64,000 bases of DNA, taken from the NCBI GenBank assembly GCA_963586925.1, contig CAVAAT010000016.1, positions 30,774 to 94,773 on the forward strand, read 5' to 3'. Position numbers and translations under genes: made by a program. This DNA is from Erysipelotrichaceae bacterium (GTDB taxonomy: Bacteria; Bacillota_I; Bacilli_A; Erysipelotrichales; Erysipelotrichaceae). A model generated the notes under the pieces. The model saw only the letters and a list, made by a program, of their open reading frames with translations, searched no databases and was not told the origin of the DNA. Below are positions 1 to 64,000 of the stretch, piece after piece (within the stretch, counting starts at the first letter, position 1; each line of letters begins with the position of its first letter).

Positions 1-61
1 TTAGCTTTCTATCAAAATATTACTACTAAATACAAGTAAATGCTAGCACATAAACATATAC

Positions 62-89
62 AAAAAATGATAGAAATATCATCTATCAT
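62..89 (-). terminator. Rho-independent terminator downstream of the nifB-like gene (stem atgataga / tctatcat, then T-run on minus strand)
   Basis: 8-bp perfect inverted repeat at 67-74 / 82-89 followed by a T-tract read on the minus strand; lies directly after the stop of the 118..957 gene. Confidence 0.5.
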
Positions 90-117
90 AATTTTTGCAT
101 GCTTCCTTCATACACTT

Positions 118-957
118 TTACAAACAACCACAAGTCCTCGTAGTGCCATCACTTAATACTAAAACATCAGCACGACATCTACTACAAGTAGTCAACTCTT
201 CTAAATGTTTCGAACACAGATAACGCATTCTTTCTACTTCACCAATGTTAGGGATTTCTTCTTCTAAGATATTTTCATTAGGTATGACTGGTAAGATATT
301 ATGGATCAAGCAACCATACTCTTTAGCTTTGATAGCGATAGCTTCTATTTCAGAATCATTTCTCCCTTTGACATATACTGTATTGATCTTTACTTTTAAA
401 CCTGCTTCAATTGCCTTTTTAATACCGTTCCATTGTCCTTTTAAGAAAGCATCATATGCTTCATAAGTTTTTTTAGAAGCAATATGCTCATAGATCTTCA
501 TTGCTGTCTCTACCGTTAAAGCATTGACAGTAACAGTTAATGTATCAACTAATCCCTTTAGACTATCAACATTTTCCTCAAGTAATAAGCCATTAGTAGA
601 GACACAAAGTAATAACTTGGGATATTTTTCATGTATCACTTTAAAAGTCTCTATGGTTTTTTTAGACAATAAAGGTTCTCCAGGACCAGCAATACCTACT
701 ACTAAAAAATTTGGATCGATATTAACTGCCATATCTACTTTTTTTACTGCTTCTTCTACCGTCAATACATTAGAGGCGACTCCCGGCCTACAACCATGAT
801 AACAAGCATCAACAGTAGGTTTACAAAAACAACATTTGATATTACAAGGATAAGCCACTGGTAAATGCATTCTACCAGAAGCTTTAAAGCTATTATTAAA
901 ACAAGGATGCTTTCTAATAAGTTGTTCTCTTTCAAATAAATCATTACTAATATCCAT
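118..957 (-). CDS. NifB-family radical SAM protein (FeMo-cofactor-biosynthesis-like core, no NifX-like C-terminal domain)
   Basis: 279 aa; HPCFNN...RMHLPVAYPCNIKCCFC matches the NifB HPC...RMHLPVA..CNIQCNYC CxxxCxxC region; overlaps the upstream nifH-like gene by 11 nt. Confidence 0.85.
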   Translation of the reverse strand: MDISNDLFEREQLIRKHPCFNNSFKASGRMHLPVAYPCNIKCCFCKPTVDACYHGCRPGVASNVLTVEEAVKKVDMAVNIDPNFLVVGIAGPGEPLLSKKTIETFKVIHEKYPKLLLCVSTNGLLLEENVDSLKGLVDTLTVTVNALTVETAMKIYEHIASKKTYEAYDAFLKGQWNGIKKAIEAGLKVKINTVYVKGRNDSEIEAIAIKAKEYGCLIHNILPVIPNENILEEEIPNIGEVERMRYLCSKHLEELTTCSRCRADVLVLSDGTTRTCGCL

Positions 958-1753
958 ATAAGCTATTCATCTCTTCATAAAATTCTTTGCGATCCCAAGG
1001 AGTATTATTTATTACTTCATGTTGTTGTAAGATATATTCACTTGCTTGAAGATAAGCATCATAAGTTTCTTTGCTACAATTTTGATCAATAGCAGTCAAA
1101 CCTTTTAATTCATTTAAAGGGATCATTTCATCATGAGGAATGACACTGATAAGAGGCACATTAATTTTAGAAGCAAACTTCTCTACTATTACTTTTTCGT
1201 TATCAAATCCAGCACTATTTAGTATCAAACCTTTGACTACTTTCTTATTCTCATTCATACCTTTAGTGATATTATTTGCTGCATATAAAGAAGCTTGTTC
1301 ACCTGATGAAACAATATAGATCTCATTAGCGTAACCCTTAGATATCGGCGTAGCAAATCCTCCACAGACTACATCTCCTAAAACATCATATATGACTACA
1401 TCAAGATCATCTAATAACTTCTTTTGGGATAATAAACCTAATGCCATGATAAGACCTCTACCAGCGCATCCCACTCCTGGTTTTGGTCCTCCTACTTCCG
1501 CACATAAAATATCATATCTTCCTTTAATGACACATTCATTAATATCACATTCTTTTTCAATGATTTGTTCATACTTTTCTAAGATTGAGGAAATATAACC
1601 ACCAGTGATCAAACGCACAGTATCTTGTTTAGGATCACAACCAATTAGACCAACTTTATAGCCCTTTTGAGCTAAAAGAACCGCAAGATTAGCTGAAAAA
1701 GTTGATTTACCGATTCCACCTTTACCATAAATTGCTATCCTTTTTTTAATCAT
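947..1753 (-). CDS. NifH/BchL-family ATPase (nitrogenase iron protein-like)
   Basis: 268 aa; IAIYGKGGIGKST P-loop, CDPKQDT, GVGCAGRG and VVCGGFA (both 4Fe-4S Cys ligands) near-identical to NifH. Confidence 0.9.
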   Translation of the reverse strand: MIKKRIAIYGKGGIGKSTFSANLAVLLAQKGYKVGLIGCDPKQDTVRLITGGYISSILEKYEQIIEKECDINECVIKGRYDILCAEVGGPKPGVGCAGRGLIMALGLLSQKKLLDDLDVVIYDVLGDVVCGGFATPISKGYANEIYIVSSGEQASLYAANNITKGMNENKKVVKGLILNSAGFDNEKVIVEKFASKINVPLISVIPHDEMIPLNELKGLTAIDQNCSKETYDAYLQASEYILQQHEVINNTPWDRKEFYEEMNSLYGY

Positions 1754-2942
1754 GAAAATGCTCCTTTAACTTTCTAGTCAAATATTTCATTCCTGAAACA
1801 CCAAATAACGACTCATTATCTTCTACAGAATCCCAAACAGGAGCTGTAAAAGGTATATATAAACATTCTTCATTATGACCATAGACATTTGATGAACCAA
1901 AAGATATCGCACAATCTAATTCTTTTCTAAATTCATTTAATTCATAACCGCCAACATCAGCTTCTAACCAATCACATATACCTAATTCATCTAATTTTTC
2001 TACACCATAACTATCACTACTTACCGCAAGTTTACAATCAAATTCTTCCTTTAACATCTTAGCTAAGCTAACAGCATAATAACAATCAGCTTCGATCATA
2101 ACATATCTTTTAGAAAGATATGTTTTAAGATAATCGATATCGTCACTTAATTCTTCTCTTTCTTTATCTAACTTATCAAAGATATTTTGATCAATCTCTT
2201 TACCTGTGATCTCACTTATCTTTTTTATAAAATCTTTGATCGCAGAAAAACCGATCGGAGCATATGTATCACTACGCTCATTTAATAAACCAATGTAAAT
2301 CACTTTAGCTTTACTATATTCTTGTAGATCTTTATCTATATCAAACTCGACGGAAATGGAAGGTGCTAAAACTAAGCCACAATAATCTTCAACTATCTTT
2401 TTAAGTTCTAACATATTCTTTTTAGAATTATAAACCGAAGCTGCCATTCCATCTAACGCTATCCTTTTACCATCAAATTCATGCTCAATATTTAACCAAC
2501 TAATAAAATCATCATAACTCTTACGATAGCCATCATTATCCTCACCAAATAAACTACTACCATCTTCCAAAAATACCTTGATACCTGTATCCTTTTGATA
2601 TTGTTCAATGATATCTTGATAATCTTCGCCGATCATACTTGTTGCACAAGTCAATATCACAAATATGACTTTCGGACTATAAACTCTAGCTGCCTTATAT
2701 AAAGCTGCTTGTAATTTACTTGTAGTACCTAAAGCAAGTTCATATTGATAGATCGCAGTAGTAGGTAATATTGGACATTTATCAGCCAATAAGAATATCA
2801 TTCTATAACCACCAGCACAACCTGTAGGACCATGAACGATCGCTAAAGAGTTATTGATGCTACAAGAAAAAGAGATGATTCCACCCATTGCACAGCCATG
2901 ACTTGATTCAATCCTTGAACTTATTTGTGTAGTTGTATACAT
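1746..2942 (-). CDS. Nitrogenase component-1-type oxidoreductase, alpha-like subunit (NifD/NifE-like, short form)
   Basis: 398 aa; IVHGPTGCAGGY resembles NifD/NifE ISHGPVGCGQY; Cys-rich N-terminus; overlaps neighbours on both sides. Confidence 0.8.
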   Translation of the reverse strand: MYTTTQISSRIESSHGCAMGGIISFSCSINNSLAIVHGPTGCAGGYRMIFLLADKCPILPTTAIYQYELALGTTSKLQAALYKAARVYSPKVIFVILTCATSMIGEDYQDIIEQYQKDTGIKVFLEDGSSLFGEDNDGYRKSYDDFISWLNIEHEFDGKRIALDGMAASVYNSKKNMLELKKIVEDYCGLVLAPSISVEFDIDKDLQEYSKAKVIYIGLLNERSDTYAPIGFSAIKDFIKKISEITGKEIDQNIFDKLDKEREELSDDIDYLKTYLSKRYVMIEADCYYAVSLAKMLKEEFDCKLAVSSDSYGVEKLDELGICDWLEADVGGYELNEFRKELDCAISFGSSNVYGHNEECLYIPFTAPVWDSVEDNESLFGVSGMKYLTRKLKEHFHD

Positions 2943-4282
2943 TCTGGTAACTCCTTTGCGTTAAAGACGCTCTCTGTAAAATCAAAGCCTTGCATTGCCA
3001 TTCTTAGCTTATCGCCAAAATTAACTGCTCCTGCATAACCTTCATGAGGGACAGTATAAATAGTGATCGGAACAAAAGGAATATGATGTTTTTTACAAAC
3101 ATGTAATTCTTGATATCCACCAGCCCATACATCAAATTTGATCGTAGTAGCTAATTCCTCAAGTTCATATAAACTAGCAGAAACAATGAAATTTCTTACT
3201 TTCAAATGATGTGTTTCCAATAAATGTTTTAGATCTCTCTGAGAATTCTGATGAGGATAAAATAGGACAGCCGTATCGATATCCATTTCATAATCATTTA
3301 ATAAATGTAGTAAACCGATAAGTCTTCCTGGTCCTCCTGAGATAAATATCTTTTTACCCTTTAATTCAGCTTTATTTTCTTCAAACTTATAACGATATTC
3401 ATCTTCTAACTCTTTGATCTCTTTTGTTTTGTCTAAACCTAATTTAGTAGTGATCTCAGTTAACCATTCGGTAGTTCCAGAAAAGCCATAGGGCGAACGC
3501 CAACTTAACATTGGTACCCCATCTTTTTCCATATCATAAACATAATCACCACATACTGCAGGACAGACTACCGCATTACCTTTAGCAGTCATGGCTTTTT
3601 GTACATCTTCTAATTTACTTCCCCCAGATAAGACAGTCTTAACCTCTACACCAACTTTATCAAGCATCCTTAAACATTCACCGATCTCTCTTTCATTAGA
3701 GCGTGTAGGCCAATGCCAGCCTATTAAGTTAATGCCACTTCTTTCACCTTTATATTTTCCTAAAAAAGGTTTAATTAAAGCTGTCATTGCAGGATTATAT
3801 CCTGCTTGAGGACTTTGCCCCATGATATTAGATGCTTGGATTGATGTGGTAGTGATACCTGTATATTCTTCTATCTGTCTTTCTATATCATCTAGCTCAA
3901 TGCCAGAAACGATCAGCTCATCAGTAGGAACTAAAACAAATAACTTGGGATCCTTTTTACCAACTATCTTCATCAATCTATCGGTGAAAGATCTTCTCAC
4001 AATGAGATTTCCAGTGACAACCTGTGTAGGAGTAAATTCTAAAGTGATCGCTGGTATTTTACCTAAATCAAAATCAACTTCTCCCATAGCTACTACCGCA
4101 AAACGAACATGATAAGAGCAACCTTTAGCTCCTACCATGATAGGAAAAACATCATCCATAGTCGCTAATACTCGATAAGCAGACATTATTGGACCTAACA
4201 CTTGATAATCAGCCCATAACTCATTTTCCGATAATTTCCAATCGTTAGTTAATTTTTCTAAACTTCCGTTATACCATTTCAT
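2921..4282 (-). CDS. Nitrogenase component-1-type oxidoreductase, beta-like subunit (NifK/NifN-like, short form)
   Basis: 453 aa; MVGAKGCSYHVRF resembles NifK HGSQGCVAYFRS; family-typical alpha/beta domain layout; 1-nt gap to the upstream permease gene. Confidence 0.8.
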   Translation of the reverse strand: MKWYNGSLEKLTNDWKLSENELWADYQVLGPIMSAYRVLATMDDVFPIMVGAKGCSYHVRFAVVAMGEVDFDLGKIPAITLEFTPTQVVTGNLIVRRSFTDRLMKIVGKKDPKLFVLVPTDELIVSGIELDDIERQIEEYTGITTTSIQASNIMGQSPQAGYNPAMTALIKPFLGKYKGERSGINLIGWHWPTRSNEREIGECLRMLDKVGVEVKTVLSGGSKLEDVQKAMTAKGNAVVCPAVCGDYVYDMEKDGVPMLSWRSPYGFSGTTEWLTEITTKLGLDKTKEIKELEDEYRYKFEENKAELKGKKIFISGGPGRLIGLLHLLNDYEMDIDTAVLFYPHQNSQRDLKHLLETHHLKVRNFIVSASLYELEELATTIKFDVWAGGYQELHVCKKHHIPFVPITIYTVPHEGYAGAVNFGDKLRMAMQGFDFTESVFNAKELPECIQLHK

Positions 4283-4283
4283 A

Positions 4284-5249
4284 CTATTCTGATACTAATC
4301 CCTTTTGTAATTCTTCTTTAGTCTTTTTTCTTTCGATCGTATACTTGATATTTTTGATCGATGCACTTATGATCAAGATCAAAATTGTCGCAATATAAGG
4401 AATTGAAGAGATAAGATCAACGCTATAACCTGCAAGTTGTAATCTATTAGCTAAAGCTTGAGCTGCACCGAAGAAAACTGAAGCAAGTGCAGTATAGATT
4501 GGATCAGCACCTGTGATATTTGTAGCTGACATACCTATATAACCTCTTCCTGCTGTTATATCTCTTTGGAACCAACTAACATAACCCATCGACATAAAAC
4601 ATCCACCAAGTCCTGCCATGATACCAGCAATAGCGAATGATAAATAATAGATCTTAATAGGATCAATGCCAACAGAAGTTGCAGCAGCTGGATTTTCACC
4701 TACTGAACGGATCCTCAAACCTAAAACTGTCTTTTTTAAAACATAAGCCATTAACAAAGTGCAGATTATTGCTACATAAGTCAAGATATTATGCCCTGAT
4801 AATATTTCACCCAATACTGGTATATCTTTGATAAGAGGTATATCGATATTAGGTAATACTGGTGAATTCAAATGTCCAACAGTACTTGCTTTTTGACCAG
4901 TCAAGAGATACATGACAAATACAGTTGCTCCACTCATGCCGGTATTCATTGCGATCGAAGCTAAGTATAAGTCTACTTTCAAAGAGAATGTACAATAACT
5001 AAGTATTAAAGTGATGATGACTGAAGCAAGTACACCTGCTAATAAACCTAACCAAACATTTTGACTGTAACCTCCTACTAAGACACCAGTCAAAGAGGAA
5101 GCAAGCATCATACTTTCGATAGCCATATTTAATACACCAGACTTTTGAGTTATAACGGCCGATAATGCACCAAAAACCAAAGGTGTAGAGATACGGATGA
5201 TGTTATTGATAAATGAAGGCATGCTAGCCCACGTAAATAAAGATTCCAT
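4284..5249 (-). CDS. ABC transporter permease (BMP/nucleoside-type system, NupC/YufQ-like)
   Basis: 321 aa polytopic membrane protein; start overlaps the stop of the upstream permease. Confidence 0.8.
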   Translation of the reverse strand: MESLFTWASMPSFINNIIRISTPLVFGALSAVITQKSGVLNMAIESMMLASSLTGVLVGGYSQNVWLGLLAGVLASVIITLILSYCTFSLKVDLYLASIAMNTGMSGATVFVMYLLTGQKASTVGHLNSPVLPNIDIPLIKDIPVLGEILSGHNILTYVAIICTLLMAYVLKKTVLGLRIRSVGENPAAATSVGIDPIKIYYLSFAIAGIMAGLGGCFMSMGYVSWFQRDITAGRGYIGMSATNITGADPIYTALASVFFGAAQALANRLQLAGYSVDLISSIPYIATILILIISASIKNIKYTIERKKTKEELQKGLVSE

Positions 5250-6334
5250 TACTTACTTTCCTCCTTTATTGCTTCTTTTTGAGCTGATCTTATGATCGCT
5301 CTATTTTTAAGTCCACTCATAAAACTCTTAGCAGCGATAAGCAAGATGATCACTGATTGAGCTATATAAACAAATTCAATAGGTATATCTGTATTGACAT
5401 TTAAGATATTAGCTCCTGCTTTAATGTAAGCTAATAAGAATGCACCAAGAGGTACCATAAATGGATTCTTTCTAGCAAGTACTGCGACTAATAAGCCATC
5501 AGCAGCAAGTCCAGGTAAAGCAGTCCAGATATAACGGTCATAAACCCCCATTATATCTATTGCTCCTCCAATCGCACATAAGCTGATACCAATAGCTTCA
5601 GCTATCAAAACATTCTTATTGACATTTAATCCCGCATATCTAGCAAAATCAGGATTTTCACCACATATTCTCATCGAGAATCCACCTTTACTATAGTAGA
5701 ATAAGATACCTACAACTATTACTACGATAAGTCCTAATATCAAACCTGTATTGATATTAGAATTCTTGATAAATTCAAATAAAGAGATCTTACCATCAAA
5801 TTTCATTGAAGCAAGATAAGTGATATCCGGATCTCTAAGTACTGTCTTTAATAAATAGATACAAACATAAGTGATGATATAATTCATCATGATCGAGACA
5901 ACCACTTCATTTGCGCCAAACTTTTGATCCATTACTGTTGGTATGCTACCAACAACTGCTCCCATAATGGCACAAGCTATCAAAATCACAATGATAAGTA
6001 AGATGTGAGGCAAGTTGGCTCCAAATCCAGTTGTGATCATTGCGGTAAGACAGCCAGCTAACATATAAACGCCATCACCGATCATATTAAAACGATTGAC
6101 AGCGTAAATAAAACACATTCCTACACCTGTAAACAAATAAGGAATAAATCTACTCATGATCATACCAAAACGCCTAGCCGAGGTAAATGGACCAATACTG
6201 AACAAATAAACAGCTTCTGTTGGATCATCAGTTACTACTAACATCACAATGATACACAACAAATAAGCAATGACCATGCTTAAGACCGTCCTAAATATTT
6301 CAAAAGCAAACTCGATCTTTCTTGTCTTTTTCAT
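5249..6334 (-). CDS. ABC transporter permease (BMP/nucleoside-type system, NupB/YufP-like)
   Basis: 361 aa polytopic membrane protein; translationally coupled on both sides. Confidence 0.8.
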   Translation of the reverse strand: MKKTRKIEFAFEIFRTVLSMVIAYLLCIIVMLVVTDDPTEAVYLFSIGPFTSARRFGMIMSRFIPYLFTGVGMCFIYAVNRFNMIGDGVYMLAGCLTAMITTGFGANLPHILLIIVILIACAIMGAVVGSIPTVMDQKFGANEVVVSIMMNYIITYVCIYLLKTVLRDPDITYLASMKFDGKISLFEFIKNSNINTGLILGLIVVIVVGILFYYSKGGFSMRICGENPDFARYAGLNVNKNVLIAEAIGISLCAIGGAIDIMGVYDRYIWTALPGLAADGLLVAVLARKNPFMVPLGAFLLAYIKAGANILNVNTDIPIEFVYIAQSVIILLIAAKSFMSGLKNRAIIRSAQKEAIKEESK

Positions 6335-7884
6335 TAGTCATCACCTTCCATTTCTTCTTGACTCATCGTTTTTAAGCCTAACATATATTCACCTAAAGTA
6401 TCTTCATTCACATCACTCATCTTCTTGAAGTGAGCAACAAACTTTCCTTTATACATAACTAGCAAGCGATCAGAAACTTCTAATACTTCATTTAGATCAG
6501 AAGATATCAATAAGGCTCCAACTTTACCTGTTCTTGTCTTTTCAATCAACTTCTTATGGATGATCTCAGTAGTACCAACATCGATCCCTCTTGTTGGCTG
6601 ATTAGCTACGATGAAGTTCGCTCCACTATTGAACTCTCTAGCCACGATAACTTTTTGAATATTACCACCTGATAATAAACGAACTGGCTCAGTACGATCA
6701 TCACAGGCAATCTCATATTCGGCGATACAATCATCAATAAACTTATTCATTTTCTTCATGTCTAATAATAAGCCTTTATTAAACTCTTTATTAGACAAAT
6801 ATATAGAGGCGATATTCTCTCTTATCGATAAAGATTGAGCACAACCATATTTCATCCTATCTTCCGATATTGAACAAACGCCTAATTTTCTTATATTATC
6901 AATACTTAAATTATGGATACTCTTACCATTGATCAAGATTTTACCAAAATCAAAACTACGCATTCCCGTTAATATCTCAGATAATTGATTCTGTCCATTA
7001 CCTTCAACTCCTGCAATACCAACGATCTCACCAGCATGGATCTTCAAAGAAATGTTATCAATGATCTTTTTATTATTTTCATCAAAATAAGTTAGATCAT
7101 CGATCTCTGCGATCGTCTCCTTAACTTCGGCTTTAGCTTTTTCAATGGAATTAACCGCATCTCTTCCTACCATTAGTTGCGATATTTTCGCAGGGCTAAG
7201 ATTACAGATGTCATCATTAGCAACTAGCTTTCCCTTACGTAATACAGTGATCCTATCACATAACTCCATGATCTCTTCTAATTTATGAGAGATAAAGACG
7301 ATCGATAAACCTTGCTTAGCCATACTTTTTAATTGCACGAACAATTCTTTAGTTTCTTGAGGTGTCAATACAGCAGTTGGTTCATCTAGAATGAGTACTT
7401 TACAATTTCTGACTAAGGCTTTTAAGATCTCTACTTTTTGTTTAGTACCTACCCCAAGATCATTAACGATATCAGTAGCATTGATCTTTAAGTTATATTT
7501 ATCAGCAACTTCTTGGGTCTTTTTTATAGCCTCTTGATAATTAAAGTTAATGCCTTTATGTGGTTCAATACCTAACATAACATTTTCTGCTACACTTAAT
7601 GATGGTACTTGCATGAAATGTTGATGGACCATACCAATACCATAAGAGATAGCTTCTATAGGTGAAGTGATATTCACTTTCTCACCATTTATATAGACAT
7701 CTCCTTCTTGATGATCTTCTAATCCAAAAAGTATCTTCATTAATGTTGTTTTACCTGCTCCATTTTCACCAACAAGAGCATGTATCTCCCCTTCATTTAC
7801 CGATAGATCAATATGATCATTAGCTTTAAAGCCATTACTATAGATCTTGGTTATATTTTTCATTAGTAGGATTTCCTTAGCCAT
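6334..7884 (-). CDS. ABC transporter ATP-binding protein with duplicated ATPase domains (sugar/nucleoside-type, NupA/RbsA-like)
   Basis: Two Walker A/ABC-signature modules (GENGAGKTT, LSGG); start chosen at MAKEILLMKN (7884), preceded by GGAGGT RBS, not the upstream in-frame Met at 7932. Confidence 0.85.
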   Translation of the reverse strand: MAKEILLMKNITKIYSNGFKANDHIDLSVNEGEIHALVGENGAGKTTLMKILFGLEDHQEGDVYINGEKVNITSPIEAISYGIGMVHQHFMQVPSLSVAENVMLGIEPHKGINFNYQEAIKKTQEVADKYNLKINATDIVNDLGVGTKQKVEILKALVRNCKVLILDEPTAVLTPQETKELFVQLKSMAKQGLSIVFISHKLEEIMELCDRITVLRKGKLVANDDICNLSPAKISQLMVGRDAVNSIEKAKAEVKETIAEIDDLTYFDENNKKIIDNISLKIHAGEIVGIAGVEGNGQNQLSEILTGMRSFDFGKILINGKSIHNLSIDNIRKLGVCSISEDRMKYGCAQSLSIRENIASIYLSNKEFNKGLLLDMKKMNKFIDDCIAEYEIACDDRTEPVRLLSGGNIQKVIVAREFNSGANFIVANQPTRGIDVGTTEIIHKKLIEKTRTGKVGALLISSDLNEVLEVSDRLLVMYKGKFVAHFKKMSDVNEDTLGEYMLGLKTMSQEEMEGDD

Positions 7885-7947
7885 ATTTACCTCCATATAA
7901 AATAAATGGGGATGAAAAATTTCAATCCCCAATTTATATATTTTTAA

Positions 7948-9045
7948 CTATTGTTGAGCGCTTCTCCAAGCATCAAATTCTTCGAAATTTGCGAAAGAGA
8001 AATAATAAGATTTTGGTTCAACTTTGCCATTGATGATGTCATCCTTCAAAGCAGTAACAGCATCTTGAACTTCTTGAGAAACGATCTCTTTGTAATGATC
8101 ATTATAAGCAAGATCCATTGCTCCAGTATCTACACCTTGAACATCTACTTGTCCCCAAACAGAATCATCACCGTTCATGAACTTATCAAATACAGCAACG
8201 ATAGAAACATCGATCTTCTTAACAACAGAAGTAACGATTGAATCAACTAATTTAGCATCATCACTATCTTGATATGCTAACCATTGGTCATCATCAACAC
8301 CGATCAAATAGAAGCCATTATCACGACCACCCATGTCATAAGCAGCTTGCCAACATCCTTGATAACCTAATGCGAATACTACATCATAACCATTCTGCAT
8401 CAATTCTTTAGTTACATCACTGAATAAAGCAGCATCCCACTTGCCTGTGTGAGCATTGTAACAAGAGATTGAAGAATCATAGTACTTAGCACCATCAAAG
8501 AATCCAGCAACGAAATCATTGATCAATGGGCTATCGTTATCAGTAACAACAGCAACTTTCTTATTTGCTGATAGACTAGCAGCTACATAACCACCTAAGA
8601 AGCTTGCACTATTAGCACCATAAGCAATAGCAGTAACATTAGAATGTTCACCGATCTCAGCAGTTGGAGCTACATCAAAGATAACAAACTTGATATCAGG
8701 ATATTCATCTGCATGTTCTAAGATAATGTCAGATAATGTGTTACCGGCTTGTGAAACAACATATGAATACTTACCACTATCACATACATCCAAAACAGAT
8801 GATTCATAAGTAGCACCGTTATTGTTTCCCAATTCAATAGCAGTAGGGTCAAAGCCATACTTCTCAGAAACTTCTTGACATGCTTTCCAACCATTGTCGT
8901 TGTAAGATAAGTCACCAAGTTGCATACAGAAATATGCTAAACCAGGATTTTGATCGCTAGTACCGTTGTCATCCCCATTATTTGAACAGCCTACTAGAGA
9001 AAGTGTCATTAATAAAGCTAATAACACGATTGAAATTTTTTTCAT
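7948..9045 (-). CDS. BMP-family ABC transporter substrate-binding lipoprotein (PnrA/Med-like)
   Basis: 365 aa; signal peptide with lipobox LVGCS; BMP-family fold motifs; GAGGAGG RBS. Confidence 0.85.
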   Translation of the reverse strand: MKKISIVLLALLMTLSLVGCSNNGDDNGTSDQNPGLAYFCMQLGDLSYNDNGWKACQEVSEKYGFDPTAIELGNNNGATYESSVLDVCDSGKYSYVVSQAGNTLSDIILEHADEYPDIKFVIFDVAPTAEIGEHSNVTAIAYGANSASFLGGYVAASLSANKKVAVVTDNDSPLINDFVAGFFDGAKYYDSSISCYNAHTGKWDAALFSDVTKELMQNGYDVVFALGYQGCWQAAYDMGGRDNGFYLIGVDDDQWLAYQDSDDAKLVDSIVTSVVKKIDVSIVAVFDKFMNGDDSVWGQVDVQGVDTGAMDLAYNDHYKEIVSQEVQDAVTALKDDIINGKVEPKSYYFSFANFEEFDAWRSAQQ

Positions 9046-9068
9046 TTCATTTTCCTCCTCGGTTGACT

Positions 9069-9077
9069 ATTATAGCA
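9069..9077 (-). promoter_or_regulatory. Extended -10 promoter element (TGcTATAAT) for the ABC-importer / nitrogenase-like operon
   Basis: Perfect TATAAT with upstream TG, 22 nt upstream of GAGGAGG RBS; no convincing -35. Confidence 0.35.
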
Positions 9078-9123
9078 CGAGACTAGTGACGAATAATAGT
9101 GGCAACTTAACGATTTTACAAAC

Positions 9124-9156
9124 AAAATTAAAAAAGATGGTATATTTCAACCATCT
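9124..9156 (-). terminator. Rho-independent terminator of rpoD (agatggt / accatct stem, T-run)
   Basis: 7-bp inverted repeat overlapping the rpoD stop followed by tttttaatttt on the minus strand. Confidence 0.55.
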
Positions 9157-10369
9157 ATAGCTTATCAACAAAATCTTTTAAACGTTTGCTCTTTGTTGGA
9201 TGTTTTAACTTTCTTAAAGCTTTAGCTTCGATCTGTCTGATCCTTTCACGAGTAACATTGAATTCCTTACCAACTTCTTCTAGAGTTCTCTGTCTTCCAT
9301 CAATTAGACCAAATCTTAATTGAAGTACTTTTCTTTCTCTTTCTGTTAAAGTTGAAAGTACATTATCAATCTCATCCTTCAGTAATTCCTTACTAGCATA
9401 TTCATCAGGTGAGATAGCATGCTTATCCTCAATGAAGTCTCCTAAATGAGAATCATCTTCTTCACCAATTGGTGTTTCTAGCGAAACTGGATCTAAAGCG
9501 ATTTTTTGGATCTCTCTTACCTTTTCTGGAGTGATATTGCCCAATTTCTCAGCAATCTCTTCAGCTGAAGGTTCTCTACCCAATTCTTGTACTAACTGTC
9601 TTTGAACTCTTGTTAATTTATTTATTGTTTCCACCATGTGGACAGGAATTCTGATTGTTCTTGCCTGATCGGCAATAGCTCTGGTGATTGCTTGTCTGAT
9701 CCACCAAGTAGCGTAAGTTGAGAACTTAAATCCCTTTGTATAATCAAATTTCTCGACTGCTTTAACTAAGCCTAAGTTTCCTTCTTGGATAAGATCTAAG
9801 AATAATAAGCCTCTACCAACATATTTCTTAGCGATAGCAACTACAAGTCTTAAGTTAGCTACGATCAATTCTTCCTTAGCACCTTCATCGCCTTCTTGAA
9901 TCCTTCTAGCAATCTCTTTTTCTTCTTCAGATTTCAACAAAGGAACTTTACCAATGCTCTTAAGGTAGATCTTAACATTGTCGTAATTCTTGCTTAAGGA
10001 AGTATCAGCATATTCTTTATATTTCTCTTCTTCTTGTTCATCGACGTTGGAATAATCAAGATTACCGATTTCTTCATCAACATCTTCATCAGAATCAGAT
10101 TCTTCACCAACAAGATCTTCATCAGCATCGACTAACTCATCTCCAAGTTCGTCTTCCATGATGATACCATTATCTCGCGTCCATTCAATGAAAGCTTCCT
10201 GTTCATCATCAGTCAGTTTAAGTTCATCAACTGCCTTCATGACCTCATCTTGGGTAATGATTTCATCATTTTGAGTTTTTTCTAATAGACTTTGCTTAAC
10301 TTCATCTAGACTCTTGAATTTTGTTTCACGCATTATCTCTTCCTCCCGTCTTTTTCGATAGTTGTTCAT
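9155..10369 (-). CDS. rpoD: RNA polymerase sigma factor RpoD (sigma-A)
   Basis: Regions 2-4 fully conserved ([47 protein letters not shown]); acidic N-terminal region. Confidence 0.95.
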
Positions 10370-12116
10370 TTAATTTTTTGATCTCTTTTTGCACATTGAT
10401 ATAATTAACTGATAGCTTAGCTTTTAAATGTCCATCATTCAATTTTTCAATTTGAGAAGAGATCTCCTTCTTTTCTTTTGTCAGTTTGTCGATCTTTAAT
10501 TTGATGCAACAATCCTTCAATAAATCTTCACTTGCCATCTCACTTAATGTCTTATCAGCTAATATCCCTAATAATAGTGAATATTGTTCATCATCTAATT
10601 GTTCTGATAAAGATGCGATCTTAAACTTAGGTTCTTGTTGGTAAGAATCTGTGATAAGTGAAACATAATGTTGATACTTCTCATCAGGAAGATCAACTAA
10701 TTGATCTTGAAAGATACTGACATTAGTAGCTGATAACATAAGTTGCTTAATGATCGTTCTTTGGGCGATCTCAAGACCAGTAATAGATGCTTTTTTAACT
10801 CTTTTTGGCATTTGCACTGGTATAATATCAGTAGCATTGACCTTTTCTTTTCTTAATACTTCATAAGAGAAACCACTGATCTCAGATAATTTTCTTAAAT
10901 AAGTATCCTTATCTAATTCATCACTATTAGCATTGATCTCGTTAGCAACCTTATTAACAAATTCTTTTTTAGCCGAATAATTGTTTAGATCATATTGTCC
11001 TTGATAATAAACAAATATGAAATCTAACCAAGTCATCGATTTATTGATCATCGCTTTAAGCTCACCAGCACCGTATTTATTGACAATCTCATCTGGATCA
11101 AGATCAGTCTTGTTATTTATTACCTTAATTTCGAATCCAGCATTTATAGCCATTTTTCCTGCTCTTAGGATTGCTGATTGACCAGCTTTATCGCCATCAT
11201 AAGCTAATATCAGTTTGCTTGCCTGACGTTTTAATAACTTTAATTGGTTATCTGTCAAATTAGTACCTAATGAGCACACAGCATTAGATATACCTGCTCG
11301 ATCAAAAGCAATGACATCCATCGGTCCTTCAGCTAATATCGCAGTCTTATTCTCCCTAATAGTAGCTCTCGCATTATTTAGATTGAACAAAACATCACTC
11401 TTATGAAATATCGGAGTATCAGTACTATTTATATATTTACTTGGATTACTCTTATCGATACTTCTTGCTGTAAAGCCAATAGGATGATTGTATTCATCAA
11501 AGATTGGTATCATGATACGATCATAAAATACATCTCTAATGCCATTTTCTGTTAAACGACAGACATTAGCCTCAATGATATCATTATCCCTATAACCTTT
11601 TTGATGTAAGAAGTTATAAAGACGATCATGAGTTGGGTTATATCCTATCTGATATTTACGCAATATATCTTTATCTAAATGACGATCGATAAGATAATCC
11701 TTATAAAGTTTACCTTTCGAAGAATTAAGCTCATTTTGGCAAAAACTCACAGTATCTGCGATGATCTTATGAAATACAGTTTCCTCAAAGACATTAGTCC
11801 TATTGTTAGAAAATTCATACTTGTAACCAATCTTATCAGCTACTTCCTTTATTGCTTCGGGATATGATATCTTCTTATATTGCATAACAAAGCCAAAGAC
11901 ATCACCAGAAGTATGATTTTCACTTGGGCAAGAGAAACATTTATATATCTGCTTAGAAGTATTGATATGCAAAGAAGGATCATGGTCATCATGAAAAGGA
12001 CAATAAGCTTTATAGTTTACACCCGCTTTGATAACAGGGATATATGAGCCTATCACATCTTCAATCCTTGCTTTTTGCTTAATATCATTAATAACTTCTT
12101 GAGGAATACTTGCCAT
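10326..12116 (-). CDS. dnaG: DNA primase DnaG
   Basis: CHC2 zinc finger ([13 protein letters not shown]...YKCFSC), TOPRIM region, position upstream of rpoD. Confidence 0.9.
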
Positions 12117-12124
12117 TTAACACC

Positions 12125-13513
12125 TTAAAATTTAATCAGTTTATTTAAATAATCTTCAATCTCATCAATCTTGATAGTCTCTTGTTTCATGCTATCACGA
12201 TCACGGACTGTAACTGTTTGATTAGTCTCACTATCGAAATCAACAGTGATACAAACAGGAGTACCAATAGAATCTTGTCTTCTGTAACGTTTACCAATAG
12301 AACCATTCTCATCAAATTGAACATCAAATGATTTAGCTAGCTTAGTATAGATTTCCATAGCTAATGGTGATAGTTTCTTACTCAAAGGTAATACTGCAGC
12401 TTTAATAGGAGCTAATGCTGGATGTAAATGCATAACAGTTCTCTGATCTTCTTTTCCATTAGCATCTACTAAGTTTTCAATATCAAAACTATCACAAACA
12501 AAAGCTAAGAATAATCTTTCAACACCAACAGCTGGTTCAACACAATAAGGAACATATTTTTCATTTGTATATGGATCAAGATAAGAAAGATCTTCACCTG
12601 AATGTTCCATATGACGTTTTAAATCATAATCAGTCCTATCAGCGATGCCCCATACTTCACCCCAACCAAATGGGAATAAATATTCAACATCACAAGTACC
12701 TTTAGAATAGAAAGCTAATTCTTCTTTTGTATGATCACGCATACGCATATTTTCACTCTTTAAGCCAAGATTAGTCAACCAATCATAGCAGAATTGTTTC
12801 CAATAAGGATACCACTTATCATCTTCTCCTGGTGTACAGAAGAATTCCATTTCCATCTGTTCAAACTCTCTTGTACGGAAGATGAAGTTACCTGGAGTGA
12901 TCTCATTACGGAAACTCTTACCTACTTGACCAATACCAAAAGGTAATTTTTTTCTCATTGTTCTTTGAACATTCTTAAAGTTAACAAACATACCTTGAGC
13001 TGTCTCAGGACGTAAATAGATCGTACTCTTACTATCCTCAATGACTCCCTGGAATGTCTTAAACATTAAGTTAAACTGTCTGATATCTGTAAAATCAGTA
13101 GCTCCACAATTAGGACAAGCAATGTGTTTATCCTTGATATATTGAACCATATCCTCGCTCTTCATAGCTTCAACATTAACTGGTTCTGTTGCACATTGTT
13201 CGATCAATTGATCAGCACGATATCTACTCTTACATTTTTTACAATCGATCAATGGATCACTAAAGTTCTTAACATGTCCTGTAGCTACCCAAACCTCTGG
13301 ATTCATAAGGATCGCACTTTGAATACCAACATTATTAGGATCTTCTTGAATGAACTTCTTCCACCAAGCAGATTTGATATTTTTCTTTAAATTTGCACCT
13401 AACGGACCATAATCCCAAGTATTAGACAATCCACCATAAATTTCAGAACCCTGGAATACATAACCAGAAGTTCTTAAATGGTTTACGATCTGTTCAAAAG
13501 TATATTTTCCCAT
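12125..13513 (-). CDS. glyQS: Glycine--tRNA ligase (dimeric class II, GlyQS)
   Basis: 462 aa; [13 protein letters not shown]...[18 protein letters not shown]-terminus typical of glyQS. Confidence 0.9.
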
Positions 13514-13574
13514 AAAACTTTTACCTCTCTTATCTTTCTACATATAAATACGCTATTTTTACCCAAAAGTAAAC

Positions 13575-14297
13575 CTAACTATTTAAATTTGTTAAACTTT
13601 TATAACTATTTACTCTTATACCCGAATAAATGACTAAGATATTCATCATGATATCAACTAACTCAAATTCATTCAAATTTAAATTGACTAATTTATCAAT
13701 AATATTCATGTTAGCTTTATTTATATATCTAAACTTCATAAGTAAAGAAGGACTCATTGCTTTATTTTCTCCTTGATTACATTTACGACACAAAAAACCA
13801 CCATCCTCTAATGAGATGGTCTCAATATCATCACTTCTACCACATAAAACACAACCATCTACATATGGTGAAATCCCAAGTCTATTCAATATCTCTGATA
13901 AAAAGATATTTAATATCAAATAGGGTTGATCATTCTTATCAAGATTTTCTAAGCTTTTTAATAACAAGTCATAGATATCTTCTGTAGCACACTTATCTGT
14001 TATCTCACATATTAAAGAAGCAATGGTTATCTTTTCATAATCATTTCTAATGCCACTAAATGTGTCAATAAGAGTTGCACTTTTAAGATGTTGCATATTC
14101 CTATCAGGGTAATAATCAAATATAAATGAAGAACGATTTAAAAGTTGAGTTGCATAGATATTTTTACCACTAACTTTCTTTTGTCCTCTAACATAAAGAG
14201 CCAATTTGCCATGCTCTTTCGTTAAGATATTGATGATCGCATCATTGTCTTTATAGTCATTAACTGAAATGACTATCCCTTCAATCACATCATTCAT
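13575..14297 (-). CDS. recO: DNA repair protein RecO
   Basis: 240 aa; C-terminal CxxC...CxxC zinc motif (CVLCGRS...CRKC); conserved position between era and glyQS. Confidence 0.8.
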   Translation of the reverse strand: MNDVIEGIVISVNDYKDNDAIINILTKEHGKLALYVRGQKKVSGKNIYATQLLNRSSFIFDYYPDRNMQHLKSATLIDTFSGIRNDYEKITIASLICEITDKCATEDIYDLLLKSLENLDKNDQPYLILNIFLSEILNRLGISPYVDGCVLCGRSDDIETISLEDGGFLCRKCNQGENKAMSPSLLMKFRYINKANMNIIDKLVNLNLNEFELVDIMMNILVIYSGIRVNSYKSLTNLNS

Positions 14298-15189
14298 CGT
14301 TTTCCTTATCCCAATAACCTAACTGTTGTAATTGATACTTTTTATTACGCCAATTTTCTTCAACAATGACAAAAGTATCTAAGTAAACAGGAGCATTTAA
14401 TCTTTCTTCTAATTCTTCTCTAGCAAAGCTACCGATCTTTTTGATCATTTGACCATTTTCACCGATAATGATCTTCTTTTGAGAAGCTCTTTCGCAAACG
14501 ATAGTTGCTTGAATATATACGTTATTCTTTTTTCTTTGAATACTATCGATCCTTACAGCTGCACAATGTGGTATCTCTTCACCAGTGTTGATCATTAGCT
14601 TTTCCCTAATGATCTCACCGATCAAAAAGCTTTCAGGATAATCTGAGATCATATCAGCAGGATAGTATTGCAAGTCATCCTTTAAATAAGTCTTGATCGT
14701 CTTTACCAATTCATCAATGTTGTTTTTCCTTAATCCACTTATAGGAATGATCTCATCATATTTGTCTTGGTCGATACTTGCTAGTAGATCTAACAGATCA
14801 GACTTATTTAGCTTATCGATCTTATTGATCAATAAGAACTTTGGCTTATTGACTTTAGTTAAATATTCATCGATCACTTGATCAGCTTTATCAAATCCTT
14901 TAGTAGCATCGATCAAAAATAAGATGATATCAACATCTTTGATCGTATCATAAGCATGTTGGACCATTACTTCATTAAGCTTTATCTTAGCTTTATGAAT
15001 ACCTGGTGTATCAATGAAGATGATCTGTGCATCTTCTGTAGTCAATATCCCACGGATATTATCTCTTGTAGTTTGAGGCTTGCTTGTAGTGATAGCAACT
15101 TTTCTAGATAAGATACTATTAAGTAAAGTACTCTTGCCAACATTTGGCTTACCTATCAAAGCGACAAAGCCACTTTTTATTTTGTCCAT
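14290..15189 (-). CDS. era: GTPase Era
   Basis: GFVALIGKPNVGKSTLLN G1 motif, KH domain C-terminus. Confidence 0.9.
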   Translation of the reverse strand: MDKIKSGFVALIGKPNVGKSTLLNSILSRKVAITTSKPQTTRDNIRGILTTEDAQIIFIDTPGIHKAKIKLNEVMVQHAYDTIKDVDIILFLIDATKGFDKADQVIDEYLTKVNKPKFLLINKIDKLNKSDLLDLLASIDQDKYDEIIPISGLRKNNIDELVKTIKTYLKDDLQYYPADMISDYPESFLIGEIIREKLMINTGEEIPHCAAVRIDSIQRKKNNVYIQATIVCERASQKKIIIGENGQMIKKIGSFAREELEERLNAPVYLDTFVIVEENWRNKKYQLQQLGYWDKENDE

Positions 15190-15593
15190 TAAGCTAAATC
15201 CTCTTCATTAAATTGCATTGGTAGTAATTCAGCAATATTTGTAACTTTCGTCTCAGTACCATTACTTAAGATGATAGGCGTATCCTGATTTAATAATTCA
15301 CACAATACTTGGCGACAAATACCACATGGAGCAGCTAATTTCTTACCATAACTAACGATGCACAATGCTTGAATATCATCTTTACGATAACCGTAAGAAT
15401 AAGCAGCAAAAGTCGCACTCCTTTCAGCGCAATTAGTAGCACCAAAAGAAGCATTTTCAATATTGGCACCTAAAAAATGATTACCATCTTTACATAAAAT
15501 ACAAGCTCCTACCTTATAATTTGAATAAGGTGCATAAGCATTTTCGGCAGCAGTAAATGCTAAATTAATCAATTCCTGTTGATTCATATTCAT
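15189..15593 (-). CDS. cdd: Cytidine deaminase
   Basis: 134 aa; CAERSA and PCGICRQ zinc-binding motifs. Confidence 0.85.
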   Translation of the reverse strand: MNMNQQELINLAFTAAENAYAPYSNYKVGACILCKDGNHFLGANIENASFGATNCAERSATFAAYSYGYRKDDIQALCIVSYGKKLAAPCGICRQVLCELLNQDTPIILSNGTETKVTNIAELLPMQFNEEDLA

Positions 15594-16054
15594 TCTCCCT
15601 TATCATTTTCACTTACTATATCATCAAGTATCATCTTCTGATATTTGATCATTTCTTTTTCTTCTTCCTTAGTTTGATGATCAAAGCCATTTAAATGTAA
15701 TAAGCCATGAGTAAATAAGAAACATATCTCTCTTTTTTCACTATGATCATACTCTTTAGCTTGTCTTTTAGCTGCATCAACACTAATAAAGATATCACCA
15801 AGTTCTTCAGCTACATAATCATTATCTTCTTGATAATCACTTAATGCAAAAGAGATGACATCAGTTGGTCTATCGATATTACGATATTCTTTGTTGATCT
15901 GATGGATCTTTTTATCAGAAACAAATATGACACTAACAGATACATTATCACTTAATCCTAATGTAGTTATAGTCTTTTTAAATATTTCTTCAAATATCTT
16001 ACGATAAGAAGCATAACCTTTTTGTCTGCTACGATTATAAACATTCAATTCCAT
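15590..16054 (-). CDS. ybeY: Endoribonuclease YbeY (rRNA maturation)
   Basis: HGLLHLNGFDH metal-binding motif. Confidence 0.9.
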   Translation of the reverse strand: MELNVYNRSRQKGYASYRKIFEEIFKKTITTLGLSDNVSVSVIFVSDKKIHQINKEYRNIDRPTDVISFALSDYQEDNDYVAEELGDIFISVDAAKRQAKEYDHSEKREICFLFTHGLLHLNGFDHQTKEEEKEMIKYQKMILDDIVSENDKGE

Positions 16055-16059
16055 AATTC

Positions 16060-16983
16060 TTACTCCCCTTTATAAGCATCCACGATCTTTTGAACAACTG
16101 GATGACGCACAACATCTTTTGTACTCATTGAGATAACACCTATCTCATCTATTGAACTTACGACTTTCATCGCATGGATAAGACCAGATTTCTTATTTGT
16201 TGGAAGATCGATCTGAGTGATATCTCCAGTAATGATCATCTTTGAATTAAAGCCTAATCTAGTCAAGAACATCTTCATTTGTGTCTCTGTCGTATTTTGA
16301 GCTTCATCTAATATGACACAAGCATCATTTAATGTCCTACCACGCATATAGGCAAGTGGAGCTATCTCAATGATACCTTTTTCGATCATCTTCGTGGTAT
16401 TTTCCATTCCTACTAAAGCCTCAAAACAATCATAGATCGGTCTTAGGTAAGGATCAACCTTTTCCTGCAAATCACCCGGTAAAAATCCTAATGACTCACC
16501 AGATTCCACAACTGGTCTAGTGATAACGATCTTTTTGATCTCACCTTTTTTAAGTAAATCGTAAGCATAGACTACCGCTAAGAAAGTCTTACCCGTGCCA
16601 GCTGGGCCACAAACAAAAGTGATGACTTTACTTCTAAAAGAATCATATAACTTTTTTTGACCATAAGTACGAAGATAATACTTCTTACCAGCTAAACCAT
16701 TACAAATGAATTCTTTATAAAAGTTATCATTTAAAATAGCATTGATATCTTGTGTAGTAACTGTACCATTTTCTTTATTGATCTTTATGATATTTTCAAT
16801 AGCTCTACGAATAAGGATAGTCTTGTCCTTATTATCCACAGTCAATAAACCATTATCAAAAACAATATCAACATCATAATATTTATCAATAATCCTTAAC
16901 AAGCGATCATTCTCTTCAAAAAGAATAGAATAATCATTGAAATCATAGTTATTTAAATCTATAACGATATTATCCAAACGCAA
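16060..16983 (-). CDS. phoH: PhoH-like ATPase (PhoH/YbeZ)
   Basis: GPAGTGKTFLAV Walker A; conserved operon position. Confidence 0.9.
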   Translation of the reverse strand: MRLDNIVIDLNNYDFNDYSILFEENDRLLRIIDKYYDVDIVFDNGLLTVDNKDKTILIRRAIENIIKINKENGTVTTQDINAILNDNFYKEFICNGLAGKKYYLRTYGQKKLYDSFRSKVITFVCGPAGTGKTFLAVVYAYDLLKKGEIKKIVITRPVVESGESLGFLPGDLQEKVDPYLRPIYDCFEALVGMENTTKMIEKGIIEIAPLAYMRGRTLNDACVILDEAQNTTETQMKMFLTRLGFNSKMIITGDITQIDLPTNKKSGLIHAMKVVSSIDEIGVISMSTKDVVRHPVVQKIVDAYKGE

Positions 16984-17028
16984 TATCCTCCGAGTAAATT
17001 ATACAACAAAAAAAGTGGATTTTCACCA

Positions 17029-17205
17029 CTATTTCTTTCTTGCTTTACGAGCAGCTTCTTGTTTAAGCTTACGTTTAACGCCTGGCTTAACATAATACTC
17101 TCTTTTACGAGCTTCAGCAAGGGTACCATTGCGGGAAACCTGTCTCTTGAAACGACGTAATGCATCATCAAGTTGTTCATTTTCTTTAACGATTACTTTC
17201 GGCAT
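17029..17205 (-). CDS. rpsU: 30S ribosomal protein S21
   Basis: Manual translation of minus strand gives [58 protein letters not shown]; GGGAGGG RBS; not in ORF track (<60 aa). Confidence 0.85.
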
Positions 17206-17252
17206 AATTCTACCCTCCCTTCTGAAACTACCTTGTTTTTCACAACAAATAT

Positions 17253-17281
17253 ATTTTATGACATTCAGTCATTATTTTCAA
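17253..17281 (-). promoter_or_regulatory. Sigma-A-type promoter of the rpsU operon (TTGAAA-N17-TAAAAT)
   Basis: Near-consensus -35/-10 with 17-nt spacer about 45 nt upstream of rpsU start. Confidence 0.45.
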
Positions 17282-17305
17282 CAAAAAATGTGAAAATCGT
17301 GTGAA

Positions 17306-17345
17306 AAAGTTTGAAAAATCTTTACTATTCACCATTAAGTAAAGA
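17306..17345 (-). terminator. Rho-independent terminator downstream of deoC
   Basis: tctttact / agtaaaga 8-bp stem with 11-nt loop followed by tttttcaaacttttt on minus strand. Confidence 0.4.
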
Positions 17346-17481
17346 CTAAAGAAAAAGCAATGATCACCATCTCAATATTAAGTGTCTAGTTAATCAGTGC
17401 CTTTTTGTTTAATCCACTACTTTTGCAAAAGTTTCGTGTTTTTTTAAGTAATATCAACTTGTTATCTAAACAATATCAATA

Positions 17482-18141
17482 TTAATTATCTTTCAAATAA
17501 TCTTCCATGATCTTAACTGAAGCTGAACACCCTAATCTATCAGCACCAGCTTCGATCATCTTTTTAGCATCTTCATAAGTACGGATACCACCTGCTGCTT
17601 TTACAAAACATTGATCCTTAACAGTAGATTTCATTAAATAAACGTCTTCGACTGTAGCTCCAGCTGTTGAAAAACCTGTTGATGTCTTAACGAAATTAGC
17701 ATTAGCCATCATAGCACAGATACAGCTTTCAGCCTTTTCATCATCAGTAAGTAAACAAGTCTCGATGATGACTTTAACTGTTTTACCACTAGCAGCATTA
17801 ACTACTTCTTCAATATCTGCTTTTACATATTTCCAATCATGTTCTTTTGCTGCTCCTACATTAATGACCATATCGATCTCATCGGCACCATTCTCGATAG
17901 CTGCTTTAGTCTCATATGCTTTAGCTTTTGAATCCATAGCACCTAATGGAAAGCCAACGACACAACATACCTTAACATCGCTATCCTTCAATAATTCTTT
18001 GCAATATGAAGCATAACAACTATTGACACAAACACTAGCAAAATCAAATTTTAAAGCTTCTTTACATAATTTCTCAACCTGTTTATGTGTTGCATCAGCC
18101 TTTAACAATGTATGATCTATATATTTATTTAACTTCTTCAT
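17482..18141 (-). CDS. deoC: Deoxyribose-phosphate aldolase
   Basis: 219 aa; DHTLLK...FASVCVN...KVIIETCLL...active-site Lys context typical of DeoC. Confidence 0.85.
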
Positions 18142-19588
18142 CAGTATCTCCTTTTAACATTTTAATTAAGATCTCTTTAGCAGCATTATTATCGCCCATC
18201 CAATAAACTTTGCCATCACCGATCTTAAAATATTGCTCATCTGCTTTTCCTAAAATGCAGACTGTATCATCTTTATTGGCTAATTCTAAGCCTTGTCTAA
18301 TAGCATCATAACGATCTTCAATGTATAGCCAAGAATGCTTAGTTATACCTGTAGCGATCTCACTACATATCTCATATGGATCTTCCCAATGGTTATCTTC
18401 CGAACATAAGATGATGACATCGCTATTATCATCGACGATCTTACCGATCATTGGTCTCTTTTTATGATCTCTTGCTCCATGAGCACCAAAGACAGTGATG
18501 ATCCTACCATTTTCTTTAGTGATCGCATTGATATACTCAAAGATCTTATCATAACCATCTGGGGTATGAGCATAATCAACTATGACATTAAAATTTTGGC
18601 CACAATCAATAGTCTCTGCTCTACCCAATACTTGAGGGATTGTCTTTAAATAAGGCAATAAGTCTTCAATCTTATAACCATCTTCTATCAAAGTAGCTAA
18701 TACAGCTAATAAGTTATAAATATTAAACTCAGCTACTAAATTAGTTTCAATATGAACGCTATTTTCACCATAAACAAGATCAAAACAACTATGATCATTG
18801 AATAATTCAACATTTTTAGCCATATAAGCAGCATTATTCTTAATGCCATAGGTTATACATTCACAACGAGTATCATTTAATAATCTTTCACCATAAATAT
18901 CATCGATATTGATGATAGCTTTCTTGTCTTCACCGATCATCTTAAATAGCTTAGCCTTAGCCATATAATAGTTTTCCATTGTCCCATGATAATCTAAGTG
19001 ATCATGAGTAAGATTAGTAAAGATCGCATAGTCAAACTTAACAGCTTCTACTCTTCTTAAATCTAAGCCTTGTGAACTCACTTCAAGTGAAACAGTCCTA
19101 CAATCATGATCATAGATCTCTTTCAACATCCTATGTAAAACTTCCACATCTGGAGTAGTCAAGAAAGTATCGTTGATGGTTTCATCCCACATATAACCAA
19201 TAGTACCGATATAGCCACAATTTTCAAATCTTGAAACCAAATACCTGATGACCCAAGCGATCGTAGTCTTACCATTAGTACCAGTAACCCCGTAAACTTT
19301 CATCTTTTGACTCACATCACCGTAAAAATGTGATACAAACATATTTAAAGCACCTAAAGTATCATCAACTTTAAGATAGGTAACACCTTCATAATATTTA
19401 TCAAGGTCCTTACTATGAACAACGCAGATCGCTCCATTATCAATGGCTTGTTCAACATGATCATGTCCATCATTCACAAGACCAATGATACAGAAAAATA
19501 TCGCTTTTTCCATCTTTACACGTGAATCAGTCATGATGTTCTCAATGACTAAATGTGGTGCATTCTCAAATATCTCACTAATATCCAT
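18125..19588 (-). CDS. murE: UDP-N-acetylmuramoyl-tripeptide synthetase (MurE-type Mur ligase)
   Basis: [13 protein letters not shown]-binding motif, Mur ligase three-domain size (487 aa). Confidence 0.8.
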
Positions 19589-19607
19589 ACTATCCCCTTA
19601 TTTCCAA

Positions 19608-20885
19608 TTAGATCAAATGACCATAAAGCAGATCCCCATCTACTTTATCGATATATACCTTATGAATTTGGTTGAGTAAGTCTTCATCAGTTCTAACTTT
19701 AGTCACGATATATTGGCTACAATGTCCGATCAAATAACCATCTTGTTGCTTTTCAAAAAGCACCTCAACACTCTGTGATAGGAACTTACCCATATATGTA
19801 TTATATAATCGCTCACTTGTTTTAGTCAAACTACCAACTCTTTCTCTCTTGATATTTTCAGCCACTTGTCCTTTTTTATCATAGTTTACTGTAAATTTCT
19901 TTCTCGCATATGGGAAGACATGTAAGAAAGATAGTTCACATTTTTCAATGAACTTAGTAGTTTCTTCAAACTCCGTATCAGTTTCACTAGGTAAACCAAC
20001 AATGACATCACTACTGATCGATATATCAGGTATCAATTCTCTGATCTTTTTAACTTTTTGATAATAGTATTCTGTCGTATAAGGACGATTATTATCCTTT
20101 AACAAGCGATCATTACCAGTTTGTAATGGAATATGTAAATGTCTTGCGATTTTTTTATTTTTAACAATAAGATCGATCAATTTATCTGTAACTTCTGTTA
20201 CCTCAATAGAAGAAATCCTGATCCTTTGTAATCCATCCACCTCATTAGCCAATCTTTCGATCAGATCAGCTAGATCATAATCACCATCATGCCATCTACC
20301 AGTATGAATGCCGGTTAAGACTAATTCTAAATGACCAGTTGCTACTAACTGTTTAGCTTGCTTAATGACTAACTCCATTGGTAAACATCTTTCCCTTCCT
20401 CTAGCGAAAGGAATGACACAATAACTACAAAATTGATTACAACCATCTTGAATCTTTAGATATGCTCTGACTTGATTAAAACTTTCAATGAACATCTCTT
20501 CAAATTCTGTCTTAGTAAAGTCTTCCACTAAATAGATCTTTTCTTTATTCTTCAAATAATCTTCAATAAGTTTAGGTAATAAAGTCTTATATTTTGATCC
20601 TAAAACAATATCACAATCTTCAAAGATACTAGGATCATTTTTCTCAGTCTGCACATAACAGCCAACAACGACGATACAACTATCCTTGTTTTGCTTACGA
20701 GCTTTATGCATCATCTGTCTACTTTTTGAACCAGCCATATTGGTGACTGTACAAGTATTGATGATATAGATATCGCTATAACTTTTAAAATCTACTTCTT
20801 CATATTTTTGGGCTAATTGTTGTCTATACCAATTAGCTTCATAATTATTTACCTTACAACCAAGATTACATATTGCAAATTTCAT
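19608..20885 (-). CDS. mtaB: tRNA methylthiotransferase, radical SAM (MtaB/MiaB family)
   Basis: N-terminal MTTase Cys triad (CNLGCKVNNYE...), radical SAM CxxxCxxC (CNQFCSYC), TRAM-like C-terminus. Confidence 0.75.
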   Translation of the reverse strand: MKFAICNLGCKVNNYEANWYRQQLAQKYEEVDFKSYSDIYIINTCTVTNMAGSKSRQMMHKARKQNKDSCIVVVGCYVQTEKNDPSIFEDCDIVLGSKYKTLLPKLIEDYLKNKEKIYLVEDFTKTEFEEMFIESFNQVRAYLKIQDGCNQFCSYCVIPFARGRERCLPMELVIKQAKQLVATGHLELVLTGIHTGRWHDGDYDLADLIERLANEVDGLQRIRISSIEVTEVTDKLIDLIVKNKKIARHLHIPLQTGNDRLLKDNNRPYTTEYYYQKVKKIRELIPDISISSDVIVGLPSETDTEFEETTKFIEKCELSFLHVFPYARKKFTVNYDKKGQVAENIKRERVGSLTKTSERLYNTYMGKFLSQSVEVLFEKQQDGYLIGHCSQYIVTKVRTDEDLLNQIHKVYIDKVDGDLLYGHLI

Positions 20886-20887
20886 AG

Positions 20888-21595
20888 CTAACCTCTTTTC
20901 GCATCAATGACTGCTAATGTATATAATCCTGCAGTCTCTGCTCTTAATATATTTTCTCCCAAACTGCAACATTTAAAACCTAAATCAGTTAAAAATGTTA
21001 CCTCACTATCCTCAAATCCACCCTCAGGTCCAATGATGAAAGTGATAGACTTATCATCAACTAGATCGATAAGTTTTATATTATCCTCATTTTCATAAGG
21101 AACGATATTTACTTCACTTAAATATTTAGCGATATCTTTTAACTTGATCGGTCTTTCAACAGTACATAATTTTTCTCTATTAGATTGTTGGGCTGCTTCT
21201 AGCGCTATCTTATTCCAACGCACTAATTTTTTATCGATCTTCTCTTCATCATTTTTGATGATCGTTCTCTGGCTTATGATAGGTACGATCTTAGTAGCAT
21301 TTAACTCCACAGCTTTTTGGATCAACCACTCCCATTTGTCTTTTTTGATCATACATGCACAATAGATGATATCTTTACTGACTTTTTTATTACCTAAAAG
21401 TTCAACACAGTCAGCATATACTTCCTCATCAACAAATGTAAGTTTAGCTAAAAAGACTTGCGAGTCTTTATCTACGATCCTAATGATATCATTTTCTTTA
21501 TAACGTAAGACATTCTTCAAATGATGAGAGATTTCCGAAGATAATCTTACTTCCTCGTTAAGATGCAAGCTTTGATCGACAAAATATTGCCTCAT
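20888..21595 (-). CDS. rsmE: 16S rRNA (uracil1498-N3)-methyltransferase RsmE
   Basis: 235 aa; PUA-like N-terminus plus SPOUT C-terminus (FIIGPEGGF). Confidence 0.8.
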   Translation of the reverse strand: MRQYFVDQSLHLNEEVRLSSEISHHLKNVLRYKENDIIRIVDKDSQVFLAKLTFVDEEVYADCVELLGNKKVSKDIIYCACMIKKDKWEWLIQKAVELNATKIVPIISQRTIIKNDEEKIDKKLVRWNKIALEAAQQSNREKLCTVERPIKLKDIAKYLSEVNIVPYENEDNIKLIDLVDDKSITFIIGPEGGFEDSEVTFLTDLGFKCCSLGENILRAETAGLYTLAVIDAKRG

Positions 21596-22338
21596 TGCTC
21601 TTTTTCTCCTTCAGTAGCCATCTGCTTTAAAGATTTGATCTCATGAGGTCTTAATCTACGATAAGCTCCTGTAGGAAGATTATCATCCTTAACACAACCA
21701 AAACTACTACGATGTAATTTACTAACTTCATAACCTAAAGTTTCCATCATTCGACGTATCTGTCTATTTCTTCCCTCATAGATAGTTAATTCAAAACTAC
21801 ATCTTTGAGCCTCCAGATCATAATTGATCATCCTAATAGTAGCAGGTAATGTCTTTATTCCATCATCTAGGATGATACCTTTTCTGATAGATTGCATATC
21901 TTCTTTAGTTAAAACCCCTTTGATCGTTACTTTATATGTCTTAGGTAAATGATATTTAGGATGAGTCAAAAGATTATCAAAATTACCATCATTAGTTAAG
22001 ATTATAAGTCCTGTTGAATCATAGTCTAATCTACCAACAGGGAATATACGTTCTTTACAATCAATAAGATCAACGATCTTAGCTCTATCATGTTCATCTT
22101 CTACAGTACAGACATATTTACGAGGTTTATTGAGAAGAAAATAAACTAATTCTTCTTTTTCAATCGGTTTATCATTGACCATAACAATATCTTTATTAGT
22201 AACTGTAGTACCTAAAGTGGTGACTACTTCACCATTGACTTTAACTTTACCATCAGTGATAAGTTGTTCAGCTTTTCTTCTTGAAGCAATACCTGCTTTA
22301 GCGATCACTTTTTGTAATCTTTCTCTATTTTCTGCCAT
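21592..22338 (-). CDS. rluB: rRNA pseudouridine synthase (RluB/RsuA family)
   Basis: S4 domain N-terminus, GRLDYDSTGL catalytic motif. Confidence 0.8.
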   Translation of the reverse strand: MAENRERLQKVIAKAGIASRRKAEQLITDGKVKVNGEVVTTLGTTVTNKDIVMVNDKPIEKEELVYFLLNKPRKYVCTVEDEHDRAKIVDLIDCKERIFPVGRLDYDSTGLIILTNDGNFDNLLTHPKYHLPKTYKVTIKGVLTKEDMQSIRKGIILDDGIKTLPATIRMINYDLEAQRCSFELTIYEGRNRQIRRMMETLGYEVSKLHRSSFGCVKDDNLPTGAYRRLRPHEIKSLKQMATEGEKEQ

Positions 22339-22886
22339 TAGTCGAATAGTTCTCCTTCCTCTTTTTCTTCTTTATAATCTGGTAACTTTGGAAGTTCATC
22401 CAAAGACTTTAACTTAAAAGTATCCATAAACTCATCAGTAACTGAATATTGGAATGGTTTACCAGCTGTATCCAATCTTCCTGATTCTTGAATGAGATTT
22501 TTAGCTAATAACTTTCTGATCATCATATCACAGCTAACCCCTCTGATCTCTTCGATCTCTACTCTTGTGATCGGCTGTTTATAGGCGATTATCGCCAAAG
22601 TCTCTAAAGCAGCTTGAGAAAATTGTTTATTTGTTTCCTCAGAGAATATCTTTTGACAATAATCATGAGTATAAGCTTTAGTTACTAATTTATAACGATG
22701 ACCATAATTGACGATCTCTAAGCCCTTATCATCATCTTCATTATATTCAAGCATGATAGCATCCAATTTATCCATCATCTCTTGGTCAGTTAATTCAAAA
22801 ACTGATGCTATCTGCTCTAATAAAACTCCTTCATCACCTGCAACAAACAAAATTGCCTCAATGATCGCTTTATAATTTATATCCAT
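22338..22886 (-). CDS. scpB: Segregation and condensation protein B
   Basis: 182 aa; winged-helix ScpB signature, adjacent to scpA. Confidence 0.85.
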   Translation of the reverse strand: MDINYKAIIEAILFVAGDEGVLLEQIASVFELTDQEMMDKLDAIMLEYNEDDDKGLEIVNYGHRYKLVTKAYTHDYCQKIFSEETNKQFSQAALETLAIIAYKQPITRVEIEEIRGVSCDMMIRKLLAKNLIQESGRLDTAGKPFQYSVTDEFMDTFKLKSLDELPKLPDYKEEKEEGELFD

Positions 22887-22889
22887 AAT

Positions 22890-23609
22890 CTACACCTTCA
22901 TAAAATAAACTTCTTCATCTTTAATAGTGAAAGATAAGTAATTATCATTCACTAAATCCAAAACTGCTAAAAACGTAATAACAACATCATAGATATCTTC
23001 ACAATCTAATAATGTGTGATTAAGAGTAAAAGTCCTATCCCAGCTTGAGATCTTACTCTTTATCTGTTTCTTTCTATCATCAACCGAGATACTCTTACGA
23101 GTTATATTCACTTGATATGGTTGAGCGATCTTATATCTCTTGATACAACGATTCATCGCTTTGATCAGATCGTAAGGAGAGGTATTATCATAAGACTCTT
23201 CAATCTCCATCCATTGGTTAACGATCTCAGCTTGTGGTTTTTCAAACTGTCTCTGTCTTTCATCAAAAAGTTCTTGTAATTGAGAAGTGACTTCTTTATA
23301 TTTCTGATACTCAATAAGTCTTTTAACGAGATCTTCTTCACTATCTTCTTGTTGATAATCCTCTTCAATATCTTCATTATCCTTGTTTAAAAGACGTCTA
23401 CTTTTATATTCAATAAGAGTAGCTAACATAGCCAAATACTCACCAGCCACATCCAGCTGCATCTTTTTCATCGTATGAATATAATTGATATATTGTTCAG
23501 TCAATACTTCTATATTTAGATCAAAAAGATCTAATTCTTTTTCTTTGATCAGATGTAGCATCAGATCCAAAGGTCCTTCAAATTTATCGATAGTTACTTT
23601 AAAATCCAT
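22890..23609 (-). CDS. scpA: Segregation and condensation protein A
   Basis: 239 aa; kleisin ScpA N-terminal motif (FEGPLDLMLHLIKE). Confidence 0.85.
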   Translation of the reverse strand: MDFKVTIDKFEGPLDLMLHLIKEKELDLFDLNIEVLTEQYINYIHTMKKMQLDVAGEYLAMLATLIEYKSRRLLNKDNEDIEEDYQQEDSEEDLVKRLIEYQKYKEVTSQLQELFDERQRQFEKPQAEIVNQWMEIEESYDNTSPYDLIKAMNRCIKRYKIAQPYQVNITRKSISVDDRKKQIKSKISSWDRTFTLNHTLLDCEDIYDVVITFLAVLDLVNDNYLSFTIKDEEVYFMKV

Positions 23610-23693
23610 ATATTTCCTCTCAACTTATAAAGTATAACATAAAAAAAGCTTTATAGAGTTAAAATAAAAAGCAGCTGCCCTACTGCTTAATAC

Positions 23694-24104
23694 TTAATTA
23701 ACTTTTGATTTTTTGAATACAAGATCAATAAAATAAACAACCACTGTGATCACAAGTACAGCCGCAACAACAAATATATAGTTATTACAATAAATATTTA
23801 TCACTTCACTTGTCACATCTACTATCTTAATGACTTTATATTCTTTATAAAAATCAACCCAAGAGAAGATCGTTAAAGCTGTTAAGATCATAACAGCGTA
23901 GTCATTGATCCATTTAACTTTTCCAAATACCTCTACAAAGATCACTACAGCAGTCACTACTAGCAATTCTCTTAAAATTGACACTTCATAAATATGATAA
24001 TCAAAAGGGATTGAAAAATATTTATATGAAGCATACTTTATAAACAAACAAGCAATTAAAGCAATTGCTGACACGATCTTTGATGTCTTGATAACTTTTT
24101 TCAT
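23694..24104 (-). CDS. Small polytopic membrane protein (paralog of 25761..26171)
   Basis: Start set at MKKVIKT (AAGGAG RBS); 136 aa; clear paralogy with 25761..26171 (KW[IL]N[DN]Y...SW[VL]DF...KVIK[IV]). Confidence 0.6.
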   Translation of the reverse strand: MKKVIKTSKIVSAIALIACLFIKYASYKYFSIPFDYHIYEVSILRELLVVTAVVIFVEVFGKVKWINDYAVMILTALTIFSWVDFYKEYKVIKIVDVTSEVINIYCNNYIFVVAAVLVITVVVYFIDLVFKKSKVN

Positions 24105-24252
24105 CTTTTTTCTCCTTTTATTACCCAATGATAAACATCCTATCTTTACTACTATCATAGCACAATTTGAAACATTTAGAATTATTTTCTTATAAATTAG
24201 ATGAAAAAATCAGGCTAATTATAGCCTGATCAATATGTTTAACTATCTTGAC

Positions 24253-24687
24253 TTATTTATCTACACTTAGTCCATCCGCAAAAGCTTGAACCAAATTATC
24301 ATGGAAGTTTTCTGAAGTGATCTCATAACTCTTGCCATCTATATCACTTATAACTTGATCATTTGTTAAAACTGTGATTTCTGTACCATCACTTTTAACA
24401 AAAGTAAACCAAAATAATCCGATTAGATCTTCTCCCTCATCATTTGTAGAGCTTAAATGAATATCCGAATCTTTAAGTGAAAGAGACTTGAAAAAAGCAA
24501 ACACAGGGTCCATTTGCTTTCCTGTTACACTTTCTTCAGAGTATGGATAGCCTTTTATCTCTACTACTTCACTAAAAAAATCATCTGTAAATACATCATT
24601 ATTCATAGCTGTTTTATTATTTTTGCTACAACTAACTACACTTAGTACTATAACAATAGTTAACACTAAGCTAATAATTCTTTTCAT
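24253..24687 (-). CDS. Hypothetical lipoprotein
   Basis: 144 aa; signal peptide with lipobox VVSCS; no recognisable domain. Confidence 0.6.
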   Translation of the reverse strand: MKRIISLVLTIVIVLSVVSCSKNNKTAMNNDVFTDDFFSEVVEIKGYPYSEESVTGKQMDPVFAFFKSLSLKDSDIHLSSTNDEGEDLIGLFWFTFVKSDGTEITVLTNDQVISDIDGKSYEITSENFHDNLVQAFADGLSVDK

Positions 24688-24810
24688 AAATTTCTCTACC
24701 TCCTATGTGTGTACATATATTATAAATATTTTTTTCTCAAAAATATTTAAGATTTGTTTAAAATAACAGTTATATAATGTAAAATGATATATATAAAAGA
24801 GGTACACAAA

Positions 24811-25665
24811 ATGAATGATTACCAAGTGAGATTATTTCTATCACTTTCTGAAACTAGTAGCTTATCTAAGACCGCAAAAGAATTTGGTATAAACTATCAA
24901 AACGTTACCTATCAGCTAGATAGATTAGAAGAGGAATTTAATTCGAAGTTTTTTGAAAGAGACAAAAAGGGATGCATAATCACTCAATCAGGCATTGTAT
25001 TTCAAGCATTTGCTAAAAATTTCTTAACTAGTTATGAAAATACTAGAGAAAAGATAACTTTAGTAGAAGATAATATTTTATTTGGTGTTAATTATCAGAT
25101 TATCCAGCCAATCGTCTCTACTTTCTATAATAATTACCCAAATGAAAAAATCGTATATATCCCTATGGAATACTCTAATCTTTATAATGCTTTAAAAGAT
25201 GGAGAAATATCATGCTTTTTAGGTCATGAAAAAAAATGGGATAAAAATATATATTACGAGCCTCTACTCAAAGACTATTTATGCATAGTTACTAATGATA
25301 AGCAAACACTAAATAAAAAAGGATCCATTGCATTTTCTAAGCTGGAAGGTTTAACAATTGATATAAGTAAACATATTTATGTAAAAAATGCGATTCCACT
25401 AAAACAGCTCGCCTTAAAAAACACAATTAAAACAGACAGTATACCAGCAGTATTCGAGCATCAAATACTATACGGTCAGTCAGCAACTATTGTCCCTTCG
25501 TTATATAGAAAATTATATCCCATGGATAACCTTTTCACTCCGATCAGTGATTCTCATATTGCTTTCGGTCTATATTATAAAAATAAAAATAAACAAATTG
25601 ATGATCTAATTACTAAGTTAAAAACAATTTCTAAAGAATTTAACAAATCCTTAATAGATGATTGA
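24811..25665 (+). CDS. LysR-family transcriptional regulator
   Basis: N-terminal HTH (MNDYQVRLFLSLSETSSLSKTAKEFGINYQNVTYQLDRLEEEF); start at 24811 after AAAGAGGT RBS. Confidence 0.8.
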   Translation: MNDYQVRLFLSLSETSSLSKTAKEFGINYQNVTYQLDRLEEEFNSKFFERDKKGCIITQSGIVFQAFAKNFLTSYENTREKITLVEDNILFGVNYQIIQPIVSTFYNNYPNEKIVYIPMEYSNLYNALKDGEISCFLGHEKKWDKNIYYEPLLKDYLCIVTNDKQTLNKKGSIAFSKLEGLTIDISKHIYVKNAIPLKQLALKNTIKTDSIPAVFEHQILYGQSATIVPSLYRKLYPMDNLFTPISDSHIAFGLYYKNKNKQIDDLITKLKTISKEFNKSLIDD

Positions 25666-25760
25666 TTACTAATATTAAAAGAAGTCCGAAGACTTCCACT
25701 CAATTAATTTTAAACTTTTCACGATTATATGTGAAATCTGTTTTACGAATCATCACACGC

Positions 25761-26171
25761 CTATTTTTTCTTTACTGCAACTAATTCATAAATGTAGAAA
25801 ACCAATGTAACCATCAAAATCCCAGCAACTATAAATATTTTACAATTACTATTAAATTCAATTACATTTCCCGAAGTTTCGATCACTTTAATTACTTTAT
25901 TATTGTTAAAGAAATCAAGCCATGACAAGAAAGAAATTGATACAAAAGATATCACAACATAATTATTTAACCATTTTATATCAGTTAAAGCATCAAGTAA
26001 GATAACTATTGTGGTTATAAGTAAAAGTTTACTAAGTACTCCAACAGTTATAATAGTATATTGAATAGGGGTTGAGAAATAATCTAATGTTGCATACTCA
26101 ATATACAAACTAGCAAATAATCCTATCGCCAATAACACTTTGATAATTTTATTAATCAGACCATTGTGCAT
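25761..26171 (-). CDS. Small polytopic membrane protein (paralog of 23694..24104)
   Basis: 136 aa, about 4 predicted TM segments; overlaps 3' end of upstream secreted-protein gene by 20 nt. Confidence 0.6.
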   Translation of the reverse strand: MHNGLINKIIKVLLAIGLFASLYIEYATLDYFSTPIQYTIITVGVLSKLLLITTIVILLDALTDIKWLNNYVVISFVSISFLSWLDFFNNNKVIKVIETSGNVIEFNSNCKIFIVAGILMVTLVFYIYELVAVKKK

Positions 26172-27417
26172 ATTCAGACCTATAAGTACAAAGATTATTA
26201 TTTAATAGAAGATCATTATTGTAATTAGTTAAAGCAGTATTGCGAACTGTAGTATCTGAATAAGAATATACCGAACTTGGTTGATGAACCCAATTAAATT
26301 CTCCAGTATTCAAATATCCACCTCTAAATCTTCCTTGAGTATCTGCATATCTAATGACTAACACATATCCATGAACAACAGTTGGATCATTAACACAGCC
26401 CCTTTTAGTTGCTTTATAACTATAATTAGCACTACTGCTTAATCTTACTGACTCTTGCAATGTATTAGCAGCCGAATATCCAACTCCCAATACATCTAAA
26501 ATAATCTTAACTGCCGATACACTAACATCTAAAGCATCTCCAATCACAGTTAAAGCAGTACTAGTAACAAAATTAACCCAATTAGCTGATACCTTGGTAT
26601 AAGTATTCCTTGTTTCAGTAACTTTTACTGCGACAGAGCGGTTTAAAGCCGTACAAGTTAATTGAGTATTAGATTTAACTTTGTTGGTATACATTGGAAA
26701 TTTAGATTTAAGATGACTTAATAGTTGAGCATCGCTCTGTGGAACAGAACTACTAGATACAGTTGATGAATTATTCAATGATTCTAATAAAATATCAAAA
26801 TCTGGTTCTATAACAACATTACCATCATCATCAGTTATAACATTAATACCTTTGATCAATTTAACTTCATCTATCTTTCCTTCATCTAATAATTCATAGA
26901 TCTTTTCAAGTAATGTGTCACTGATCTCAAAATGATAACCTTCCCTAAAATGAGTTGTAATATAAGCTGTATCTTTTTCCTCAATATAAAGCCAATCTTC
27001 ATCAATATCATAAACTAATTTTTGTTTAAACCCATCTTGTCCATACCAAAGACAAACTTCTCTTCCATCATCAGTATAATATTGTATGTAAACATTATCA
27101 TCATCACAATAATATATTTCTCTGATCTTCAAAAACTTTTTTAATAATTTTTCAAATTGTGGACAATCGTATGCTGTTTCTTCTCCACCAGTAGCTTCAA
27201 TTACTGCATTGACTGCTTCTAATTCATCAAATTCATCTACAAAACCGTAAGCTAGAAACTCTTTCTTCTGTGAATCATCTAACTCTTTAGTACGAGAGTT
27301 AAAAGTAAAAATGATTCCAGAATCAATCTCAGTGTTATCTGCAAATACTAATCTTGTAGAAAAGCAACTCAAAAAGATTGTAAATATAGCCAACATCAAA
27401 CATAACTTTTTTTTCAT
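26152..27417 (-). CDS. Secreted protein of unknown function
   Basis: 421 aa; N-terminal signal peptide (MKKKLCLMLAIFTIFLSCFSTRLVFA); Ser/Thr/Asn-rich C-terminal half; no recognisable domain. Confidence 0.6.
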   Translation of the reverse strand: MKKKLCLMLAIFTIFLSCFSTRLVFADNTEIDSGIIFTFNSRTKELDDSQKKEFLAYGFVDEFDELEAVNAVIEATGGEETAYDCPQFEKLLKKFLKIREIYYCDDDNVYIQYYTDDGREVCLWYGQDGFKQKLVYDIDEDWLYIEEKDTAYITTHFREGYHFEISDTLLEKIYELLDEGKIDEVKLIKGINVITDDDGNVVIEPDFDILLESLNNSSTVSSSSVPQSDAQLLSHLKSKFPMYTNKVKSNTQLTCTALNRSVAVKVTETRNTYTKVSANWVNFVTSTALTVIGDALDVSVSAVKIILDVLGVGYSAANTLQESVRLSSSANYSYKATKRGCVNDPTVVHGYVLVIRYADTQGRFRGGYLNTGEFNWVHQPSSVYSYSDTTVRNTALTNYNNDLLLNNNLCTYRSEYAQWSD

Positions 27418-27762
27418 AAACTAACTCCTTTCTGTTTGAATTTTTACCATCATCAATTTTTGTATTACTTATTATTAAATCAATAAACGAATTTAGACTT
27501 ATGTATCAAACTAATCTATCTAGTTTCAATTTCATTAAATTCTATTACATTTTCAGTATAAAATATGATAGAGACTCAAACAACACAAAAGATTTTTATC
27601 TTAATATAAATTTTTTTGAAGTCAGACTCTAATTAATCTAGTCTTCACATTAAAGATCATTTTATATGTTTTACAAATGAATGCCCTAACAAACAATTTG
27701 ATAGCAATCGCTGAAGAACTCGCTGATCAGCCAAATTATCAATAAAAATGTATTGTCATCAC

Positions 27763-27808
27763 AAAAAAACATCGATGTTACCTATGATTAAGGTACTATC
27801 GATGTTTT
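27763..27808 (-). terminator. Rho-independent terminator ending the SPFH/TPM module operon
   Basis: Long hairpin (aacatcgat...tacct...aggta...atcgatgtt) followed by a 7-T run on the minus strand, 20 nt after the stop of 27830..28312. Confidence 0.5.
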
Positions 27809-27829
27809 AATTTGATCAAGAATGATCAC

Positions 27830-28312
27830 CTATTTCCAAGGGTCTTCTTCTTTTGGTAAACGAATACCGACCATCAGATTATTTTGCCATAAGAAATACT
27901 GATCAGCTTTCTTACGTAATTTTACACTTCTATCACTATCTGCTCCTGAAGAAGTAATATAAAGAGTCACATAACCATCTTGAGAATAAGAATAAGGATT
28001 ATCTCTAACCGTGATCGTATAAGGAATAGTAGGTGTGTAGTTATTTTCTACACTTGTCCCGACTAAATAAGAACGCATTAAATATTTCTTATCTGCTAGT
28101 CTATCTCTTAAAAACTGTTTATCTATGTTGTTCAATTCAACTGGACCTTTTAAATAGTTTATCATTTCAATAGTCCTATCAACATCTTTCTCATAATGAC
28201 ATAATGCTAAAACGACCATTGCTGCTACTTCATACTCATCTTTAAGATCAGACATAACTTTTAATTCTTCCACATTTTGTGGAAGTTTATCATAACTAAA
28301 AGTTTTTTCCAT
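27830..28312 (-). CDS. Hypothetical cytosolic protein (last gene of SPFH/TPM module)
   Basis: 160 aa; no TM or signal; stop/start overlap with upstream TPM gene. Confidence 0.55.
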   Translation of the reverse strand: MEKTFSYDKLPQNVEELKVMSDLKDEYEVAAMVVLALCHYEKDVDRTIEMINYLKGPVELNNIDKQFLRDRLADKKYLMRSYLVGTSVENNYTPTIPYTITVRDNPYSYSQDGYVTLYITSSGADSDRSVKLRKKADQYFLWQNNLMVGIRLPKEEDPWK

Positions 28313-29391
28313 TAGAAATGTCCTCCTCCTCTTCCTCCACTTCTGCTTCCTGATGAGCCTGAGAAGCTACTACCTCCAGAATGATGAGAAGAATGAGATG
28401 AACCACCTCTATCATTATCCTTTGGTCTAGGAGTCTTTGATACATGACTATACAAGAAGATATCTCTTTGATCATTTAATCTAAATGAATTTTTACGTAA
28501 ATAAGAAGTTGCATCATATTTTCTTCTTACTGACTTATTCTTACCTTTTAATATACCCGTATAAACTAAGGCAGCCACAAGTCCTGATCCACCAGCTACT
28601 CCTGCAGGAAGACCTAAATCATTTAAATGAAACTGCTCTTTATCAACTTTTACTTTAATAGGAGAACTATTAACATTGAATACTATATTTTCTGGTCTTT
28701 CATAATTGTCATCAATATAAGTACAAACAGCAGTATATTGCTGTCCTGCTTCGATTTCAACTTGGCCTTTACCATTACTACAATAAATAGAATCCCAATA
28801 ATTACCATCTGAGTCATAGATATCAAAATTAGAATCAACATGATTTCCGTCAGCATCCTGAACAACAAATTCAATTATTTCTGTTTTAACATCAACGATC
28901 TGTCCACCTTCACCTGAAGTAAGTAAACTATCAACTGATTTGATCCAGCCTTTAACTGCCTCGTACAAACCATAATTCGAATAATCATCAGCAAACTCAT
29001 CGCCAAGGTTATCGATAGAATAATCAGTAATATAATTGAAACATTTACCGTTTTTATCATTAGTCATGTAATAAGTTCTTGAACCCATATCAATTGTAAG
29101 TAATATGCCATCATAATTTGAACCCATGCCATAATCATATTCTTCATAAATCTTATTAGCATAGTCATCAATATCATAACCTAAAGTATCACTAACAACT
29201 GCCACACAAATATCAGCTTGATGCGTTTCACTTAAACTATCAGCTAGTTGATTAAGCTCTGTTAACTGATCTTGAGTTAATTCACCTGTATTATCAGTAA
29301 CACGGCTATTTTTAGCTGACAAACCTTTTGGTACAACCATTAGGAAAACGATGAACATAATAAATAATATCTTACTAATCTTTTTGATCAT
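28312..29391 (-). CDS. TPM-domain protein (YgcG-like) with C-terminal TM segment and Gly/Ser/His-rich tail
   Basis: Signal peptide; TPM motif (ADICVAVVSDTLGYDIDDYANKIYEEYDYG...DGILLTIDMGSRTYY); TM helix then GGSSHSSHHSGGSSFSGSSGSRSGGRGGG tail. Confidence 0.75.
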   Translation of the reverse strand: MIKKISKILFIMFIVFLMVVPKGLSAKNSRVTDNTGELTQDQLTELNQLADSLSETHQADICVAVVSDTLGYDIDDYANKIYEEYDYGMGSNYDGILLTIDMGSRTYYMTNDKNGKCFNYITDYSIDNLGDEFADDYSNYGLYEAVKGWIKSVDSLLTSGEGGQIVDVKTEIIEFVVQDADGNHVDSNFDIYDSDGNYWDSIYCSNGKGQVEIEAGQQYTAVCTYIDDNYERPENIVFNVNSSPIKVKVDKEQFHLNDLGLPAGVAGGSGLVAALVYTGILKGKNKSVRRKYDATSYLRKNSFRLNDQRDIFLYSHVSKTPRPKDNDRGGSSHSSHHSGGSSFSGSSGSRSGGRGGGHF

Positions 29392-29394
29392 CTG

Positions 29395-30471
29395 TTACCT
29401 CCCAACTAAGAATGCAATGACACCAGCGATCAAAGCTACGATCAAGAAAGCAATCATAAACCTCTTGAAATATAAACCTTTATCAACTGGTAGATCGCCA
29501 ACAAACTTACCTGTCTGACCATTCATCGCAAATGTATACTTTTTACCTTTATAGGTAGTATTTAATAACCACACTGGTAATAAGCAATACTTAACATAAC
29601 CATCATTTAGTTGCATATAAGAGCCTTCACACATCAAGGAACTGTAACCAAAGATCGTTGAGCGTAATTGTTCTTCAGAAGAATTTCTGATCCTCGTATC
29701 TGCTCTTGATTGAGATTCATTTTCATCTAAGTCATATTTATCAGCTAGATAACCAGCAAGATAAGCAGTTCGGAAATCTACTGCCTCACTCATATCAAAT
29801 GGTTCGATCGATTCCATTAAAGTAGCATCGATCTTTGTTGAGCCATCTACTGGTACATCATCAAAAGCCATAGTACCACCACGACGGATAGCATAATAAT
29901 CTGTCTTAGTATAATCGAAATCACGATCTGACCAAGATTGAACCTTAGTTCCTCTAAAATTAGCACTTGCATTAACATCAGCTGTATATAACCAGAATGG
30001 TACATATACACCCTTTATCTCATCTAAATGATTCTCACTTTTAAATGATACAGGAACTAAAGGTTTGTCTTTTAAATGCTCCAAATATTTTTCTTTGGCG
30101 TCTTTCTTATCCAACTTAAATGGAATGACATAGTCTGGTTTTAAAGAACCAGAGAACGTACTATTTAAAACTACTGGTGCTCCACAATATGGACAACTAG
30201 TAGCTCCCGTTGTTTCATCAGTGATGATCTCACCACCACAAGACTTACATACATAAGATCTAACTTTATCTTCTTCACTCCACTCACTATTTGGTTGAGA
30301 ATTCCAGCTTAGTTCTTCTTGGATCGGTTGAGAAAGATCTTGTTCATACTGTTTCATTGTCTCAATATCGACTTCAGTTCCACAATATGGACATTTTAAT
30401 TTGCCGCTCTCTGCATCATATTTTATCTGCCCACCACAAGATGGACACTTAAATTCTTGCAAATCACTCAT
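29395..30471 (-). CDS. Double zinc-ribbon protein with C-terminal membrane anchor
   Basis: Two CPxCG...CPYCG ribbons in first 100 aa, C-terminal TM helix (FMIAFLIVALIAGVIAFLV). Confidence 0.65.
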   Translation of the reverse strand: MSDLQEFKCPSCGGQIKYDAESGKLKCPYCGTEVDIETMKQYEQDLSQPIQEELSWNSQPNSEWSEEDKVRSYVCKSCGGEIITDETTGATSCPYCGAPVVLNSTFSGSLKPDYVIPFKLDKKDAKEKYLEHLKDKPLVPVSFKSENHLDEIKGVYVPFWLYTADVNASANFRGTKVQSWSDRDFDYTKTDYYAIRRGGTMAFDDVPVDGSTKIDATLMESIEPFDMSEAVDFRTAYLAGYLADKYDLDENESQSRADTRIRNSSEEQLRSTIFGYSSLMCEGSYMQLNDGYVKYCLLPVWLLNTTYKGKKYTFAMNGQTGKFVGDLPVDKGLYFKRFMIAFLIVALIAGVIAFLVGR

Positions 30472-30516
30472 AATATACCTTTCTAATATTCGACCGGAAT
30501 AGACCGGCCGAATATA

Positions 30517-31401
30517 TTAATTCAATTGCTTGCCACACTGTGGACAGAATCTAACAGTTGGATCAACCTTTGTTCCACAATTTGAACAGAATCTATTAAC
30601 AGATTGTACAACTGGCTTAGCAGTACCACACTTACCACAGAAATTACCATCATTAACATTTCCGCAATTTGGACAAGTCCAACCTGTTTGTTGACTATTA
30701 CTATAAGTGTTAGTCTGACAAGTATTGTAATTAGTAGTAGTGTTTTGATAATTGTAACTAGTTGTTACAGGTGCAGTAAAGCCACTCTTATCTAATGAAT
30801 ATGGTTTGCCTGTTAAAGCTTGTGATAATTCATTGATCATATTTTCATATTCCACAAATAATTGTGAAGTACAACTATCAGGTCTTTCAGTAAATGACAA
30901 TTCACAATCAATATCATCAAAATAAGGATTATTGACATAGACAGTCACATCAAATCTATACTCATAATCGAAACGCGGTGGATCATAAGAAACACTATTA
31001 CCCTCACTATCTTTTGTATAGATCTCATCACTATCTTCTGTTACCTTCGCTTCAAATCTAACTACTGATGAAATATCGATAAGATCAGCATTTTCTTTTC
31101 TATAATCACTAATTGCTGAAAGCACAAATCTCTTAGTGTTAGTATCAATATAAAATTTCCATTTTTTACCAATGATCTTAGTAGGAGAAAAGCTATTTAA
31201 TTTAATTGAATTCTGTTGACGATATTCCAATTGCTTCTTGATATCGGCTACTGTACTTTTCTTTCGATCAGAAAAGAATGGCGATAATTTAGCTGCACAA
31301 TCCTTACAGATATTACCATCTTCGACTTTTCTATTGCCTAAAAACTTGATCTGATTACCACAGATATCGCAATATTTTTTATCGAATAATCCCATAAGCA
31401 C
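30517..31401 (-). CDS. Zinc-ribbon protein (N-terminal CDICG...CKDC; C-terminal GWTCPNCG...FCGKCGT and CSNCG...CPQCG ribbons)
   Basis: 294 aa; C-terminal ribbon module shares the GWTCxxCGxxNxGxFCxxCGTxKP pattern with the adjacent SPFH protein. Confidence 0.65.
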   Translation of the reverse strand: MLMGLFDKKYCDICGNQIKFLGNRKVEDGNICKDCAAKLSPFFSDRKKSTVADIKKQLEYRQQNSIKLNSFSPTKIIGKKWKFYIDTNTKRFVLSAISDYRKENADLIDISSVVRFEAKVTEDSDEIYTKDSEGNSVSYDPPRFDYEYRFDVTVYVNNPYFDDIDCELSFTERPDSCTSQLFVEYENMINELSQALTGKPYSLDKSGFTAPVTTSYNYQNTTTNYNTCQTNTYSNSQQTGWTCPNCGNVNDGNFCGKCGTAKPVVQSVNRFCSNCGTKVDPTVRFCPQCGKQLN

Positions 31402-31406
31402 TCCTA

Positions 31407-32612
31407 CTATTCAGGTTTTTTAGTTCCACAATTTGAGCAGAATTTACCAGTATTTACTGTTCCACAACTACAAGTCCAACTATTAGACTCAGGTTTTTTA
31501 GTTCCACAATTTGAACAGAATTTACCAGTATTTACTGTTCCACAACTACAAGTCCAACCTTGCTGTTGACTAGTCTGAGAAGCTTGTTGATCATTTGCCA
31601 TATTGAAGAAATTCATCGCATTCATACCACCAGCATTCTGAGCCATGTTCATGCCCATAAAGCCAACTGTAGCTCCGGCAGCATTAGATGAAGCATTCTT
31701 CATCGCTTCGATCTGAGCATCAACTAAACCAGCACCTGCCATAGCAGCATTAGTATACATACCTGCCTTTTGAGCAGCTTTGATCATTTCAGCATCTTCT
31801 TCTGGTAATGTTACAGTTGAGATAGCAACATTAACAACTTTGATTCCTCTTGTTTGAGCCCACTTAGCTGATAATGCTTCATTTAAATAAACTTCTAATT
31901 CGGCATTATGATTAACGATCTCACTAGGTCTCATCTCTAATGAAGATAATTTACCAATAGCTGGCTGTAATGCACTGATGAATTCAGCCTTTAATGTGCT
32001 ATCGATCTCATCTCTTGAATAATAACTACTTACATTTCCACAAACATTACTATAGAAAAGTACTGGATCAACGATACGATAAGAATATTGACCAGCTAAG
32101 CGAACAGAAACATCAACATCTAGATTGATCTTCTTATCAACTACTTTAAATGGAATAGGGTTAGCTGTACCAAACTTATTATCTAAGATCTCTTTTGTAT
32201 TGAAGTAATAAACTCTTTGATCTTTTGCTGTCTCACCACCATAAACAAAACGTTCTTTGATCTCGTTAAATGTAGCTGATAGATTGTCTAATAAATTACC
32301 ACCGAATAATGAAGGTGATGTTGAGCTGTCATAAGTAAATCCACCTGCCTCAGCACATAATTCTACTACCTTACCTTGATCAACGATGATCATGCATTGT
32401 CCATCATTTACGATGATATTACTACCATTAGTGATGATATTATCACCATTATTGTTAGCGAATAAACCACTAGTGTGTTTTTGTCCTTTCGCAACTAAAA
32501 CATCATTAGCCAATGAATCACAGTAGAAATAATCCTTCCATGAATCTTTCAATGTGCTGACTGCAGCACTTAAACCTGCTTTAATAAGTCCCATTTTTAT
32601 AACTCCTTTCAC
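31407..32612 (-). CDS. SPFH/band-7-like domain protein with C-terminal tandem zinc ribbons (COG4260/YdjI-like)
   Basis: 401 aa; SPFH-like core (RIVDPVLFY...GIKVVNVAISTVTLPEEDAEMIKAAQKA), Ala/Gly/Met-rich linker, two identical 26-aa Zn-ribbon repeats at C-terminus. Confidence 0.75.
   Translation of the reverse strand: MKGVIKMGLIKAGLSAAVSTLKDSWKDYFYCDSLANDVLVAKGQKHTSGLFANNNGDNIITNGSNIIVNDGQCMIIVDQGKVVELCAEAGGFTYDSSTSPSLFGGNLLDNLSATFNEIKERFVYGGETAKDQRVYYFNTKEILDNKFGTANPIPFKVVDKKINLDVDVSVRLAGQYSYRIVDPVLFYSNVCGNVSSYYSRDEIDSTLKAEFISALQPAIGKLSSLEMRPSEIVNHNAELEVYLNEALSAKWAQTRGIKVVNVAISTVTLPEEDAEMIKAAQKAGMYTNAAMAGAGLVDAQIEAMKNASSNAAGATVGFMGMNMAQNAGGMNAMNFFNMANDQQASQTSQQQGWTCSCGTVNTGKFCSNCGTKKPESNSWTCSCGTVNTGKFCSNCGTKKPE
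31412..31558. repeat. In-frame tandem direct repeat, 2 x 69 nt with a 78-nt period (encodes duplicated Zn ribbon)
   Basis: Copies at 31412-31480 and 31490-31558 differ by a single g/a; encode KPESNSWTCSCGTVNTGKFCSNCGTK twice. Confidence 0.8.
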
Positions 32613-32633
32613 TTATTACTTTTTGTTTTTTTA

Positions 32634-34103
32634 TTACTCAACAACAACTAAACGATCTTCTAATGAAATATCGATGATGTTGTTAGTAGCTAAATATTCA
32701 TAGATATTGTCAAAATCATTGGTAGAGACCACTTTGCTCGCCCCATTTTCCAATACCTTTTTTAATGGTAAACCAAAGAATTCATCAAAGTTATTGAAGT
32801 GGAAATTTTGAACACCTACTGTTAATAGTTTATCTCCACTCATTGTTTCTCCACAATATTGATACTTTGTGAAATCCTTGAGAGTCTTGTTATAAACACA
32901 ACTCATACCTTTCGATAATTGATAGAACTCGGTATGATCAAGCCAAGCTTCATCTCGACATATGTGTTTAAGCATACGCATTAGTTGATCACAAGTTACC
33001 TTGATCATATGAACCTTACCGTGATAAGGAAAGCATTCTTTCAAACACCCCAAGGTAACAATCGGTCCTAATTTTTCATTCCTAATTGAACCAGAGCCAT
33101 ATAACATGACATCAAGTCCTAACGATTCTTTTAATATATCAGCAGCTAAACTACCTAAAGTAGTCTGTTGATTCCTTTTTGGATGAGTCAACTGATGTTT
33201 GAATTTAGTTACGATCTTGCCATATTTTAGATCTGTCATACTCTTATAGTTATGGATGATATCATCTAACTGTTGATCTTTTTGACAAGTTAACTCATTT
33301 ATTGGTATATAATTCCAAGAGTAACTATCAATACAATTACTATCTGTATCAACATCAATATCAAATCTCCCTATACCATCTGTTCCCATAGCAGCTTGTA
33401 CAATAGGAATGCCATTAACAACTACTGGTTCACTTAATAATGTATGAGAGTGACCACCAATGATGATATCCACTCCCCATTCAGGATCTAATAATTCAGC
33501 TAATTTCTTATCTTCTTCAATACCAATATGAGTAAGCAAGACGGTAAAATCAATATCGATCCCATTATGAGCATTGCAGATCTTACCAACTTCCTTGGCA
33601 GCATCTTCCGTATCAATGATCGTACCTATAAGTCCTTCCGATTTAGCACAAGCTAATATCTCTTCTGTGACAATACCAATGAATAAGATCTTCATCCCAT
33701 CAATCTCAATGATCTTATATGGATTAAATAGTCTTGCACCATTAGTCTTGATATACATATTCGCATTGACTATCGGAAACTTAGCACACTTTTCAATGAA
33801 CAACAGATGAGCAATACCATAATCAACTTCATGATTACCAATAGAAACCACATCAGGTGCTAAAGCATTCATGATCTCAATAGTTGATATGCCTTTATAC
33901 TCACTATCGATAACTGAACCTCGAAACATATCACCAGCAATACAATAGATGACATTCTTTTCTTCATCCCTTACCTTATTTACGTAGCTAGACAAATAAG
34001 CAACACCACCAACTAATTTTTCATCTATCTTTTCGGCTAGGAAATCACCATGAAGATCATTTGAATGTAAGATAGTCAATTTTTTGATATTTTTCATTGT
34101 CAT
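32634..34103 (-). CDS. Cytoplasmic bifunctional metallophosphatase / 5'-nucleotidase (UshA/YfkN family)
   Basis: 489 aa; no signal peptide; N-terminal calcineurin-like motifs (HSNDLHG, GDMF, GNHEVDYG, GGHSH) plus 5'-nucleotidase C-terminal domain. Confidence 0.8.
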   Translation of the reverse strand: MTMKNIKKLTILHSNDLHGDFLAEKIDEKLVGGVAYLSSYVNKVRDEEKNVIYCIAGDMFRGSVIDSEYKGISTIEIMNALAPDVVSIGNHEVDYGIAHLLFIEKCAKFPIVNANMYIKTNGARLFNPYKIIEIDGMKILFIGIVTEEILACAKSEGLIGTIIDTEDAAKEVGKICNAHNGIDIDFTVLLTHIGIEEDKKLAELLDPEWGVDIIIGGHSHTLLSEPVVVNGIPIVQAAMGTDGIGRFDIDVDTDSNCIDSYSWNYIPINELTCQKDQQLDDIIHNYKSMTDLKYGKIVTKFKHQLTHPKRNQQTTLGSLAADILKESLGLDVMLYGSGSIRNEKLGPIVTLGCLKECFPYHGKVHMIKVTCDQLMRMLKHICRDEAWLDHTEFYQLSKGMSCVYNKTLKDFTKYQYCGETMSGDKLLTVGVQNFHFNNFDEFFGLPLKKVLENGASKVVSTNDFDNIYEYLATNNIIDISLEDRLVVVE

Positions 34104-34110
34104 CCCCTTT

Positions 34111-35019
34111 CTATTGTTGATAAACTTTCAAGTAATACTTTTTGATATTTTCTATCTTGATAAGTTGTTCTTTACCACTATAGTCAAATTCTTCTAAAGC
34201 TAATTTAACTAAATAAGAACCTTCATAAATGCCATAAGTTTTGATCACTAACTCACATAACAAGTACATACTTTCCGAAAGGTAGACTTTATCCTTATTA
34301 TCAGGCAATTCAATCAAGTTCTTTAGATAGGGGCCATTTTTCGAAGTATAGAAATCTTCATTAAAGGCAACTTGGTCAAATAGATAAGCACTAAGCCCTT
34401 GTAAGAAATACAACATACAGTTTAATTTAACTAAATTCATCTTACTACCATCAACAACTTTTTTTTGATAGTTGTTATATAAATATTTTGCTACATCAGA
34501 TAAGTCAGCTCTAACGAAATTCCCTTTGATCTTATCTAATTGTTCTTGAGATATAAGACGATGTTTTTGAAGTTGAAGGTATTTTTGTAAAGTTTCAACT
34601 ATCTCTTGATAACGATCATTTTCAAAGCTATCTTTACTTTCCTCTAACATCAATAAGAATAGTTCAGGATTCTTACTTAGGGTCATTAGTTGATTATCCC
34701 CAAATGATTGGATTGCTCCTTTCTCATAACGATGAACAGTTATCTCTCCTAAGCCTAAAGCAAAGGAGTACTCTCTTTGAGACAAGTCATATTTTTTTCG
34801 GATATCTTTTATATCATCACTAGTAAGTAAGCCAATCTTTTTCTTATAAGCGTTGATATAACGTAATTGGTTATCTTTTTCAACATTTTTGAAATAGACC
34901 TCTTCATTAGTAGAACTATCAAGATAATAAATTTCAACATATTCTACTATTTCATTATGATAATGCCTTTTAATAGTTCTCTTCTTTTCAATATATTTCT
35001 TGTCTAATACCTGTTTCAT
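34111..35019 (-). CDS. MqsA-like HTH fused to Panacea (DUF4065/SocA-like) domain protein, antitoxin-like
   Basis: 302 aa; HTH segment LSQREYSFALGLGEITVHRYEKG; C-terminal KLNCMLYFLQGLSAYLFDQVAFNEDFYTSKNGPY matches DUF4065 core (KLQKLLYYAQGW...W..GPV); 7-nt gap to downstream nucleotidase gene. Confidence 0.6.
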   Translation of the reverse strand: MKQVLDKKYIEKKRTIKRHYHNEIVEYVEIYYLDSSTNEEVYFKNVEKDNQLRYINAYKKKIGLLTSDDIKDIRKKYDLSQREYSFALGLGEITVHRYEKGAIQSFGDNQLMTLSKNPELFLLMLEESKDSFENDRYQEIVETLQKYLQLQKHRLISQEQLDKIKGNFVRADLSDVAKYLYNNYQKKVVDGSKMNLVKLNCMLYFLQGLSAYLFDQVAFNEDFYTSKNGPYLKNLIELPDNKDKVYLSESMYLLCELVIKTYGIYEGSYLVKLALEEFDYSGKEQLIKIENIKKYYLKVYQQ

Positions 35020-35046
35020 ATCTATAGTATAGCACTACATCAAAAA

Positions 35047-35085
35047 TTATCAATAGATAATTTTATTTTTGTTATCAAATGATAA
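35047..35085. promoter_or_regulatory. Two palindromic operator-like sites (TTATCAatAGATAA and TTATCAaaTGATAA) in the promoter region upstream of the HTH-Panacea gene
   Basis: Two 14-nt TTATCA-N2-TGATAA-type inverted repeats 25 nt apart, 28-66 nt upstream of the HTH-Panacea start. Confidence 0.35.
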
Positions 35086-35153
35086 TTTTTAATTATATAT
35101 TGTCTTAAATCTCAGCTCATGATAAAATATCAACAGAATTGAGGCTATTTTTT

Positions 35154-35861
35154 ATGAAGTATTATATTTCAGATCTACATTTTTTTCATCGTAATATCTA
35201 CACTTTAGATTATAGGGACTTTGAAACTCTTTTTGATATGCATGATAACATGATCAAGAATTGGAATGAAAAAGTCACAGATAATGATGAGGTATATATT
35301 GTTGGTGATTTCTCTTTTGGTAATGGCTCGCAAACTTGGGAAGTTTTAAATAAACTTAATGGTACCCTTATCCTCATTGAGGGTAATCACGATAATTTCT
35401 ACCTAGATGACCCAGAGTTTGTAGACACCTTTGATTATGTCTGCTCATATATGGAGTTACAAGATCAACAGAGAAAAGTAATCTTATCACACTACCCTAT
35501 GGCTTTCTATAATGGTCAATTCTATAAAGATAATAATGGGAACTATTCAACTTATATGTTATATGGTCATGTTCATAATACCTATGATGAATATCTTCTC
35601 AATCACACAATGAACTTTATAAATTCTCAAGATAGAACAGATATAACAAACCAAATAGTTCAGACTCCTCAACAAATGATCAATGTCTTCTGTTGTTTCA
35701 GTAATTATCAACCTATGTCCTTAGATGAATGGATAGAGATCGATAAAAAAAGACGTCAGCTTATCAATAAATGGGAAGCTGACTATGGAACTTTAGACTA
35801 CGAAAAATGGCAACAATTAAACCACACCATGATCCAACAAGGAAAAAAACAATTTAAATAG
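35154..35861 (+). CDS. Calcineurin-like metallophosphoesterase
   Basis: ISDLHF, GDFSFG, GNHDN, HYP, GHVH motifs; start chosen at MKYYISDLHF. Confidence 0.75.
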   Translation: MKYYISDLHFFHRNIYTLDYRDFETLFDMHDNMIKNWNEKVTDNDEVYIVGDFSFGNGSQTWEVLNKLNGTLILIEGNHDNFYLDDPEFVDTFDYVCSYMELQDQQRKVILSHYPMAFYNGQFYKDNNGNYSTYMLYGHVHNTYDEYLLNHTMNFINSQDRTDITNQIVQTPQQMINVFCCFSNYQPMSLDEWIEIDKKRRQLINKWEADYGTLDYEKWQQLNHTMIQQGKKQFK

Positions 35862-36408
35862 TCTTTGTAACAAGAATGACTTCTGGTGGACACTTATCAC
35901 TATTAAGTGTATCGATCTTTCTTATATGATATTTTTTATCTAGAGTAGATATATATTCTAATAAATCTGCTCTTTCTTTTTTCCCTTCAGTGTGACCATA
36001 GTAACAAGTTATCACTAATAGTCCATTAACTTTCAATAATCCTAATGATTTTTCTACAGCTTTGATCGTTGTATCAGAAACAGTAGTAATAGCCTTATCC
36101 CCTTTTGGAAGATAACCTAGGTTAAATAAGATTACATCACATTTTTCTTTGACATATTTATCAATATTTTCATGACCATCTAAGATCAATCGATAATTAC
36201 TTTTAGCATTTTCTTTTAATAATCTTTCAGTAGCCTCTAAAGCTTGTTTTTGGATATCAAAGCCATAAACAAACTTAGAAGATTTAGCTAAAAACAAAGT
36301 ATCATTGCCATTACCGCAAGTACAATCAACTGTTATGGCATCTTTATTTAAATACATACTACAAAGATATTGGACAAGACTAGTAGTCTTTACAACGATA
36401 TTGTTCAT
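35854..36408 (-). CDS. Class I SAM-dependent methyltransferase (YtqB/MnmM-like small RNA methyltransferase)
   Basis: 184 aa; DCTCGNGNDTLFLAK motif I. Confidence 0.7.
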   Translation of the reverse strand: MNNIVVKTTSLVQYLCSMYLNKDAITVDCTCGNGNDTLFLAKSSKFVYGFDIQKQALEATERLLKENAKSNYRLILDGHENIDKYVKEKCDVILFNLGYLPKGDKAITTVSDTTIKAVEKSLGLLKVNGLLVITCYYGHTEGKKERADLLEYISTLDKKYHIRKIDTLNSDKCPPEVILVTKTI

Positions 36409-36836
36409 CTTTTTCTTCCTTTCACTATAAGAAAAAATATATAACCGATGATCGCACCCACAACATTTAAGATGACATCATCAATATCTGTTGTTCCTAA
36501 TTTAGTCAAGTATTGAACTATTTCTACTAAAGTTGAAATAGCGATCACTGTCAGTAACATGTAAAAGAATTTTCTTTGTTTTCTAAAAAGAGTTGGCAAG
36601 AAAAAACCCATAGGTATAAATAAAAGCACATTACCAAATAAATTTTCAAAAGCTAAATATCTATATGGCATATATTCGCTTTTCAATAAAGGATAAAACA
36701 TCCTAAAAGAATAAAATGGTTTTAAATTGAGTCCTGCATCAGGATCAAACTCTCTTTCTAAAAACAATAGATATATTAATATAAGGATATAAACGATAAA
36801 TAGATAAGGTTCTATCCTTTTTATCTTCTTAGCCAT
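36405..36836 (-). CDS. VanZ-family membrane protein
   Basis: 143 aa, 4 TM; C-terminal TDIDDVILNVVGAIIGY VanZ signature. Confidence 0.65.
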   Translation of the reverse strand: MAKKIKRIEPYLFIVYILILIYLLFLEREFDPDAGLNLKPFYSFRMFYPLLKSEYMPYRYLAFENLFGNVLLFIPMGFFLPTLFRKQRKFFYMLLTVIAISTLVEIVQYLTKLGTTDIDDVILNVVGAIIGYIFFLIVKGRKR

Positions 36837-36936
36837 GGCTTCACCTCGCTATTATTATACTCTTTTTATTTATAGTAAGCATTTAGCTTGCACAAAAGCT
36901 ATACTTTAATGTAAATTAACTTTAGGAGGTAGTAAT

Positions 36937-37959
36937 ATGAAAATCGCATTCTTTGATAGCAAGCCTTACGATATCACTTCCTTTGAAAAATATCAAAGTG
37001 AAGATCTAGAATTTAAGTTTTATGAAACCAAACTAAACATCGACACCGTCTCTCTAGCAAAAGGTAATGATGCAATATGCTTATTTGTCAATGATACTTG
37101 TAATAAGGAAGTCATTGATAAATTAGTAGAATATGGCATCAAATTAATAGTATTGCGTTGTGCAGGATACAACAATATCGATCTTTCTTATTGTTATGGT
37201 AAGATCCATGTTATGCATGTACCTGCTTACTCACCATACGCAGTAAGCGAACATGCTATGGCTCTACTATTAACTTCTGTAAGAAGGATCCATAAAGCCT
37301 ATAATCGTGTCAAAGAATACAATTTTTCTTTAAATGATCTTATAGGTTTTGACCTTCATGATAAGACTGTTGGAGTCATCGGTACTGGCAAGATCGGTAG
37401 ATGTTTTATCAACATCTGTAAAGGATTTGGTATGAACATACTTGCTTATGATCCCTATCCAAGTGGTGAATATAACTACACCGATCTTAATACAATATTT
37501 AAAGAAAGTGATATCATCTCACTTCATTGCCCTTTAACTAAAGATACTTATCATCTAATAGATAAAGAAAGCATTGACAAAATGAAGAAAGGGGTCATCA
37601 TCATCAACACTTCTCGAGGAGCTCTCATTGATTCTAATGATCTACTTGAAGGTATCAAGGCTCGTAAGATCGGAGCTGCTTGTTTAGATGTATACGAAGA
37701 AGAAGCAGATATCTTTTATCATGACTACTCTAACCACATCTTAGATGATGACTTATTAGCCCGTCTTATATCGATGCCTAATGTCATCATCACTTCTCAT
37801 CAAGCATATTTGACTAATGAAGCTTTAGATAATATAGCCGAGACTACCATCAACAATATCCGAGACTTCTCAAAAGGAAATATAAGCAATAATGAGTTAT
37901 GTTACAATTGTTCAAAAATTGAAGATTGTAAGAAGAAAAGAGCACAAAAATGTTTTTAA
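36937..37959 (+). CDS. ldhA: D-lactate / D-2-hydroxyacid dehydrogenase (NAD-dependent)
   Basis: GVIGTGKIGRCF Rossmann motif, catalytic R/E/H context of D-isomer-specific 2-hydroxyacid dehydrogenases; unusual Cys-rich C-terminal tail. Confidence 0.85.
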   Translation: MKIAFFDSKPYDITSFEKYQSEDLEFKFYETKLNIDTVSLAKGNDAICLFVNDTCNKEVIDKLVEYGIKLIVLRCAGYNNIDLSYCYGKIHVMHVPAYSPYAVSEHAMALLLTSVRRIHKAYNRVKEYNFSLNDLIGFDLHDKTVGVIGTGKIGRCFINICKGFGMNILAYDPYPSGEYNYTDLNTIFKESDIISLHCPLTKDTYHLIDKESIDKMKKGVIIINTSRGALIDSNDLLEGIKARKIGAACLDVYEEEADIFYHDYSNHILDDDLLARLISMPNVIITSHQAYLTNEALDNIAETTINNIRDFSKGNISNNELCYNCSKIEDCKKKRAQKCF

Positions 37960-37983
37960 AAAAGTGGGACAAACCCACTTTTA

Positions 37984-38250
37984 TCATCTTAAAGAATCTT
38001 GCTTTTTTAGATCTACAGTTATCATTTCTTCAAGCCCAACTTTAAATATCAGAGCAAGCTTAACTAGATCTTCTAAATCTGGTGTCTTTATGCCATTGAC
38101 CCATTGGCCAATGAGAAAGACCATATCAGTTTCATAGCCTAAACTTACTAATAACTCTTTATAAGTCATCTTACTCTTTTTTAAAAGATACTTCAGATTT
38201 TCAACAAAATAGATCGTTATCTTTTGATCTTGAAAATCGATCTTCATCAT
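37984..38250 (-). CDS. XRE-family HTH transcriptional regulator (small)
   Basis: MTYKELLVSLGY...GQWVNGIKTPDLEDLVKLALIF HTH_XRE pattern; 4-nt overlap with upstream SIMPL gene. Confidence 0.55.
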   Translation of the reverse strand: MMKIDFQDQKITIYFVENLKYLLKKSKMTYKELLVSLGYETDMVFLIGQWVNGIKTPDLEDLVKLALIFKVGLEEMITVDLKKQDSLR

Positions 38251-38915
38251 TCAAACTCCCATTCAAAACTAGCAGAATCATTAACTGTAATATCTTGAGC
38301 CGTGATATCCATAGTACTTGCTTCTAAACAGTCATCAGCATCTAAATCATTAGAACAGCCATAAGTTGTATTACTATAAAATTTAACAGTTGAATATGAA
38401 TAATTGATATCGACTAAAGAACCTAATTTGACATTATTAGCTTTGGCTAAGATCTTAGCCTTGTTAGTAGCATCAAAAGTGATCTTTTCTAGTAATTCTC
38501 TTTTAACTTTTTCTGTGTCTTTTACAGTGAAACGAATACTAAAATCAGCATGTGCTGCACAATTAGACAAAGTCTTAATGATCAAAGATAATCTTTCATT
38601 ATCGTAGTCGCATTTTAAGATAAGTTTATGGTTAACTTGATAACCAACCATTTTACTTACATAATTATTCTTTTCATCACGATAACTCTCATAACGCTTA
38701 TCAACATTAAAAGAAACAGTCTTGATATCTTCTTTCTCAAAGCCGATTTTGATAAGATCAAGTTGTAATTGTTCTAATTGATGTTGAGCTAATTTATAAG
38801 CCTCATCATATACTTCGTTGATTGATTGTAAAGAAATATTAAATTCAATCTGATCAACTTTAACAGATAGACTACCTTCCCCAGTTATTCGTATCCTTTT
38901 ATCCATAATGATCAC
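38247..38915 (-). CDS. SIMPL-domain (DUF541) protein
   Basis: 222 aa; IRITGEGSLSVKVDQIEFNISL...N.KAKILAKANNVKLGSLVDINYS pattern typical of SIMPL/26-kDa periplasmic immunogenic protein family. Confidence 0.65.
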   Translation of the reverse strand: MIIMDKRIRITGEGSLSVKVDQIEFNISLQSINEVYDEAYKLAQHQLEQLQLDLIKIGFEKEDIKTVSFNVDKRYESYRDEKNNYVSKMVGYQVNHKLILKCDYDNERLSLIIKTLSNCAAHADFSIRFTVKDTEKVKRELLEKITFDATNKAKILAKANNVKLGSLVDINYSYSTVKFYSNTTYGCSNDLDADDCLEASTMDITAQDITVNDSASFEWEFE

Positions 38916-38988
38916 TCCTCACTATCATTATCTTACCGTTTTTTTTACCATAATTCAATAAATAGCTATTTATAGCAAATATATTTTA

Positions 38989-39017
38989 TTGCATTTTGAA
39001 TATAGGTTTGTTAAAAT
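38989..39017 (+). promoter_or_regulatory. Sigma-A-type promoter of rpsT (TTGCAT-N17-TAAAAT)
   Basis: Hexamers at 38989-38994 and 39012-39017, about 35 nt upstream of the rpsT start. Confidence 0.4.
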
Positions 39018-39050
39018 ATTAAGGCAAAAGAAACTAAAGGGAGGTAAGTT

Positions 39051-39315
39051 TATGCCTAATATCAAGTCTCAGAAGAAACGTGCTATCACAAACTTAAAAG
39101 CTAACGCTGTTAATAAAGCATTAAAGAGCGAATTAAAGACTGCAATTAAGAAAGTTTTAGAAGCTGTTGAAGCTAAAGATGCTGAAACTGCAAAGACTGC
39201 TTTAAATGAAGCTGTTTCTAAGTTAGATAAATCTGTAACTAGTGGTATTCATCATAAAAACTATGCTAGTCGTCAAAAAGCACGTTTAGCAAAGGCTGTT
39301 AATTCATTAGCTTAA
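39051..39315 (+). CDS. rpsT: 30S ribosomal protein S20
   Basis: MPNIKSQKKRAITNLKANAVNKALKSELKTAIKK; GGGAGG RBS 8 nt upstream; the longer track ORF start at 38989 was not used. Confidence 0.9.
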
Positions 39316-39353
39316 AAAAACAACTAAGGACCTCATTTGAGGCCCTTTTGTTT
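39314..39353. terminator. Bidirectional Rho-independent terminator between rpsT (+) and the lipoprotein gene (-)
   Basis: aggacctca-ttt-tgaggccct hairpin flanked by A-run upstream and T-run downstream. Confidence 0.5.
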
Positions 39354-39732
39354 ACTTCCAATAAGGTCTTTCTTCTTTACTACCAGCAGTATACATACCA
39401 GTTTGTTCATTATAATTAGAAGAAATGACTTTCCAAGTCTGAACATATAATCCTTTAGTGACATCAGCATCATATGTTGCTGTTAGTTCACTATCCTTTG
39501 TTACAATCCTAACTAAATCTTGATCATCACTATAAATTTTCTCTTGCATATAGTAATCATCCTTTGAAATAACAGAATACTCATTAACTACCCAAATACG
39601 TTTGTCATCATCATACTCAACAACACGCCAATCGGATTGCTCATTATCATGATCATCCTCACCATTATTGTTTGTCGTAGTACAACCAAATAAAGCCAAC
39701 AAAACCAAAAGTAACAGTATTAATTTTTTCAT
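39352..39732 (-). CDS. Hypothetical lipoprotein
   Basis: 126 aa; lipobox LFGCT; no known domain. Confidence 0.55.
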   Translation of the reverse strand: MKKLILLLLVLLALFGCTTTNNNGEDDHDNEQSDWRVVEYDDDKRIWVVNEYSVISKDDYYMQEKIYSDDQDLVRIVTKDSELTATYDADVTKGLYVQTWKVISSNYNEQTGMYTAGSKEERPYWK

Positions 39733-39862
39733 AAACTTTCTCCTTTCTTTAAAAAATTATCAGATATAAATATACTCAATACATTTATATCTTTTACTTT
39801 ATTACAATTTTTATTTTGTCTTTTTTTTCGTATTGTCAACAAAAAAGGACTATTACAGTCCT

Positions 39863-41080
39863 CTAACATCCTAATGGATCTTTCTTACAAGGAACTACCT
39901 CAGCTAAGCCACCTAGAGAAGTCTCTTTTAATTCCATCGCAATCTTTTGCCCTGTATAATTCATAGCTGCTACGATCATATCAAAGCTTACTTTGTTATC
40001 TCTGATCTTACCTAAATATTTAGCATAGATCATAGAATCAATGCTTCTTAAAGCAGCCTGTCCATTTCTTTCTATACAAGGAACTTGAACATAACCACCG
40101 ACAGGATCACAAGTCAAACCCAAATTGTGCTCCATAGCGATCTCAGCAGCATATTCAATCTGATTAATAGGTAATCCTTCTAAATAAGCGCTAAAGGCTG
40201 CTGCCATTGAACAAGCTGTGCCGATCTCAGCTTGACAGCCTCCCACTGCCCCTGAAATAGAAGCATTAGTTTTTACTAAATTACCAAAAACACCAGCTAC
40301 TGCTAATCCATCTATCAATTTTTCAATATCATAACCTTTTTGATGGTAAAATCTTAATACCGCACTGAGTACGCCACAGCTCCCTAAAGTAGGGGCTGTA
40401 ACAACAGTTTTTCCACAAGCATTCTCTTCCATAGCTGCATAAGCATAAGCACTTATCTGTAATTTTTGTCTTATTGCTTCATCACTACATTCTAAAGATT
40501 GGACCCACAAAGAACGTGATACCTTTAGTAGTCGTAACTCTCCTGGCAAAATTCCCTCGCTACTTAGACCATTTTCAATCTCAGTTAACATCTGTTTAGC
40601 TACTTTATAAAGATACTCAACAATATCAGGCTCATAATGATAAACATATTGAGCTAGATCGATATTATTCTGAGCAATAAATTCTTTGATCTGTTTCAAA
40701 GAATTTTGTGGGTAAACAAACTCATTAACAAGTGATGGCTTTCCCTCAATTTCAATAGCTCCTCCACCTCTAGAGATGATGACCTCTTGATTTGAAATTT
40801 TACTATCAACAATAGTATGAAATATCATGACATTAGGAATATCTTTATACATTTTTTTAGTAAAAATGACTTCAACATTCTCTTTACCAAAGACTGATTC
40901 TATTATCTTATCGGTCATATGACCTTTACCAGTTAAAGCCAAAGAGCCACATAACTCTACAGAATATTTCTTAAAATGAGGATATTCATTTAAATAATAT
41001 AAACAAGCTTTTTGAACAGCTAAGGTATGGGATGAGGATGGTCCTGGTCCGATACGATATAATTCTCTTAATGATTCCAT
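39863..41080 (-). CDS. sdaA: L-serine dehydratase, iron-sulfur-dependent, single-chain (fused beta-alpha)
   Basis: 405 aa; N-terminal beta-subunit motif LYRIGPGPSSSHT followed by alpha-subunit region (CGVLSAV...GGCQAEIGTACSMAAA). Confidence 0.8.
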   Translation of the reverse strand: MESLRELYRIGPGPSSSHTLAVQKACLYYLNEYPHFKKYSVELCGSLALTGKGHMTDKIIESVFGKENVEVIFTKKMYKDIPNVMIFHTIVDSKISNQEVIISRGGGAIEIEGKPSLVNEFVYPQNSLKQIKEFIAQNNIDLAQYVYHYEPDIVEYLYKVAKQMLTEIENGLSSEGILPGELRLLKVSRSLWVQSLECSDEAIRQKLQISAYAYAAMEENACGKTVVTAPTLGSCGVLSAVLRFYHQKGYDIEKLIDGLAVAGVFGNLVKTNASISGAVGGCQAEIGTACSMAAAFSAYLEGLPINQIEYAAEIAMEHNLGLTCDPVGGYVQVPCIERNGQAALRSIDSMIYAKYLGKIRDNKVSFDMIVAAMNYTGQKIAMELKETSLGGLAEVVPCKKDPLGC

Positions 41081-41083
41081 AAA

Positions 41084-42037
41084 CTAACCCCTTATCGTTT
41101 TAACTATAAATAATTCTGATCCAATAACTGGATCGATCTTTCCACTTTTGATATTTTGATCTAGTAAAGCCAAGTTATTTAATATCTCCAATAATTGTTT
41201 ACTACTACGACCATTACATGCTTCTAATTTATAATAGACACTTCCTGTTTTAACATTCATCTTAGTAGCTATCTGTTGATTAGATAATCCCATTTCTTGT
41301 AACATCTTGTATTGACTCATAGTCCTAAATTGCGTTGCGATCAAAGCAAGTAAGCCATGCAAGGCATTCTTATCAACAGTCAAAAGATCTCTAAATACTC
41401 TTAATGCTTGATCTAGATCATTATTACTGATCGCATTAGTCAAACTAAATGAATCTTTCTCTAGTTGACGGCTGATGAGATTATCAACAGCAACCTTATC
41501 TAATGGCTCACCATAAATGAGAAGTTTTTCTAATTCACTCTTCCAATTTTCGACATTGTTAGGCAATCGCTTTAATAATAGATCCAACCCTCTTTTATCT
41601 ATCTTGATATGATTTTCATTTAGGTCTTTAATGACAAGATCTTTAAATTGCGTTTCATCTAAAGTATCATACTTCTCTATCTTGATATATTTAGTTAATT
41701 GTTTGATAGCCGATTGACTTACAATGCCTGTCTTTTCAACACAAATGATAAGATCTGTAGTATCTGAAGGTTGTTTTAAATAATTGATGATCCTATCAAG
41801 ATCATTCTTATCTGCTGATTTACTATCAATGATAAAAGACGGATTTTGTAAAATGACTAGCTTTTTATCCGCAAAGAAAGGAATAGTCTGACAATCACTG
41901 ATCATCTCATCAAGATCGGCTCCCGTACAATTATCATAGATAAGTAAGTTAAGATCACTAACCTCAGCTTTCTTAACTAATTCATCTTTCCTTTTACGCA
42001 AGTTATAAAACTCATTTCCAATAAGTAAATAATTCAT
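41084..42037 (-). CDS. holA: DNA polymerase III delta subunit
   Basis: Start moved to MNYLLIGNEF (GGAGAG RBS), removing the overlap with comEC; size and position downstream of comEC typical for holA. Confidence 0.65.
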   Translation of the reverse strand: MNYLLIGNEFYNLRKRKDELVKKAEVSDLNLLIYDNCTGADLDEMISDCQTIPFFADKKLVILQNPSFIIDSKSADKNDLDRIINYLKQPSDTTDLIICVEKTGIVSQSAIKQLTKYIKIEKYDTLDETQFKDLVIKDLNENHIKIDKRGLDLLLKRLPNNVENWKSELEKLLIYGEPLDKVAVDNLISRQLEKDSFSLTNAISNNDLDQALRVFRDLLTVDKNALHGLLALIATQFRTMSQYKMLQEMGLSNQQIATKMNVKTGSVYYKLEACNGRSSKQLLEILNNLALLDQNIKSGKIDPVIGSELFIVKTIRG

Positions 42038-42074
42038 TTTTCTCTCCGTTATCATTATACCACTAAAAATAAAC

Positions 42075-43988
42075 TTACTTAATATAAAAACCCCAATGAG
42101 CATTACTAGTGACATACATTAACAGATGATTAAAGACATAAAACTTGATCGCATGATCTTCTTTAGTAGAAAGATAATCGATATGATAATTGTTTAATCT
42201 CTCAATGACTTCTTCACTTGGATGAGAATAATGATTATTTCTTCCGGCAGATATGATAGCTAACTTAAATTGATATTTACCTAAAAGTTTATCACTAGTA
42301 GCTGTTTTAGAGCCATGATGAGATAGTTTAACAACATCTACATCCAATTGCCCATATTCATTTACGAGATCTTGTTCGACAGTTGAACTGATATCAGCTA
42401 AAAAGAGAAAACAAAATTGTTTTAGTTTAAAATAAGACAATAGCGAATCATCATTTTCATTATCATATCTTCTGTCATATAAAGGATCAAATACTTCAGT
42501 TCCACATATTTCGATCAATCTTTCTTTATCCTTATACACTTCATTAACTTCATAATTCTTTTCTAATGAAGCTAATCCACCTGAATGGTCATGATCTTCA
42601 TGAGTGATGATGATATCAATTGAATTTATTCCCATACTTTCTAAATAAGGGATTGTGATATCACTACTTACATCTTTGTAAACATTGCCACCTGTATCAA
42701 TGAGTAAACCTTTAGATTCATTAGGAAAAGTTATAAGGCAGCAATCACCTTGACCAATATCTAAAAAAGTAACAGTATGATAGCACCTAATATAAGCATA
42801 ATCATTGACTAGAATAAATATCAAGCCTTGATAGATCAAATACTTTTTATATCCCGTCTTTAACCACCAATAAATGAACTTTAAGACAAAGATGAAAAAA
42901 ATAATATTTATCCTTCCATTGATCTCTAATAAAGATAAACTATCAATTAACTCTACATAAGACAAAACAAGACCATTTAGATCTAAAGGAAAATGAATTA
43001 ACAAAGCTAAAACAAATAAGTAAGAACTTACACTCCTAATAAAACTAAGCAAGAAGATCTGAACTAGATCACACTTATGATAAAAAAGCAATTGAAGAAA
43101 GACCATATAAAACATATTCATCACTTTTGATCTTTTATTAGAAAACAAATTTATTGTCTTTATGCCTTCAACTGCTAAAAAAGGTAAAGATAAAACATAG
43201 TATGGTTTTAACAAACATAAACTCATCATTTCTAAAGCTAATCTATTCCTTTTATCATCAGTTAGTAACTCTATTAATAAGGAGATAAATACTCTTAAAC
43301 AACTATAAGGAAATCTCATCAATAAACCATAGATAAAAGATATCGCAACACATACTTTCAATGATGATCTCTTATACATATGCCGATTTAAGATATTTCT
43401 TATCATAAGTATCACAAAAGAAATATGCATTCCTGATTGTGTTATCAAATAGATATTACTACTCTCGCTATCTAATCCTCTAGAAAAGATTAATCTATTA
43501 GCCCAATGATTACCAATACTCTTATTGTGCTGATACCACAAAGTCCTTAAAGAAAAGCTAGTTTCTATTATCTCACAACTATCAACATAACCTAAAATGT
43601 TATTCCCTTTACAATAGGTAGAAAAATCTGTTAATTCAAAGTTATCATAAGTATTGATCTTCTTGATCTCACTATTTACGCTTACTTTACAATCATAACT
43701 GATATTTTCATCATAAGAATAGACTATCACTTTATAAAGACCATTACTGATGGTATAGTAACTATCTCTGATGCTGTCAACTCGACCGGTAGTAAATTGA
43801 GTGGTATTTATTGGTAAAGAAACTAATAGTAAGATAACTAAAGCAAAACGATATACTATTCTTTCTTTACCACAATAAAAACGATAAGTGATCGCTAATA
43901 ATAAAGCAATCACAACTCTTGTTTTAAAGTCATTAAAAAGACATGTAAATACAAAGCTAAAAGCTATAACTAAATAATTTATCTTCAT
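42075..43988 (-). CDS. comEC: Competence protein ComEC/Rec2 (DNA internalisation channel)
   Basis: Polytopic N-terminal region plus C-terminal metallo-beta-lactamase domain (HEDHDHSGG). Confidence 0.85.
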   Translation of the reverse strand: MKINYLVIAFSFVFTCLFNDFKTRVVIALLLAITYRFYCGKERIVYRFALVILLLVSLPINTTQFTTGRVDSIRDSYYTISNGLYKVIVYSYDENISYDCKVSVNSEIKKINTYDNFELTDFSTYCKGNNILGYVDSCEIIETSFSLRTLWYQHNKSIGNHWANRLIFSRGLDSESSNIYLITQSGMHISFVILMIRNILNRHMYKRSSLKVCVAISFIYGLLMRFPYSCLRVFISLLIELLTDDKRNRLALEMMSLCLLKPYYVLSLPFLAVEGIKTINLFSNKRSKVMNMFYMVFLQLLFYHKCDLVQIFLLSFIRSVSSYLFVLALLIHFPLDLNGLVLSYVELIDSLSLLEINGRINIIFFIFVLKFIYWWLKTGYKKYLIYQGLIFILVNDYAYIRCYHTVTFLDIGQGDCCLITFPNESKGLLIDTGGNVYKDVSSDITIPYLESMGINSIDIIITHEDHDHSGGLASLEKNYEVNEVYKDKERLIEICGTEVFDPLYDRRYDNENDDSLLSYFKLKQFCFLFLADISSTVEQDLVNEYGQLDVDVVKLSHHGSKTATSDKLLGKYQFKLAIISAGRNNHYSHPSEEVIERLNNYHIDYLSTKEDHAIKFYVFNHLLMYVTSNAHWGFYIK

Positions 43989-44461
43989 AGCCTTATATAA
44001 TCCTTCATCTTTTCATATTTCTTTTTACCAATGCCCTTAACATTCATTAAATCTTCTAAAGATTGAAAAGGGCCAATCTCTTGACGATAGTCTATGATCT
44101 TTTGAGCTGTCTTTTCTCCAACATATGGAATAGTACAAAGTTGTTCTAAAGATGCTGTGTTTATCGATACCTTCTGCACTTCTTGTTTTTTATCAATGAC
44201 GATCACATCACTATCTTTTAAAACTAGTGTTTGATTAAGAGAAGACAAATCAGCCTCATCGGTTAATGTTATCAACTTTAATAGATCTTCCACAGTACTA
44301 TATGCCTCTAATTGATAGACTCCAGGTTTACTTACTTCCCCTTTAACCTCCACACTGATCTTATCAGTCGTAAGCATTCCAATTTCTAAAGAACTATCAC
44401 TAGGTAATAGTAAGAACAAAGCCAAAAATAAAAGAGATATCCAATATAATAGTTTCTTCAT
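43985..44461 (-). CDS. comEA: Competence protein ComEA (DNA receptor, helix-hairpin-helix)
   Basis: N-terminal membrane anchor; C-terminal tandem HhH (INTASLEQLCTIPYVGEKTAQKIIDYR...GIGKKKYEKM). Confidence 0.8.
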   Translation of the reverse strand: MKKLLYWISLLFLALFLLLPSDSSLEIGMLTTDKISVEVKGEVSKPGVYQLEAYSTVEDLLKLITLTDEADLSSLNQTLVLKDSDVIVIDKKQEVQKVSINTASLEQLCTIPYVGEKTAQKIIDYRQEIGPFQSLEDLMNVKGIGKKKYEKMKDYIRL

Positions 44462-44493
44462 ACTATATATTAGTATCTCTTATCAGTAAATTC

Positions 44494-45183
44494 CTAATTG
44501 ATCTCTTTAATTTTTACTTTATATGGATGTTGAACCATGACAGTAACTGTGTCATCAACCCTCTTATCCATTAAAGCAATAGCAAGAGGTGATTCGTTAG
44601 AGATCTTACCATTTAATGGATCAGCTTCTACTGTACCTACGATCGTATAAGTCTCTTCTTCATCTTCATCTAATGTTAAGATTGTGACAGTAGAACCTAA
44701 CTTAACAACTTTTCTGCCTTTGCTCTTACCAGTTTCAGAAGCATTAGCTATTACATATTCGATAGTCTTGATCCTTGTTTCAGTATTGACTAAATCCTCT
44801 ATAGCATCATTTAAGGCTTGGTTATCATCACTTAAGCCAAGTTTCTTAGCTTCATTGACAGCTTCAACCTTGCCATCTTTTCCAGCTTTTAATTCCTCTA
44901 ACTCTTTTTGAAGCTTCTCTTTGCTCTTAGTTTCCCTAACTCCAATAAGTTCAAAGTTAGATAACATATAATCGTATTCTTTGATAGAAGCTTCTACTCT
45001 ACCCTGACGATCTCTAGCAGCATCATAATCAGCGTTTTCTGATAAGTCTCCTTGAGCTCTAGCAGCTTTTAATTCTTCGATTGTTTGATCACGTTCAACG
45101 TGCAACAATCTGATATAAGTCATTTCTGATTTTCTTAAACCATCTAGGGTCAAAACAACAGTTCTATTCTCTTCCATATTCAT
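44494..45183 (-). CDS. greA: Transcription elongation factor GreA-like with ~70-aa internal insertion
   Basis: N-terminal coiled-coil (GDLSENADYDAARDRQGRVEASIKE) and C-terminal FKBP-like domain (TVTILTLDEDEEETYTIVGTVEADPLNGKISNESPLA) align to GreA; inserted charged segment between them. Confidence 0.7.
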   Translation of the reverse strand: MNMEENRTVVLTLDGLRKSEMTYIRLLHVERDQTIEELKAARAQGDLSENADYDAARDRQGRVEASIKEYDYMLSNFELIGVRETKSKEKLQKELEELKAGKDGKVEAVNEAKKLGLSDDNQALNDAIEDLVNTETRIKTIEYVIANASETGKSKGRKVVKLGSTVTILTLDEDEEETYTIVGTVEADPLNGKISNESPLAIALMDKRVDDTVTVMVQHPYKVKIKEIN

Positions 45184-45189
45184 TCACTC

Positions 45190-45837
45190 CTATATATTCT
45201 TATTCTCATGTAGATTCTTTTCTACTATACTACTGATCTTTGTCATTAATAGATCTATAGCAACAACGTTATGGGAACCTTCAGGTATGATGATATCAGC
45301 ATACTTCTTACTAGGTTCAACAAAAGCATTGTGCATTACTCTAACGGTAGTCATATATTGATCACAGACATTTTCTAAAGTCCTGCCTCTTTCCTTAACA
45401 TCCCTTTTTAATCTACGGATGAAACGGATATCAGCATCAGTATCAATATAGATCTTCATATCTAATTTTTTTCTGATGGCTTCATCTTGCAAAACAAATA
45501 GTCCTTCTAAGACGATAACATCAGCTGGTGAGATCTCTTCAGTAACATCACTTCTTGTATGATGTACATAATCATAAGTTGGCTTATCGATCTTATTGCC
45601 TAAGATAAGTTCATCAAGCTGTTTGATCAATAGATCATTGTCAAAAGCAAATGGATGGTCATAATTTGTCTTTAATCTTTCCGAAAATTCCATATGTGAT
45701 TGATCTTTGTAATAATCATCTTGACGAATAATGGCAACTGATTTATTACCGGCAAAAGCATCTCTTAAAATCTCAGCAACTGAAGTCTTGCCACTAGCAC
45801 TACCTCCTGCGATCCCTATAATGACTGGTTTAGACAT
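45190..45837 (-). CDS. udk: Uridine kinase
   Basis: [15 protein letters not shown]-loop; full-length similarity to Udk. Confidence 0.9.
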
Positions 45838-45849
45838 AATTTACTCCTT

Positions 45850-46926
45850 TTAATATAAATATTTTTCTACATTCTGCAGGTGCTCTGCATATGTCTCAGC
45901 GAAATAAGTTCTTCCTGTACTCAGATCAGCGACAAAGTAATAATAATTACTTGGTGTAGGATTTAAAGCTGCCTCAATAGCTGTCTCATTAGCATTGCAT
46001 ACCGGTCCTACTGGTAGTCCTGGATAAACATAAGTGTTATACTTTGAATCTTTATCAATTGCTGTTTCGCAATCTTGCCAACTGTCATAGTTATATAAAG
46101 CATAACAAACAGTTACTGATGATTGTAGATAATATCCATCATCCAATCTGTTATGGAACACTGAACTAACTAATTTCATATCTTCTTGAGTATTAGCTTC
46201 AAAGATGACCATACTTGCTAAAGTATAGATCTCATAAGTACTATAACCTGAAGACGCGATCTGACTAGCATATTTTTGATAAACTTCATTTTGTCTATCT
46301 AAGATCTTCTCTGTTACTTGCTCTACTGAAGTCTCTTTGTAGAAATTGTAAGTATCAGGATAGATAAATCCCTCAAGATAACAATGCTCAGAGTTAAAGA
46401 TATCTTCAGTTAAGAAATCATATTTATCTATAAGTTTATAAATGTAATCTAGATCATTCCACTTATCCAAGATTTCTTCTTCTGTAAGATTAGTTGCCTC
46501 AGCTATAGCTTTAGCTGCATCCTTAGCCCAATCACCATCAACAATAGTGACTGTAACTTCTTCCACATAAGAATTATTGACATCAGCTAGAGTATCAAAT
46601 ATCTCAGAGACACTCATATTCTTATCAAGCATATAATTACCAGCATAATAATCATTACGTTTATTCAATTTAACATAGACCTTGACCATCTTTTTGTCTC
46701 TGATCAAACCTTCATCATATAAGGAATCAATGACATCATCCATATATGAACCTTCATCTATAGTAAATACGACTTTTTCACTAGTATCACTCATTGGTTT
46801 TAATGAATTGAGATAACTACGATAAACTACTAATAATGCTCCAAGAACGATCACTAAGATCAATAAAAAAATGATCAATCTAACTTTTTTCTTAGTTTTC
46901 TTGCTGCTCATCGTTCCATGCCTCAA
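45850..46926 (-). CDS. mltG: Endolytic murein transglycosylase MltG (YceG-like)
   Basis: N-terminal TM anchor; C-terminal YceG-like motif (YYFVADLSTGRTYFAETYAEH). Confidence 0.8.
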   Translation of the reverse strand: MRHGTMSSKKTKKKVRLIIFLLILVIVLGALLVVYRSYLNSLKPMSDTSEKVVFTIDEGSYMDDVIDSLYDEGLIRDKKMVKVYVKLNKRNDYYAGNYMLDKNMSVSEIFDTLADVNNSYVEEVTVTIVDGDWAKDAAKAIAEATNLTEEEILDKWNDLDYIYKLIDKYDFLTEDIFNSEHCYLEGFIYPDTYNFYKETSVEQVTEKILDRQNEVYQKYASQIASSGYSTYEIYTLASMVIFEANTQEDMKLVSSVFHNRLDDGYYLQSSVTVCYALYNYDSWQDCETAIDKDSKYNTYVYPGLPVGPVCNANETAIEAALNPTPSNYYYFVADLSTGRTYFAETYAEHLQNVEKYLY

Positions 46927-47143
46927 ATACTTCTTCGATCATTTCCCATTCTTCATCTGTTTCTACAGCGTATAAGTTCTTGTCTTCATCGAAACTCATC
47001 GCGTAAACTTGCCCATCATCACTTTGGGGATCAATATAAAGAACATAGGATTTGTTATATTGATCACTATAAAAGTTAAATAATTGTTCCATTTTCATTT
47101 CTTTACCATCATCGGTCGTAATGAAAAGAATATTATCGTCCAT
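46892..47143 (-). CDS. DUF1292-family small acidic protein
   Basis: 83 aa; conserved position upstream of mltG in Firmicutes. Confidence 0.5.
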   Translation of the reverse strand: MDDNILFITTDDGKEMKMEQLFNFYSDQYNKSYVLYIDPQSDDGQVYAMSFDEDKNLYAVETDEEWEMIEEVFEAWNDEQQEN

Positions 47144-47155
47144 TTTTCTTCACTC

Positions 47156-47575
47156 CTAACTTTTGGCATCGAGATAACTTTGTAAGATTATCACAGCGGC
47201 CATTGTATCTATCATCTTGTGTCTTTTTTGCCTGTTCATATTAGATGCAATCATACTTTTTTGTGCTGAAACCGTAGTCAAACGCTCATCCCATAATATG
47301 ACATTTACATTACGAGCTTCTACTAGCATCTCTTTAAATTTCTTTGAAATGTCGGCGCGGATACCTTCATCACCATTCATGTGCTTCGGTAGTCCTAATA
47401 CCACAGTTTCAACTTTGTTCTCATCGATGATATTACATACTTTTTCTAAAGCTGTCTTATAATCATCTTCTTCAAAACGGATAGTTTCCTTACCACTAGC
47501 AATCATCTGTAAGCTATCACTTAATGCTACACCGCAAGTCTTGCTTCCTAAATCTAAACCCATGATCTTATTCAT
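47156..47575 (-). CDS. ruvX: Holliday junction resolvase-like nuclease RuvX/YqgF
   Basis: MGLDLGSKTCGVALSD N-terminus typical of YqgF. Confidence 0.85.
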   Translation of the reverse strand: MNKIMGLDLGSKTCGVALSDSLQMIASGKETIRFEEDDYKTALEKVCNIIDENKVETVVLGLPKHMNGDEGIRADISKKFKEMLVEARNVNVILWDERLTTVSAQKSMIASNMNRQKRHKMIDTMAAVIILQSYLDAKS

Positions 47576-47828
47576 TGTTGCTCAAATAACTCCTAACTAT
47601 TTCTTTTAAGATCTCATCACGATCTACTGTTTGGATCAAGGTACGAGCATTCTTGTAACTTGAAATATAAGCAGGGTCATTAGTTACAAGATAGCCTACA
47701 ATCTGAGTTACAGCACTGTAGCCCCTCTCATTCAAAGCTTCATTGACTGTTTTCAAGATATATTTAATATTTTCTTGTTTGATCTGTTCAGAATTAAAGA
47801 TCAAGGTTGTCTGCTGATTATCCTTCAT
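47568..47828 (-). CDS. UPF0297/IreB-family protein
   Basis: 86 aa; conserved position between alaS and ruvX. Confidence 0.65.
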   Translation of the reverse strand: MKDNQQTTLIFNSEQIKQENIKYILKTVNEALNERGYSAVTQIVGYLVTNDPAYISSYKNARTLIQTVDRDEILKEIVRSYLSNNE

Positions 47829-47885
47829 AACAATGATACCTCCTGCTTATATTTTACTAAATTAGTCACTAAAATTAAAGGTCTA

Positions 47886-50498
47886 TTATTTTAATAATTC
47901 CTTAACTGCACTAATAGCTTGTTCGACTTTACTACTATCTTTTCCACCAGCAGAAGCAATGTCATCTTTTCCACCGCCATTACCTCCAGTTGCGATAGCT
48001 GCAGCCTTAACGATAGCACTTGCCTTGATGCCTTTAGCAATAGCATCTTTTGAACATGCTGCTGTAAATGTCACTTTCTCACCATTTATCGTATATAACA
48101 AGATAACTGAATTAGTCAACTTCTGAGATAATTGTTGTGCTAATGCTTTAACATTATCATTATTTACTTTCTTGATAAGAACATTGTAACCATTGATAAC
48201 TGTAGCATCTTTTAACATATCATTACTTTCACTTGCTGATAATTTCTCTTTCAACTCTTTAATAGTTGATGATAATTGATTATTTTCTTTGATGATCTGA
48301 GTCAATTTTTCTTCGATCTTACTAGTGTTAGTTACTTTTAACATATCTGCTAGAGCTAATAATTGTTGTTGTTGCTTAGCTACTTCAAGATAAGCACCAT
48401 AGTTAGTCTTGACAGTTATTCTTCTGATACCTGAACCGACTGATTCTTCAGAAATGATCTTAAATAAACCAACTTCGGCAGTATTAGTAACATGAGTTCC
48501 TCCACATAATTCTTTAGAGAAATCACCCATGCTCACTACTCTAACAACATCATCATATTTTTCATCAAACAAAGCCATTGCTCCAGAATGTTTTGCTGTT
48601 TCAACATCCATTAGATCAGTCTTAACTTCGATCTTACGACTGATGACTTCATTTACTAATTGTTCGATCTCTTCTAATTGTTGATTATTGACTTTTTCAA
48701 AGTGGGTAAAGTCAAATCTTCCATAATCTCTACATACATAAGAACCTGCTTGGTGAACATGCTTACCAACAACTTTCTGTAAAGCAGCTTGTAATAAGTG
48801 TAAAGCTGAGTGATTAGCTCTAATAAGATTTCTATCTTCAAGATTGATCACAAGATTGAACTTATCACCAAAATGAACAGTGCCGCCTTTGACTTTAACA
48901 TGATGTAAGAATTGTTTTAATGGTGCTTTATTCACTTTAACGACTTCCATCTGGCAGTCATCATTATAGATGATACCTGTATCATAGATTTGTCCACCAC
49001 TTTCAGCATAGAAACAAGTTTGAGCAAATACTACTTCACCCTCATCACTTATTTCATCGACTTTTTGTCCATTTTTGAATAAGCCAACAACATAAGAAAC
49101 ATTAGAATTATGATCATAGCCTACAAATTCACTATGTGCAGTGAAATTCAATAAGTCAACAGATTGAGAACCCATTGATTGATCATCACTTCTCGCATTT
49201 CTTGCTCTTTCTCTTTGTTGTTCCATACATTTTTCAAAACCATCTTTATCAAGAGTAAAGCCTTTTTCTTGAGCGATCTCCTCTGTTAATTCAACAGGGA
49301 AACCATATGTATCATATAACTTGAAGACTGTTTCACCATCTAAAACATTACCCTTAGTTGATTGTAAAACATTCTGTAAGATCTTTTCACCTTCATTTAA
49401 AGTAGTTTCAAATCTTTCTTCCTCAGCCTTAACAAGCTTTTGGATATATTCAACTTTTTCTAACAAATATGGATAGTAGTCCTTCATATTTTCAGCAACC
49501 ACTGGAACTAACTTATACATATATGCTTTTTGAATGTTCAATTTCTTTCCATATCTAACTGCTCTTCTTAATACTCTTCTTAAGATATAACCTCTGCCTT
49601 CATTAGAGAATGTAGCACCATCAGCTAAAGCAAAAGTAACAGTACGGATGTGATCAGCGATGACTCTATATGCCATTTTGTTTTCACCCTCGTACTTTTT
49701 ATCAGTCATAGCTTCTGTAGCTCTGATGACAGGCAAGAATAGATCAGTATCAAAGTTAGTCTCACCATCTTGGACAATAGATACAAGTCTTTCTAGACCC
49801 ATACCAGTATCGATATTCTTTTGTGGTAATTCTTTGTAATCTTTTCTATCAACACCTTCTTGAGAATTGTATTGTGAGAAGACTATGTTCCAAATCTCGA
49901 TATAACGATCATTTTCCATTTCTTCAAAGAATAACTTTTCTCCTAAATGTTGAGGATCATATTTATCACCACGATCATAGAAGATCTCACTATCTGGTCC
50001 ACATGGTCCATTACCGATCTCCCAGAAGTTTTCAGGAGTCCTTAAGATATGACTAGGATCAACACCACATACCTTAGTCCAAATATCAAAAGCTTCTTGA
50101 TCATCAATATAAACTGTGATATATAGTTTGCTCTTATCAAAGCCCATCCAACGTTCATCTGTTAAGAAATGCCAAGCAAAAGGAATAGCTTCTTTCTTAA
50201 AGTAATCACCGATCGAGAAGTTACCTAACATTTCAAAGAAAGTGTGGTGTCTTGCTGTCTTACCAACATTTTCAATATCATTAGTTCTGATAGACTTTTG
50301 AGCATTTGTGATCCTTTTGTTCTTTGGCTTTTCAGTTCCATCAAAATACTTCTTTAAAGCAGCAACACCAGCATTGATCCATAATAAAGTAGGATCATTA
50401 TGTGGTATAAGAGATGCACCTGGTTCGATCATATGACCATTTTCAGCGAAATAATCCAAGAACATCTGTCTGATCTGAGCACTAGTTAATTGTTTCAT
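47886..50498 (-). CDS. alaS: Alanine--tRNA ligase
   Basis: 870 aa; class II aaRS catalytic core, editing domain (HSALHLLQ...CGGTHV), C-terminal DHHA1-like region. Confidence 0.95.
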   Translation of the reverse strand: MKQLTSAQIRQMFLDYFAENGHMIEPGASLIPHNDPTLLWINAGVAALKKYFDGTEKPKNKRITNAQKSIRTNDIENVGKTARHHTFFEMLGNFSIGDYFKKEAIPFAWHFLTDERWMGFDKSKLYITVYIDDQEAFDIWTKVCGVDPSHILRTPENFWEIGNGPCGPDSEIFYDRGDKYDPQHLGEKLFFEEMENDRYIEIWNIVFSQYNSQEGVDRKDYKELPQKNIDTGMGLERLVSIVQDGETNFDTDLFLPVIRATEAMTDKKYEGENKMAYRVIADHIRTVTFALADGATFSNEGRGYILRRVLRRAVRYGKKLNIQKAYMYKLVPVVAENMKDYYPYLLEKVEYIQKLVKAEEERFETTLNEGEKILQNVLQSTKGNVLDGETVFKLYDTYGFPVELTEEIAQEKGFTLDKDGFEKCMEQQRERARNARSDDQSMGSQSVDLLNFTAHSEFVGYDHNSNVSYVVGLFKNGQKVDEISDEGEVVFAQTCFYAESGGQIYDTGIIYNDDCQMEVVKVNKAPLKQFLHHVKVKGGTVHFGDKFNLVINLEDRNLIRANHSALHLLQAALQKVVGKHVHQAGSYVCRDYGRFDFTHFEKVNNQQLEEIEQLVNEVISRKIEVKTDLMDVETAKHSGAMALFDEKYDDVVRVVSMGDFSKELCGGTHVTNTAEVGLFKIISEESVGSGIRRITVKTNYGAYLEVAKQQQQLLALADMLKVTNTSKIEEKLTQIIKENNQLSSTIKELKEKLSASESNDMLKDATVINGYNVLIKKVNNDNVKALAQQLSQKLTNSVILLYTINGEKVTFTAACSKDAIAKGIKASAIVKAAAIATGGNGGGKDDIASAGGKDSSKVEQAISAVKELLK

Positions 50499-50504
50499 CT
50501 TTTT

Positions 50505-50770
50505 CTCTCCTTATACTAAAAAAACTCATTCCAACAGGAACGAGTGAGATCGCGGTACCATCCTGATTCAGACAATAGTCTGCACCTTAATTAATAACGG
50601 TTAACGCCCGTAAACGTCAATGTTTTCATTGCACTTTTTTGTGAGCTTCGATCATCTTATCTGACACATTTCCACCAACAGCATCTCTCTTTAAGAATCA
50701 AACGATCTACTAATACAAAAATAATCGCTTTAACGCAAAAAATTATAACACACTTTTTATTTAATATGTT
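50505..50770 (-). promoter_or_regulatory. T-box riboswitch leader of alaS
   Basis: Minus-strand T-box core aatcaGGATGGTACCGCG (50546-50563) followed by terminator hairpin and U-run about 50 nt upstream of the alaS start. Confidence 0.6.
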
Positions 50771-50778
50771 AAATATTC

Positions 50779-51201
50779 TTATTTTTTAACTTGCATCTCT
50801 TTTATTTTTTCTGCTAAAGCACGATGAGCTGCCTTAGGATCATCAATATCTTTTACAGTCTTTTCCATCGGACACATATCATCTCCAGTCCTATTGATGA
50901 TATACTCCACTAATTGACGATAATATACGGGTATATTGTTTTCTTCTAACACTTTTAAACCGGCAACACTGATCGTATCGGCATAAACCGCTTTTACTTC
51001 TAATAAAATGAACAAATATGCTGCCGCTTTACCAACGATCTTATCAGCTACATAATACCCTTTTTTATCTTCTTGTATGAACTGCATAAGTGGTCTTATT
51101 CCTTTTAGATCACTATAGAAATAAGTTTCTTCATTGCCAAAAACACAACTATGCTCTTGAGCTAATAATAAGTTTTTTAATTTCTCTAATATCTTTTCCA
51201 T
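50779..51201 (-). CDS. DUF1893-family protein
   Basis: 140 aa; no catalytic motifs recognised. Confidence 0.5.
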   Translation of the reverse strand: MEKILEKLKNLLLAQEHSCVFGNEETYFYSDLKGIRPLMQFIQEDKKGYYVADKIVGKAAAYLFILLEVKAVYADTISVAGLKVLEENNIPVYYRQLVEYIINRTGDDMCPMEKTVKDIDDPKAAHRALAEKIKEMQVKK

Positions 51202-51730
51202 AATCTTTCTCCTGTGTCAAGATGACATCCATCTTTATATCTTGTTCATTTGTTATGATCAAATCTTGTTTTTGTATCTCATAAGCTACTGCTACTTTTA
51301 ATGCCCTAGTGTTTTCTAAGAAACGATCGTAATAACCTTTACCTCTGCCTAACCTATTTAAATTTTCATCAAAACCAATAAGAGGGATGATGACAAGTTC
51401 AATATCTTGCTTGTCGATCGTTATACCATTAACCGGTTGTCTTATTCCATATTGATCAAGATCAAATTCTTTAGAACTTATAGCTATTAGATCATCACCA
51501 ACGATCCTAGGATAACAAATTTGAATGTCTTTCTCTTCAATATATTGACTAAACCAATTCATATCAACTTCTTTTTGAATAGGTTGATAAGACATGATGA
51601 TCTTAACATTTGTTTTCTCAACTAGATCTATCAATTTGTCACAAATGATCTTGGAATATTCTTCTCTATCACTCCGTGATAAATTAGCTAATCTACTTTT
51701 AATAGTCTTGCGTTGAATTAGTTTTTCCAT
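51149..51730 (-). CDS. 5-formyltetrahydrofolate cyclo-ligase
   Basis: 193 aa; MTHFS-family size and motifs (GYYDRFL). Confidence 0.7.
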   Translation of the reverse strand: MEKLIQRKTIKSRLANLSRSDREEYSKIICDKLIDLVEKTNVKIIMSYQPIQKEVDMNWFSQYIEEKDIQICYPRIVGDDLIAISSKEFDLDQYGIRQPVNGITIDKQDIELVIIPLIGFDENLNRLGRGKGYYDRFLENTRALKVAVAYEIQKQDLIITNEQDIKMDVILTQEKDYGKDIREIKKLIISSRA

Positions 51731-53894
51731 AACAATCTATCAATCTTTCTTTTAGTGTAGTCTTTCTACTATAGTGTTCAGTAGTACGGATGCCCCTATA
51801 AAATGCACTCTTATCACCAATAAAGATCAGTGACTTATATGCTCTTGTAACAGCAGTATAGATAAGTCTTTTCTGTAACATGATGCTATATTGGTTAGTC
51901 ATTGGTAAGATGACAATTGGATATTCACTGCCTTGAGCTTTATGCACACTCATACAATAAGCATGAGTGATATTAACAAAGTTTTCATTAGTATATTCAA
52001 CTATCCTACCATCAAAATCCACGATGATCCTATCTAAGTTATCAATATCTTCTTTAGCATAAATGATCTCAATGATGATACCGATATCGCCATTATAGAC
52101 ATCATCATCAGGTTGATTTTTTAGCTGTAATACTTTATCTTTTTCCCTAAAGATATGATAGCCAACATTTAGCTGTCTTTTATCTTTACTATTAGGATTG
52201 AACTCTTGTTGTAATTCTTGATTTAGTCTATCAATGCCATTAGGTCCATTATGCATCGGAGCTAATATCTGCACATTCATAAAACCTTCTTCTTGGCTCT
52301 CGTAACTGTTCAAGGCTCTATCAACTACTTGCATCAATACATCTTTTATCTGAGAAGAGTCACATTGAAAGAAACGGATATCCTTATCAGTAGGAATCTT
52401 TTCAACACAATTATTTTTGATATCATAAGCTAAAGTGATGATATCACTACCTTCTTTCTGGCGATAGATCTTATCTAATCTAATTGTTGAAAATAGATCA
52501 CAATCAATAAGATCTCTTAAGACTGATCCCATTGAAACAGAAGGTAATTGATCACTATCACCGATGATGACGATCTTCTTACAATAAGTGGCCGCTTTTA
52601 ATAAACTATAAAAAAGATATTGATCGACCATAGAAAACTCATCAATGATCAAGATATCTGTAGTCAATGGATTTCTTTCATCTTTAGCAAACTTGCCACT
52701 TTCCTTATCCCATAATAATATCGAATGGATAGTCTTTGCTTCATGATCCGTTAATTGCGATAATCTTTTGGCTGCCCTACCAGTAGGAGCAAGTAAAGAT
52801 AAAGTATAGTTTGGATAGATCTTCTCACATAAATGTAACATAGCAGCTACGATCGTTGTCTTACCAGTGCCGGGGCCACCTGTGATGATGAGCATATCAT
52901 TTTCAAAGAAAGCCATTATCGCTTGTAGTTGTTTTTCTTGATAAGTGATGTTCATTTCTTCTTGTAAGGAATTTATCTCATCGAATAAGACCTTACTGTC
53001 AGCTCTTGGCAATTTATCATTAGGAAAATCACAAAGATATCTACTGATAAATCTCTCACTATCATATTGACTGATCGGGTAGATACGATCTTTTTCGATC
53101 GCAACTCTGCCATTACTAGCTAAAAACTTCATCATTTCGGAAATATCAATATCATATTGAGATAACTTTTTACTAATGTAGTTACGATATTGTTCAAGAT
53201 CAACATAACTATCACCTGTTTTCATACACATATCCATTAGTAAAGACTCACCATATGCACATAAACGATAAAAGTTATCTTCCTTTACACCGATAGATAA
53301 AGCAAACTTATCAACTTTTCCAAATCCTAAACCCTCAATATCCCCGATCAACCTATAAGGATTATCATAAATGACTGTCATTAGATCAGATTTATATTTA
53401 TTTCTTAGTTTTATGGCATCAGCCATTGTTAAATGATGTCCCAATAAGAAAGTAAGATCATCATCACTTTCTTTCGCAATACCATCTAAGATGATCTTTT
53501 TTCTTTTCTCTGTCATCTGCGGTACAGTATCTAAGATATCACTATCGATCTTGATCTGCCTTACTGCTTCTGCTCCTAGTGTTTTAACGATCTTTCTAGC
53601 ATATGCTTTTCCAATACCTTTAAATAAAGCACTAGAAAAATATTTGACAAGACCACTTTCACTATCATCTTTTTCAATGGTAAAACTCTCTACTTTAAAT
53701 TGGTAACCGTATTTAGGATGATCAACATAATCACCAACTAATACATATACTTCATCACTTTTAACTTCACCTAAGATACCAGTAACAGTCGTAGCTCGAT
53801 CATTTTCGGACTTAAATGGCTTAAAAAGAGCCACAGCATAGCCATTCTGTTGATCATGAAAGAGTATCTTAAAAAAACGACCTCTTAATTCCAT
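51699..53894 (-). CDS. recD2: ATP-dependent RecD2-like DNA helicase
   Basis: 731 aa; SF1B motifs (ITGGPGTGKTT, DEFSMVD, C-terminal V..MSVHKAQGSE). Confidence 0.85.
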   Translation of the reverse strand: MELRGRFFKILFHDQQNGYAVALFKPFKSENDRATTVTGILGEVKSDEVYVLVGDYVDHPKYGYQFKVESFTIEKDDSESGLVKYFSSALFKGIGKAYARKIVKTLGAEAVRQIKIDSDILDTVPQMTEKRKKIILDGIAKESDDDLTFLLGHHLTMADAIKLRNKYKSDLMTVIYDNPYRLIGDIEGLGFGKVDKFALSIGVKEDNFYRLCAYGESLLMDMCMKTGDSYVDLEQYRNYISKKLSQYDIDISEMMKFLASNGRVAIEKDRIYPISQYDSERFISRYLCDFPNDKLPRADSKVLFDEINSLQEEMNITYQEKQLQAIMAFFENDMLIITGGPGTGKTTIVAAMLHLCEKIYPNYTLSLLAPTGRAAKRLSQLTDHEAKTIHSILLWDKESGKFAKDERNPLTTDILIIDEFSMVDQYLFYSLLKAATYCKKIVIIGDSDQLPSVSMGSVLRDLIDCDLFSTIRLDKIYRQKEGSDIITLAYDIKNNCVEKIPTDKDIRFFQCDSSQIKDVLMQVVDRALNSYESQEEGFMNVQILAPMHNGPNGIDRLNQELQQEFNPNSKDKRQLNVGYHIFREKDKVLQLKNQPDDDVYNGDIGIIIEIIYAKEDIDNLDRIIVDFDGRIVEYTNENFVNITHAYCMSVHKAQGSEYPIVILPMTNQYSIMLQKRLIYTAVTRAYKSLIFIGDKSAFYRGIRTTEHYSRKTTLKERLIDCYGKTNSTQDY

Positions 53895-55042
53895 TATTTA
53901 TCTCCATGAATATGTTCGATCAGCATTTGATTATGCCATTTGTTATTGATGTATGTCTTCTCTATGACAGCTCCACCTAAACAGATATCACCATCATAGA
54001 AAACAGCTTGTTGACCTGGTGTAACAGCTTTGATCTTTTGTGGATAAGAAACAAGTAATTCTTCTTCATTTAAATAAGATAGTGTTATCGGATTATCTTT
54101 TTGACGATATCTAAACTTACAATTACCTTCTTTTGGCATTTCAAAATCAGCTAGTTTGTTAAAAGTACTAACTGTACAGCTATCAGAATATAACCAATCT
54201 TCCTCATTTTGACAAGTTACATATAATTCATTAGTTTCCACATCTTTTCCCACGACAAACCATCTACCGTGATCGCCACCAATGCCTAAACCTTTTCTTT
54301 GACCGATCGTGTAATACAAAACACCCATATGCTTTCCTACTACTTGTTTAGTAGCAATATCAATGATATTTCCTTCTTTGGAAGGAAGATAGTTCTGTAA
54401 GAATTGTCTAAAGTTTCTTTCTCCGATAAAACAGATACCGGTAGAATCTTTCTTCTCAGCAACTGGTAAATCTTGTTCTAAAGCGATCTTTCTAACAAGA
54501 GGCTTTTCAATATCTCCCAAAGGGAATAAAGTTCTTTCTAAAACATTTCTATTTATCTGAGCTAAAAAGTAAGATTGATCTTTATTAGTATCTTTACCCT
54601 TTAGTAAGCAATATTTACCATCTATCTTTTCTACTCGGGCATAATGGCCAGTAGCTACTTTATCAAATCCTTTGTCTAATGCGAACTTAAAAAAAGCATC
54701 AAATTTGATATATTTATTGCACAAGATATCAGGATTAGGTGTTCTACCTTTTTTATGTTCACTGATGAAATTAGTAAAAACATCATCCCAATACTCTTTG
54801 ACAAAGTCTACTCTTAATAATTCAATGCCCAACTTATCTGCAACTTTTTGAGCATCCTTATAATCTTTTTCTTGAGGACAAACATCATCCTTGATCGTTG
54901 GATTACCTAAAATATCATTATTAGTCGCCGCATCCCAGTTACGCATAAAAGCTCCGACAACCTCGTAGCCCTGTTGCTTTAAAAGATAGGCTGCAACAGC
55001 ACTATCCACTCCTCCTGATAGTCCGACTAATACTTTCTCCAT
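53894..55042 (-). CDS. mnmA: tRNA-specific 2-thiouridylase MnmA
   Basis: VGLSGGVDSAVAA PP-loop, catalytic Cys context. Confidence 0.9.
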   Translation of the reverse strand: MEKVLVGLSGGVDSAVAAYLLKQQGYEVVGAFMRNWDAATNNDILGNPTIKDDVCPQEKDYKDAQKVADKLGIELLRVDFVKEYWDDVFTNFISEHKKGRTPNPDILCNKYIKFDAFFKFALDKGFDKVATGHYARVEKIDGKYCLLKGKDTNKDQSYFLAQINRNVLERTLFPLGDIEKPLVRKIALEQDLPVAEKKDSTGICFIGERNFRQFLQNYLPSKEGNIIDIATKQVVGKHMGVLYYTIGQRKGLGIGGDHGRWFVVGKDVETNELYVTCQNEEDWLYSDSCTVSTFNKLADFEMPKEGNCKFRYRQKDNPITLSYLNEEELLVSYPQKIKAVTPGQQAVFYDGDICLGGAVIEKTYINNKWHNQMLIEHIHGDK

Positions 55043-55064
55043 TTTAAGATTACTTCCTTCCTTA

Positions 55065-55496
55065 CTACTTTTCTTCTCTTAACTTGCCACAAATAGAATA
55101 ATTTGGGCAACTATCTTTGGCACATTCAAACTTCAACTTGGGAGCTTGTTGTTCAAAGATTTCAATTTCTTCTTCATCATAACCAACAAGAATACTCTTT
55201 TCATTGATTATGATCGGTCTTTTAAGAACTGACGGGTTCTTTCTAACAAAAGCTATGAGTTCATTTAAAGACATACTATCTATATCGATATTGTTCTCTT
55301 TGATGACCTTACTTCTTTTAGAAATAAGATCTTCCGTTCCATTTTCTGAACGAGTCAATAAAAAACGGATCTCTTTTTCATTTAATAAGGTGGTAAAGAT
55401 ATTTCTCTCTGTATATTTAATATTGCGGTCTTTCAACCATTGTTTTGCTTTACGACAGCTTGCACAACCGGCAGATGTATATAATAAGATCATCAT
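55065..55496 (-). CDS. spx: ArsC-family redox-sensing regulator Spx
   Basis: MMILLYTSAGCASCRKAKQWL (CxxC) aligns with B. subtilis Spx N-terminus; start moved from the 55544 track start to the Met pair after a GAGAGGTG RBS. Confidence 0.75.
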   Translation of the reverse strand: MMILLYTSAGCASCRKAKQWLKDRNIKYTERNIFTTLLNEKEIRFLLTRSENGTEDLISKRSKVIKENNIDIDSMSLNELIAFVRKNPSVLKRPIIINEKSILVGYDEEEIEIFEQQAPKLKFECAKDSCPNYSICGKLREEK

Positions 55497-55569
55497 GATC
55501 ACCTCTCTCACTAACATTATAAAAAAAAGCAATATCGCTGACAAGTTGAAAATTTACAACTAACTATTG

Positions 55570-55800
55570 AAATTAATGATGAAAATGGTAAAATGAGTCT
55601 AGCAATGAGCTTGTCAAGAGTCAAACTCCTCCGGTACAAAGCGAATCAGTTACGGTGAAAGTCTGATCCGAGTGTTTGATAAATTGGGACAAGGGAGCTA
55701 TATGGTCTGTTTACCTTACAACAATCGAGAGACTTCCACAAGGAAGTAATTTGGGTGGCACCGCCCTATTGGGTCCCAAAAAGGTGTTTTTTTTATATCT
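55570..55800 (+). promoter_or_regulatory. T-box riboswitch leader of trpS
   Basis: T-box core AATTTGGGTGGCACCGCC (55748-55765) then terminator hairpin and T8 run immediately upstream of the trpS RBS. Confidence 0.65.
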
Positions 55801-55815
55801 ATAGGAGGATTTATT

Positions 55816-56802
55816 ATGAAAAGAATGCTAAGTGGCATCAAGCCAACCGGTCAACTTCATTTAGGCAATTATATCGGTGCCTTAAGAAATTTCGTTAATT
55901 ACCAAGATGATTATGAATTATTTGTCTTTATCGCTAATCTTCACTGTGTCACATTCTACCAAGAACCAGCACAATTAAGAAAGAACTTAAAAGATGCTAT
56001 CGCATTATATTTAGCTTGTGGACTAGATCCAGAAAAGTGTACGATCTTTTTACAGTCTGATGTCTTGGCACATGCTCAACTTGGCTGGTTATTGACTTGT
56101 CAAAGTTACATGGGTGAACTATCAAGAATGACCCAATTTAAAGAAAAGAGTGCTAAACAAACAGATGGTATCACTGCTGGCTTATTTACATATCCATCAT
56201 TAATGTCAGCAGATATCTTACTATATGATGCTGATTATGTACCTGTAGGTGATGATCAAAAACAACATGTTGAATTAGCAAGAAACTTAGCTAGTCGTTT
56301 CAACAACAAATATAGTGAAACTTTTGTCTTACCTGAACCATTGACTCAAAAAGTTGGTGCTAGGATCATGTCACTATCTGATCCAACTAAGAAGATGAGT
56401 AAATCAGATGAAACAAATAAAGGTTGTATCTACTTACTAGATGACTTAAATGTTGCTCGTAAAAAAGTTATGTCAGCTGTTACTGATATGGTTGGTAAAG
56501 TCAACTATGATAAAGTAAATCAACCTGGTATCTCTAATTTACTAGAGATCTTATCTTCACTAACTGGAGAACCGATTGAAGATATCGTAGCTCGTTATGA
56601 TGGTATTGGTTATGGCGTATTTAAGAAAGAAGTAGCTGATGCAGTATGTGATACCCTTTCTAAGATACAAGACAAATACAACGAAGTCTTAAAATCTGGC
56701 ATCATGGAAGAAGTCTTAAAACAAGGAGCTGAAAAAGCAAGTAAGATCGCCTTTAAAAAACTAAGAAAAGTTCAAAAGAAAATGGGTATCGACATATTCT
56801 AA
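55816..56802 (+). CDS. trpS: Tryptophan--tRNA ligase
   Basis: 328 aa; class I HIGH (TGQLHLGNY) and KMSKS motifs. Confidence 0.95.
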   Translation: MKRMLSGIKPTGQLHLGNYIGALRNFVNYQDDYELFVFIANLHCVTFYQEPAQLRKNLKDAIALYLACGLDPEKCTIFLQSDVLAHAQLGWLLTCQSYMGELSRMTQFKEKSAKQTDGITAGLFTYPSLMSADILLYDADYVPVGDDQKQHVELARNLASRFNNKYSETFVLPEPLTQKVGARIMSLSDPTKKMSKSDETNKGCIYLLDDLNVARKKVMSAVTDMVGKVNYDKVNQPGISNLLEILSSLTGEPIEDIVARYDGIGYGVFKKEVADAVCDTLSKIQDKYNEVLKSGIMEEVLKQGAEKASKIAFKKLRKVQKKMGIDIF

Positions 56803-57869
56803 TGTCTTAATGCCGATAATATCGTAACTTTGCTAGCTTGCAATGCTGGATAAATACCACTGATAACACCTAATAAAGTTACAATAAATATGACAGATAA
56901 GTTATCTTTTAAACTTATCTCTATCTCAAGATCAAATGATACTCTTAATAAAATAATAACGATAGCTAAAGCTGTATAAGCTACAAGTATAGATATGATC
57001 ATCACAGTTAATGTTTCTAACAAGAATTGTCTATAGATATCTTTATCAGTAGCTCCTACAGCTTTTTTTATGCCGATCTCTTGTCTTCTATTTTGAATAT
57101 TAGCTAATGAATTATTGATGATGCCAATAAAAGATACGATAAGTGAAACAAAGGATAAAGCTAACAAAATATCTTTTGTTACTTTTAAGATCGTATCAAA
57201 TGCGTCTTCGCTCTGTTTTTGTGATAACAGCAGATAAGAATCTTCATTAAGATATCTTTCAACAACTTCTTCATTAATCTCTTTTTCACTCTGAAAAAAA
57301 TATAGTCTATTTTGCTTTCCAAAACGATGATCTATTGGAAAGAATGCCGAATCATCACAATCAAAGAACAGATTAGAACATCCTTCTTCGATCACACCTA
57401 TCACTTTAAATAAAGCACCATTGATCGATATATACTCTCCTATATTAGGATGATCAAGATCTTCATATATCTTATAACCTAATACAACGACATTATCATT
57501 GTATTCAACTTGATACTGTTTAAAAAAACTACCTTTAACAAACGAAAGATCAAATAGACTAGCTAAAGAACTATCACAAGATACTAATCGATATTGTTGA
57601 TAGACTGAATAATAATAACGACTTATTTTTTTAACTTTATTTTCTTCAAATAAAAGATCAATACTTTCTTGTCTGATACTATCATCGACAATTTGGATGT
57701 TTTCTATGGAAACAGCAAGCTTGTCTAATTGTTGTTGAAATTGTCTGATCAAAAAGTTAGAAAAAGTATTAACACACAATAGTAAAAATATCGCTACAGT
57801 ATTAGCTAAAATAGTCAAAATGAGAGATCTTCTCTGATAATATAACTGTCTAAATAAGAACATGACCAT
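56799..57869 (-). CDS. ABC transporter permease, FtsX/MacB-like
   Basis: 356 aa; N-terminal TM, large extracytoplasmic domain, C-terminal 3 TM FtsX-like. Confidence 0.75.
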   Translation of the reverse strand: MVMFLFRQLYYQRRSLILTILANTVAIFLLLCVNTFSNFLIRQFQQQLDKLAVSIENIQIVDDSIRQESIDLLFEENKVKKISRYYYSVYQQYRLVSCDSSLASLFDLSFVKGSFFKQYQVEYNDNVVVLGYKIYEDLDHPNIGEYISINGALFKVIGVIEEGCSNLFFDCDDSAFFPIDHRFGKQNRLYFFQSEKEINEEVVERYLNEDSYLLLSQKQSEDAFDTILKVTKDILLALSFVSLIVSFIGIINNSLANIQNRRQEIGIKKAVGATDKDIYRQFLLETLTVMIISILVAYTALAIVIILLRVSFDLEIEISLKDNLSVIFIVTLLGVISGIYPALQASKVTILSALRH

Positions 57870-58506
57870 TTTCCATCCTAACTATCTTTTTACAACGTTT
57901 CGCTACCTTTTCATCGTGAGTAACGATTATCACAGTCAGACCATCTTGATGCAATTTATCAAAGATATCCATGATAAGTTCACTATTAACTTTATCTAAA
58001 GCTCCAGTTGGTTCATCAGCTAATATCAACTTCTTTTGTGATAATAAAGTTCTTGCTAATGCTACTCTTTGTTTTTCTCCTCCAGATAATTGCCAAGGAT
58101 ACTTACTTAGTAATTCTGATATTTTTAAACGATCACAGATATTCTTTAACTTATCATGATTGATCTTTTTATTAATGTAATAACTACCTAATAAGATATT
58201 CTCTCTTACTGGATAATAATTAAGCAATTGATAATCTTGAAAAACAAAACCGATCTTCTTATTAAATTCATCATATCTTTCTTTGGTTAATTCCCCAACA
58301 TTCTTATCATTATAAATATATTGACCTTCATCTAATCTCTCATAGCCTGCTAACACATTTAATAAAGTACTTTTGCCACTACCAGAATGACCAACGATAC
58401 CAACATAATCTTTGTCTTCAAAAGTGATATTAACTTTATTAAGTGCCACTACTCTTTTACCACAAGAAAGATCATAGTACTTACTACCATCAATTATTTG
58501 AAGCAT
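57850..58506 (-). CDS. ABC transporter ATP-binding protein (MacB/LolD-type)
   Basis: GHSGSGKSTLLN Walker A, LSGGEKQRVALARTL signature. Confidence 0.85.
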   Translation of the reverse strand: MLQIIDGSKYYDLSCGKRVVALNKVNITFEDKDYVGIVGHSGSGKSTLLNVLAGYERLDEGQYIYNDKNVGELTKERYDEFNKKIGFVFQDYQLLNYYPVRENILLGSYYINKKINHDKLKNICDRLKISELLSKYPWQLSGGEKQRVALARTLLSQKKLILADEPTGALDKVNSELIMDIFDKLHQDGLTVIIVTHDEKVAKRCKKIVRMENGHVLI

Positions 58507-59311
58507 TTTCTATCACCTGCCTTAAAGTATCATCAACGATACAAACAGTTAAATTTTCCAAGCCAACTGCTTCAATAAGAGAATTACTACCATCATCATA
58601 AACTACTTTGATCCTTATCTTATGAGCATCAGCATTACTGATGTCATTAACATAATCTTGATCTAAAAGATAATCACCTTGATCATCTTGAAGTATCGCC
58701 TTACTATCTACTATAAGTCCATATTCTGATTCGATAGTAAACTTAACAATCACATTTTGAGATAGTAAAAGATCATTAGTCTCTGGTTTAAACTTGACAA
58801 CAAATAACAACTGACCATCTTTCTCAATAGCTTTATCACTTTTACTGATAAAACTTGCTAAAAAGTAATTATCCCCACTAAGATAAACCAAAGTAGTATT
58901 TTCATCTAGTTGTTGATAAATCTCTTGTTTTACTTCTAATTGCAGATAATGATTTGAATCAATGATCTTTACATAATTAGATGAAAACTCAATTAAATGA
59001 CCATCGTACTCAGATTTTAGTTTTTGTACTTTATCATAAACATCATAGTATTCTAAAATAATAGAATCTTTACTTATCTTATCGTTAAGTGAGTAATTGA
59101 TACTTTTAATGTTGCCATTAAAAAATTGATAATGTTCATTAGAGTTAACAGTAGCTACCATGCTATATTGCTTATCTAACTTGCCATAATTTACTTGGCA
59201 ATAAGAAACTTTGCCCTTTAATAAACTATCTGAAAAAATCAAAGTTAAAATGATCGTAACTATCAAAAAAGCAATGATAGATATTAAGATCTTTCTTTTC
59301 ATATAAAACAC
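58490..59311 (-). CDS. Membrane-anchored protein, possible periplasmic-adaptor-like (YknX/HlyD-like) partner of the ABC exporter
   Basis: 273 aa; single N-terminal TM; operon position upstream of ATPase+FtsX permease; no strong motifs. Confidence 0.4.
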   Translation of the reverse strand: MFYMKRKILISIIAFLIVTIILTLIFSDSLLKGKVSYCQVNYGKLDKQYSMVATVNSNEHYQFFNGNIKSINYSLNDKISKDSIILEYYDVYDKVQKLKSEYDGHLIEFSSNYVKIIDSNHYLQLEVKQEIYQQLDENTTLVYLSGDNYFLASFISKSDKAIEKDGQLLFVVKFKPETNDLLLSQNVIVKFTIESEYGLIVDSKAILQDDQGDYLLDQDYVNDISNADAHKIRIKVVYDDGSNSLIEAVGLENLTVCIVDDTLRQVIENASNN

Positions 59312-59354
59312 CTCAATATATCATTGTCGTAAAAATTGAAAATTCCTAAATTAT

Positions 59355-59600
59355 TTATTGTTTGTGATGATCTTTATATTTAATAACTAAACCTACAGAT
59401 TTCTTAGATGTACATAAATGATAGATCACATACCCAGTAATGAAAGTAGCAACCATTGTTGCCATTTCTATCCAATATAATATCTTCTTGTTCTTTTTGG
59501 CAAACAAATCATTCCAAAAATAGTAAAAGCGATCATAGATCACCATAAGCGATAAATAAAATATCAACTTAAATACACCTAACCCAACAACAAGAAACAA
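59355..59600 (-). CDS. Small membrane protein, hypothetical
   Basis: 81 aa, two predicted TM helices. Confidence 0.35.
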   Translation of the reverse strand: MFLVVGLGVFKLIFYLSLMVIYDRFYYFWNDLFAKKNKKILYWIEMATMVATFITGYVIYHLCTSKKSVGLVIKYKDHHKQ

Positions 59601-59619
59601 TCATTTTTTTTACAATCAC

Positions 59620-59644
59620 AAAAAAACTAGGACATAAATCCTAG
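59620..59644 (-). terminator. Rho-independent terminator of yitT-like gene
   Basis: ctagga-cataaa-tcctag hairpin overlapping stop codon, followed by 7-T run on minus strand. Confidence 0.4.
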
Positions 59645-60507
59645 TAATATGGTTTCTCATGGAAATTACCTATAACTCTTTGAGAATGAGTAATATTGAT
59701 AAATGCTTTTTCATCTAAAGATAAGATCTTTCTTATTAATCTATTTGTCTCATATTGACCACAAACTGTGTAAAGCACTTGTCTTTTTTCTTGGGTAAAG
59801 CCACCAACACCTTGCAAAATTGTAACAGTGTGATGAAAATCTTCATAGATTGCTTTACATACTTCATCCGTCTTATGAGTGATGATGATAAGACAAGACC
59901 TCTTATAACGATTATCATAATAATTAACTACTTGCGTACTAACAAATTGATAGATAATAGAATATAAGGCAGCATCCCAACCAAAGATGACTCCTGAAAT
60001 ACAGATCATCATACCATTGATCATCATTGCTTCGTTCCAAAATGACTTTTTAAACTTATTGGCACAATAAATTGAGATGAAGTCTAATCCTCCACCACAG
60101 CCATCAGCCATCAGCATTAGTGAGTTTGATATTCCATTTAAAATACCGCCAAATACACCTGCAAGTAACAGATCATCAGTTATATCAAAATAAGGTAATA
60201 TTTCAACAAATAAACTTGTAAGTACAACATCTATAAGTGAAATAAAAGTAAACCTCTTGCCAACTGCTGTGACTACCAATATTAAGGCAGGTATATTAAA
60301 TGCTATGTATAATATTGAATAGCTGGGAGTAGCAAAGTCATACTTAACTCCTAAACGAGTGATAAGCACTGCTAATCCTGAAAATCCACTTGGAATAGTA
60401 TTTCCTGAGTGAACAAATGAATTGATATTTATTGCCGCAATAAAAGCAGCTATGATTGCTAAAATGATGTCTCTGACCAAAATCTTATTGCCATTTTTTG
60501 TTTGCAT
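59641..60507 (-). CDS. YitT-family membrane protein (DUF161 + DUF2179)
   Basis: 288 aa; polytopic N-terminal half, C-terminal DUF2179 (ILQGVGGFTQEKRQVLYTVC). Confidence 0.8.
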   Translation of the reverse strand: MQTKNGNKILVRDIILAIIAAFIAAININSFVHSGNTIPSGFSGLAVLITRLGVKYDFATPSYSILYIAFNIPALILVVTAVGKRFTFISLIDVVLTSLFVEILPYFDITDDLLLAGVFGGILNGISNSLMLMADGCGGGLDFISIYCANKFKKSFWNEAMMINGMMICISGVIFGWDAALYSIIYQFVSTQVVNYYDNRYKRSCLIIITHKTDEVCKAIYEDFHHTVTILQGVGGFTQEKRQVLYTVCGQYETNRLIRKILSLDEKAFINITHSQRVIGNFHEKPYY

Positions 60508-60515
60508 ATAAACTA

Positions 60516-60668
60516 TTTTCTCTTTTCGTAATCGTAATAATGAACTTCCTTACGGACATTCTTTTCTATCTGTTTCAAATTCATAAAATATATGACTACC
60601 CCGGCCATAAATGCTAAGATAATGAATATAGCAATGATCGATAAGTAATCATTCATATTTTCTAACAT
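60516..60668 (-). CDS. Unannotated small membrane protein (~50 aa)
   Basis: Manual translation MLENMNDYLSIIAIFIILAFMAGVVIYFMNLKQIEKNVRKEVHYYDYEKRK after an AGGAGGTG RBS; below the ORF-track length cutoff. Confidence 0.3.
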
Positions 60669-60714
60669 CTGAAACACCTCCTATTAAAATTATAACACAT
60701 AAAAATTATATCTT

Positions 60715-61248
60715 TTAATAATTGTCTTCAAACTCGTTATCAGTTAGGAAATCTGCTCCTTTGAATACTTCAGTCTGACTTAACCCAGGATAATCTAATT
60801 GTCTCAACACTTCGTAGACCATGATCGCAACAGTGTTAGATAAATTCAAACTTCGCGCGTTAGCCACCATTGGTAAACGAATACAATGCTCAAGATCTTT
60901 TTTTAAAATATTCTTAGGAATACCTGTAGACTCTTTACCAAAGACTAAGTAGATATCTCCACTTACACTCTTATAATCATAAGAAGCTGGTAATTTCTTA
61001 CCATATCTAGTCAGATAATACAGTTGATCATTTTCTTTAACCGTACTAATGAAATCAGCCCAATTCTCATGTTGAACGATCTCAGCTAGATCGATATAAT
61101 CCATCGAAGCTCTCTGTAAATGTTTTTCATTTAAGATAAAACCATATGGCTTGATGAGATGTAAAGTAGAACCTGTTGCCATAGCAGTTCTAATGATATT
61201 ACCTGTATTTTGCGGTATCTCTGGTTCAAATAAAACAATATGTATCAT
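60715..61248 (-). CDS. trmL: tRNA (cytidine34/uridine34-2'-O)-methyltransferase TrmL (SpoU family)
   Basis: 177 aa SPOUT fold with C-terminal extension. Confidence 0.85.
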   Translation of the reverse strand: MIHIVLFEPEIPQNTGNIIRTAMATGSTLHLIKPYGFILNEKHLQRASMDYIDLAEIVQHENWADFISTVKENDQLYYLTRYGKKLPASYDYKSVSGDIYLVFGKESTGIPKNILKKDLEHCIRLPMVANARSLNLSNTVAIMVYEVLRQLDYPGLSQTEVFKGADFLTDNEFEDNY

Positions 61249-61823
61249 ATATTCTTTTCCTTTAAGTACTCTAATAACTTTCTAGAAGCTTTTCCACGAT
61301 GGGAAACAGCATTCTTCTCTTCTGGAGAAATCTCTGCACTAGTCTTACCATATTGTGGAACAACAAAGATCGGATCATAACCAAAGCCATTTTCTCCTTT
61401 TGCTTCATAACCGATAGATCCTTCCATTACACCTTCAAATACATGTTCTTCTTCATCGACTAAAGCGATAGCACAGATAAATCTAGCACTACGATCTTTT
61501 ACATCTTTTAATCTGTCAAGAATGACTTGATTCTTATACTTATAATCATGTCCTTGTAAATATCTTGCTGAATGAATTCCTGGCTCTTTATTTAAAGCAT
61601 CGATCTCCAAACCTGAATCATCAGAAATGACGATCATGTCACATTTGTCTTTAATACTTTTAGCTTTGATAAGAGCATTTTGAGCAAATGTACTACCATT
61701 TTCATCAATATCAACATGCTCTATTTCACATAGTGAATGAACTTCATAACCTAATGGTTCTAATATTTCTTTGTATTCTTTAACTTTGCCATTATTTGAA
61801 GTGGCGATCATGATATCTTTCAT
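61245..61823 (-). CDS. rdgB: Non-canonical purine NTP pyrophosphatase (RdgB/HAM1)
   Basis: 192 aa; TSNNGKVKE N-terminus and FGYDPIF motif. Confidence 0.85.
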   Translation of the reverse strand: MKDIMIATSNNGKVKEYKEILEPLGYEVHSLCEIEHVDIDENGSTFAQNALIKAKSIKDKCDMIVISDDSGLEIDALNKEPGIHSARYLQGHDYKYKNQVILDRLKDVKDRSARFICAIALVDEEEHVFEGVMEGSIGYEAKGENGFGYDPIFVVPQYGKTSAEISPEEKNAVSHRGKASRKLLEYLKEKNI

Positions 61824-61824
61824 C

Positions 61825-62367
61825 CTAAAACTCCTTTGTTATCTTATATAACTCACAATTATTGATCTTTATCGCAAATAAGTCAGTCGTATTGGGATCT
61901 AAGTCCTCTAATACTACTTTCAAAGCCCTAAAGAAAGCTCCATGAGTAACGATCAATACATTGTCTACTCTTGCAAGATCATTAATGAACGAGTTTGCTC
62001 TCTGTAACATATGAGCGAAAGTTTCCTCATTTCTTAGTGGCTTATCTATTGGTTGAGCCCAAATCTTTTCAACATCTTTAATAACGATATCGATGCCTTC
62101 CATATCGCCAAAGTCCCTTTCAATGATCCTTTCGTCAACAATGATGGGATATCTGTTCCCTGTTACAAGAGAAGCAGTCTGTCGGGCCCTTGTCAATGGC
62201 GAACAATAGACTACGTCATAGTCGATATCTTTTAATTTATAGAATGCTTCACTAGCTTGCTCTATTCCCATTTCATTTAAAGGGATATCCGTTAATCCCT
62301 GTATCTTTTTTTCTAAGTTCCAATCCGTCAAGCCATGACGCATAATGTAAATATTCAAGATCATCAA
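61825..62367 (-). CDS. Histidine phosphatase family protein (phosphoglycerate mutase-like)
   Basis: IMRHGLTDWN catalytic RHG motif; 180 aa. Confidence 0.7.
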   Translation of the reverse strand: MMILNIYIMRHGLTDWNLEKKIQGLTDIPLNEMGIEQASEAFYKLKDIDYDVVYCSPLTRARQTASLVTGNRYPIIVDERIIERDFGDMEGIDIVIKDVEKIWAQPIDKPLRNEETFAHMLQRANSFINDLARVDNVLIVTHGAFFRALKVVLEDLDPNTTDLFAIKINNCELYKITKEF

Positions 62368-62458
62368 CTCCCACTTGATAATATTAACACAACGCGAGAA
62401 ATTTGATAATAATTATTTGTTGTTATGTGCTATCATATTTGCGTTGGGAGATAAAAAC

Positions 62459-63079
62459 ATGGAATATTTATTAGGAATTTTGATCGGTTATGCATTGGGG
62501 TGTATCAATCCAGCATACTTTTTCGCTAAAGCTAAAGGCTTCGACATTCGTACAAGAGGTACAATGAGTGCTGGAGCATCTAACGCTAAAACAACAATGG
62601 GTTGGAAATATGGTATCATCTGTGCTTTATATGATGCTTGCAAAGCAATACTTGCTATGATGATCGTAAGACATGTATTAAAGTACTCTGAATCCGTAGT
62701 GATCGTAACAGGATGTGCTACAGTCATCGGACATATCTTCCCTTTCTATCTTAATTTTAAAGGTGGCAAAGGATTTGCAGCTTATATTGGTATGGTATTT
62801 ACTCTTAATTGGAAATTAGGATTAATCTTACTAGCCGTTGGAGTAATATTATCTTTATTGACAAACTGGATAGTCATGGCAACCCTAACCTTCATCTTAT
62901 CATTTCCAATCTACAATATCATCACTGAAGCTTCAATTATAACTATCGTGGTAACGATCTTAACGACGCTATTGATCTTATATAAACATATACCTAATTT
63001 CAAAAAGATAATGAACAATGCTGAGATCGGTATTAATGGTAAAAATGTCGGCTTCAATATTAAAAAAGTTCAAGACTAA
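62459..63079 (+). CDS. plsY: Glycerol-3-phosphate acyltransferase PlsY
   Basis: Start chosen at MEYLLGILIGY; GSGN-like ASNA, FKGGKG motifs of PlsY. Confidence 0.85.
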   Translation: MEYLLGILIGYALGCINPAYFFAKAKGFDIRTRGTMSAGASNAKTTMGWKYGIICALYDACKAILAMMIVRHVLKYSESVVIVTGCATVIGHIFPFYLNFKGGKGFAAYIGMVFTLNWKLGLILLAVGVILSLLTNWIVMATLTFILSFPIYNIITEASIITIVVTILTTLLILYKHIPNFKKIMNNAEIGINGKNVGFNIKKVQD

Positions 63080-63081
63080 TA

Positions 63082-63118
63082 AAGGACACAAATAATTGGC
63101 TGTGTCCTTTTTCTTTAG
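63082..63118. terminator. Bidirectional Rho-independent terminator between plsY (+) and acetyltransferase gene (-)
   Basis: aaggacaca...tgtgtcctt 9-bp stem, T-run on plus strand, A-run upstream. Confidence 0.45.
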
Positions 63119-63120
63119 TC

Positions 63121-63705
63121 TTAATATACATCTTTATCATCAGTTTTATGAAAACTACCATCTTGCCAATACTCAACAGTACCATCGTCTTGTAAAACAT
63201 AAAACTTGTTATCTAATACTTCTTCTTGAGGTATGATCCTTGTTGGAGCACAGACTACTACAGAATTATCCGGTACATCTTTATACACACAAGCATTTGT
63301 ACCAATCCTAACATTATTACCTATTTTGATATTACCAACGATTTTTGCTCCAGCTCCAATATAACAATTATCTCCAATGGTTGGATTGCCGATATTCTTA
63401 CTGCCTTTAGTTCTAACAGCACCGATCGTAACATGTTGAAAGATCACACAATTTTTACCAATCTTCGTATCCCCAGAGATGAAGATTCCATGCAAGCCAT
63501 GAGGGAAATAAGGCCTACTAGCAAACTGAGCAAAATTACCAATGAAGCAGCCTTTCTTTTCACACATATAGGAAAAAACACTAGCATAAATTCCCGATTC
63601 AATCTTATTTTCATAAAGATGATCATATAAATCCATTAAATTCTTAAATCTAAAGAATACAAATATCGCTAATATCTCTTTTATCCAATTTTTTAAGATC
63701 AACAT
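63121..63705 (-). CDS. Hexapeptide-repeat acyltransferase (serine O-acetyltransferase-like)
   Basis: Left-handed beta-helix repeats (IGKNCVIFQHVTIGA...IGDNCYIGAGAKIVGNIKIGNNVRIGTNACV). Confidence 0.65.
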   Translation of the reverse strand: MLILKNWIKEILAIFVFFRFKNLMDLYDHLYENKIESGIYASVFSYMCEKKGCFIGNFAQFASRPYFPHGLHGIFISGDTKIGKNCVIFQHVTIGAVRTKGSKNIGNPTIGDNCYIGAGAKIVGNIKIGNNVRIGTNACVYKDVPDNSVVVCAPTRIIPQEEVLDNKFYVLQDDGTVEYWQDGSFHKTDDKDVY

Positions 63706-63837
63706 ATCATAATCCCTCTTTTTTCTTTATTAATTTAATCATTTTACTACTCAACGAGTCAAGATTTTTAAATAAACTCAAAAGATAAATAGTGATCAAA
63801 AGACATGACCACTATTAACCTTTGATTAAGCTACTAA

Positions 63838-64000
63838 TTTCTTTTTCTTTTCTATAAAAGATAAAGCAACAACACTTGTTAACATACTAGCTGTAGCTAA
63901 ATAGATAGTCATATCTTCACCCGTATTTGGTGTTTTATCTTCTTCCATTGGTTTTACTTTAATTTCAGCTTGTGGTACAACTTCTGAGAAGCAAGCAGCA
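63838..64000 (-). CDS. Partial (C-terminal end only) putative cell-surface protein with sortase-like sorting signal; gene continues beyond window end
   Basis: Manual translation ...KTPNTGEDMTIYLATASMLTSVVALSFIEKKKKLVA*: xPxTG-like motif, hydrophobic stretch, lysine-rich tail. Confidence 0.4.

Follow-up and report, generated by a model that had tools for sequence, protein, structure and literature searches.

The closest described system to the module analysed here is the SamGHI (YdjGHI) membrane complex of Bacillus subtilis. In this organism, YdjG and YdjH are required for the membrane localisation of YdjI, YdjH binds both YdjI and PspA, and YdjI recruits PspA (Scholz et al. 2021, PMC8581546). 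Furthermore, SamGH signalling is unleashed when samI is deleted, and this phenotype does not require PspA (Baur et al. 2026, bioRxiv 10.64898/2026.02.06.704340). So far, SamGHI has been studied in B. subtilis only and has been interpreted mainly as a PspA-recruiting device. We analysed a module in a 64-kb window (the whole stretch of DNA under study) from an Erysipelotrichia lineage, and the published domain descriptions of YdjG, YdjH and YdjI (Ravi et al. 2024, PMC11237479) fit the architecture of three of the proteins that it encodes. We consider it probable that this module is an orthologous counterpart of SamGHI that is PspA-free and extended.

Layout and proteins of the five-gene module

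Five genes on the minus strand, located by the ORF list and their coordinates, follow one another in the same direction between 27830 and 32594, separated by gaps of approximately 11, 45, 3 and -1 nt in the 5' to 3' direction. Their order is SamI/YdjI-like (SPFH), DUF4428, SamG/YdjG-like, SamH/YdjH-like (TPM) and DUF6935, an extra gene separating the I-like from the G-like gene. The module is closed by an intrinsic terminator on the same strand (27763..27806), a hairpin of -20.3 kcal/mol in RNAfold (z -4.66, equalled by 1 of 200 shuffles) that is followed by U7; it was found by direct reading and folding, and the pattern scan for terminators did not report it. Two terminator-like matches within coding sequences were discarded, as such matches were in no excess over shuffled sequence (4 found, 3.3 expected). 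Given gaps of at most 45 nt and a single terminator, the I-like, G-like and H-like genes are predicted to lie in one operon. An earlier note on this DNA had described five tightly packed, same-strand genes spanning 27830-32612 and ending in a strong terminator. All five ORFs and the hairpin are present, and the 3' end of the span stands, but its 5' start probably does not: the GTG at 32612 opens the longest possible SPFH ORF, whereas translation most likely begins at the ATG at 32594, preceded by an AAGGAG ribosome-binding site.

The first gene (31407..32594, minus strand) encodes a soluble SPFH protein of 395 aa, assigned by Pfam, BLASTP and hydropathy, in which a Band_7_1 domain is followed by a low-complexity linker rich in Ala, Gly, Met, Asn and Gln and, at the C-terminus, by two Zn ribbons in tandem (WTCSCGTVNTGKFCSNCGTKKPE, two copies; four CxxC/CxC pairs). 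It scored 66.6 bits (E 3e-18) with Band_7_1 and 29.6 bits with Band_7. With the Bacillus stercoris operon (L009) as the BLASTP reference, it matched YdjI with E 1e-13 and 23% identity, collinear through the C-terminal Zn ribbon, and its homologs number more than 8000. The SamG/YdjG-like protein (358 aa; 29395..30471, minus strand), assigned by Pfam, BLASTP, alignment and hydropathy, carries two N-terminal CxxC...CxxC Zn ribbons (four CxxC pairs), a conserved central domain, described in YdjG as NTF2-like/YpeB-like (Ravi et al. 2024, PMC11237479), and a C-terminal TM segment at residues 331-358. Because this single TM helix sits at the C-terminus, most of the protein is expected to lie in the cytoplasm. 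It is 33% identical to YdjG over 353 aa, that is, over its full length (E 3e-70), and belongs to a family with 80 invariant columns in a five-sequence alignment; at E<=1e-30, this family counts 1797 cluster representatives (clustered at 50% identity). The SamH/YdjH-like bitopic protein (359 aa; 28312..29391, minus strand), assigned by Pfam, BLASTP and hydropathy, comprises a signal/TM segment (residues 1-27), an extracytoplasmic TPM domain (Pfam E 2e-17), an insert of approximately 100 aa, a TM helix (263-281), a cytoplasmic basic segment and a Gly/Ser/His-rich tail. It matched YdjH with E 9e-13 in the TPM part and E 1e-5 across the TM segment and tail. The insert, with a weak SpaA/prealbumin-like match (E 0.011), is probably a beta-sandwich.

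The two remaining genes encode accessory proteins. The start of the DUF4428 gene (292 aa; 30517..31395, minus strand) is most likely the ATG at 31395 (MGLFDKK...), because it agrees with 292-aa orthologs. The protein matched Pfam DUF4428 (E 1e-15) and a double Zn ribbon (E 3e-11), and its model runs from the MGLFDKK motif through the DUF4428 Zn ribbon, a helix, a PH-like beta domain and a disordered linker to two C-terminal Zn ribbons, the first of which is of the WTCxxCGxxNxGxFCxxCGTxKP type common to the SPFH protein. The cytosolic DUF6935 protein (160 aa; 27830..28312, minus strand; Pfam E 2e-50) is predicted by its model to adopt an NTF2-like alpha+beta cone fold, and its start codon overlaps the stop codon of the TPM gene. 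Hydropathy revealed no TM segment in the SPFH, DUF4428 and DUF6935 proteins. The Pfam matches to Band_7_1, TPM, DUF4428 and DUF6935 all exceed the curated cut-offs, while an NCBIfam search returned nothing for the proteins with these four domains and a PDB sequence search turned up no solved structure related to any of the three core proteins.

These results bear out the earlier note's protein assignments: an SPFH-like protein with C-terminal Zn ribbons, a Zn-ribbon protein as the second gene product, a double-Zn-ribbon protein with a C-terminal TM anchor, a secreted, TM-anchored TPM protein with a Gly/Ser/His-rich tail and a 160-aa cytosolic protein, with the SPFH and TPM domains now supported at the HMM level. 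The likeness to pspA-ydjGHI that the note drew holds by BLASTP for all three proteins and is refined in that YdjH is itself a TPM protein. Comparison of the neighbourhoods likewise places the three homologs in one compact operon, in a different order and with pspA absent.

Distribution of the core and absence of PspA

Among 80 metagenome loci, the YdjG-like gene had an SPFH gene upstream in 61 of the 62 with enough sequence on that side and a TPM gene downstream in all 68 with enough sequence on the other. Of the 31 loci that extend at least 4 kb in both directions, 24 have the bare triad, with neither DUF4428 nor DUF6935. The SPFH, YdjG-like and TPM triad is a widespread stand-alone operon. 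In gut Clostridia (Lachnospiraceae/Ruminococcaceae MAGs and metagenome contigs), such triads have the same three core genes in the same relative order as here, encode core proteins 50-60% identical to those in the window and, as here, lack PspA; they are mostly devoid of DUF4428 and DUF6935, whereas the window holds an extended five-gene form. We found no description of these stand-alone triads in the literature searched, and the PspA-less SamGHI-like layout is common yet unstudied in gut Firmicutes. No YdjG-like genes were found in IMG/VR viral contigs; therefore, the module is not phage-borne.

DUF4428 and DUF6935 accompany the triad in a minority of lineages. Their linkage to it recurs with varying gene order in independent lineages (L006, L058, L075, L094, L096 and L097), and at a further locus (L098) a DUF6935-DUF4428 pair occurs without the triad. 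They are recurrent accessories outside the Bacillus system. Two domains of unknown function are hereby tied to a SamGHI-like system, with predicted folds (PH-like and NTF2-like), and gain a testable context.

The earlier note had also claimed that no PspA/IM30 gene adjoins the module. A tblastn search of the 64-kb window with Bacillus PspA agreed (best E 3.1), and a PspA profile run over 1.27 Mb (the window and 98 loci) was negative within the window and matched only three Bacillus PspA proteins. No PspA/IM30 gene was found within approximately 10 kb of approximately 90 related non-Bacillus loci, whereas pspA lay directly upstream of ydjG in all three Bacillus loci with upstream sequence (L009, L010 and L011). 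Some related loci have unannotated neighbouring proteins of 200-260 aa; neither Pfam nor the PspA profile supported the idea that these are hidden PspA proteins. The PspA-less state is thus no peculiarity of this genome and is the rule in related loci of Clostridia and Erysipelotrichia. Within the 64-kb window, we found no PspA/IM30 (ESCRT-III-like) effector of the kind that marks a phage-shock (Psp) system in the strict sense.

These counts bear on the possibility that the module is a SamGHI-type recruiter acting through a PspA/IM30 encoded elsewhere, in which case only the operon, and not the system, would be PspA-less. YdjI and YdjH do engage PspA in B. subtilis (PMC8581546), Ravi et al. 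propose that partner operons without PspA could draw on one encoded elsewhere (PMC11237479), and our PspA search in this genome spanned 64 kb only. Nevertheless, since no PspA lies near the approximately 90 non-Bacillus modules, any dependence would have to be in trans everywhere, and SamGHI phenotypes in B. subtilis are partly PspA-independent (bioRxiv 10.64898/2026.02.06.704340). We regard such a dependence as possible but rather doubtful.

Upstream genes and alternative functions

The SPFH start lies approximately 40 nt beyond the stop of a gene for a cytoplasmic 5'-nucleotidase/metallophosphoesterase-like protein (489 aa; 32634..34103, minus strand), with no terminator between them. The protein matched Pfam Metallophos and 5_nucleotid_C, in line with the earlier identification of the upstream gene as a nucleotidase, and hydropathy indicated neither a signal peptide nor a TM segment. 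A gene for an MqsA-like HTH protein (302 aa; 34111..35019, minus strand; TIGR03830 and Pfam) lies 7 nt further upstream. Its TIGR03830 score of 58.9 bits is below the cut-off of 61.8; in Pfam it matched MqsA_antitoxin (E 2.5e-6) and HTH_3, and its C-terminal domain matched SocA_Panacea below threshold (E 2.5e-4; 22.4 bits, the cut-off being 25.7). The protein is a candidate local regulator. Directly upstream of its gene is a promoter-like site (TTGATA, 16 nt, TG-n-TATACT; 35026..35053, minus strand) with 10 of 12 consensus matches and an extended -10, although such sites are no commoner than in shuffled sequence. Judged from this arrangement, the transcription unit may extend upstream to include the nucleotidase and HTH genes and comprise seven genes, the HTH gene being the first.

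Two relatives, L003 and L092, place the locus within conserved core synteny, flanked by an rRNA methylase gene and scpAB, and only they keep the HTH gene at the same position. The nucleotidase gene is present in L003, whereas in the close relative L092 it has decayed to approximately 380 nt of remnants beside five intact module genes; among the 80 metagenome loci, a homolog lies upstream of the module in 2 only. We ruled out both genes as integral parts of the module, since they are lineage-specific and L092 has only a degraded nucleotidase.

This also weakens the idea that the SPFH, Zn-ribbon and TPM proteins, together with the nucleotidase and an antitoxin-like HTH/Panacea gene, form an anti-phage or abortive-infection system. 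That idea draws on the adjoining nucleotidase, on the MqsA-like and sub-threshold Panacea features of the upstream gene, and on DUF4428, which forms the N-terminal domain of certain homologs of SNIPE, a membrane nuclease (bioRxiv 10.1101/2025.11.03.685801). However, nearly all other modules have neither the HTH nor the nucleotidase gene, the nucleotidase has decayed where the five genes are intact, and the locus sits in conserved core synteny in relatives. Moreover, no YdjG-like gene turned up in IMG/VR viral contigs, and the five genes encode no nuclease, NTPase or other typical effector domain. We rejected the defence reading because none of nine proteins had a meaningful match in PADLOC-DB v2, where the search yielded just two Zn-ribbon matches, both weak and to candidate models (E 2.5e-4 and 2.7e-3); we consider it very improbable.

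Membrane proteases are often caged by SPFH proteins, as in HflK/C-FtsH and stomatin-NfeD, and the module might accordingly be read as a proteolysis or quality-control unit in which the SPFH scaffold encloses a membrane protease or its substrate. Yet no protease or NfeD gene was found in or beside the module, here or in related loci, and the SPFH protein falls in the soluble Band_7_1 (YdjI) subfamily rather than in the membrane-anchored Band_7 type. This makes such a unit a highly unlikely explanation.

Proposed function and comparison with known systems

We therefore return to the reading of the module as a SamGHI counterpart, whose function we transfer from homologs with 23-33% identity. The SamH-like TPM protein would display its TPM domain and beta-sandwich insert at the outer face of the membrane and, paired with the tail-anchored SamG-like protein, would act as a sensor and anchor integral to the membrane. 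Through its cytoplasmic parts, the pair would recruit the soluble SamI-like SPFH protein, which might form an oligomeric scaffold beneath the membrane and hold back SamG/H-like signalling. The DUF4428 protein and the NTF2-like DUF6935 protein may belong to the same assembly as its cytosolic adaptors or clients. Its output would be envelope/membrane homeostasis and stress signalling, without the need for an operon-encoded PspA; a PspA encoded elsewhere in the genome may be the effector.

On a more speculative view, which we put forward only tentatively, the triad would be a membrane-surveillance machine that suffices on its own and is very widespread in Firmicutes, PspA a late, Bacillus-specific add-on, and DUF4428 and DUF6935, in the extended form found here, an effector/adaptor arm that replaces PspA. 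As part of this view, DUF4428 and DUF6935 might conceivably dock via the shared WTC-type Zn ribbon and short N-terminal MG(L/F)(F/I)(D/K) motifs.

The three-protein core is conserved alone in abundant gut Clostridia and Erysipelotrichia (this locus and approximately 90 relatives), which agrees with the reported PspA-independent outputs of SamGHI. The practical value is moderate: thousands of genes that now bear the label 'SPFH domain-containing' or 'hypothetical' could be annotated better, and a natural PspA-free system would allow the SPFH scaffold function to be separated from the ESCRT-III-like function.

Compared with SamGHI of Bacillus, the module shares a compact co-oriented operon and the architecture of the three core proteins: the SPFH protein is soluble, of the Band_7_1 type, and carries a low-complexity linker and a Zn ribbon at the C-terminus; the G-like protein has two Zn ribbons and a tail anchor; and the TPM protein is bitopic and ends in a low-complexity tail. 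It differs in that pspA, the first operon gene in Bacillus, is absent from both operon and window, and in that two additional conserved genes (DUF4428 and DUF6935) are present. The order is I, (DUF4428), G, H, (DUF6935) here and pspA, G, H, I in Bacillus. Furthermore, the SPFH protein has two WTC-type Zn ribbons, whereas YdjI has one double ribbon, and the insert that follows the TPM domain, ahead of the TM segment, is extracytoplasmic and absent from YdjH. The differing gene order and this extra domain are points against the counterpart reading.

A broader likeness is to the envelope-stress modules PspBC-PspA of Escherichia coli and LiaIH/LiaF of B. subtilis, which share the design of a membrane sensor pair with a soluble oligomeric sub-membrane partner that either restrains the pair or is recruited, as has been argued for SamGHI (bioRxiv 10.64898/2026.02.06.704340). 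The module has no sequence homology to these systems, its five-gene unit includes no transcription factor such as PspF or LiaR, and its soluble partner is an SPFH protein, whereas theirs are the ESCRT-III-like PspA and LiaH.

Layout and homology of the module

Five co-oriented, tightly packed genes occupy the minus strand of the window at 27830-32612, as an earlier note read from the sequence had described, and encode in order an SPFH protein, a DUF4428 protein, a double-Zn-ribbon protein, a TPM protein, and a DUF6935 protein. The spacing between them is approximately 11, 45, 3, and -1 nt, and so nowhere above 45 nt. G+C content of the window is approximately 32%, GC skew is negative throughout, and nearly all genes run on the minus strand. 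Two gene starts need a slight correction: for the SPFH gene, ATG 32594 is the most likely start, being preceded by an AAGGAG site, and for the DUF4428 gene it is ATG 31395 (MGLFDKK...), in agreement with the 292-aa orthologs. The terminator claimed for the end of the module is real: the sequence AAAACAUCGAUAGUACCU...AGGUAACAUCGAUGUUUUUUU has a folding energy of -20.3 kcal/mol (z -4.66), and a run of seven U comes directly after it. It was not reported by the pattern scan for terminators, although it could be read directly and folded.

Searches with Pfam HMMs recovered both domains recognized in the earlier note, namely Band_7_1/SPFH in the first gene product (66.6 bits) and TPM in the fourth. 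No TM segment was predicted by hydropathy for the SPFH protein, the DUF4428 protein (Pfam DUF4428 plus a double Zn ribbon), or the DUF6935 protein (Pfam DUF6935, 171.6 bits). The topologies proposed in that note for the other two agree with the hydropathy scan: the double-Zn-ribbon protein, with Zn ribbons as its only Pfam matches, has a single C-terminal TM segment (331-358), while the TPM protein begins with a signal/TM segment and has another TM segment at 263-281, after which come a basic stretch and a Gly/Ser/His-rich tail. An insert of approximately 100 aa separates the TPM domain from the TM helix (window 28618-28941, minus strand), in contrast to YdjH of the B. subtilis group, from which it is absent. 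It shows a weak likeness to a SpaA/prealbumin-like beta-sandwich (E 0.011); the insert is a probable beta-sandwich and its position would be extracellular.

For comparison, the pspA-ydjGHI operon of the B. subtilis group was located through the published ydjG primer sequence (PMC8581546), and B. stercoris served as the BLASTP reference. The resemblance to ydjGHI proposed in the earlier note was borne out for all three proteins. YdjG matched the double-Zn-ribbon protein at E 3e-70 over 353 residues (33% identity). YdjH matched the TPM protein at E 9e-13 across the signal peptide and TPM domain, with a second collinear segment (E 1e-5) covering the TM helix, juxtamembrane region, and Gly/Ser tail. 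YdjI matched the SPFH protein at E 1e-13, collinear from the N-terminus through a low-complexity linker to the C-terminal Zn ribbon. The architectures described by Ravi et al. for YdjG, YdjH, and the band-7/Zn-ribbon protein are the same as in the module (PMC11237479). Because of these matches and architectures, the module is read from sequence as encoding true homologs of SamG, SamH, and SamI.

Distribution of the triad and absence of a nearby PspA

The SPFH protein has >8000 database homologs, the closest being 99% and 88% identical, the latter from an Erysipelotrichia MAG. At E<=1e-30, the YdjG-like protein matched the representatives of 1797 clusters (50% identity). We then examined 80 metagenome loci, mostly from human gut, anchored on the YdjG-like gene. 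The SPFH gene was upstream in 61 of the 62 loci with sufficient upstream sequence, and the TPM gene directly downstream in all 68 with sufficient downstream sequence. The flanks of this triad were mostly unrelated housekeeping genes, 150-400 nt away, and for this reason we regard it as a stand-alone operon; in the bare form it is widespread, without nearby PspA, in the sampled Clostridia and Erysipelotrichia. The IMG/VR viral contigs yielded no YdjG-like gene. Reading the module as a defence system is highly improbable, as a meaningful PADLOC match was obtained for none of the nine proteins tested.

The earlier note had also pointed out that PspA is missing next to the module, and this holds for the whole 64-kb window, in which tblastn with Bacillus PspA did not find the gene (best E 3.1). 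A small profile was built from Bacillus PspA with Synechocystis Vipp1 and E. coli PspA added; both additions were validated by their matches to Bacillus PspA (E 1e-16 to 1e-22). Over 1.27 Mb (the window and 98 fetched loci), it found only the three Bacillus PspA proteins. In all three Bacillus loci with upstream sequence, pspA directly precedes ydjG. The main alternative, that the module recruits a PspA encoded elsewhere in the genome, would be compatible with a SamGHI-like system, and we consider it possible but rather unlikely.

Accessory proteins and neighbouring genes

The DUF4428 and DUF6935 genes were each found inside the module in 9 of the 80 loci. Thirty-one loci had 4 kb or more on each side; of these, 24 had the bare triad, seven at least one accessory gene, and four both. 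These counts are in line with loci retrieved through the accessory genes, in which the orders were SPFH, G-like, TPM, DUF6935 (L094); DUF4428, SPFH, G-like, TPM, DUF6935 (L096); and DUF6935, SPFH, G-like, TPM, DUF4428 (L006). A bacterial locus carries a DUF6935-DUF4428 pair (L098, 7422-9017), with no triad found within 8 kb, and on one contig, assigned to an archaeal Methanocorpusculum MAG (L095, 6437-7021), DUF6935 occurs by itself and carries an MGFFD extension. Since linkage is kept while gene order varies, gene context provides good evidence for a functional tie of the two proteins to the triad and to each other.

The two accessories are predicted to be PH-like (DUF4428 protein) and NTF2-like (DUF6935), assignments that denote fold classes and not functions. 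By direct reading on the minus strand, the SPFH C-terminus (31407-31560) has two tandem copies of a Zn-ribbon motif, W-T-C-x(1,2)-C-G-x-V-N-x-G-x-F-C-x2-C-G-T-x-K-P, and the DUF4428 protein (30517-30690) has one. The motif could be a shared docking element, and its pattern may loosely recall RanBP2/NZF-type fingers. The SPFH protein begins with MGLIK (32580-32594) and the DUF4428 protein with MGLFDK (31381-31395), both on the minus strand. In the alignment, many DUF6935 homologs are N-terminally extended and start with MGLFD, MGFFD, or MSIFD, an extension that the protein in the window does not have. Such starts presumably resemble the N-terminal membrane-binding helix of PspA/Vipp1, which we note as a lead only.

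Some Clostridia have a much larger module of 10-11 co-oriented genes (L075 4314-12986, L077, and the eleven-gene L097 4525-13819). Its extra genes encode a 433-434-aa Zn-ribbon paralog, 174-193-aa ORFs, a 250-280-aa weakly DUF4428-like protein, and 135-140-aa ORFs after DUF6935; for none of these does a Pfam family score above threshold. In one lineage of the metagenome loci (L081, L083-L085, L087, L088, L090, and L091), a gene of approximately 777 aa always lies downstream of TPM after a gap of approximately 150-250 nt. It is truncated in L085, and from its N-terminal sequence the product looks like a candidate Clp-type ATPase.

Upstream of the module, a metallophosphoesterase/5'-nucleotidase-like gene (489 aa, 32634-34103, minus strand) ends approximately 40 nt before the SPFH start, and no terminator was found between the two. 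Its product is predicted to be cytoplasmic because a signal peptide is absent. A further 7 nt upstream is an MqsA-like HTH gene (302 aa, 34111-35019, minus strand; TIGR03830 58.9 bits, just under the cut-off), whose N-terminal half is without the Cys residues for the usual Zn site and whose C-terminal half has a below-threshold SocA/Panacea match (E 2.5e-4). The architecture is antitoxin-like, with no obvious toxin partner. A promoter-like site lies just before this gene; since its -10 element ends only 7 nt ahead of the ATG and a ribosome-binding site is absent, the transcript may be leaderless. Given the tight spacing, this promoter-like site, and the lack of a terminator before SPFH, a seven-gene transcript from the HTH gene through the module is possible.

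Both upstream genes occur in the Erysipelotrichia MAG L003, where the nucleotidase is intact. Locus L092, from a relative with ~90% DNA identity, has kept the five module genes and the HTH gene intact, while of the nucleotidase-like gene approximately 380 nt of remnants are left (5340-5718), which argues that this lineage can dispense with the gene and is losing it. Of the 80 metagenome loci, just two had a nucleotidase homolog upstream of the triad. Being lineage-specific, neither gene was counted as a functional component of the module. On the other side, between the module terminator and scpA/scpB, is a three-gene block (24784-27417) with a plus-strand LysR-type regulator and two ORFs that match nothing in Pfam or NCBIfam, one multi-TM (136 aa) and one secreted (421 aa). 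L092 has this block but L003, where scpA directly follows DUF6935, does not; the block looks like a lineage-specific insertion.

Proposed assembly and comparison with known systems

In B. subtilis, membrane localization of the soluble YdjI requires both YdjG and YdjH, YdjH interacts with YdjI, and PspA foci depend on YdjI (PMC8581546). [quoted passage not shown] Homology of the core proteins is close to certain, and we infer the functional steps. The TPM protein, the sole component with a predicted extracytoplasmic domain, which is enlarged by the probable beta-sandwich insert, is proposed to sense the wall or the outer face of the membrane. It and the tail-anchored Zn-ribbon protein would make up a membrane platform, on which the SPFH protein may oligomerize as scaffold and brake, and the PH-like/Zn-ribbon and NTF2-like proteins may belong to this assembly as adaptors or clients. 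We consider it probable overall that the module is a SamGHI-like system in a PspA-free, extended form; that it forms a protease cage is, in our view, very improbable.

The module, abundant in gut Firmicutes, would not surprise a specialist. It is nevertheless a natural system for separating SPFH scaffold function from PspA, and it supplies context for two domains of unknown function, DUF4428 and DUF6935; in a full-text literature search, the former was mentioned only twice, both times incidentally, and the latter nowhere. The kind of system is already known, namely SamGHI/YdjGHI, and surveys of the PSP response, PMC11237479 among them, treat the Bacillus operon in its PspA-linked form only. 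New relative to the searched literature are three points: in Clostridia and Erysipelotrichia the PspA-free state is the common form, the gene order differs, and the module can be extended to five genes by DUF4428 and DUF6935.
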